Shown here: positions 1 to 32,000 of the stretch, piece after piece | Numbering within the stretch: the stretch's first letter is position 1 | How the letters are laid out: each line of letters opens with the position of its first letter | Source of the DNA: Acidobacteriota bacterium | GTDB taxonomy: Bacteria; Acidobacteriota; JAAYUB01 | Direction of reading: 5' to 3' | Assembly: GCA_018001935.1 (NCBI GenBank) | Contig: JAGNHB010000046.1 | Span: 1-32,000 of the forward strand | Length of the DNA stretch: 32,000 nt | Translations under genes and position numbers: made by a program | Notes under the pieces: model-generated | The model's database searches: none | What the model was told of the DNA's origin: nothing | Seen by the model: the letters and a program-made list of their open reading frames with translations, nothing else

Positions 1-23
1 GGCTCCGGGGACGGGCACCGGTC

Positions 24-3000
24 TTACTCCGTCACCTCCACCGGGCCGTAGAAGAGGCGGTTGCCGTTGTTCTCCACTTCCGCGAGTTGGTACCGGTACG
101 GGACACCCGGGACGGCGTCCCCGTCCAACCAGGCGTAAGGGGCGCCCAATGCCTCGCTCCCCTCAGCGGGGATGAGGCTGCCCGACACCTTCACGAACTG
201 GTCGGACACCCCGTCCGCCCGCCAGATCTCGAAGCCGGCCGTGCCCAGCTCAGTGGCGGTCTCCCAGGTGATCAGGACCCCGGCGGGACCCCGGACCGCC
301 TCGAGGGACAGCAGGGTGATGGCCAGGGGCGCGTTCGGGCCCACGATGCCCGAGGCGGGGTTGCCCGCCCCCAGGGGGGTCGCGGGCCCCATGGCCGCCA
401 CCACGTTGGAGAAGGTGACCTGGAAAGTGTCCCCCGCGACGAGGAAGTTGGACAGGTCGACGCTGTTGATGCGGAGGGAATTGGCGGCCGGGTCGTAGAC
501 CGCCTCGTAGGGGGCCTTGGACCCCAGCGGGACGGGCGTCCCGATGGGGGACTCCAGGGCGATGTTGGCCAGGTTCTCCACCGAAGACTCCAGCACCTTG
601 CGCTGGTAGCCGAAGTAAACTTCCACGGCGTCGGTGTAGGCGAAGGCCTCGGTGATGGAGGGGGCGAGGGCGGCCCCCGCGTCCGCGGTGACGGTACCCG
701 TGGCGCTGTTGTTGGGGGAGGCCAGGGTCACCCCGTCGGCGGTGTCCATCCCCGTGGCGGTGACGGTGTAGTTCTTGCCGCCGTCGCCATGGAGGTTGAC
801 CCCCAGGATCCAGGCCTTCATGAAGCCGGGGTCGTAGGTGACGGTGCAGGCCGACAGGTCACGGGGCGAGCCCTCGCCGGCCACCGTCAGGGACCAGTTG
901 GCGACCCGGAGCACGTCCTGCGCCTTCATGGCCCGGGAAAAGGACACCTCCACCACTTCCCGGTTCGGGTTCCCCGCCGCGTCGTAGGTCCGGGTCGACA
1001 CGATGGACGGCGTCACGCTGCTCGCCTGCCGGACCACCCCGTACATGGGACGGATCTGGGTCGAGTCCGTGAAGTAGGCGATGGGGTTGAGGAGGTCAAC
1101 ATTCGTGATTCCTGTGGTCATACGCAGACCGAAGGTGTTCCCGGCTGTGAGTGGGGTGCCGATCCCGGAAATAGTAAGCATCCGTGTGTTATCGTCATAG
1201 GTTCGGGTAGTTCCCAGCAGGCTGATGACGGAGCCTCCCTGGAAAATCGTATCCAGGAAGTTGGTCTTGCTGGTGCCCCCGTAGGTAGGGCTCAGCCGGA
1301 GGGAATAGTTCGCGCGGGACTGAGCCGAGGTCCGGGTCACGGGCTGGTTGAAGAAGACGGTGATGGTCTCGTTGTCATAGGCGATAGCGTGGGCAAAGAC
1401 TTTCTCGATGTCGTTGATGGAGTAACTTACCGAACTGAAGGGGCTGTACTGATGGGTCGGCACGCTGGCGCTGGTGAAGTCGGGCGGCCCGGGGACCTCG
1501 TTGACAAAATCCCCACCAACGGGGCGTCCGGCGGAATCCCGGACGTTTGATGCCAATGCGACGGGGTATATTAATCCATCGGTTACGAGTTGGTAGCTAG
1601 AATTGGCGTTAATCGTCAGTGTCAGGGCCGTGGAGTTCCAGATGTAGCTGTCCGCGTTGGCTAAGAAATTTGCGAAGGTTTCTGTGAATCCGGCCCAGTT
1701 GTTCCGGTTGTTGACGGCGTTGGCGGACCCGTCAGCCAGCATGTTCCGGGAGAAGCGGATGACCATGGCATCACCGCGAGTCTGGTAATCCTCCATCGAC
1801 ACCATCCACGCCGGCGTGGTATCGCTCCCCGCGGCGAAACCCAGGGCGGAGGCCAGGTTGAGCCGGCCGTTGCCGTAGAAGGGGTCGAAGCCCGTGGGGC
1901 CCAGGTCGTCGGCGGTGCTCTCCAGGAGCTCCTTGACCTTGGCGGGGGTATAGTCCGGGTTCTGCTCCAGGACCAGGGCCGCCGCGCCCGAGACCACGGC
2001 GCAGGAGGCGGAGGTCCCGTTCATGAAGGTGTAGCCGTTAGCGGGGGCGCCGGAGTACCAGTAGGGGGCGTAGATTTTCCACCCCGGCGCCGTCACGCTG
2101 ATGTCGGGGCCGATGTTGGTGAAGGCGGCCAGCCGGTCGTCGGGCTTGGTGGCCCCCACGGCGATGCCCCCGCTGGGGGCCCGGGCCCAGTTGGGAAGGT
2201 CGGAGGCGTCGTTGCCCGCGGCGCTCACCACCGTGGCGCCCAGGGCCACCGCGTCCGCCACGGCGTTGGTGAAGACGTCGACGGGGGGCTCGGGGTCGGG
2301 GAGGTACTGAAAGACGTTGGCCGAGCCCATGCTCAGGTTGATGACCCGGGCCCCGTACACGGCGGCGTAGTGGATGCCCCGGACCAGGTTTAGGACGGTG
2401 GCCCCGCCCGAGCTGTCGAACACCTTGACGGGCAACAGGGTGGCCCCGGGGGCGATCCCCACGCTCCCCACCCCGTCGGCGTTGGCGGCGATGATCCCCG
2501 CCACTTGGGTCCCGTGCCCGTCGGTGTCGGAGGGGTCGGCGTCGTTGTCGCCGAAGTCGGGGCCTGCCAGCACCTTGTCGGTGCCGGCGAACTCCTGGTG
2601 GCCGGCGAAGATCCCCGTGTCCAAAACGGCGACGACGACGCCCGACCCCGTCACGTCGTTGGCCCAGGCCACGTCCGCCTTGACCTTCTGGGGCGCCCAC
2701 TGCATGAGCGGGAGCTGGGGGTCGGTCACGGTGATGCAGGGGACGGCGATGTGGTTGGGTTGCGCCGACCGGATCCCCGGCACCCTCCGGAGCCTGGACG
2801 CCGCGCCCCGCACGCTCTCACCGGGCGCCACCTGCATCCGGATGTACTCCCTCCCGAGCGCCGTCACGACGCGTTCGACGGGAAAGGCGGTGTCGAGGGC
2901 CTCCCGGGGGACGGGGCCGCGCTGCTCGAACAGCTCCACCAGGACCTCGTCCGCCAGCCAGGCGTCGGAGGGGCCCCGGCGCCGGAGCTTGTCGCTCTGG

Positions 3001-3440
3001 GAGTAGCCATGGAAGAAGTCGTCCACGGCCCGCGCGGCCTCGGCGCCCTCCGCCCCACCCTTCCCCAACGCGGCGGGCAGGCGGAAGGGCGCCCCGGCGG
3101 GCCCCGGCAGGAGCCGGTCGTCCAGGGGGCGCACCCGCAGCTTCACGCCGTCTCGGCGCCGGAGGTACTCCCACAGTGAGCCGGGCAGGGCCCAGGCCGC
3201 TTCGCGAAGGACTTCCCCGCCGTTCTCCAGGGTCGAGTAGAAGACGGTCCGGAAGTCGTCCAGCGAGACGTCCACCGCCCAGGCCAACGCGGGGCCCGAC
3301 CACGCCAGGGCGGGCGGGCCGGCGTCGCCCCGTGCGGCACGCACCGGGCCCGGGGCCCAGGGAGCGTCACTCCCGGCAGCGAGGGCCGCACCCGTCAACA
3401 AGCCCGTCAAGACCATCCAACATGCCGTTCGTCTTCCCAT
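24..3440 (-). CDS. Secreted subtilisin-like serine peptidase (S8 family) with a ~650-aa C-terminal extension of Ig-like (SbsA_Ig/Big-type) repeats and a terminal beta-sandwich-like domain
   Basis: Catalytic triad motifs VAVLDTGI (Asp), DGHGTQVAGIIAA (His) and NGTSASCAVVSGAAAL (Ser). I chose the internal ATG at 3440 (M19 of the ORF) because GGAGG lies 6 nt upstream and it is followed by the signal-like MGRRTACWMVLTGLLTGAALAAG. The C-terminal half shows repeated 'ANYSL/NWSLTV...YD...T...' modules. Confidence 0.9.
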   Translation of the reverse strand: MGRRTACWMVLTGLLTGAALAAGSDAPWAPGPVRAARGDAGPPALAWSGPALAWAVDVSLDDFRTVFYSTLENGGEVLREAAWALPGSLWEYLRRRDGVKLRVRPLDDRLLPGPAGAPFRLPAALGKGGAEGAEAARAVDDFFHGYSQSDKLRRRGPSDAWLADEVLVELFEQRGPVPREALDTAFPVERVVTALGREYIRMQVAPGESVRGAASRLRRVPGIRSAQPNHIAVPCITVTDPQLPLMQWAPQKVKADVAWANDVTGSGVVVAVLDTGIFAGHQEFAGTDKVLAGPDFGDNDADPSDTDGHGTQVAGIIAANADGVGSVGIAPGATLLPVKVFDSSGGATVLNLVRGIHYAAVYGARVINLSMGSANVFQYLPDPEPPVDVFTNAVADAVALGATVVSAAGNDASDLPNWARAPSGGIAVGATKPDDRLAAFTNIGPDISVTAPGWKIYAPYWYSGAPANGYTFMNGTSASCAVVSGAAALVLEQNPDYTPAKVKELLESTADDLGPTGFDPFYGNGRLNLASALGFAAGSDTTPAWMVSMEDYQTRGDAMVIRFSRNMLADGSANAVNNRNNWAGFTETFANFLANADSYIWNSTALTLTINANSSYQLVTDGLIYPVALASNVRDSAGRPVGGDFVNEVPGPPDFTSASVPTHQYSPFSSVSYSINDIEKVFAHAIAYDNETITVFFNQPVTRTSAQSRANYSLRLSPTYGGTSKTNFLDTIFQGGSVISLLGTTRTYDDNTRMLTISGIGTPLTAGNTFGLRMTTGITNVDLLNPIAYFTDSTQIRPMYGVVRQASSVTPSIVSTRTYDAAGNPNREVVEVSFSRAMKAQDVLRVANWSLTVAGEGSPRDLSACTVTYDPGFMKAWILGVNLHGDGGKNYTVTATGMDTADGVTLASPNNSATGTVTADAGAALAPSITEAFAYTDAVEVYFGYQRKVLESSVENLANIALESPIGTPVPLGSKAPYEAVYDPAANSLRINSVDLSNFLVAGDTFQVTFSNVVAAMGPATPLGAGNPASGIVGPNAPLAITLLSLEAVRGPAGVLITWETATELGTAGFEIWRADGVSDQFVKVSGSLIPAEGSEALGAPYAWLDGDAVPGVPYRYQLAEVENNGNRLFYGPVEVTE

Positions 3441-3482
3441 GACGACCTCCGCTTCGCCGTTGTCCCCTCCGTTATTGATCTG

Positions 3483-3491
3483 ATTATAGCA
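3483..3491 (-). promoter_or_regulatory. Candidate extended -10 promoter (TGcTATAAT on the minus strand) for the S8 peptidase gene
   Basis: The minus strand reads ...gggattgTGcTATAATcag... about 43 nt upstream of the ATG at 3440, inside a locally AT-rich patch. No convincing -35 element. Confidence 0.35.
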
Positions 3492-3558
3492 CAATCCCGT
3501 CAGGTTCCGGGTGAAGCGGCGGAACGGGTTTTCTTCCGAAGCGGGTCGCCGGGGAGGG

Positions 3559-5052
3559 TCAGGGGGGCGGCGCCGCGGGGCCCGGGGCCCGCTTGCCGAA
3601 CCAGATGCCGGGGTCGGTCTGGTTCCAGGCCATCCCGGGGATCGGGGGTTGGGACGGGGAGAAGACGACCAGGAGGTCCCGGGGCCCCATCCGGCGAACC
3701 CAGGGGGCGAAGGCGGGCCAGTCCTTGCGGTCGCGCTGGATCTTCCGGAGGACCCGCAGGTCCTCGTCCCGCATCATCCCCGACTCGTACCCGTAGACGT
3801 AGCGCCAGCTCCCGCGGGGGTTGTCGAAGAACATCTTGTTGAAGACACTCATCTCAGCGCTGTAGACGATGCCGCCGTCCCCGGGGAGCCACCCCGACAG
3901 GCCCGGCGTCAGGGCATTCCACCGGCAGACGTTGGGGTTGACGTACCCCTGGCTGTGGTTCGGGGAGGATTCCCGGCTCCACTGGCCCATCCAGTCGGAG
4001 GTCGCGAAGACGAAGAAGGCCAGGCAGGGGAAGAAGGTGGCCCAGAGCCGCCGGGTGAGGGGCTTGAGGGAAGGGCGGTCGACCAGGTCCTCCACCAGCA
4101 GCGCCGTGAGGACCAAAAGGGCGGGGAGGCCCCACTCCGCCCAGAAGCGGAAGATCCTCAGACCGCCGACCCAGCCCAGGGCGGCCACGGCCAGGAGGAG
4201 GCGGTGGGAGGGGTCGAGGACTCGGCGGCCCGTGAGGCGGGCGTGGACCTCCAGGAGCCCCCCGACGGCCAGCAGGTAGGCGAACCCGCCCTGGAACGGC
4301 TTGAACTCGCCCACCAGGACGTCCCACTCGGAACCGGTCCCGAAAGTGGTGAACAGCAGCGAGACGTGCTGGTAGAGGTACTGGAGGGGGTGCCCGGTGG
4401 CGAGGGCGCCGAGGAGGACCCCGAGGCCCGCGCACGCGGCGAAGCGGCCGCCGTCCCTGAACCGCCCGCAGAGGAGGAAGGCGGCGAGGGGGATGGCCCA
4501 CAGGTACCAGGCATGGTGAATCCAGGTGTTCAGGGCGATCAACGCCGCGGTGATCGCCAGGACCCGCCGTCCGGCTTTCCCCGGGGCCCAGAGCTTGAGC
4601 AGGACCACCAGGATGGTCAGGGTGATGAGGAAGGGCCGGGCGCGGCTCATGCGGAAGAGGAGGCTGTCCGGGAAGGCCAGGGCGGCCCCCAACAGCGCGA
4701 CCACCCACGCCTCCGGCCTCCGGAAGAGCAGGGCGGGCACTGCGACGGCGACCCAAAAGAGAGCTACGTAGGACACAACCACCAGAGTGGCCGGGGAGCA
4801 ACCGAAAAGGGCGTGCAGTCCCGAGAGGATGGCGTGCCAGCCCAGGTGAACGTCGAGGTCCATCCCGTCGCGCAGGACGAGGACCTCCCCCCAGGTCTTC
4901 CCCGAGACCGCCTTGGCGGCGTGCCGGAGGCTGTCGCTCGCCGGGAAGTAGCTGTAGGTGTGGTGGATGTAGAGCGGGATCAGCAGCAGGATCAGCAGGA
5001 CCAGGGCGGTGAAGGTGCGGTCCGGGACATGGGGGGACGGCTTGGCGTTCAT
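3559..5052 (-). CDS. Polytopic integral membrane protein of unknown function (about 10 predicted TM helices plus a ~130-aa C-terminal soluble domain)
   Basis: Only ORF in this interval with non-degenerate composition. It has many hydrophobic helices (LVLLILLLIPLYI, VVVSYVALFWVAVAVPALLF, FLITLTILVVLLKLW and others). Start taken as MNAKPS (ATG 5052); the upstream ATG at 5079 is an alternative. No family motif recognised. Confidence 0.7.
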   Translation of the reverse strand: MNAKPSPHVPDRTFTALVLLILLLIPLYIHHTYSYFPASDSLRHAAKAVSGKTWGEVLVLRDGMDLDVHLGWHAILSGLHALFGCSPATLVVVSYVALFWVAVAVPALLFRRPEAWVVALLGAALAFPDSLLFRMSRARPFLITLTILVVLLKLWAPGKAGRRVLAITAALIALNTWIHHAWYLWAIPLAAFLLCGRFRDGGRFAACAGLGVLLGALATGHPLQYLYQHVSLLFTTFGTGSEWDVLVGEFKPFQGGFAYLLAVGGLLEVHARLTGRRVLDPSHRLLLAVAALGWVGGLRIFRFWAEWGLPALLVLTALLVEDLVDRPSLKPLTRRLWATFFPCLAFFVFATSDWMGQWSRESSPNHSQGYVNPNVCRWNALTPGLSGWLPGDGGIVYSAEMSVFNKMFFDNPRGSWRYVYGYESGMMRDEDLRVLRKIQRDRKDWPAFAPWVRRMGPRDLLVVFSPSQPPIPGMAWNQTDPGIWFGKRAPGPAAPPP

Positions 5053-5156
5053 GGGGATGAAATAGCCCAAGCGCCGCAAATAGTCAAGGGGGGAAAGACG
5101 GGTCGAACCCCGGAAGCCGGTGCCGACCCCTCACGGAGAAGTGATAAACCCCGACC

Positions 5157-5220
5157 GGGCGGATTCCTGCCGTCTTGCGGTGGCGGGACCAATGGCGATC
5201 GCGAGGCCGATACCGAGAGG
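5157..5220. repeat. Dispersed intergenic repeat, 'GGGCGGATTCCTGCCRTCTTGCG + GGCGAT/CCGATACCGA' family, copy 1
   Basis: gggcggattcctgccgtcttgcg (5157-5179) matches 9878-9900 with 1 mismatch. Both copies are followed by ggcgat..ccgataccga low-complexity sequence. Confidence 0.8.
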
Positions 5221-5238
5221 TGGCCTGGTGGGGATGTC

Positions 5239-5303
5239 CAGGAAGAGGACACCCATTCTTCTGCCTCGAGTGGGTGTCCTGATTCATACGAGTGAGTGTC
5301 CTG
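5239..5303. repeat. 49-bp conserved hairpin element, copy 1, with a duplicated 3' arm
   Basis: caggaagaggacacccattcttctgcctcgagtgggtgtcctgattcat (5239-5287) recurs at 8994-9042 with 2 mismatches. It has a perfect 10-bp stem, aggacaccca (5246-5255) with tgggtgtcct (5271-5280), and a 15-nt loop. A second near-copy of the 3' arm, cgagtgagtgtcctg, lies at 5289-5303. Confidence 0.85.
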
Positions 5304-5415
5304 TATTAACCGCCGCGGCGAGAGGGTGATGGGCCTGGCCTGCGCCGTGATGTACGCCGGAATTCCCGCTGCGGTGGTGAGCCTCTGGAACGTCCCCGAC
5401 CAGGGCACCCGGGGG

Positions 5416-7539
5416 CTATCTGACCTCTCCCGGCCTGTCCGCGTCCGCCATGACCGCCGGGCGGGTGATCACCAGCAGCTGGTGGCTCTCGGTGCAGGGC
5501 CGTCGGACAGGCGTCGAGCCGGAGACGGACAGGGTGTACTCCGATCCCCCGGCCGACTTCTCCACCTGCAGCGACCCGCCCGGCGGGATCACCTGCCGTG
5601 TCTGCCAGAAACCCTCGGGGGCGTCCAGGGGGAAGCGGACGAGGGTTTCCGGCTTGAAGACATACGGCGTGTCGCCGCCGAACATGTCGGCGGACATGGC
5701 AACGTCCACAAACACCGGCGCCGCACCGCGGTTGGTCAGAACCAGGTGGACGGTGTGGTTCTGACGGACGGAACGGTAACGCAGCCAGGGCCGACCCGGA
5801 GCGACGGCGTCGCTCTCCACCCAGATCTTCCCCTGGGCGTTGCGCTTCACCAGGTTGGTGGCGATCTCCGAGAGTTGCCGGGCGAGGACCGACTCCGAGT
5901 AGCGGAGGAGCCGGCCCTCCCGGACCACCACGCGCCCGTCCGACAGGACCGTGTCCACGTCCCGGGGACCGCAGCTGTAGATCAGGAGCGGGACCAGGTT
6001 GTCCACGTCCTCGGCCTGCACCACGGGTGCCAACCCCAGCCGTTTCCGGGAGAACAGCACGAGGTCGGCCTCCTTGCCGGCCTGGATGGAACCGGTGACG
6101 GCGCCCAGCCCCAGGGCCTCCGCCCCGCCCAGGGTCGCGGCGCGGAGGACGTCCCAGGCCTTGATCGCCTTGGTCCGGGCCGTGTTCAGGTACTGGATTT
6201 TCTGCAGGTTCCACGTGGCCTTCATGGCCTGGAAGAAGTCGATCCCGTCGTTGCTGGCGGCGCCGTCGGTCCCGATGGTGACCGGGATCCCCTCGTCCAG
6301 GTAGCGGAGGATCGGGGCCACGCCGGACGAGAGGTACTGGTTGGAGTCGGGGCAGTGGGCGACCCAGGCGCCGTGGGCGCGGAAGATGTACCGGTCCGTC
6401 TCCTCGGGCCAGACGGCGTGGATGGCCACGTAGCCGTCCATCCCCCCGAGCCATTCGAGGAGCGGGACGGGGGAGATGGTCTCGGGGCCCTGCAGCGCCT
6501 GCAGGTTCGCCTTTTCCACGGCCGTCAGCCGGTCGGCCTGGTCGGACAGCATCTGGCCGGCCAACCGGGACACCTGGAGCATGTTGTCCGCCTGGCTGGG
6601 GGATCCTCTGCCCAGCATCTGCTGCATGAAGAGGAAATCCGCGGCGTCGAGGCGCTCCCCGTAACGCTGGACGTAGGCGTCGAGCAGGGTGTACAGGTCC
6701 CGCTGCTCCTGGACGTTCTCCATGGTGTGCTCGGTCATTCGCAGGCCGAGCTGCTTCGCCAGGAGGATACCGTCGTAGATCGTGGGGGTGTCGAAGTAGG
6801 AGAGGGTCCCGAAGCCCATCCACACGTCGACGGCGCTGCCGCCCAGCCGCCTCAGGCGCCGGATCTCGCTGACCTTGGCGTCGTCCGGCAGAAAGACCGC
6901 CTGGTGCCACCAGACGACGTCCCCCTCCAGGCCCGCGTCCTTGAGCGCCCGGACGACCTGTTCCAGGGCGAACTCCTGGAAGTTCATCGACGCGTAGTCG
7001 GACACGGTGGTCACGCCGGAGAGCAGGGCCTGGTTGGCGGCGGCGAGCACGACCCGGTAGAGTTCCTCCGGCTCGAAGAGGTGGCAGTAGTCGTAGATGC
7101 TGACCCACTCCTGGAGCTTGCCGTCGGGGCGGAAGCCCTTGGCCACGTGCTGCCAGAGGTGGGTGTGGGTGTTGACGAAACCGGGGACCGCCACGAGGTC
7201 GGACCCGTCGATGGCGAAACCCGGCCGCTCGACCCGGGCGGGGTTGGGGGACACCCGAACGATCCTCCCGCCGTCCATCACGATGTCCTGGTGGTGGAGG
7301 ACCCGGGAGTTCTCCACGTCCACCACGGTGACGTTCCGGATCACGTCGGCGGCCGCGATCGGGTCCGGGGGGACCATTCCAAGCAGGATCAGCCCCAACG
7401 AGATGACAGGCGCCGCGAGGCGTCGCCGGCGTCTCGCCGCCGGGCGCGCCGACCGGGTGGTGGGCCCGGGAACCCGGCATGGAAAGGGGGAACCGGGAAG
7501 AGGGGCGGGTGGGGCATTTTGTGCATGAGGGTTTTTCAT
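5416..7539 (-). CDS. Amidohydrolase-superfamily metallohydrolase (chlorohydrolase/aminohydrolase-like) with an Arg-rich Tat-like signal peptide and an extra ~150-aa C-terminal beta-rich domain
   Basis: N-terminal fold signature ...VVDV...MDGGRIV...GSDLVAVPGFVNTHTHLWQH (HxH metal motif), with HAVW, GTDG and a late Asp region downstream. N-terminus is RRRRRLAAPVISLGLILLGMVPPDPIAAA. Confidence 0.85.
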   Translation of the reverse strand: MKNPHAQNAPPAPLPGSPFPCRVPGPTTRSARPAARRRRRLAAPVISLGLILLGMVPPDPIAAADVIRNVTVVDVENSRVLHHQDIVMDGGRIVRVSPNPARVERPGFAIDGSDLVAVPGFVNTHTHLWQHVAKGFRPDGKLQEWVSIYDYCHLFEPEELYRVVLAAANQALLSGVTTVSDYASMNFQEFALEQVVRALKDAGLEGDVVWWHQAVFLPDDAKVSEIRRLRRLGGSAVDVWMGFGTLSYFDTPTIYDGILLAKQLGLRMTEHTMENVQEQRDLYTLLDAYVQRYGERLDAADFLFMQQMLGRGSPSQADNMLQVSRLAGQMLSDQADRLTAVEKANLQALQGPETISPVPLLEWLGGMDGYVAIHAVWPEETDRYIFRAHGAWVAHCPDSNQYLSSGVAPILRYLDEGIPVTIGTDGAASNDGIDFFQAMKATWNLQKIQYLNTARTKAIKAWDVLRAATLGGAEALGLGAVTGSIQAGKEADLVLFSRKRLGLAPVVQAEDVDNLVPLLIYSCGPRDVDTVLSDGRVVVREGRLLRYSESVLARQLSEIATNLVKRNAQGKIWVESDAVAPGRPWLRYRSVRQNHTVHLVLTNRGAAPVFVDVAMSADMFGGDTPYVFKPETLVRFPLDAPEGFWQTRQVIPPGGSLQVEKSAGGSEYTLSVSGSTPVRRPCTESHQLLVITRPAVMADADRPGEVR

Positions 7540-7628
7540 TTCCGTAAGGTAAGGGCAACAACGGGGGAAGTCAAGCGGATTCCCGGGCCGTGGACCGGGG
7601 ATGAAACGGGGCTCGGGAAAAAGGCGGC

Positions 7629-7746
7629 AAAGGACGAAAGGACTTAAAGGACCAAAAGGACCAAAAGGACAGGCGGGGCAAAAAAGGACAGGCAGAGAGA
7701 GGCGGGGCAGAGAGGGGCAGGCAGAGAGGGGCAGGCAGAGAGGGGC
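7629..7746. repeat. Tandem short repeats in a divergent intergenic region: six AAAGGAC-core units (8-9 bp period), then about 2.5 copies of a GGCAGGCAGAGAGG-type 14-mer
   Basis: The AAAGGAC core occurs at 7629, 7637, 7646, 7655, 7664 and 7683. The sequence ggcagagaggggcaggcagagaggggcaggcagagagggg spans ~7707-7746. Confidence 0.85.
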
Positions 7747-7812
7747 GGCGAGGAGCGGTTGGCCGGCCTGCCGTCGCTGAAACCGGGCGCCCTACACGCC
7801 CGTATACGATGC

Positions 7813-8616
7813 ATGGTCGATCAAGACAACGATACGGTAGTCGACAACCCGAGGGACACAAGGCCAGGGGTCCGTATTCGGGAGGACGTCACGGTAAAAG
7901 GGACCGACGGGGTCGCCGCGTCTGCGGCCCGGCGGTTCCTGGCGGTAGCGGTCGGAGTGCTGCCGGTGCACACCGGGCTGCTCTGGCACCGCCTGTCCGG
8001 GGGCGGGGCCTTCTCGGTGGCCGAGATGCTCGCCTACCCCCTCGTCCTCGGGGGGGCCAACATCCTGCTGATCCTGCTCCTGGACCGCTTCCTGCTGAAG
8101 GCTCCCCGGCGGAGCTTCAGCCCCGGCCCGGGGAGCGCGACGGGCGACCTGGGGTGGGGGATCGCTCTCCTGGCCGCCTATTTCCTGTTGATGGCCGTCG
8201 AACGCGCGGTCCTGGGGGCGTGGCTGCCGGGGGGGAAACCCCTCTCCCCGGAGTTGATGAACCTGCTTCGGGGGCTGGCCCGCGACCCCCTGCTCCTGAC
8301 CCTTTGGCTCGGGCCGGTCCTCTGGGTCGGGGTGGCTCTCTTCGAGGAGACGGCCCGGGTCTTCACCCTGAAGACTCTCTGGGGCATCCGGGACTCTGCC
8401 GCCTGGCGGGGGGGCGTGATCGTGGCTTTCGCCGTCCTGTTCGGGGTGGCGCACCTCTACCAGGGCTGGATCGGCGTGGTCACCACCGGTGTGCAGGCCG
8501 TGGTGTCCGGGCTGTTCTACCTGCGTTTCCGGCGCCTGGGGCCGCTGGTCTGGGCGCACGGCCTCTTCGACGGCATCCAGGTCGTCCAGTTGGTCGTCCT
8601 GCTCCGGCAGGCCTGA
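7813..8616 (+). CDS. CPBP-family intramembrane glutamic endopeptidase (CAAX protease-like)
   Basis: Family motifs EETARVF (EExxxR), FAVLFGVAHLYQG (FxxxH) and HGLFDG (HxxxD/N), with multiple TM helices. Start is uncertain: ATG 7813 lacks an SD, and the alternative TTG 7759 is preceded by GAGGAG. Confidence 0.8.
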   Translation: MVDQDNDTVVDNPRDTRPGVRIREDVTVKGTDGVAASAARRFLAVAVGVLPVHTGLLWHRLSGGGAFSVAEMLAYPLVLGGANILLILLLDRFLLKAPRRSFSPGPGSATGDLGWGIALLAAYFLLMAVERAVLGAWLPGGKPLSPELMNLLRGLARDPLLLTLWLGPVLWVGVALFEETARVFTLKTLWGIRDSAAWRGGVIVAFAVLFGVAHLYQGWIGVVTTGVQAVVSGLFYLRFRRLGPLVWAHGLFDGIQVVQLVVLLRQA

Positions 8617-8687
8617 GAAAACGGGTGCCAGGTTCTATCCAAGACCAATCACTTCGTGCCTTGGTGAGAGCAATTCCGGAAGGATCG

Positions 8688-9042
8688 CTCACGGAGGCAC
8701 AGAGACTCGGAGCAGATTGCGGCGTGGTGATATCGTGGCCGTGGCCGTCCGAAATCCCCGCGCCTCTGCGCGAGATAACTCTTTGAATTACAATAACTGA
8801 TCGTTTGCTGACGTGTGCGGCTCTGGCATGAGGCCGACGGCGATAGCCCTACCGACGGCGATACCGATACCGATCTGCGATACCGATTCCGACACCGACC
8901 CCGGCGGAGATTCCTCCGGACCTACAGCCCAACCCGGATAAACCGGAAAGAAACCACGGATGAACACGGATCATCCGGACGCTTCAGAATAAACAGGAAG
9001 AGGACACCCATTCTTCTGCCTCGAGTGAGTGTCCTGAATCAT
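8688..9042. repeat. Composite intergenic repeat block, left copy: hairpin-like 94-bp unit, a GATACC/GACCCC low-complexity tract, a ccggacctacagcc word and the 49-bp hairpin element
   Basis: 8688-8781 aligns with 9778-9871 (shared ctcacRgaggcacRgaga...ggccgtccg...gcctctgcgc...gaga.aa). 8836-8935 (gacggcgata..gataccgataccgat..cgattccgacaccgaccccg..ttcctccggacctacagcc) parallels 9905-10050. 8994-9042 is copy 2 of the 49-bp element. Confidence 0.75.
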
Positions 9043-9059
9043 GGTGATACGCTGACCGC

Positions 9060-9737
9060 TCAACGACGTTTGTTCAGGCCGAGCGAGATAGGTTTGCGTC
9101 GATATTCACGGACCAGGCGTCTGGCCTCGAGGTGTATGCGTCGTTCCTCATCTGCCCGGCGTCTGGCCTCGGCGCGAGCTACATTCCGTTTCCATGCGGC
9201 CAGGGACGGGGGGTTACCCCAGCCCCGTTTTGAACGGAGCAGTGACAAGGTATGAAACAGGATGGGTAAAAGAGTAGCCCCCACTACAGCCGCGACTTTG
9301 ATAGCTGACCAGCCGATATTCCGCCAGTCTGCCACGAAAACCAGGATGTAGAGAGACGTGACGGGCAGTGTTACGGCCCCCAGCCAACCGTATCGGATGC
9401 TGCGGTACCTGTGCTCCCTGGAGACAATAGAAAAGAACACATGTCTCAGGAGATAGAGGATGGTTCTTTTCCCTCTTAAAAAGAACAACAGAAGAAAAAG
9501 AAGGGAAAAAGTAATCAATCCGCTGTTGATCCGGGAATAATCTTTGTCGGTTTCCTCGGTATAATGGAAAGCGATCACTATTCCAAGCAAGACGAGAATC
9601 AGAAACCAATTAAAAAGGGGTTCCTTCCGGTCCTCCTCGTCAAGCATCAGGTGCGGCAGCTGCTCCTCGATGGGTACCTCCTCGGTTACCTCCGGCAACG
9701 GGGGTGGTTGTGGCGGCTTATCAAGATCCAGAATCAT
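9060..9737 (-). CDS. Hypothetical 4-TM membrane protein with a basic coiled C-terminal tail, encoded by a markedly AT-rich gene
   Basis: The ORF holds four clear hydrophobic helices (LFNWFLILVLLGIVIAF, LITFSLLFLLLFFL, GWLGAVTLPVTSLYILVFVA, VAAVVGATLLPILFHTLSLL) and the tail AEARRRADEERRIHLEARRLVREYRRK. Start taken as ATG 9737 (MILDLDK). GTG 9782 and an internal Met are alternatives, and the SD is weak. Confidence 0.6.
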   Translation of the reverse strand: MILDLDKPPQPPPLPEVTEEVPIEEQLPHLMLDEEDRKEPLFNWFLILVLLGIVIAFHYTEETDKDYSRINSGLITFSLLFLLLFFLRGKRTILYLLRHVFFSIVSREHRYRSIRYGWLGAVTLPVTSLYILVFVADWRNIGWSAIKVAAVVGATLLPILFHTLSLLRSKRGWGNPPSLAAWKRNVARAEARRRADEERRIHLEARRLVREYRRKPISLGLNKRR

Positions 9738-9777
9738 TGGTCTACCACAATAAAATGCTTGAAAAGAATATGTTAAT

Positions 9778-10075
9778 CTCACAGAGGCACGGAGAAGATC
9801 GCAGGGAACCGACGGCTTGGCCGGGGCCGTCCGGATTCACCGTGCCTCTGCGCCTTCGTGAGAGAAAAATCCGGGCCGGGCGGATTCCTGCCATCTTGCG
9901 ATGTCGAGATCGACGGCGATTCCGATACCGACCCCGATGGGAAAGTTTCCGGACCTTCAGCCTATCGACCTTTCGACAGCGACTGCGATACCGATACCGA
10001 TTCCGACCCCGACCCCGACCCCGATGGGAATCCCTCCGGACCTACAGCCTACAGCCTAAACCCCTACAGCCTATA
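9778..10075. repeat. Composite intergenic repeat block, right copy (direct orientation relative to 8688-9042)
   Basis: It contains an 11-bp perfect inverted repeat, cagaggcacgg (9780-9790) with ccgtgcctctg (9840-9850). It also carries the GGGCGGATTCCTGCCATCTTGCG word (9878-9900), gataccgataccgattccgaccccgaccccgacccc tracts and repeated ccggacctWcagcc / cagcctaaac words. Confidence 0.75.
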
Positions 10076-10099
10076 TTGCTTTCCCCAACCCCGTGGGAG

Positions 10100-10876
10100 T
10101 CATCCCTCCAGCAGATCCACGATGGCGGCGGAGGCGGTGGTGACGGTGTGCTCCTCGCCCACGCGGAGGTCCTCGGCGGTGATGTTCTCGGAGAGCGCCC
10201 GGTTGACGATGATCCCGGCCACGCAGCCGCCGCGGAGCCCGAAGGCGCTGGTCAGGGTGAGGAGGGTGGCGGACTCCATCTCGTAGTTGAGCACGTGCAG
10301 CCGCTTCCACTCCTCCAGGGTGCCCTGGAAGCGCCGGGGCACGTATCCGGTAAAGGAGTCGTAACGCTCCTGGCCGGGGTAGAAGGTGTCGGAGGAGGCG
10401 GTGATGCCGCAGTGACAGGGGATGCCGTTCGCCGCCGCGGCCTTGCGCACGGCGTTGACCACGTCGATGTTGGCCACAGCGGGGTACTCGAGGGGGGCGT
10501 AGTGGGTGGAGGCGCCGTCCAGCCGAACCGACCCGGTGGTGCAGATCACGTCCCCTACCCGGATATTCTCCTGGATGGCGCCGGTGGTCCCCACCCGCAG
10601 GAAGGTGGTGATCCCCAGCATGGCCAGCTCCTCCACGGCGATGGAGGTGGACGGCCCGCCGATGCCGGTGGAGGTCACCAAGACCGCCTTGCCCGGGAGG
10701 CGGCAGAGGAAGGTCCGGTACTCGCGTTTCCAGGCCAGTTCCTCGATCTCCCCGCCGTGCATCTCGCGGACGGCCTCGGCGATTTTCCCCACACGGAAGG
10801 GGTCGCCCGGCAGGAGGGCCAGGGTGGCGCCTTCCAGTTGCGGTTTTTCCAGGTTCACGTGATAGATCTTGCCCAT
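10100..10876 (-). CDS. udp: Uridine phosphorylase
   Basis: Near-collinear with E. coli Udp: LPGDPFRV, STGIGGPSTSIAVEELAMLG, FLRVGTTGAIQ, SVRLDGAS, ASSDTFYPGQERYD, NYEMESATLLT. The ATG at 10876 is preceded by GAGGTGAACTC; the longer ORF to 10999 is an upstream artefact. Confidence 0.92.
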   Translation of the reverse strand: MGKIYHVNLEKPQLEGATLALLPGDPFRVGKIAEAVREMHGGEIEELAWKREYRTFLCRLPGKAVLVTSTGIGGPSTSIAVEELAMLGITTFLRVGTTGAIQENIRVGDVICTTGSVRLDGASTHYAPLEYPAVANIDVVNAVRKAAAANGIPCHCGITASSDTFYPGQERYDSFTGYVPRRFQGTLEEWKRLHVLNYEMESATLLTLTSAFGLRGGCVAGIIVNRALSENITAEDLRVGEEHTVTTASAAIVDLLEG

Positions 10877-11031
10877 GAGTTCACCTCGGTCGGAAATGTG
10901 CGCCACGCCGCCGGGGACGGCAGGGCGGGGCCTTGACGGGGCCGGCGCCTGCGGGGGACGTGACGGGCGCCATTGTACGCCAAAACCGCCGCGAAGCAAA
11001 CGGGCAAAATCCGCTCGCCGGCGCGCCCGTC

Positions 11032-11060
11032 TTGCGGCGGTCCCGGAATCGTGTTATTCT
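11032..11060 (+). promoter_or_regulatory. Weak candidate sigma70-type promoter for iadA (TTGCGG-N17-TATTCT with TGt extension)
   Basis: Lies in the udp/iadA divergent intergenic region, about 37 nt upstream of the iadA ATG. This is a motif match only. Confidence 0.25.
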
Positions 11061-11096
11061 GGGGCTTCGACCCGACACCCGAACACAGGAGGTTCC

Positions 11097-12257
11097 ATGT
11101 TTGTATTCCAGGGATGCGACGTCTTCGGCCCCGAGCCGCTCGGCCGCAAGGACGTTCTGACCGCCGGCGGGCGCTTCGTCGCCGTCGCCGACCGGATCGA
11201 CGCCCCCGCCCTGCCGGGCTGCACGGTGATCGACGCCGCGGGGCTGAAGATGGTGCCCGGCCTCATCGACGGGCACGTGCACATCGCCGGCGCCGGCGGG
11301 GAGGGCGGGCCGGCCACCCGGACGCCGGAACTCCGCCTCTCCCAGCTCCTGGACGGCGGCGTCACCACCGTCATCGGCTGCCTGGGCACCGACGGCATCG
11401 CCCGCACCGTGGACGGCGTCCTCATGAAGGCGAAGGCGCTGAAGGCCGAGGGGGTCTCCTGCTGGATCTACACGGGTGCCTACCAGCTCCCTGTCCCCAC
11501 GATCACCGGGGACCCCGGCCGCGACATCGCCCTGGTCGAGGAAGTGATCGGGGTGGGCGAGGTGGCGATCTCGGACCACCGCTCCTCGGGCCCCACGGTC
11601 GACGAGCTGATCCACCTCGTCGGGCGCGCCCGCGTGGGCGGCATGCTGGGCGGGAAGGCCGGTATCGTCTGCTTCCACATGGGCGACGCGAAGGACCCCT
11701 TCCGCATTCTCTACCAGGTCGCGGAGCGCAGCGAACTGAAGCTCACCCAGTTCGTCCCCACCCACGTCAACCGCAACGACTACATCTTCGAGGACGCCAA
11801 GACCTACGGCAAGACCGGCTACGTGGACCTCACGGCCAGCTCCTACCCCTACTACCCCCAGTACGAGGTCAAACCCTCGAAGGCCGTGGTGCAGCTGGTG
11901 GAGGCCGGGGTCCCGCTGGAGCACATCACCCTGTCGTCGGACGCCATCGGGTCGCTCCCCGACTTCGACGCCCAGGGCAACCTGATCAAGCTGGACGTGG
12001 GCGAGCCGAAGTCCATCTTCACGGAACTGGTGGACCTGGCCACCACGGAGGGCTTCCCCCTGGAGAAGGCCCTGAGCATCGTCACCTCCAACGTGGCCCG
12101 GATCCTCCGGCTGCCGCGCAAGGGGCGGATCGCGCCCGGCTTCGACGCCGACGCGGTCTTCCTCGACGCCGACTGGCGCATCCGCCACCTGGTGGCAAGG
12201 GGGGAACTCATGATCCGGGACGCCGAGCGGCTCCGGAAAGGCACATTTGAACGCTGA
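11097..12257 (+). CDS. iadA: Isoaspartyl dipeptidase (beta-aspartyl peptidase)
   Basis: Collinear with E. coli IadA: PGLIDGHVHIAGAGGEGGPATRTPE, GVTTVIGCLGTD, YTGAYQLP..TITG, VGEVAISDHRSS, GGKAGIVCFHMGD, PTHVNRN, LSSDAIGS, DADAVFLD. ATG 11097 follows AGGAGG; the ORF upstream of it overlaps udp on the opposite strand. Confidence 0.92.
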   Translation: MFVFQGCDVFGPEPLGRKDVLTAGGRFVAVADRIDAPALPGCTVIDAAGLKMVPGLIDGHVHIAGAGGEGGPATRTPELRLSQLLDGGVTTVIGCLGTDGIARTVDGVLMKAKALKAEGVSCWIYTGAYQLPVPTITGDPGRDIALVEEVIGVGEVAISDHRSSGPTVDELIHLVGRARVGGMLGGKAGIVCFHMGDAKDPFRILYQVAERSELKLTQFVPTHVNRNDYIFEDAKTYGKTGYVDLTASSYPYYPQYEVKPSKAVVQLVEAGVPLEHITLSSDAIGSLPDFDAQGNLIKLDVGEPKSIFTELVDLATTEGFPLEKALSIVTSNVARILRLPRKGRIAPGFDADAVFLDADWRIRHLVARGELMIRDAERLRKGTFER

Positions 12258-12271
12258 AGGAAGGAGGGATC

Positions 12272-13138
12272 ATGCCCGTCACCCGACCCGTCATCACGCT
12301 CATCACCGACTTCGGAACCATCGACGCCTACGTGGCCGCCATGAAGGGCGTCATCCTGTCCATCGAGCCCGGCGCCCGCATGGTGGACATCTCCCACGAC
12401 ATCCCGCGGGGGGACGTTCAGCACGCCGCCTGGGTCCTGGCCCAAAGCTACCCCTGGTTCCCCAACGACTCCCTGCATGTCGTGGTGGTGGACCCCGGCG
12501 TGGGCGGCGCCCGCCGGCCGATCCTGGTCTCCACGGAGAACCACTTCTTCCTGGCGCCCGACAACGGCGTGCTCTCCTGGGTCTACCGGCGGGAGGAACT
12601 CTACGGGGCCTGGGAGCTGACGGAGACGGAGTTTTTCCGCAACCCCGTCAGCATGACCTTCCACGGCCGCGACATCTTCGCCGCCGTGGCCGGGTGGATG
12701 TTCAAGGGCCTGGACAGCAGCCGCTTCGGGGAGCCCATCGAGGACCACGCCGGGCTGTCGAGGTTCGAGATCCCCGTGCCCGTCGAGCTCCGGCCCAAGG
12801 TATGGAAGGGCGCCATCCTGCACGTGGACCGCTTCGGGAACCTCCTGACCAACCTCACCACCCGGGAAATCCCCATCGAGGAGAACGGCCTTCCCGCCGC
12901 CCAACTGATCAAGACGAAGGCCGGGGAATTCCGGCAGGTCAGCCGCTGCTACGAGGAGGGCGACCCCGGCACGCCCGCCCTGGTCCTGGGCGGGACCGGC
13001 TTCTACGAGATCGCCGTCCGGAACGAGTCCGCGGCGGCCGTCCTGGGCCTGAGCCGCGGCAACGAGGTCGCCGTCCTGGTCAAGACCGATTTCAAGGAGT
13101 TCACGCCCGAGGAAGAAGACCGCTCCTTCCTGATCTGA
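12272..13138 (+). CDS. SAM hydroxide adenosyltransferase / SAM hydrolase family protein (DUF62, fluorinase/chlorinase-like fold)
   Basis: The N-terminal signature ITLITDFGTIDAYVAAMKGVI...VDISHDIP...VVVVDPGVGG.RRPILV and the C-terminal barrel-like half match my recollection of the DUF62 family. AAGGAGGG lies 5 nt upstream of the ATG, and the gene starts 14 bp after the iadA stop. Confidence 0.8.
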   Translation: MPVTRPVITLITDFGTIDAYVAAMKGVILSIEPGARMVDISHDIPRGDVQHAAWVLAQSYPWFPNDSLHVVVVDPGVGGARRPILVSTENHFFLAPDNGVLSWVYRREELYGAWELTETEFFRNPVSMTFHGRDIFAAVAGWMFKGLDSSRFGEPIEDHAGLSRFEIPVPVELRPKVWKGAILHVDRFGNLLTNLTTREIPIEENGLPAAQLIKTKAGEFRQVSRCYEEGDPGTPALVLGGTGFYEIAVRNESAAAVLGLSRGNEVAVLVKTDFKEFTPEEEDRSFLI

Positions 13139-13157
13139 CCGACCCCGGAGGTCGTGC

Positions 13158-14705
13158 ATGGCCCTCGTCACCTTCACCCTCAACGGCCGAAGCCTGCAGG
13201 CGGAAGCGGGGCGGATGCTGCTCCCGGTGGCCCTGGAGAACGGCATCCACATCCCGCACTACTGCTATCACCCCGGCCTGTCCGTCTCCGGGAACTGCCG
13301 GATGTGCCTGGTGGAGATCGAGGGCGTCCCCAAGCTGCAGACCGCGTGCTCCACGGCGGTTCGCGAGGGGATGGCGGCCCGGAGCGACACGGACCGGGTG
13401 AAGCGGGCGGTGCGGCACGTCCTGGAGTTTCTGCTCATCAACCACCCCGTGGACTGCCCCGTCTGCGACCAGGCGGGCGAGTGCGGCCTTCAGGAGTACT
13501 ACATGAGCGTGGGCCGCTACGACAGCCGTTTCGCCGAGGACAAGGTGACCAAGGCGAAGAAGGCCGCCCCCATCGGCCGGTGGATCGTCCTCGACCAGGA
13601 GCGCTGCATCCTCTGCTCCCGCTGCGTCCGGTTCACCCGGGAGGTGTCCCGCACCGGCGACCTGGCCATCTTCAACCGTGGGGACCACGCGGAAATCGAC
13701 GTGATGCCGGGGAAGACGCTCTCGGGGCGTTACACGGGCAACCTGGCCGACGTCTGCCCCGTGGGAGCCCTCACCTGCCGGGACTTCCGGTTCAAGTGCC
13801 GGGTCTGGTACCTCCGGCGGACCCCGTCCGTCTGCACTGGGTGCGCCCGGGGGTGCAACGTGGAGATCCACACCAACCCCGACCGGCCCCAGCACGGCGA
13901 GGCCCGCCGCGTCATGCGCCTGAAGCCCCGCCCCAACCCCGACGTCAACGGGCACTGGCTGTGCGACGACGGGCGCTACGGTTACGGCTTCATCGACGAG
14001 GGCCGGCTGGCCCACGCCGCCATCCGGTCGGAAACCGGCCTGCAGCCGGTCCGGCTGCGGGAGGCCATCGACCTGCTCGGCCAGTGGGTAGAGGAGACCG
14101 ACCGGGAGCATTTGCTCTACGTCCTGTCGCCGAAGTCCTCCAACGAGGAGCTCTTCGCCGTCCGCAAGCTCTTCGCCGAGACCCTGAAGGCCGGTTGCGT
14201 TCTTCCCTCCGCCGGGATGAAGACCGGCGACGCGGACGACCTCCTCGTCCACGAGGACAAGCACCCCAACAGCCGGGGGGCCATGGAGATCTTCTCGTTC
14301 CTGGAGGACGAGCTCCTCTCCGAAGAGGCCCTGGCGGGTCTGATCCGGGAGAAGAGCGTCCGCCTGCTGGTCCTCGACCGGTGCGAGCTGCCGGACGGCC
14401 TCCCGGGCGAACTGGCCGCGGCGGGCTGCCGCCTCGTCTGGGTGGGGACCAACCGCAGCCGGACGGCCGAGGCCGTGGACCTGGTGATCCCCGCGGCCGT
14501 CCACGCGGAGCAGGACGGGTCTTTCGTCAATTCGGCCGGGCTCGTCCAGCACTTTCGCAAGGCCCTCGACCCCCTCGGCGAGTCCGAGCCCGAGTGGACT
14601 CTGTGGAGCCGCCTCGCCCGCCGGCTGGGGTGCAAGGTGAACTACACCTCGGCCCGCCGGGCCCACCTGGACCTGCGGAAGACCCTGCCCTTCTTCGCCG
14701 GGTGA
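13158..14705 (+). CDS. NuoG/Nqo3-like iron-sulfur protein (N-terminal 2Fe-2S plus 4Fe-4S clusters, shortened molybdopterin-like domain); no other nuo genes in the window
   Basis: Motifs CYHPGLSVSGNCRMCLVEIEG...ACST (2Fe-2S), INHPVDCPVCDQAGECGLQ (His-Cys3 4Fe-4S), RCILCSRCVRF...CPVGAL (4Fe-4S) and VCTGCARGCNV. GGAGG lies upstream of the ATG at 13158. Confidence 0.8.
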   Translation: MALVTFTLNGRSLQAEAGRMLLPVALENGIHIPHYCYHPGLSVSGNCRMCLVEIEGVPKLQTACSTAVREGMAARSDTDRVKRAVRHVLEFLLINHPVDCPVCDQAGECGLQEYYMSVGRYDSRFAEDKVTKAKKAAPIGRWIVLDQERCILCSRCVRFTREVSRTGDLAIFNRGDHAEIDVMPGKTLSGRYTGNLADVCPVGALTCRDFRFKCRVWYLRRTPSVCTGCARGCNVEIHTNPDRPQHGEARRVMRLKPRPNPDVNGHWLCDDGRYGYGFIDEGRLAHAAIRSETGLQPVRLREAIDLLGQWVEETDREHLLYVLSPKSSNEELFAVRKLFAETLKAGCVLPSAGMKTGDADDLLVHEDKHPNSRGAMEIFSFLEDELLSEEALAGLIREKSVRLLVLDRCELPDGLPGELAAAGCRLVWVGTNRSRTAEAVDLVIPAAVHAEQDGSFVNSAGLVQHFRKALDPLGESEPEWTLWSRLARRLGCKVNYTSARRAHLDLRKTLPFFAG

Positions 14706-14746
14706 CGCCGGCCGCCCCGCGCCGTTCCCCCGGCTTCGGAGAGACC

Positions 14747-16822
14747 ATGCACTTCGACCGCGCCAGGGCACTCGAACTCCTCCGGTTGGGCACGGGCCTT
14801 CCGGACGCCCGGTTCCGGGAGGGCCAGGAGGAGGCGATCCGCCACGTGACGGAGGGCCGGGGCCGGCTGCTGGTGGTCCAGCGGACGGGCTGGGGGAAGA
14901 GCTTCGTCTACTTCATCGCGACCAAGCTGCTCCGGGAGGCCGGCCAGGGCCCCACGCTGCTCGTCTCCCCCCTGCTGGCCCTGATGCGCAACCAGATCGC
15001 GGCGGCGGTCCGGATGGGCGTGCGGGCGCTCACCATCCACTCCGAGAACCCGGAGGAGTGGGCGTCGGTGGAAAGCGCCATCCGGCACGACGAGGCGGAC
15101 ATCCTCCTGATCTCGCCGGAGCGACTGGCGAACCCCCGCTTCTGTGGCGAGGTGCTGTCCTTCGTCGCGGGCCGGATCGCCCTGCTGGTGGTGGACGAAA
15201 CCCACTGCATCTCCGACTGGGGGCACGATTTCAGGCCCCATTACCGCCTGCTGGAGCGAACGGTGAAGACGCTCCCGCCAAACACCCGCCTGCTGGCGAC
15301 GACCGCCACGGCGAACAACCGCGTGATGGAGGACCTGCAGACCGTCCTCGGGCCAAACCTCACCATCAACCGGGGGAACCTCGACCGGCCGTCCCTCCGG
15401 CTCCAGACCCTGCGGCTGCCCAGCCAGGCCGAGCGGCTGGCCTGGTTGGCCGCGCAGTTGCCCCGTCTTCCCGGCAGCGGGATCGTCTATACGCTGACGG
15501 TCCGCGACGCCGAGCGGGTCGCGGCCTGGCTCCGGTCCCGGGGAATCGAGGTGGCCGCCTACACCAGCGAGACGGGCGAGGCCCGCCCCGAGCTGGAGCA
15601 GGCCCTCCTGGACAACCGGGTCAAGGCGCTGGTGGCCACGCCGGCGCTGGGCATGGGCTTCGACAAGCCGGACCTGGCGTTCGTGATCCACTACCAGGCG
15701 CCAGCGTCGGTGGTGACCTACTACCAGCAGGTCGGCCGCGCGGGCCGCGCCCTCGACACGGCTTACGGGGTGCTGCTGAGCGGGGAGGAGGAGACGGAGA
15801 TCACGAGCTGGTTCATCGAGAGCGCGTTCCCCTCGAGGGAGGAGGTCCGCTGCGTGCTCGAGGCGCTGGAAGCGGCGCCGGCAGGGCTTTCCGTCCCCGA
15901 GATGATGACGCGGGTGAACCTGAGCATGGGCCGCATCGAGAAGGCCCTCGCCCTGATCTCGCTGGAATCGCCCACCCCCATCGCGAAACAGGGCGTCCGG
16001 TGGCAGTTGACGGCCGGCCGGCTGAGCGAGGCCTTCTGGGAACGAGCCCGGCGGCTGAACCTCAAGCGCCGGGAGGAGCAGCGCCAGATGCAGGATTACG
16101 TGGCCCTCGCGTCCGGGCACATGGCGTTCCTCATCCGGGCGCTCGACGGCGAACCGGCGGCGGATCGCCCGAACGATCCCGCACCCTTCGACGAGGTCAT
16201 CGACCCGGCCCTGGTCCGGGACGCCGTCGCCTTCCTCCGACGAATGAACCTCCCCATCGAAGCGCGAATCCAGTGGCCGGCCGGCGGGATACCGAAGTAC
16301 GGCCTCCGGGGGCGGATCGACCCGAAGCTGCGGGCGCAGGCCGGCCGGGCGCTCTGTGTGTGGGGCGACGCCGGTTGGGGCCGCCTGGTCAGCCGGGGCA
16401 AATACCACGACCGGCACTACGCCGACGAGTTGGTGGAGGCCGCGTCCAGCCTCCTGCGGGAGTGGGCCCCGGAACCGTTCCCGGAGTGGGTCGCCTGCGT
16501 GCCCTCCCTTCGCCATCCGGAACTGGTGCCGGACTTCGCCCGCCGGCTGGCGGCCGCGCTGGGGCTGCCCTTCGGGGACGCCCTCGAAAAAACCGGCGAA
16601 CGCCCCGAGCAGAAGAGCATGGCCAATAGCATCCAGCAGGCCCGCAACGTTGACGGGTCCCTGGGGGTGCGGACCGGGGCCGTGCGCGGCGGGCCGGTGC
16701 TGCTCGTGGACGACATGGTGGACTCGCGGTGGACCTTCACTATCGCGGCATGGCTGCTGCGATCCCACGGCAGCGGGGAGGTCCGGCCTTTCGCACTCGC
16801 ACAGACGGGGCATGACCGATGA
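14747..16822 (+). CDS. RecQ-like superfamily-2 DNA helicase fused to a C-terminal ComF-type phosphoribosyltransferase (PRTase) domain; PsyrT-like candidate toxin/effector
   Basis: Helicase motifs [17 protein letters not shown] (motif I), [19 protein letters not shown] (DExH, RecQ-style), [28 protein letters not shown] and [10 protein letters not shown] (motif VI). I saw no Cys4 zinc module or HRDC. The C-terminal ~115 aa (nt ~16480-16819) reads VACVPS...[17 protein letters not shown]...QKSM..S.QQARNV.GS..V...[26 protein letters not shown], matching the ComFC/PRT PRPP-loop pattern. The real start is ATG 14747; the upstream 531 codons of the 1222-aa ORF are read-through across the NuoG-like gene in another frame. 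Confidence 0.88.
16480..16819 (+). other. ComF/PRTase-like domain within the helicase fusion protein
   Basis: [13 protein letters not shown] is an acidic-hydrophobic PRPP-binding-type loop, preceded by the VPS...LA..LG.P and Q...R..N..G pattern typical of ComFC-like proteins. Confidence 0.7.
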
Positions 16823-18129
16823 ACGAAACGCTTTCCCCCAACACCCAGGCGGTTCTCCTTCTGACCGCCCCCCTCCTGGCCGGACGGGCCGGGCCGTCAC
16901 CCGACGTTCTGACACCGGGGGAGTACAAGCGTTTGGCGCGCTTCCTCCAGGAGCGGAAGCGCCAGCCATCCGACCTGTTGTCACCGGACGGCCCGGGGCT
17001 GGCCGCGGAGTGCGGGCGGGTCGTCGACCCCGGCAGGCTCCAGCGCCTCCTCTCCCGGGGCTTCCTGCTGAGCCAGGCGGTGGAACGCTGGCAGGCCCGG
17101 GCGATTCGGGTGGTGAGCCGCTCCGACGCCGCATACCCCCAGCGCTTGAAGTCCCGGCTCCGCGAGGATTCCCCCCCGCTGCTCTACGGTTGTGGGGATT
17201 TCTCGCGGCTCGACGCGGGCGGACTGGCCATCGTGGGCTCCCGTCACGTGGATGCGGCGCTCGCCGCCTGGGCCGAGTCCGCCGGCCGGCTGGCGGCGGA
17301 GACGGGGCGCCCCCTCGTCTCGGGCGGGGCGCGGGGGATCGACCAGGCCGCCATGCGCGGCGCCCTGGAAGCGGGAGGGAGCACGGTGGGCGTCCTGGCG
17401 GACAGCCTGGAACGTTCCGTCCTGGAACGGGAGAACCGGAACCTCCTGCTGGACGGCCGCCTGACCCTGGTTTCGCCCTACGACCCCTCCGCCGGCTTCA
17501 ACGTGGGAAACGCCATGCAGCGGAACAAGCTGGTCTACGCCCTGTCGGACGCGGCCCTCGTGGTCAGTTCCGACCTCGCGAAGGGAGGGACCTGGTCGGG
17601 GGCCGTGGAACAGCTGGACAAGTTGAGACTCGTGCCCGTCTTCGTCCGGGAAGACGGCCCGCCGAGCGAGGGGCTGGCCGCCCTGCGGCGCCGGGGCGCC
17701 CTGCCGTGGCCCTCCCCCTGCACGCCGGCCGCCCTGGAAGCCGCCCTCGCGTCGGCGGAGGCCGAGCGGCGGAAACCGGTCCCCCGGCAGGGCGACCTCT
17801 TCCAGGTGTTCGCGGGAGAACCCGGGACCGCCGCCCCTCCCCGCGACGACGTGCCGGCCGACCGACCCGCGCCCCCCGCTCCCGACGCTGACCCGGACCC
17901 CGGCCCCGCCCCGGCCGGATCCGCCGCCGAGGAGCTTTTCGCCAAGGTGCGGGAACTGCTCTGCCGGGTGCGGTCCCCCCGGGGCGTCACCGAGGTGGCG
18001 GAGGAGCTGAACGTCCTGAAGAGCCAGGCGAAGGCATGGCTGGACCGGCTCGTGGAGGACGGGGTGCTGGAGCTTCACGTCAAGCCCCTGCGGTACGGGC
18101 CGAAAACCCGCCGCAGCCTCCTGGACTAG
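16819..18129 (+). CDS. DprA/Smf-like (SLOG superfamily Rossmann) protein with a Pro/Ala-rich linker and a C-terminal winged-helix domain; PsyrA/ShosA-like candidate antitoxin/sensor
   Basis: DprA pattern YPQRLK...PPLLYGCGD...[11 protein letters not shown]...[33 protein letters not shown]...LTLVSPYDP...[36 protein letters not shown]. The C-terminus [42 protein letters not shown] looks like a wHTH. The ATG overlaps the upstream stop (ATGA at 16819-16822). Confidence 0.85.
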
Positions 18130-18139
18130 GGCCCGCGGT

Positions 18140-19120
18140 ATGGACCTGGCGACGTCGGAACGCGCTTTTCCCCTGCTCGGCGTGGTCGGGCCCACCGCCT
18201 CGGGGAAGAGCGCCCTGGCGGTGGAACTGGCCCGGCGCTTCGGCGGCGAGATCGTCAACTGCGACTCCATGCAAGTCTACCGTGGGCTGGACGTGGGCAC
18301 CGCCAAACCCGACGCCGGCCTCCGCCGGGAAATCCCCCACCACGTCCTGGACGTCGCCGACGTGGACGAGGTGTTCTCGGCCGGACGGTACCAGAAACTG
18401 GCCCGCGCGGCACTGGAAGACATCCGGTCCCGGGGGCGGCTGCCCGTGGTGGCGGGCGGGACGGGGTTCTACCTGCGGGCCCTTCTCTACGGCATCTTCG
18501 AGGGGCCGGGGCGGGACGAGGGGTTCCGCCGTCGCCTGCAGACCATCGTCGAACGCCGGGGGCCCGAGACCCTTCATCGCATCCTCGCCCGCCGCGACCC
18601 GGAATCCGCCCGACGGGTCACCCCCCGGGACCACCAGCGCCTCGCCCGCGCCCTGGAGGTGCTCCACCTGACCGGGCGCCCCATGAGCGAGCACTTCGGC
18701 GTCGCGGAGTCGCCCCTGGACGGCTTCTCTCCCCTCCTTCTCTGCCTGGGGCCGCCCAGGGCCGCGCTCTGCGAGCGGATCGACCGGCGCGTCCTCGAGA
18801 TGCTCGACGCCGGGTGGGTGGACGAGGTGCGCGCGCTCCTGGACCGGGGGGTCTCCCCGGCGTCCAAGGGGCTCGAGGCCATCGGGTACCGCGAGATCGT
18901 GGCGTTCCTTCGCGGCGAAGCGACCTGGCTCGCCACGGTGGAAGCCATCCGCGCCGCCACCCGCCGCTACGCCAAGCGCCAGCAGACGTGGTTCCGGAAA
19001 GAGCGGGACCTCGTGCGACTGGAGGGCTTCGGCGACGATCCCTCCCTCCGGGAAGCAGCCTTCCAGCAGGTGGAAACCCGGTTCCCACGCGCCGTCCCGG
19101 CGCGGGCCAATGGGGTGTGA
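18140..19120 (+). CDS. miaA: tRNA dimethylallyltransferase
   Basis: Motifs GPTASGKSALAVELA (P-loop), EIVNCDSMQVYRGLDVGTAKP, HHVLDV, GGTGFYLRALL and YAKRQQTWFR. Starts 10 bp after the DprA-like stop. Confidence 0.92.
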   Translation: MDLATSERAFPLLGVVGPTASGKSALAVELARRFGGEIVNCDSMQVYRGLDVGTAKPDAGLRREIPHHVLDVADVDEVFSAGRYQKLARAALEDIRSRGRLPVVAGGTGFYLRALLYGIFEGPGRDEGFRRRLQTIVERRGPETLHRILARRDPESARRVTPRDHQRLARALEVLHLTGRPMSEHFGVAESPLDGFSPLLLCLGPPRAALCERIDRRVLEMLDAGWVDEVRALLDRGVSPASKGLEAIGYREIVAFLRGEATWLATVEAIRAATRRYAKRQQTWFRKERDLVRLEGFGDDPSLREAAFQQVETRFPRAVPARANGV

Positions 19121-19148
19121 CGTTCCCGCGCGCCGTCCCGGCGCGGGC
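19081..19148. repeat. 27-bp direct repeat (1 mismatch, 41-bp period) straddling the miaA stop codon; each copy holds a GC-rich 7-bp hairpin
   Basis: gttcccacgcgccgtcccggcgcgggc (19081-19107) versus gttcccgcgcgccgtcccggcgcgggc (19122-19148). The internal stem is cgcgccg/cggcgcg with loop tcc. Confidence 0.85.
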
Positions 19149-19465
19149 GTCTGAAGCTTTGACCCTCACGACGTCACCTCCGAAGGGAGGAACCGGGAAC
19201 CAGGACACCGGGACGCGGGCCCGTCAACGCGGGCGCCCGGAACGTTCTTCACCTTCTGAGGTGTTCCCTTTCGATGCAGACGAAAGGGTATGCCACGTTC
19301 CCTCCCCTGACGATGAGGTTCCTGTTGGTCAGATCGTTATGTCTAGCAGAAAACAAAGGTGTTGCGTTCAGTGTCATTATGTCCGCCTGATTTTACAGGC
19401 TTTGGATAGCATCTGGCACCCTGCCGTCGGGCGGTCCGAACAGCGCACTCTCCCCCAACAAAAGA

Positions 19466-19494
19466 TTGAAAACCGCCGGGCGCGGGGCTAAGAT
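19466..19494 (+). promoter_or_regulatory. Candidate sigma70 promoter for guaB (TTGAAA-N17-TAAGAT)
   Basis: Good -35 and acceptable -10 hexamers with 17-bp spacing in the AT-richer core of the 485-bp miaA-guaB spacer. This implies a ~105-nt GC-rich leader. Confidence 0.45.
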
Positions 19495-19605
19495 AGCCCT
19501 TTTACCGGCCCGGGGGCCGCGGTGGGCGGGGGAGCCGCACGGAAGGCGGATCAAGGGGAGCGACGGACCCGGGCGCCGGTTCATCCTGCGCTTCAGGGAG
19601 TCGCC

Positions 19606-21078
19606 ATGGAAAAGATCGTCAAGGAAGGCCTCACGTTCGACGACGTGCTCCTCATCCCGGGGAAGTCCTCGGTCCTGCCCTCGGAAACCGACATCTCCAC
19701 GCCGTTGACGAAGGACATCCGCCTCAACATCCCGCTCCTGTCCGCCGCCATGGACACCGTTACGGAGGCGGTGATGGCCAAGGCCCTCGCCGAGGAGGGC
19801 GGAATCGGTTTCATCCACAAGAACATGAGCATTGAGGAGCAGTGCAACGAGGTGGACATCGTCAAGCGCTCCATCAGCGGCATGATCCTCAACCCGGTCA
19901 CCATCTCCCCGGGGATGCGCATCCAGGACGCCGTGGACCTCATGGACAAGTACAAGATCTCCGGCATCCCGGTGACGGAGGGGCCGGTGCTGGTGGGGAT
20001 CCTCACCAACCGCGACCTGCGCTTCGAGACCCGCATGGACGCCCTGGTGGGCGACCTCATGACCAAGGAGCGCCTGGTGACGGCCGCCATCGGCACCTCC
20101 CTGGAGGACGCCAAGAAATTGCTTCACGCCCACCGCATCGAGAAGCTCCTCATCGTGGACGAGGGCTTCCACCTCAAGGGCCTGATCACCATCAAGGACA
20201 TCCAGAAGCTCATCGCCTACCCCAACGCCTGCAAGGACCGCCACGGGCGCCTCCTGGTGGGGGCCGCGGTCGGGGTCGGGCCCGACGGGATGGAGCGCGC
20301 CGAGGCCCTGGTGGCGGCGGGGGCCGACATCATCGCCATCGACACCGCCCACGGGCACTCCGCCGGCGTCCTGAAGGCCGTGGCGGAGTTCAAGAAGCGC
20401 TTCCCGGCCGTGCCGCTCATGGCGGGGAACGTGGGGACGGCGGAAGCGGTCACGGACCTGGCGGCGGCGGGCGCCGACGTGGTGAAGGTCGGGATCGGCC
20501 CCGGCTCCATCTGCACCACCCGCGTGGTCTCCGGCGCCGGCGTGCCCCAGATCACCGCCGTCCTGGAGTGCGCCGAGGCGGCCGCGCGCCACGGGGTCAC
20601 CGTGGTGGCCGACGGCGGGATCAAGTACTCCGGCGACATCAGCAAGGCCCTGGCGGCGGGCGCCGGCGTGGTCATGATCGGTTCCCTCTTCGCCGGCACC
20701 GACGAGAGCCCCGGCGAGGTCATCTACTACCAGAACCGGGCCTACAAGGCCTACCGCGGCATGGGGTCCCTGGGCGCCATGAAACGGGGGAGCGCCGACC
20801 GCTATTTCCAGGAGAAGAGCCAGTCCCTGGCCAAGCTGGTCCCCGAGGGCGTCGAGGGGCGCGTGCCGTACAAGGGGAGCGTCCGCAACGTCATCTTCCA
20901 GCTCATGGGCGGCCTCAAGGCGGGGATGGGCTACTGCGGCTGCGCCGACCTGGCGGACTTCCGCGCGCGCTCCCGCTTCATCCGCATCACCAACAGCGGC
21001 CTGCGCGAGTCCCACGTCCACGACGTCATCGTCACCCAGGAGGCCCCCAACTACAAGGTGGAATCCCCCACCGCGTGA
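19606..21078 (+). CDS. guaB: IMP dehydrogenase
   Basis: N-terminus [13 protein letters not shown], a tandem CBS insert, [31 protein letters not shown] (catalytic Cys loop), [27 protein letters not shown] and YRGMGS. ATG 19606 follows AGGGAG. Confidence 0.95.
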
Positions 21079-21093
21079 CCACCGAGGGGATTT

Positions 21094-21275
21094 GAACCAC
21101 GAAATACACGGAATACACGAAAGGAGATGAAGCCTGGAAATCCACGAACAGGTTTTCAAAGGCGAGGGATGATGTTCAAGAAGGCCACCATTCATCGGGG
21201 CGGACCCCTGAACCCCTTCAGCCTAAACCGTTAAAAGCCTGTTCTTGAACCACGAACCACACCAACCACACGAAC
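21094..21275. repeat. Left arm (IR-L) of a ~180-bp imperfect inverted repeat built from CACGAA-type words
   Basis: The reverse complement of 23187-23367 aligns end to end with 21094-21275 at roughly 80% identity by eye. The terminal blocks are near-identical: gaaccacgaaatacacggaatacacgaaaggaga and ccccttcagcctaaaccg.taa.agcct.ttcttgaaccacgaaccacaccaaccacacgaac. Confidence 0.85.
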
Positions 21276-21367
21276 AGGGGCCCTGGGGTTGCAGCCCCGT
21301 AACTGGTGACGCAGGCTCCGGCCTGCGCGGGAAAACAAAGCAAACCCGGAAGCAGAGGTCGGCTGAT

Positions 21368-22231
21368 ATGGAACTAACTTCCCGTGTGAAAATCGGGCTG
21401 CTCCTTCTGGTATGTCTGGCCATCCCGGGGCTTTTCTGGGGTTGCGGGGAGCAACCCGCCCCGCTTCCGGCTTTCACCTGGTGGGATTACAGGCCGTTCC
21501 CTTTGTTGCGGCTGCCGAAAACGCAGTTGGGTACACTGCTGCCGGTCAGACCTCATGGCAACATCTTTCTGACGCTGGACGCCCACGCTGTCCCTTTTCT
21601 CGGCAACAAGCGCATGGTTGATCTGGGGGATCTGTCCGCGCGAATACGTCGATGGAAGGAAATGGAGAGCATTGGACAACCGACCGGTCCCGGACCCCTG
21701 ACTCCGTTATTGTCGCCCTGGAAGCCGGACGGGCGGGACGCCCAGGCCCTGATCGCCCTCGACCCGGCCCTGAAATTCGCCCAGGTGCGCCTCCTGCTCT
21801 CGGCGTGCAGGGCCGCCGGGCTGCCCGACGCCGCCCTGGTCGCCCGTCGGGTTTCTCCCCCCGTAACCATTCCCGATCCGGATGACGAGCTGCTTTTCTG
21901 TCTCAGGTTCCGATGGGAGGAAATCTCCGCGAAGTTTGAGGCTCTCGATTTGCGGCAAGTCCCCCTCTGCAGCTATGCGATCAATTTCCGGACCTCGGCG
22001 TCGCCGGATTCAAGCCCCTGGATCGAACTGACCGCGCAGGGATTGTCTCCCGCGCTTCGGGTTACCGACGGACCCAGGCAAGCGGGGGGTTTAACAAAAG
22101 GACCGGAAGAAACCGGGACGGGTGTAATCTGCATCCATCCCCGGGATGACGCCACCGTGGCCGCTTTTTTCCGGGCGCTCGAGGAATCCGCGAGACAGGG
22201 ATACCAAGCCGTCCTGATTGAAGTAGAATAA
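21368..22231 (+). CDS. Hypothetical lipoprotein (signal peptide with a Cys lipobox-like site)
   Basis: MELTSRVKIGLLLLVCLAIPGLFWGC has a hydrophobic h-region followed by Cys. Two segments (ALIALDPALKFAQVRLLLSACRAAGL and VICIHPRDDATVAAFFRALEESARQGYQAVLIE) weakly resemble ExbD/TolR-type cores by eye. The ORF upstream of 21368 runs into IR-L and is not credible coding sequence. Confidence 0.55.
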   Translation: MELTSRVKIGLLLLVCLAIPGLFWGCGEQPAPLPAFTWWDYRPFPLLRLPKTQLGTLLPVRPHGNIFLTLDAHAVPFLGNKRMVDLGDLSARIRRWKEMESIGQPTGPGPLTPLLSPWKPDGRDAQALIALDPALKFAQVRLLLSACRAAGLPDAALVARRVSPPVTIPDPDDELLFCLRFRWEEISAKFEALDLRQVPLCSYAINFRTSASPDSSPWIELTAQGLSPALRVTDGPRQAGGLTKGPEETGTGVICIHPRDDATVAAFFRALEESARQGYQAVLIEVE

Positions 22232-22343
22232 ACACTTGAGCCGCTGGTTGCAGGCCAGGTTGTGTTGCGTATCAGATTTTAGGAACGGACGGGAAAGGCA
22301 ATTGAAAAAAAAGCCGTAAACCTCATGGAGGCAAGGAGGGAAG

Positions 22344-22811
22344 ATGCGTCGAATCAGGGTGTATGTCGACACTTCCGTATTCGGGGGAATTGAAGACGAG
22401 GAGTTCTCGGATGCGAGTCGGCGGTTTTTCCAACGGGTAGCAGAAGGTGATTATATTGTCTTGATTTCCGAGGAGACCTATCGAGAGCTATCGAAATCAC
22501 CGGAATCAGTTCGTGACATTTTAACGGCTCTACCGTCCGGGTCTCTGGAAGACGTTCTTATCGAATCCGAGACACTTGAATTGGCCGCTGAGTACATCCG
22601 ATCCGGAATACTTGGCGAGGCTTCACGAGGGGATGCGTTGCACGTGGCCGCCGCAACCGTGGCTGGTGCGGACCTCATTCTGAGCTGGAATTTCAAACAC
22701 ATCGTGAATTATAATCGAATCAGGAGATTCAATGGGGTGAATGTCCTGCTGGGCTATCGTTCGATGACGATTCTGAGCCCACGAGAGGTGGGAGATGAAT
22801 CCGAAGAATAA
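22344..22811 (+). CDS. PIN-domain ribonuclease-type toxin (VapC-like)
   Basis: Acidic PIN residues occur in the expected order: VYVDTSVFGG (Asp1), ISEETYRE (Glu), GDALHVAAA (Asp) and LILSWNFKHI. A strong AGGAGGGAAG SD precedes the ATG. Local GC is clearly below the flanks. Confidence 0.75.
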   Translation: MRRIRVYVDTSVFGGIEDEEFSDASRRFFQRVAEGDYIVLISEETYRELSKSPESVRDILTALPSGSLEDVLIESETLELAAEYIRSGILGEASRGDALHVAAATVAGADLILSWNFKHIVNYNRIRRFNGVNVLLGYRSMTILSPREVGDESEE

Positions 22812-23019
22812 AAAGTTCGATTGCGTAGAGATGAAAAACCGGGTTCAGGCAGAACTGATGCGGGAATACGAAGCCCGAAAGTCGGAATTTCCGTCCTACG
22901 AGAGTTTCATCGTCGCCACTGCGGACCAGGACCCCTGGATCGTCTCTGTGCGGGAAAAGATCCGGAAAACCTCCCAAAAAACCAAGTCTACAATACACTC
23001 CCGGAAGAGTGCCGTCTGA
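22795..23019 (+). CDS. Small (74-aa) hypothetical protein overlapping the PIN gene 3' end by 17 nt; candidate cognate antitoxin in reverse gene order
   Basis: The ATG lies within ...gagaggtgggagATGaat, so an SD sits inside the PIN coding sequence. The ORF shares the low GC of the PIN gene. It has a charged helical N-half (VEMKNRVQAELMREYEARKSEF) and no recognised motif. Confidence 0.45.
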   Translation: MNPKNKKFDCVEMKNRVQAELMREYEARKSEFPSYESFIVATADQDPWIVSVREKIRKTSQKTKSTIHSRKSAV

Positions 23020-23186
23020 ACATCGGGGTCCGGCAGATGGTTGAGACCCTTGACCGGGCCCGGCGTGCTGGGGTCGAGGATACCTTCCTGATTCCGGCTC
23101 CTGGAGCTCGACGAGGTCCGCTACGCCATGGAAGGCGATGCGGTTGCCCGCTTCTCACGTTGAATCCCTGCTCAGTTCCAGCTATA

Positions 23187-23367
23187 GTTCGTGTGGTTGG
23201 TGTGGTTCGTGGTTCAAGAATAGGCTGTTAGCGGTTTAGGCTGAAGGGGTTTAGGATTTGACCCGATGAATCGTGGCTTTCCTCAACGTCGTCCCTCGAC
23301 TTTGAAGACCTTTTCGTAGGGCTCCTGGTTTCTTCTCCTTTCGTGTATTCCGTGTATTTCGTGGTTC
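23187..23367. repeat. Right arm (IR-R) of the ~180-bp inverted repeat
   Basis: See IR-L. An additional partial cgtgtatctcgtggtt word follows at 23376-23391. Confidence 0.85.
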
Positions 23368-23417
23368 CTTTCTTTCGTGTATCTCGTGGTTGATAACGCA
23401 TCGTTTTGGAGGTTGAG

Positions 23418-24152
23418 ATGACCCGGTTGAGTGTGAACGTGAACAAGATCGCCCTCCTGCGCAACGCGCGGGGGCCGCTGGCGGAGCCGAACCTGATGGC
23501 CCTCGTCCACAAGATCGTGGGCTGGGGCGCCGACGGCATCACCGTCCACCCGCGGGCGGACCGGCGCCACATCACTCCCGACGACGCCCGGGACGTGGCG
23601 CGGGAGGTGACGAGCGTGGAGACCAATTTCGAGGGGGACGTCCGCGAGGAGTTCCTGGAACTGGTCCTCGCGTGCCGACCCACCCAGTGCACCCTGGTGC
23701 CCGTCAAGCCCGGGGAGCTGACCTCCAACCACGGCTGGGAGTGCGGGCAGTGGGGCTACCTGCTCACGCCGGTGGTGGCCGAGCTGCACCGGGCCGGTGT
23801 CCGCACCAGCATCTTCGTGGAGCCCGACGCTGTCGCGGTGGAGCGGGCCGCCGGCACCGGCACCGACCGGGTGGAGCTCTACACCGAGCCCTACGCCCGG
23901 GCCTTCCGGGAAGGGAACCCGGGGCCCGAGGTCCGCCGGATCGTGGCCGCCGCCGAGGCCGCCCGTCGGCGTGGCATCGCCCTCAACGCCGGCCACGACC
24001 TCACCACCGCCAACCTGGGGATGCTGCTGGACGCGGTGCCGGACATCGCGGAGGTCTCGATCGGCCACCACCTCGTGGCCCAGGCCCTGGAGGACGGCCT
24101 CGAGCGCACGGTGAAGCAGTTCCTCGCCATCTGCCACCGGCCGAGGCCATGA
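23418..24152 (+). CDS. pdxJ: Pyridoxine 5'-phosphate synthase
   Basis: Motifs LSVNVNKIALLRNARG, GADGITVHPRADRRHIT, CTLVP, VELYTEPYA, LNAGHDL and VSIGHHLVAQAL, collinear with E. coli PdxJ. The ATG follows GGAGGTTGAG. Confidence 0.92.
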   Translation: MTRLSVNVNKIALLRNARGPLAEPNLMALVHKIVGWGADGITVHPRADRRHITPDDARDVAREVTSVETNFEGDVREEFLELVLACRPTQCTLVPVKPGELTSNHGWECGQWGYLLTPVVAELHRAGVRTSIFVEPDAVAVERAAGTGTDRVELYTEPYARAFREGNPGPEVRRIVAAAEAARRRGIALNAGHDLTTANLGMLLDAVPDIAEVSIGHHLVAQALEDGLERTVKQFLAICHRPRP

Positions 24153-24208
24153 CGGGGCGTGGAAGGAAAGGCAAAGCCCCGAGACAAGGCGCCCTGACCC
24201 GAAGGGCT

Positions 24209-24362
24209 CAAAGGACCCAAAGGACCCAAAGGACATAAAGGACATAAAGGACATAAAGGACATGAGAGGCCCGAAAGGCTGAGGGGGCCCGGCACGGGCT
24301 TTCACTTCGTCCTTCTGGTCCTTTTGGTCCTTTGGGTCCTTTTGGTCCTTTTGTCTCTTTCG
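24209..24362. repeat. Palindromic array of 9-bp tandem repeats between convergent genes: six [C/T]AAAGGAC[C/A] units, a ~46-bp spacer, then five to six inverted GTCCTTTTG units. Possible bidirectional terminator or structured element
   Basis: Left-arm units start at 24209, 24218, 24227, 24236, 24245 and 24254. Right-arm units start at 24309, 24318, 24327, 24336 and 24345, with a degenerate one at 24354. The AAAGGAC and GTCCTTT cores are complementary. The array lies between the pdxJ stop (24152) and the NRPS stop (24374). Confidence 0.85.
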
Positions 24363-24373
24363 CCCCCCGTCGC

Positions 24374-31999
<7,626 letters not shown>

Positions 32000-32000
32000 G

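Follow-up and report, generated by a model that had tools for sequence, protein, structure and literature searches.

The two adjacent genes at positions 14747 to 18129 of the 32,000-nt stretch of DNA analysed here (the window) in all probability form a canonical two-gene PsyrTA (= RqlHI) toxin-antitoxin/anti-phage module of an uncultured Acidobacterium, carried on its chromosome. The first gene, psyrT/rqlH (14747..16822; this and all other features described below lie on the forward strand), encodes a 691-aa toxin in which a RecQ-like helicase is followed by a ComF/PRTase-like domain, and the second, psyrA/rqlI (16819..18129), encodes a 436-aa DprA-like antitoxin. The PADLOC PsyrT model matched the first protein at 884.9 bits (E 8.6e-267), aligning residues 2-689 with model positions 2-686 of 689, and the PsyrA model matched the second at 418.9 bits (E 5.3e-126), aligning residues 1-426 with positions 1-394 of 398. 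Both proteins are thus covered end to end, and the membership in the PsyrTA family suggested by a preliminary description of the DNA was upheld. In full-length BLASTP comparisons, PsyrT was 66% identical to a copy borne on an Escherichia coli integrative and conjugative element (ICE) and 50% identical to the F11-type E. coli RqlH; PsyrA was 53% identical to the E. coli partner protein. The TGA stop codon of psyrT and the ATG start codon of psyrA share the tetranucleotide ATGA (16819..16822), a stop/start overlap indicative of translational coupling; 37 of 73 related loci allow an overlap of 4 nt, and rqlHI genes have been reported as overlapping or closely adjacent, usually overlapping. The two open reading frames, the overlap, and the motifs quoted in the preliminary description are all present in the sequence and its translation. 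Measured against a 91%-identical relative, dN/dS was 0.19 for PsyrT and 0.25 for PsyrA, so that both genes are under purifying selection and are therefore real genes rather than chance open reading frames. The names attached to such proteins at NCBI are both misleading: the toxin goes by "RecQ family ATP-dependent DNA helicase" alone, and the partner appears as DprA in those E. coli records that were examined.

The architecture of the pair is the one already known for PsyrTA/RqlHI. The described members (RqlH-RqlI of E. coli F11, PsyrTA of Pseudomonas syringae, and RqlH MSMEG_5935 of Mycobacterium smegmatis) have toxins of the same length, 691 aa in M. smegmatis and 690 aa in E. coli F11, that join a RecQ-like helicase to a C-terminal ComF/PRTase domain (PMC3378886; PMC4670107). 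The domain order is also the same (RecQ-like helicase, linker, zinc-domain region, ComF/PRTase tail), and a DprA-like partner with a C-terminal helix-turn-helix (HTH; putative in the window protein), RqlI/PsyrA, is likewise encoded immediately downstream by an overlapping gene. The residues mutated in RqlH, K49, D148, and D663 in the published numbering, correspond to K51, D150, and D655-656 of the window PsyrT and are conserved. There are two differences: (i) the window PsyrT lacks the four zinc-binding cysteines, with a 5-residue deletion, whereas M. smegmatis and F11-type RqlH keep the Cys4 site, and (ii) the host is an Acidobacterium, in which the pair lies among metabolic genes with no recognisable island.

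The preliminary description had instead taken the locus for a fused variant with all three domains, on the premise that PsyrT is a plain RecQ helicase and that the PRTase belongs to ShosT. This premise was mistaken, as Millman et al., who equated PsyrTA with RqlHI and reported its defence against phage, describe a PRTase domain in the PsyrTA toxin as well as in the ShosTA toxin. The PsyrT toxin is always a helicase plus a phosphoribosyltransferase, and the window locus is therefore not a new fusion. A new variant that joins a PsyrT-type helicase toxin to a ShosT-type PRTase toxin, with one DprA-like antitoxin, has next to no probability: although the tail is distantly similar to ShosT (21.9 bits with the PADLOC ShosT model; Foldseek TMq 0.50-0.52), the 689-position PsyrT model already takes in the tail, which alone scored 219.9 bits, proteins of 690/691 aa with a like architecture were described in 2012 and 2015, and the top 120 PsyrT homologues are all about 691 aa long. 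Furthermore, ShosT consists of an N-terminal pyrophosphatase-like hydrolase and a PRTase, without a helicase (PMC11961720), whereas the window toxin begins with a RecQ-type helicase and has no pyrophosphatase-like domain. The end-to-end collinearity with canonical PsyrT/RqlH refutes the fused-variant reading. ShosTA does share several properties with PsyrTA, namely, a toxin with a PRTase fold that depends on acidic PRPP-loop residues for its toxicity, a DprA-like antitoxin, a genotoxic and filamentation phenotype, and anti-phage activity. However, the ShosT-ShosA pair is of type IV, with no binding between toxin and antitoxin, in contrast to RqlH and RqlI; ShosA is shorter; and the ShosT and ShosA models scored only 21.9 and 86.8 bits, compared with 884.9 and 418.9 bits for PsyrT and PsyrA.

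Within PsyrT, the SF2 RecQ-family helicase core spans residues ~20-346 (14804..15784) and was recognised by Pfam DEAD (77.5 bits) and Helicase_C (52.4 bits), by TIGR00614 recQ_fam (221.1 bits against a cut-off of 219.8), and by PDB RecQ chains, which matched residues 7-335 at 1e-52. The translation contains the Walker A motif TGWGKS (residues 47-52; 14885-14902), the DExH block (residues 150-164; 15194-15238), and a further motif (residues 325-334; 15719-15748). Helicase motifs I, II (DExH), and VI are intact, with K51, D150, E151, H153, and R331/R334 invariant in 74 homologues. This core is common to classical RecQ, but the RQC and HRDC domains and the zinc site are absent here, and the PRTase tail stands in their place; the RecQ equivalog TIGR01389 reached 244.6 bits against a cut-off of 640.2, over residues 21-367 only. 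The helicase DpdF of the Dpd system is also related to this part of the protein, with residues 21-406 reaching as much as 288 bits in PADLOC DpdF models; the NCBIfam DpdF equivalog, whose cut-off is 550, gave 157.6. The core is followed by a region at residues ~347-430 (15785..16036), which has been called the RqlH-specific linker (PMC3378886) and is probably winged-helix-like: residues 364-421 are predicted as helix-helix-helix-strand-strand with pLDDT values of 66-86, a low-confidence assignment taken from an otherwise poor full-length AF2 model (pLDDT 60.8, pTM 0.38). The quality of that model is attributable to a shallow alignment whose rows were 71-75% identical to the query, and it was left out of the fold search and used for the secondary structure of the linker only.

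The alignment of 74 homologues identified residues ~431-500 (16037..16246) as the remnant of a RecQ-type zinc-binding domain, in which all four cysteines are replaced (G457, R474, D477) and five residues are deleted. PsyrT has five cysteines in total (133, 154, 369, 537, and 584), none of them within 431-500, where the zinc site of RecQ/RqlH sits; the corresponding Cys4 domain of M. smegmatis RqlH is at 435-499 (PMC3378886). Together with the lack of any Pfam match to the HRDC or RQC families in the 691-aa protein, this bears out the earlier observation that a Cys4 zinc module and HRDC are missing. Among the 74 homologues, 41 retain all four cysteines and 31, the window protein included, have none of them; the zinc-less sequences sampled include an E. 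coli copy and one from Mycobacterium colombiense. As judged from the alignment, the zinc-less PsyrT proteins are a real and widespread subclade and are not unique to the window locus. Since the loss is common to 31 of the 74 homologues, the Cys4 site marks off a subclade and is no defining trait of the family as recognised by PADLOC. The helicase that has been characterised biochemically, that of M. smegmatis, has the Cys4 zinc site, and the window PsyrT is without it.

The ComF/PRTase-like effector domain comprises residues ~501-691 (16247..16819). Pfam Pribosyltran matched residues 597-687 below threshold (20.7 bits; cut-off, 26.3), and the AF2 model of residues 490-691 (pLDDT 77, pTM 0.81) retrieved only PRTases among its top 50 PDB matches in Foldseek, including ShosT (8zvd/8zvc; TMq 0.50-0.52) and Helicobacter pylori ComF (7p0h; TMq 0.46). 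The predicted structure thus confirms a PRTase fold, in agreement with the ComFC-like PRTase tail proposed at the outset, for which Pfam alone remained sub-threshold. With the tail alone, the PADLOC PsyrT model scored 219.9 bits, and the 21.9-bit ShosT match lay over the PRPP-loop region. In the PRPP loop (residues 651-663; 16697-16735), D655, D656, D659, S660, W662, and T663 are kept in 71-74 of the 74 homologues, with D655/D656 present in 73. Across the family this loop reads DSRWT and departs from the canonical TTGxT, and the PRTase activity of the family is putative.

The antitoxin has a DprA/SLOG Rossmann domain at residues 91-293 (17089..17697), which was matched by Pfam DNA_processg_A (121.9 bits) and SLOG LDcluster4 (36.1 bits) and by PDB DprA and ShosA chains at 1e-8 to 1e-6. 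The DprA equivalogs were far from their cut-offs (TIGR00732, 90.5 bits versus 191.15; NF008007, 63.1 versus 495). A Pro/Ala/Asp-rich low-complexity linker at residues ~330-372 (17806..17934), which differs in length and sequence among homologues, leads to a putative C-terminal (winged) HTH at residues ~373-426 (17935..18096). The window tail itself gave only sub-threshold HTH matches (DUF7342 at 20.7-25.1 bits, TrmB, and IclR), and a profile of PsyrA tails gave weak, mixed HTH and homeodomain matches against PDB sequences. The HTH matches were consistent across the tails of 32 homologues, which hit TrmB (18), FaeA (14), DUF7342 (12), MarR, IclR, and ArsR, and RqlI has been reported to end in an HTH. 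About a third of PsyrA homologues lack this C-terminal tail.

The three domain types of the pair, an SF2 motor, a ComF-type PRTase-like fold, and a DprA Rossmann domain, are also those of the competence proteins ComFA, ComFC, and DprA, a parallel that was already discussed in 2012 and 2015 (PMC3378886; PMC4670107) and is real, given that the predicted tail fold matches H. pylori ComF and the partner has a DprA domain. A function of the pair in DNA uptake, processing incoming single-stranded DNA as a counterpart of ComFA (helicase), ComFC (PRT-like), and DprA, is nevertheless highly improbable. The competence proteins are separate, and ComFC has its own zinc finger, whereas the window helicase and PRTase are one protein; the motor is of the RecQ family, which ComFA is not, the similarity of the tail to ComF is at the level of fold only, and the PsyrT model describes the tail far better than anything else. 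In addition, PsyrA falls well under the DprA equivalog cut-off, no com, pil, or other uptake genes were found in the 32-kb window, the neighbourhoods of the family are defence or mobile elements rather than competence loci, and no role in transformation was found for E. coli RqlHI (PMC4670107).

Relatives of PsyrT were found in at least 591 species-representative genomes from many phyla, at 47-73% identity and with a wide but patchy distribution, and about 72 of the 80 related loci that were sampled have a PsyrA homologue directly downstream. Apart from a chance miaA at locus L025, 5 kb away and on the opposite strand, none of these 80 loci shares the genes that flank the window pair. One close relative adjoins HigA and ABC-three-component genes on the margin of an E. 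coli ICE, and another lies inside a type I restriction-modification (R-M) operon in the order hsdM-hsdS-Abi_C-psyrT-psyrA-hsdR. The phage collection contained no full-length PsyrT relative, only RecQ-like helicase cores, and therefore gave no evidence of carriage by phages.

The window itself is not a defence island, and the pair sits among metabolic genes. It belongs to a same-strand string of amidohydrolase, SAM_HAT, NuoG-like, psyrT, psyrA, and miaA genes with gaps of 14, 19, 41, -4, and 10 nt, and the scan of positions 11100-19120 found no promoter-like or terminator-like sites, the latter being at chance level. GC3 was 0.92 for psyrT and 0.89 for psyrA, like that of the neighbours, and codon usage is host-like. 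Several neighbours are nucleoside/purine genes (a PNP-family phosphorylase, a SAM hydroxide adenosyltransferase, MiaA, and IMP dehydrogenase), and the string is possibly co-transcribed. The tRNA and Rfam scans of the window were both empty, so there is no tRNA-type integration site in it, and no integrase was found there. A relative whose nucleotide sequence is 91% identical has the same gene arrangement, and the next, more distant relative found lacks psyrTA at the syntenic SAM_HAT/NuoG-like site. These synteny results came from probes P0121 and P0122. The NuoG-like homologue P0124 was also tried and was uninformative, as it proved to be the genuine NuoG of complex I, within a nuo operon, rather than an orthologue of the window gene.

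The tight metabolic string, the host-like codons, and the conservation in the 91% relative fit long residence or domestication, and the same data, with the purifying selection on both genes, could be read as those of a housekeeping DNA-repair/recombination module, in which an RqlH-type RecQ substitute and a DprA-like RecA loader/regulator would be expressed from a metabolic operon and have no conflict role. That mycobacteria carrying RqlH are without classical RecQ (PMC3378886) agrees with such a role. We consider it unlikely, however, as the next relative does not have the pair at the syntenic site, relatives occur in an ICE and an R-M operon, E. coli RqlH is genotoxic without RqlI (PMC4670107), and both proteins score far under the RecQ and DprA equivalog cut-offs given above. 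Moreover, identities of 60-76% across unrelated phyla with unrelated flanks indicate horizontal transfer and not vertical housekeeping inheritance. The unusual conservation of the zinc-less subclade, at 60-76% identity across Acidobacteria, Planctomycetota, Chloroflexota, Mycobacterium, and E. coli, could also mean that zinc-less PsyrT is a separately evolving, horizontally spreading lineage whose helicase works without the RecQ zinc module, with the pair domesticated here into a purine-gene string. This combined proposal is very unlikely; its purine-neighbour link is kept at low probability because the arrangement is confined to the window lineage and the 80 other loci are without these flanks. 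If true, the domesticated pair would tie the PRTase effector to purine/PRPP metabolism, away from phage defence.

For the favoured reading, a PsyrTA/RqlHI module, much of the published basis comes from its relatives. The helicase part of M. smegmatis RqlH is a 3'-5' ssDNA translocase and helicase (PMC3378886). In E. coli, RqlH's PRTase domain acts as a genotoxic effector that causes SOS induction and filamentation, with the remainder of the protein also needed, and toxicity requires the PRPP-loop Asp D663, which matches the loop Asp of the window protein (PMC4670107). RqlI binds and neutralises the PRTase domain, as co-precipitation occurred only with that domain present (PMC4670107). Only with E. 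coli RqlHI and the pair from P. syringae is it known that the toxin alone is toxic and that the antitoxin neutralises it through direct binding. Cloned PsyrTA was reported to protect against phage (Millman et al.), and one study in the native host and K-12 detected no protection. The preliminary description had called the mechanisms of PsyrTA and ShosTA essentially unknown, which is partly outdated: RqlH toxicity has been mapped to the PRTase, and the ShosTA mechanism was published with structures in 2025. By analogy, PsyrA would hold the PRTase tail of PsyrT inactive in a resting cell. Infection may upset this balance in one of two ways: (i) host shut-off could lead to loss of a labile antitoxin, as has been demonstrated for ShosA, or (ii) the helicase or DprA-like domains could encounter aberrant DNA. 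The freed PRTase might then carry out phosphoribosyl transfer on DNA or the nucleotide pool, which would block the replication of host and phage.

The locus is best labelled PsyrTA/RqlHI; what is new is one more member of the family, which matters little beyond annotation. The family is of interest for the substrate of its PRTase effector and for its phage trigger, on which the window copy gives no new handle. A modest by-product is that the family splits cleanly into Cys4 and zinc-less subclades, and since both types occur in E. coli, the function of helicases that have the zinc site could readily be compared with that of ones that lack it.

The window encodes two overlapping plus-strand ORFs, psyrT (14747..16822; 691 aa) and psyrA (16819..18129; 436 aa), in which the stop of the first and the start of the second share an ATGA at 16819-16822. 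Translation of the window confirmed both ORFs and every motif quoted in the preliminary description, namely TGWGKS at PsyrT residues 47-52 and the motifs at residues 150-164, 325-334, and 651-663. In Pfam searches, PsyrT exceeded the thresholds for DEAD and Helicase_C and was slightly sub-threshold for Pribosyltran (20.7 bits against a cut-off of 26.3, residues 597-687), while PsyrA matched DNA_processg_A (121.9 bits) and SLOG LDcluster4 (36.1 bits). PsyrT is an intact motor with a PRTase-fold effector, coupled to a DprA/SLOG partner.

Membership in the PsyrTA/RqlHI family, as initially suggested, was borne out by PADLOC: the PsyrT model (689 positions) matched protein 1 over residues 2 to 689 (884.9 bits) and the PsyrA model matched protein 2 over residues 1 to 426 (418.9 bits), against merely 86.8 bits for ShosA. 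The NCBIfam equivalogs for RecQ (244.6, cut-off 640.2) and DprA (90.5, cut-off 191.15) were not reached by proteins 1 and 2, respectively, both scores being far below. The preliminary description had also offered, as an alternative to plain membership, a fused variant combining the PsyrTA-type helicase with a ShosTA-type PRTase. This fused variant was rejected, as protein 1 is collinear with canonical PsyrT; the idea rested on a mistaken view of the family's architecture. The C-terminal 202 residues alone scored 219.9 bits against PsyrT model positions 492-686, and merely 21.9 bits against ShosT; therefore, the PRTase tail belongs to the family definition and is no add-on. M. smegmatis RqlH, also of 691 aa, starts with a RecQ-like ATPase, which is followed by an RqlH-specific linker, then a zinc domain, and finally a ComF/PRTase-like C-domain (PMC3378886). 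E. coli F11 RqlH has 690 aa, with the PRTase domain at 509-690 (PMC4670107). Its partner RqlI is DprA-like, 400 aa long, and ends in an HTH, and the gene order is always rqlH then rqlI, usually overlapping or close (PMC4670107). Millman et al. equated PsyrTA with RqlHI, noted the PRTase domain in the toxin, and showed phage defence. The window locus is thus a real, intact, ordinary PsyrTA/RqlHI module, another member of a known family.

A PRTase fold for the tail was supported by an AlphaFold2 model of PsyrT residues 490-691 (pLDDT 77.3, pTM 0.81) searched against the PDB. All of the best 50 matches were type I PRTases (APRT, PurF, HGXPRT), among them ShosT (8zvd and 8zvc, TMq 0.50-0.52) and H. 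pylori ComF (7p0h, TMq 0.46). Across 74 homologues the helicase motifs were invariant, and the acidic pair D655/D656 together with D659, S660, W662, and T663 was conserved in 71-74. Throughout the family the phosphate-binding turn reads DSxWT instead of the canonical TTGxT. Given this and the conserved acidic residues, PRPP-dependent chemistry by the tail is plausible but unproven. Two short PADLOC models labelled DpdF, PDLC02866 (255 positions) and PDLC02869 (74 positions), also matched the PRTase tail (56.2 and 54.6 bits, respectively) and not the helicase; they may derive from RqlH-like fragments and could lead to mislabelling.

As the preliminary description had stated, PsyrT carries neither a Cys4 module (none of its five cysteines lies at a RecQ-type zinc-binding position) nor an HRDC domain detectable by Pfam. 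In the alignment of the same 74 homologues, window included, 41 had all four cysteines in RecQ spacing, and 31, including the window, had no zinc-site cysteine and a 5-residue deletion, giving a clean split at window residues 457-478. The zinc-less group comprised loci at least 60% identical to the window plus copies from M. colombiense, Conchiformibius, and an ICE-borne E. coli copy. In contrast, M. smegmatis RqlH keeps the Cys4, as does the E. coli RqlH of the F11 type, which shares 50% identity with the window PsyrT. The missing module thus marks a subclade, a split not mentioned in the PsyrTA/RqlHI literature cited here. PsyrA occurs in a long form with an HTH tail (as in the window) and a short form without it, and among the homologues neither form correlated with zinc state. 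E. coli has both PsyrT subclades (L088 and L089) at different chromosomal sites, an ICE edge and the gntU-yhgN site.

The window is no defence island. Its genes encode an S8 peptidase, amidohydrolases, a CAAX protease, a PNP-family phosphorylase, a SAM hydroxide adenosyltransferase, and a NuoG-like Fe-S protein, followed by psyrTA, MiaA, IMP dehydrogenase, PdxJ, and an NRPS. The genes between 11100 and 19120 share one strand and are separated by 14, 19, 41, -4, and 10 nt. Neither promoter-like nor terminator-like sites were found between them, and the codon-position GC of psyrTA is like that of its neighbours. Such operon-like embedding would suit a housekeeping repair role, which we nevertheless consider improbable given the patchy, mobile distribution of the family and its already known toxicity. 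Universal synteny, raised earlier as a sign of housekeeping, was not found: a more distant relative keeps the SAM hydroxide adenosyltransferase/NuoG-like pair, followed by an unrelated gene. In a closer relative (91.3% nucleotide identity over 8974 bp), the arrangement is identical to the window, PsyrT and PsyrA are 91.9% and 85.7% identical, and dN/dS is 0.19 and 0.25, respectively (neighbours 0.14-0.24), so that both genes are under purifying selection. Taken together, the shared arrangement, the low dN/dS, and the absence from the corresponding site of the distant relative therefore identify psyrTA as an accessory insertion, resident for some time in this lineage and kept functional.

Several other features of the window were observed. 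The NuoG-like protein (13158-14705, plus strand; 515 aa) is stand-alone and truncated, with 2Fe-2S and 4Fe-4S domains and a short molybdopterin remnant; it lies outside any nuo operon, and relatives at 95% and 63% identity retain its pairing with the adjoining SAM hydroxide adenosyltransferase gene. Composite direct repeats at 8698-10062 flank a membrane-protein-like ORF of low GC (9060..9782, minus strand; 240 aa, GC 0.54), with two copies (74% identical) of a 74-nt unit, 8698-8771 and 9780-9853, and GAT/ACC-rich units of 34-52 nt at 8840-8929 and 9898-10049. Such a layout resembles either a small insertion or an intergenic region that was duplicated. A GC-poor patch (21100-23400, GC 0.53-0.61) holds three ORFs: an orphan (21245..22231; 328 aa) without a Pfam, NCBIfam, or PADLOC match, a PIN-domain ORF (22344..22811; Pfam 23.6 bits, exactly at threshold), and a 74-aa ORF (22795..23019) overlapping its end. 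The latter two may form a VapC-like toxin pair of unusual gene order. The NRPS-type ORF (24374-31999, minus strand; >2541 aa) extends beyond the window. It combines two adenylation/condensation/PCP modules with a reductase at the end (NAD_binding_4) and, unusually, also carries a cyclic-nucleotide-binding domain.

Relatives are widespread, with at least 8000 matching database clusters and at least 591 species-representative genomes encoding one. Among the best 120 clusters, almost all proteins have 690-691 aa and 72-76% identity, the named sources being Acidobacteria, Planctomycetota, Chloroflexota, Rokubacteria, Entotheonellia, and Gammaproteobacteria. An identical protein has been recorded from a MAG labelled Acidobacteria bacterium. 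Of the 80 loci kept, about 72 have a PsyrA homologue immediately downstream, 37 allow a 4-nt overlap, and none shares a window flanking gene save for a chance miaA in one locus (L025), 5 kb off on the opposite strand. One E. coli copy, with 66% identity over the full length (53% for the partner), borders a conjugative element, at whose edge it adjoins HigA and ABC-three-component genes. Full-length relatives occur on twelve plasmid records, including haloarchaeal plasmids, and a DNA match was present in 1676 of 5426 complete E. coli genomes. The PsyrTA family is horizontally mobile. At another locus (L091, 7001-10374; PsyrT 72% identical), psyrTA is inserted within a type I R-M operon (hsdM-hsdS-Abi_C-psyrT-psyrA-hsdR) with a transposase nearby, an example of one defence module lodged inside the operon of another.

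Functionally, the parallel with the competence proteins drawn in the preliminary description holds at the domain level but is not new, having been treated in PMC3378886 and PMC4670107; as this parallel is the sole point in its favour, a competence role for psyrTA seems very remote. For the toxin-antitoxin module, work on homologues has established phage protection and 3'-5' helicase activity (with translocase activity in M. smegmatis RqlH; PMC3378886). Genotoxicity of E. coli F11 RqlH requires the PRTase domain with D663 of its PRPP pocket, and the rest of RqlH as well; RqlI binds the PRTase domain directly, co-precipitating with RqlH only when that domain is present (PMC4670107). In one study with the native host and K-12, no protection by E. 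coli PsyrTA was seen. In the related ShosTA system, the PRTase binds PRPP, purine metabolism and replication are disrupted, ShosA is DNA-binding and intrinsically unstable, and the trigger is shut-off mediated by T7 Gp0.7. We propose that PsyrA would restrain the PsyrT tail in the resting state, that loss of the antitoxin or aberrant DNA during infection may free it, and that phosphoribosyl transfer onto a putative acceptor, DNA or the nucleotide pool, would then lead to replication arrest.

Follow-up and report, generated by a model that had tools for sequence, protein, structure and literature searches.

An old array-bounded accessory-gene cassette between guaB and pdxJ in an Acidobacteriota bacterium

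Results

A real cassette bounded by inverted repeats

The 2.3-kb segment that lies between guaB and pdxJ in the 32,000-nucleotide stretch of DNA that we analysed (referred to below as the window) is a genuine cassette of accessory genes with inverted repeats at its boundaries. It is an old, inherited feature and not a fresh transposon insertion. It had originally been described as an inverted-repeat-bounded segment with passenger genes inside and no transposase, a description that holds. We give about even weight to the reading that the segment is a cargo-carrying member of a wider class of array-bounded cassettes, and that two nested pairs of short arrays, as opposed to the 180-bp arms as such, serve as its functional ends.

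The left flank is guaB (IMP dehydrogenase; 19606-21078, plus strand; Pfam IMPDH E 2e-161, together with CBS domains) and the right flank is pdxJ (23418-24152, plus strand; Pfam PdxJ E 2e-75); Pfam verified both of these genes and miaA. The left arm (21094-21275) begins approximately 15-16 nucleotides past the guaB stop codon (21076-21078), and the right arm (23187-23367) stops 50 nucleotides upstream of the pdxJ ATG at 23418. A repeat search of the window recovered the arms as two inverted repeats, I1 (21094-21199 against 23262-23367; 106 nucleotides, 85% identity) and I2 (21207-21275 against 23187-23255; 69 nucleotides, 94% identity). Global alignment of arm against arm gave 157 identical positions, 24 differences and one gap over approximately 182 nucleotides (86% identity, estimated earlier by eye at about 80%), which establishes the inverted arms as real. 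The near-identical terminal blocks of the original prediction are also there, the best conserved part being the approximately 34 nucleotides at each end of the arm, which are identical between both arms. The window contains exactly two occurrences of an 18-mer from the arm core (0.02 expected from shuffles), and folding in silico predicts that the arms pair over approximately 187 bp (dG about -313 kcal/mol). As the original prediction had said, no target-site duplication is visible at the arm flanks (GGGGATTT on the left and CTTTCTTT on the right). A search of Rfam returned no family at the gathering threshold for the whole window, nor any at E<=1 for positions 20950-23500; the candidate explanation of the arm as a structured RNA was rejected (folding z-scores of 0.63 and 0.38).

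The arms and their architecture are no assembly artefact, because the arms are imperfect copies of one another, an independent Logan contig exists (it agrees with the cassette interior and then breaks in the inner arrays), and two relatives have the same architecture. These relatives are L122 and a second that is represented by L126 and L123; we call them the first and the second relative.

Nested nonamer arrays and window-specific cores

Each arm consists of an array, a core and a second array (A1-core-A2 on the left, mirrored as A3-core-A4 on the right). The arrays comprise 28-29 nucleotides of the nonamer CACGAAnnA and form two nested pairs, A1/A4 on the outside and A2/A3 on the inside, so that convergent 9-nucleotide arrays of the same flavour stand on both sides of the cassette. 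The outer left array, A1 (21094-21121, plus strand; GAAC-CACGAAATA-CACGGAATA-CACGAA, found by TRF with period 9), is identical to the reverse complement of the outer right array, A4 (23340-23367, minus strand; found by repeat search and alignment). The inner left array, A2 (21247-21275, plus strand; GAAC-CACGAACCA-CACCAACCA-CACGAAC), is in the same way identical to the reverse complement of the inner right array, A3 (23187-23215, minus strand), both of these being found by repeat search and TRF. A1 is conserved in both relatives; A2 is the same in the second relative and one unit shorter in the first; A3 is identical in the first and one unit shorter in the second; and A4 matches the second relative at 26 of 27 aligned positions. 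An extra partial array outside the arm, A5 (23365-23392, minus strand; family D1, inverted pair I8), is a 25-nucleotide slippage-type duplication of A4, as comparison with L122 and L123 indicates: in both relatives the pdxJ leader is directly preceded by just one array.

Between the arrays lie the two cores, which we regard as filler. The left core (21122-21246, plus strand) has an array of CAGCCTAAACC-type words in its 3' third and shows no significant fold by itself, and the right core (23216-23339, minus strand), its inverted copy at 80% identity, has a period-15 array at 23221-23255. This core of approximately 125 nucleotides occurs in this window only; both relatives lack it, A1 and A2 being adjacent there, and searches of the window, the relatives and public metagenome contigs gave no further copy. 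The 180-bp arm is thus no genome-wide repeat unit, as one of the original readings would have it. The broader suggestion of a widespread intergenic repeat stands for the 28-29 nucleotide CACGAA arrays at the arm ends and fails for the core. Because the filler is a window-specific addition in both arms, the 180-bp arms would not be the functional unit. Two other candidate identities for the core were rejected: as a repeated element (the 18-mer returned 10 metagenome matches, all without homology to the arm, some of which fell within several unrelated word arrays) and as a decayed GxxExxY gene (a profile search gave no match).

Cargo genes

The cassette fills the gap between guaB and pdxJ, and its three genes and both flanking genes all lie on the plus strand. 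All three of the predicted open reading frames are present, and the predicted fall in GC content inside the segment is clear, with values of 0.48-0.55 from about 22200 to 23100 versus 0.68-0.76 in the flanks. The interior consists of two compositionally distinct blocks, namely ORF1 and the PIN-ORF3 pair; no promoter logic is evident at the cassette.

ORF1 (287 amino acids; 21368-22231, plus strand) begins with a hydrophobic segment followed by a conserved Cys. These features, with a non-canonical lipobox, are the whole basis for its earlier designation as a lipoprotein gene, and we regard ORF1 as an orphan secreted protein or lipoprotein candidate. Its family has three members only among 5.8 billion proteins, and it is found as cargo at the guaB-pdxJ locus only. 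A deep profile search of 1.84 billion representatives added just a spurious ankyrin match, and there was no match in Pfam, NCBIfam or PADLOC. The AlphaFold model of ORF1 is unusable (pLDDT 32), and its dN/dS ratio is 0.33-0.43. A resemblance to ExbD/TolR, noted by eye, was dropped for lack of support from any tool.

The second gene encodes a PIN-domain protein, a toxin candidate (155 amino acids; 22344-22811, plus strand). Its Pfam score exactly equals the cut-off (PF01850, 23.6 bits) and PIN_3 falls under its own cut-off, but the assignment made originally is backed by a family of 1,586 homologs from unrelated lineages, the best of them 68% identical and some named PIN domain-containing protein. 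ORF3 (74 amino acids; 22795-23019, plus strand), an antitoxin candidate, overlaps the 3' end of the PIN gene by 17 nucleotides, and is 51-56% identical to small genes that overlap PIN homologs in L193, L195 and L196. ORF3 is intact in all three lineages (dN/dS 0.12-0.28); the PIN gene is intact only in the window, its 5' end being deleted in the first relative and an internal stretch in the second. On this comparative evidence the PIN gene and ORF3 appear to be a conserved toxin-antitoxin-like pair. That the PIN gene has decayed twice with ORF3 retained lends indirect support to a toxin that would be neutralised by its partner. As in type II toxin-antitoxin systems with VapC/PIN toxins, the PIN gene is overlap-coupled to a small partner, the pair is conserved in unrelated genomes, and the partner outlasts the decaying toxin candidate; unlike in those systems, the order is reversed (the small gene is downstream), and the partner could be assigned to no named antitoxin family. 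The PIN-ORF3 modules of other genomes are not array-bounded, and we therefore rejected the arrays as a property of such modules.

Age and inheritance of the cassette

Both relatives carry the same cassette with the same arrays at the same guaB-pdxJ site. The original prediction had set a mobile element against an arrangement in which relatives carry the same genes here without repeats; the same genes are indeed at the site, but the terminal arrays have been kept. The relatives are close in the flanks (93.8% nucleotide identity to L122 in guaB, 92-93% amino acid identity to the relatives in pdxJ), with dS between lineages of 0.20-0.28 for the flanking genes. Since site, cargo and arrays recur in two relatives at this distance, we conclude from sequence comparison that the cassette predates the split of the three sampled lineages and has since been passed down at a single site. 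These data argue against a recent insertion of the MITE-pair or foldback kind, an element of that kind being one of the two readings originally given, and the sequences show no sign of an active transposon of the MITE-pair type.

Array identity across all three lineages is 94%, versus 73-87% for the adjoining non-coding DNA. The cassette has the same orientation in the window and in the first relative; in the second, the orientation of the interior is ambiguous because the repeat is longer than the assembler's k-mer. The second relative also has its gene blocks (ORF1 versus PIN-ORF3) swapped. Its cargo differs from that of the window at a dS of 0.64-0.99, and the ORF3 of the window is no closer to that of the second relative (55% identity) than to one from an unrelated organism (56%), indicating a cargo allele that is, judged by divergence, much older than its flanks. 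An explanation of the block swap by integron cassettes was rejected: only 5 nucleotides separate ORF3 from ORF1 in the second relative, so that an attC-like site is impossible there, and no integrase was seen. We found no empty guaB-pdxJ site, synteny being gone at 65-70% pdxJ identity; the three more distant pdxJ relatives have no guaB upstream.

Array-bounded cassettes in other bacteria

The CACGAA array pattern is found at at least 120 genome loci in many phyla, and in 15 stretches of viral contigs, where permuted control patterns gave 1 and 0; a similar scan of viral contigs with AAAGGACnn was confounded by collagen-like coding repeats and was left unused. Convergent array pairs less than 600 nucleotides apart number 72, and none of them has a visible target-site duplication. 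Partner arrays that the pattern had not selected also finish in AAC-CACGAA, and convergent arrays of the same flavour recur at L153-L159 and L189-L192. Where several copies occur within one genome, the limits of homology coincide with the arrays, and the interior is less conserved than the arrays.

The genes enclosed by these arrays are small and selfish in appearance, typically encode GxxExxY/PDDEXK_3 nucleases, and are wedged co-directionally between housekeeping genes; in another array-bounded unit the cargo is a DUF2283 gene. Genes of TIGR04256/PF13366 are tightly flanked by arrays, and GxxExxY genes sampled without regard to arrays are flanked by inverted 9-nucleotide arrays of several flavours. 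A strict detector found arrays at 9 of 20 flanks of GxxExxY genes (an association that covers tens of loci and is not a census), compared with 2 of 118 windows of background sequence; among 24 flanks of distant viral GxxExxY homologs it found none. Two sites can be compared in filled and empty states, one between radA and an FAD-protein gene (Bacteroides finegoldii versus P. distasonis) and one between fabD and fabG (S. parapaucimobilis versus S. paeninsulae), so that in two phyla (the Bacteroidales and Sphingomonas cases) a congener or a related genus lacks array, gene and array together at the corresponding junction. The radA site of Phocaeicola proved irrelevant, containing an ordinary 215-amino-acid gene without arrays. 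The placement of the guaB-pdxJ cassette resembles that at both compared sites, in a short gap and in the direction of its neighbours.

Within the window, a second low-GC island is likewise bracketed by array modules, and array hairpins without cargo lie in the intergenic regions 7629-7746 and 24196-24353. Neither tblastn nor profile search found a GxxExxY gene in the window, L122, L123 or L126, and no transposase was found in the window or the contigs of the relatives. The searchable literature yielded no description of the array class: array sequence strings returned primers or nothing, and GxxExxY/PDDEXK_3 returned incidental mentions only, with function given as 'Unknown'.

Discussion

Comparison with known mobile and repeated elements

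Mobile insertion cassettes (MICs) and cargo units bounded by MITEs are exemplified by MIC231 of Bacillus cereus, by integron mobilisation units and by the Tn3-derived TIMEs. The guaB-pdxJ cassette is like these units in carrying passenger genes within terminal inverted repeats and no transposase, such that any mobilisation would be in trans; unlike them, it has no target-site duplication and no known cognate transposase, its ends are tandem 9-nucleotide arrays, and it is single-copy and fixed at one site in three lineages. The arrays are reminiscent of REP/BIME/REPIN elements and their RAYTs in being short intergenic repeats, mostly in inverted pairs, present in many copies with a flavour peculiar to each genome, with ends more conserved than the spacer and with no target-site duplication. 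They differ in that a single array is a tandem 9-mer and not a palindrome, that the same CACGAA word recurs across phyla, and that the gene associated with them encodes a PD-(D/E)XK GxxExxY protein and not a Y1 (HUH) RAYT.

Proposed mechanism and competing explanations

In the reading to which we give about even weight, the arrays would serve as paired ends for insertion or exchange of the cassette by a factor supplied in trans, our candidate being a nuclease of the GxxExxY type whose gene lies elsewhere in the genome. The PIN-ORF3 pair would be a stabilising module of the toxin-antitoxin type, and ORF1 an envelope or secreted protein. The interior has been reshuffled while the cassette was inherited at one site. 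Several observations weigh against this reading: target-site duplications are absent here and at the other array pairs, neither a GxxExxY gene nor a transposase is in the window or the relatives' contigs, no empty guaB-pdxJ site was found, and PIN-ORF3 modules elsewhere lack array boundaries. Many array flavours beside one protein family also argue against a single sequence-specific enzyme, and gene conversion between arms could yield array conservation without function. The cargo also occurs at one locus only, so that mobility of the guaB-pdxJ cassette is hypothetical.

The inverted repeats might alternatively act in RNA, a possibility that we consider unlikely: read-through from guaB would allow the inverted arrays or the 182-nucleotide arms to pair as a stem, and processing of the RNase III type would free the cassette from the host message, perhaps alongside DNA-level ends. 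The precedent is the intervening sequence (IVS) of rRNA, the terminal inverted repeats of which form a stem of approximately 28 bp that is excised by RNase III, and which in 23S rRNA may carry a small ORF (S23p), for example in Coxiella and Leptospira (PMC4990558). The 23S rRNA elements offer parallels in the small selfish ORF within stem-forming terminal inverted repeats of about 28 bp, in the location inside a host transcription unit, in horizontal acquisition followed by vertical inheritance, and in arms able to form a stem of at least 20 bp (predicted here from the long arm pairing given above); the guaB-pdxJ cassette differs in lying between protein-coding genes and not in an rRNA helix, and in having three unrelated genes as cargo. 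Processing of this kind would fit the shared plus strand of cargo and flanking genes, the co-directional placement of isolate GxxExxY cassettes in tight gaps, and the fact that both arrays of a cassette are always of the same flavour, complementarity being kept while sequence varies. Differences between the arms lean toward G.U-compatible changes on the plus-strand RNA (11 versus 4), but with p = 0.12 this bias falls short of significance; in several pairs (for example, L022 and L053) the variable nn positions do not complement each other, the CACGAA word and the 9-nucleotide period are conserved more than pairing requires, and Rfam gave no match. Coincidence is, in our judgement, distinctly unlikely: ordinary REP-like intergenic repeats (terminators or structural elements, for example) would lie in the guaB 3' and pdxJ 5' regions, the cargo would have come separately, for instance by homologous recombination in the flanks, and arm similarity would reflect gene conversion. 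Such an origin accords with the cargo-free hairpins in the window, the array-free PIN-ORF3 modules elsewhere, the missing target-site duplication and the deeply diverged cargo of the second relative, which import through flank recombination would explain. It sits poorly with the nested, flavour-matched symmetry A1 A2 ... A3 A4 kept in three lineages, with low-GC DNA delimited exactly by repeats here and a further array-bracketed island of low GC elsewhere in the window, and with the presence or absence of array, gene and array at the same junctions between species of other phyla.

Two further explanations we hold to be highly improbable. The main reading of the original prediction, a non-autonomous cargo transposon of the MITE-pair or foldback kind, active now or until recently, whose 180-bp arms are recognised by a conventional transposase in trans, draws on the passenger genes within inverted repeats, the lack of a transposase and the lower GC of the cargo; it is largely refuted by the shared site in three lineages separated by dS 0.2-0.28, the absence of target-site duplication, the confinement of the cargo family to one locus, and an arm core that has no other copy anywhere searched and that the relatives lack. 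Equally improbable is a segment that recombination between the long inverted arms flips as a switch. Inverted repeats of 182 nucleotides at 86% identity with perfect 34-nucleotide blocks could support homologous inversion, and the ambiguous interior of the second relative would be compatible with it; against it are the single orientation shared by the window and the first relative, the lack of an adjacent invertase or recombinase gene and the absence of evident promoter logic.

Implications

Building on the reading of the arrays as functional ends, we tentatively propose a more specific one, which is possible although we lean against it. Inverted 9-nucleotide arrays of CACGAAnnA and of related flavours would be the ends of a class of small mobile cassettes spread across many phyla; the autonomous form would contain only a PD-(D/E)XK nuclease of the GxxExxY type, of approximately 125 amino acids, and would insert into the tight gaps that separate housekeeping genes, leaving no target-site duplication. 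The cassette between guaB and pdxJ would be a cargo-bearing derivative that has lost autonomy, with a toxin-antitoxin pair and an orphan envelope protein in place of the nuclease gene.

In practical terms, the arrays break short-read assemblies, make spurious open reading frames (for example, 'NHEPHQPHE...') and mimic transposon ends. If they are merely structural, then the locus is still a clear old genomic islet with conserved boundaries and a content that is turning over. If they are functional ends, then the locus exemplifies, with a large cargo, a minimal cassette system that occurs in many phyla. Such a system, if real, would explain why GxxExxY genes, which form a large, widely transferred family with no assigned function, are wedged inside operons, and why periodic 9-nucleotide inverted arrays occur in the intergenic DNA of many genomes; it would also give small accessory genes, such as those for toxin-antitoxin pairs and envelope proteins, a further way of being slotted between core genes, with neither transposase nor integrase.

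An inverted-repeat-bounded cassette between guaB and pdxJ

A repeat search of the window identified the segments at 21094-21275 (forward strand) and 23187-23367 (reverse strand) as mutually inverted copies (blocks of 106 nt at 85% and 69 nt at 94% identity), and a global alignment of these two arms gave 86% identity (157 identities, 24 differences and one gap), bearing out the original prediction of ~180-bp inverted arms, for which about 80% had been estimated by eye. The window contains exactly two occurrences of an 18-mer derived from the arm, as compared with 0.02 in shuffled sequences. The left arm starts 16 nt after the guaB stop codon, and 50 nt (51 in the prediction) separate the end of the right arm from the pdxJ ATG; Pfam confirms the identities of guaB, of pdxJ and of miaA, which lies upstream. 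The segment is thus a cassette bounded by inverted repeats, and it encloses the three expected open reading frames (ORFs), all on the forward strand: ORF1 (21368-22231), a PIN gene (22344-22811) and ORF3 (22795-23019). The anticipated drop in GC content is present (0.48-0.55 over PIN-ORF3 and an intermediate 0.59-0.66 over ORF1, versus 0.68-0.76 outside the cassette), and inspection of the flanks agreed with the prediction in finding no target-site duplication at the cassette ends. In an independent (Logan) assembly the cassette interior is a contig of 1,971 nt that breaks within the inner ends of both arms, as repeats cause assembly graphs to do; because the arms are imperfect copies, an assembly artefact is ruled out.

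The arms have a mosaic structure: at both ends of each arm a 9-nt unit forms a tandem array of 28-29 nt (in direct orientation within the arm), and a core of ~125 nt separates the two arrays. In the left arm the outer array (A1) reads GAAC-CACGAAATA-CACGGAATA-CACGAA and the inner array (A2) reads GAAC-CACGAACCA-CACCAACCA-CACGAAC; the right arm comprises A3 (the reverse complement of A2), the core and A4 (the reverse complement of A1), with an additional partial array (A5, 23365-23392) beside A4. Between the arms the array blocks are identical, and the cores are just 80% identical. The fold of an arm on its own is not significant (z-scores of 0.63 and 0.38), and the search of Rfam returned no match at the gathering threshold or at E<=1. 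A TTG start at 21245 opens the translation 'MNHEPHQPHEQ...' (21245-21367), an artefact of the repeats through which ORF callers extend genes; similar array regions are prone to the same spurious extension.

Cargo genes

Two separate modules, ORF1 and PIN-ORF3, make up the cargo. A search of 5.8 billion proteins found only three members of the ORF1 family, and profile searching against 1.84 billion representatives added nothing but a spurious ankyrin match; ORF1 has no family match, and its AlphaFold model is unusable (pLDDT 32). Judged by its sequence, which has an N-terminal hydrophobic stretch and a conserved Cys, ORF1 may encode a secreted protein or lipoprotein. The dN/dS values of ORF1 (0.33-0.43) and ORF3 (0.12-0.28) indicate purifying selection and hence real genes.

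The PIN protein has 1,586 family matches, the nearest of which are 64-69% identical and belong to unrelated lineages (for example, Desulfobacterales and Phycisphaerae), which fits horizontal acquisition. In the genomes of those lineages, the PIN homologs have an overlapping gene of 67-76 aa directly downstream that is homologous to ORF3 (51-56% identity), indicating that PIN and ORF3 form a conserved pair in which the downstream gene is the small one; no arrays were found around such modules in other genomes. The PIN gene is intact in the window only, having a 5' deletion in one close relative (R1, contig L122, 2805-2981) and an internal deletion of ~226 nt in another (R2, contigs L126 and L123; L126 87-227). 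Despite this independent inactivation of PIN, ORF3 is intact and under purifying selection in both relatives, a pattern of double loss and retention such as the decay of a candidate toxin and its candidate antidote would leave.

Conservation and turnover in close relatives

A search with pdxJ recovered these two relatives (92-93% amino acid identity) and then none above 70%; among named homologs, the closest (about 62%) belong to Myxococcota and Holophaga. The source organism is uncultured and of high GC content. R1 has the order guaB, A1, 5 nt, a shortened A2, ~220 nt, ORF1, a 3' remnant of PIN, ORF3, A3, 9 nt, A4 and pdxJ, and R2 (L126 joined to L123 via A4) has A1, 4 nt, A2, PIN with its internal deletion, ORF3, ORF1, a shortened A3, 5 nt, A4 and pdxJ. 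Cargo and nested inverted arrays therefore occupy one and the same site in all three lineages, and the cassette is old and stays at that site; the ~125-nt core of both arms is present in the window only. In R2 the ORF1 and PIN-ORF3 blocks are in swapped order. Its contigs end inside A1 and A4, which are mutual reverse complements, so either orientation of the interior relative to the flanks is possible, and the swap is required whichever applies. Relatives with the same genes and no repeats had been named as one case against the original prediction; the same cargo is indeed found at the same site, with the nested arrays retained. The empty guaB-pdxJ site that had been looked for was not recovered, because in the more distant relatives (pdxJ identity 65-70%) the gene upstream of pdxJ is not guaB.

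Among the three lineages, the flanking genes have diverged at synonymous sites by 0.20-0.28. For the arrays, identity between lineages is 94% (with differences mostly in unit number or register), as compared with 73-87% over the aligned parts of the adjoining non-coding spacers, indicating that the arrays are the conserved non-coding part of the locus; they are the conserved boundaries of the cassette. The cargo of R2 differs from that of the window's lineage and R1 with a dS of 0.64-0.99, far above the flanks, and its ORF3 is no closer to that in the window (55% identity) than is the homolog of an unrelated organism (56%). This divergence indicates that the cassette content turned over, through replacement or recombination, while the boundaries stayed. 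On the right, the NRPS gene (24374-31999, reverse strand; >2,541 aa, running off the window) is convergent on pdxJ; its counterpart in L123 encodes 2,619 aa and L122 has an amidase gene there instead, so this neighbourhood is variable too.

Array modules in the window and in other phyla

Between the convergent pdxJ and NRPS genes (24196-24353), (AAAGGACnn)x7 and the inverse (GTCCTTTTG)x5 lie 45 nt apart without cargo, and matching arrays are found downstream of pdxJ in L122. A tandem (AAAGGACnn)x5 then (CAGGCAGAGAGGGG)x4 is intergenic at 7629-7746, upstream of an ORF at 7809-8786. A second low-GC island (~8790-10090; GC 0.47-0.58) contains a single membrane-protein gene (9060-9782, reverse strand, 240 aa; sub-threshold matches only, to DUF6057/DUF4271) between directly repeated copies of a composite module built from short-word arrays (8700-8935 and 9782-10062, 74-83% identity). 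One word of this module, CCTACAGCCTAAACC, is also found in the arm cores, within their 3' part, and in unrelated metagenome contigs, where it belongs to word arrays. Another short-word type, CAGCCTAAACC / CCTACAG with periods of 7 and 15 (10041-10073, 21213-21240 and 23221-23255), is common to the arm cores, the second-island boundary and unrelated metagenome contigs (L128, L129, L133 and L136).

A search pattern with 22 specified bases that takes in both types of array matched at least 120 loci in species-representative genomes (array-selected loci L002-L121 and L138-L152). Among the matches listed, record titles include Planctomycetota, Verrucomicrobiota, Acidobacteriota, Caulobacterales and other Proteobacteria, Bacteroidota (Saprospiraceae, Flavobacteriales and Carboxylicivirga), Thermodesulfobacteriota and Desulfobacteraceae, Anaerolineae, Latescibacterota and others. 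Viral contigs gave 15 stretches with the pattern, versus 1 and 0 for two permuted-hexamer controls. The arrays are chiefly convergent pairs (72 pairs less than 600 nt apart among the matches listed), and partner arrays outside the pattern's selection likewise terminate in AAC-CACGAA. Beyond the array, conservation extends for ~6 nt (consensus TTGAAC); target-site duplications were not seen at array pairs. Where one genome holds two copies, homology begins and ends at the arrays, which are more conserved than the interior, as in the arms of the window. Several pairs (L022 and L053 among them) have partners that are non-complementary at the variable nn positions; there the CACGAA word itself is kept, beyond pairing alone.

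Association with GxxExxY genes

Eight array-selected loci contain a GxxExxY-like gene (~125 aa) within 300 nt of arrays, mostly at 2-60 nt and often with arrays on both sides; three of these genes match TIGR04256 (E 1e-40 to 1e-44), one of them also PF13366/PDDEXK_3. A different array-bounded unit has a DUF2283 gene as cargo. We also took a sample of GxxExxY genes independently of arrays (the seven closest viral-contig homologs plus Bacteroides finegoldii, Bernardetia, Gemmatirosa and Sphingomonas replicons; L153-L159 and L189-L192). Here 9-nt arrays adjoin the gene in several sequence versions (CGCAGAAnn, CGCGAAAnn, ACGGAATAA, CACAGAGGA, CGCAGAGGA, CGCGAAGnn and CACGAAnnA), mostly inverted on both sides (a downstream hairpin pair in Gemmatirosa), with one version common to both sides of each gene. 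A strict automatic detector found arrays at 9 of 20 GxxExxY flanks versus 2 of 118 background windows, and at 0 of 24 flanks of distant virus-type homologs. One contig (L094, 1-2400) carries a frameshifted GxxExxY gene twice, in near-identical copies with several arrays around each; these arrays recur at a 42-nt period (arrays of arrays) and are read through as spurious 'NHELHELHE' ORFs.

In three annotated isolate records the gene sits in a tight, co-directional gap between housekeeping genes (radA and a FAD-dependent protein; ade and mannose-1-phosphate guanylyltransferase; fabD and fabG). At the radA junction B. finegoldii carries TTCACCACAGAGG...-GxxExxY-...CCTCTGTGGTGAA, where P. distasonis has only 13 nt to the next gene, and at the fabD-fabG junction S. 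paeninsulae has a short, empty spacer. These empty junctions, from a congener or related genus (Bacteroidales and Sphingomonas), indicate that array, gene and array are present or absent there as one unit. The literature searched lists GxxExxY/PDDEXK_3 as a family without a known function that has been transferred multiple times; we found no description of the array association there, and one may exist outside it.

Interpretation

We give about an even chance to the overall reading of the locus as an array-bounded cassette with the arrays as its ends. More tentatively, we favour a role for the arrays as paired ends at which insertion or exchange would take place in trans, because pairing alone would not require the conservation seen in the word and its 9-nt period, and because array, gene and array are either all present or all absent at conserved junctions. 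A serious rival, compatible with paired ends, is that the inverted arrays or arms would pair as an insulating RNA stem, by analogy with rRNA intervening sequences, whose 28-bp terminal stems are cut by RNase III (PMC4990558); the arms are predicted to pair over ~187 bp, but the wobble bias (11 versus 4) is not significant. Less likely are an invertible switch, a plain coincidence of generic repeats and the active MITE-pair transposon of the original prediction, which is partly supported: the inverted-repeat-bounded cargo stands, and an active element is improbable given cargo and arrays at the same site in three lineages.

Tests of their defining features set three known families apart from the cassette: it differs from MITEs and MICs in lacking target-site duplications and multiple copies, from REPs in having no palindromic unit and no RAYT gene among those found between arrays, and from rRNA intervening sequences in lying outside rRNA. 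The locus is best classed as a novel variation on inverted-repeat-bounded cassettes, like MICs, REPINs and rRNA intervening sequences and a member of none of them, and its arrays belong to a repeat class that spans many phyla and is linked to small genes wedged in between others.
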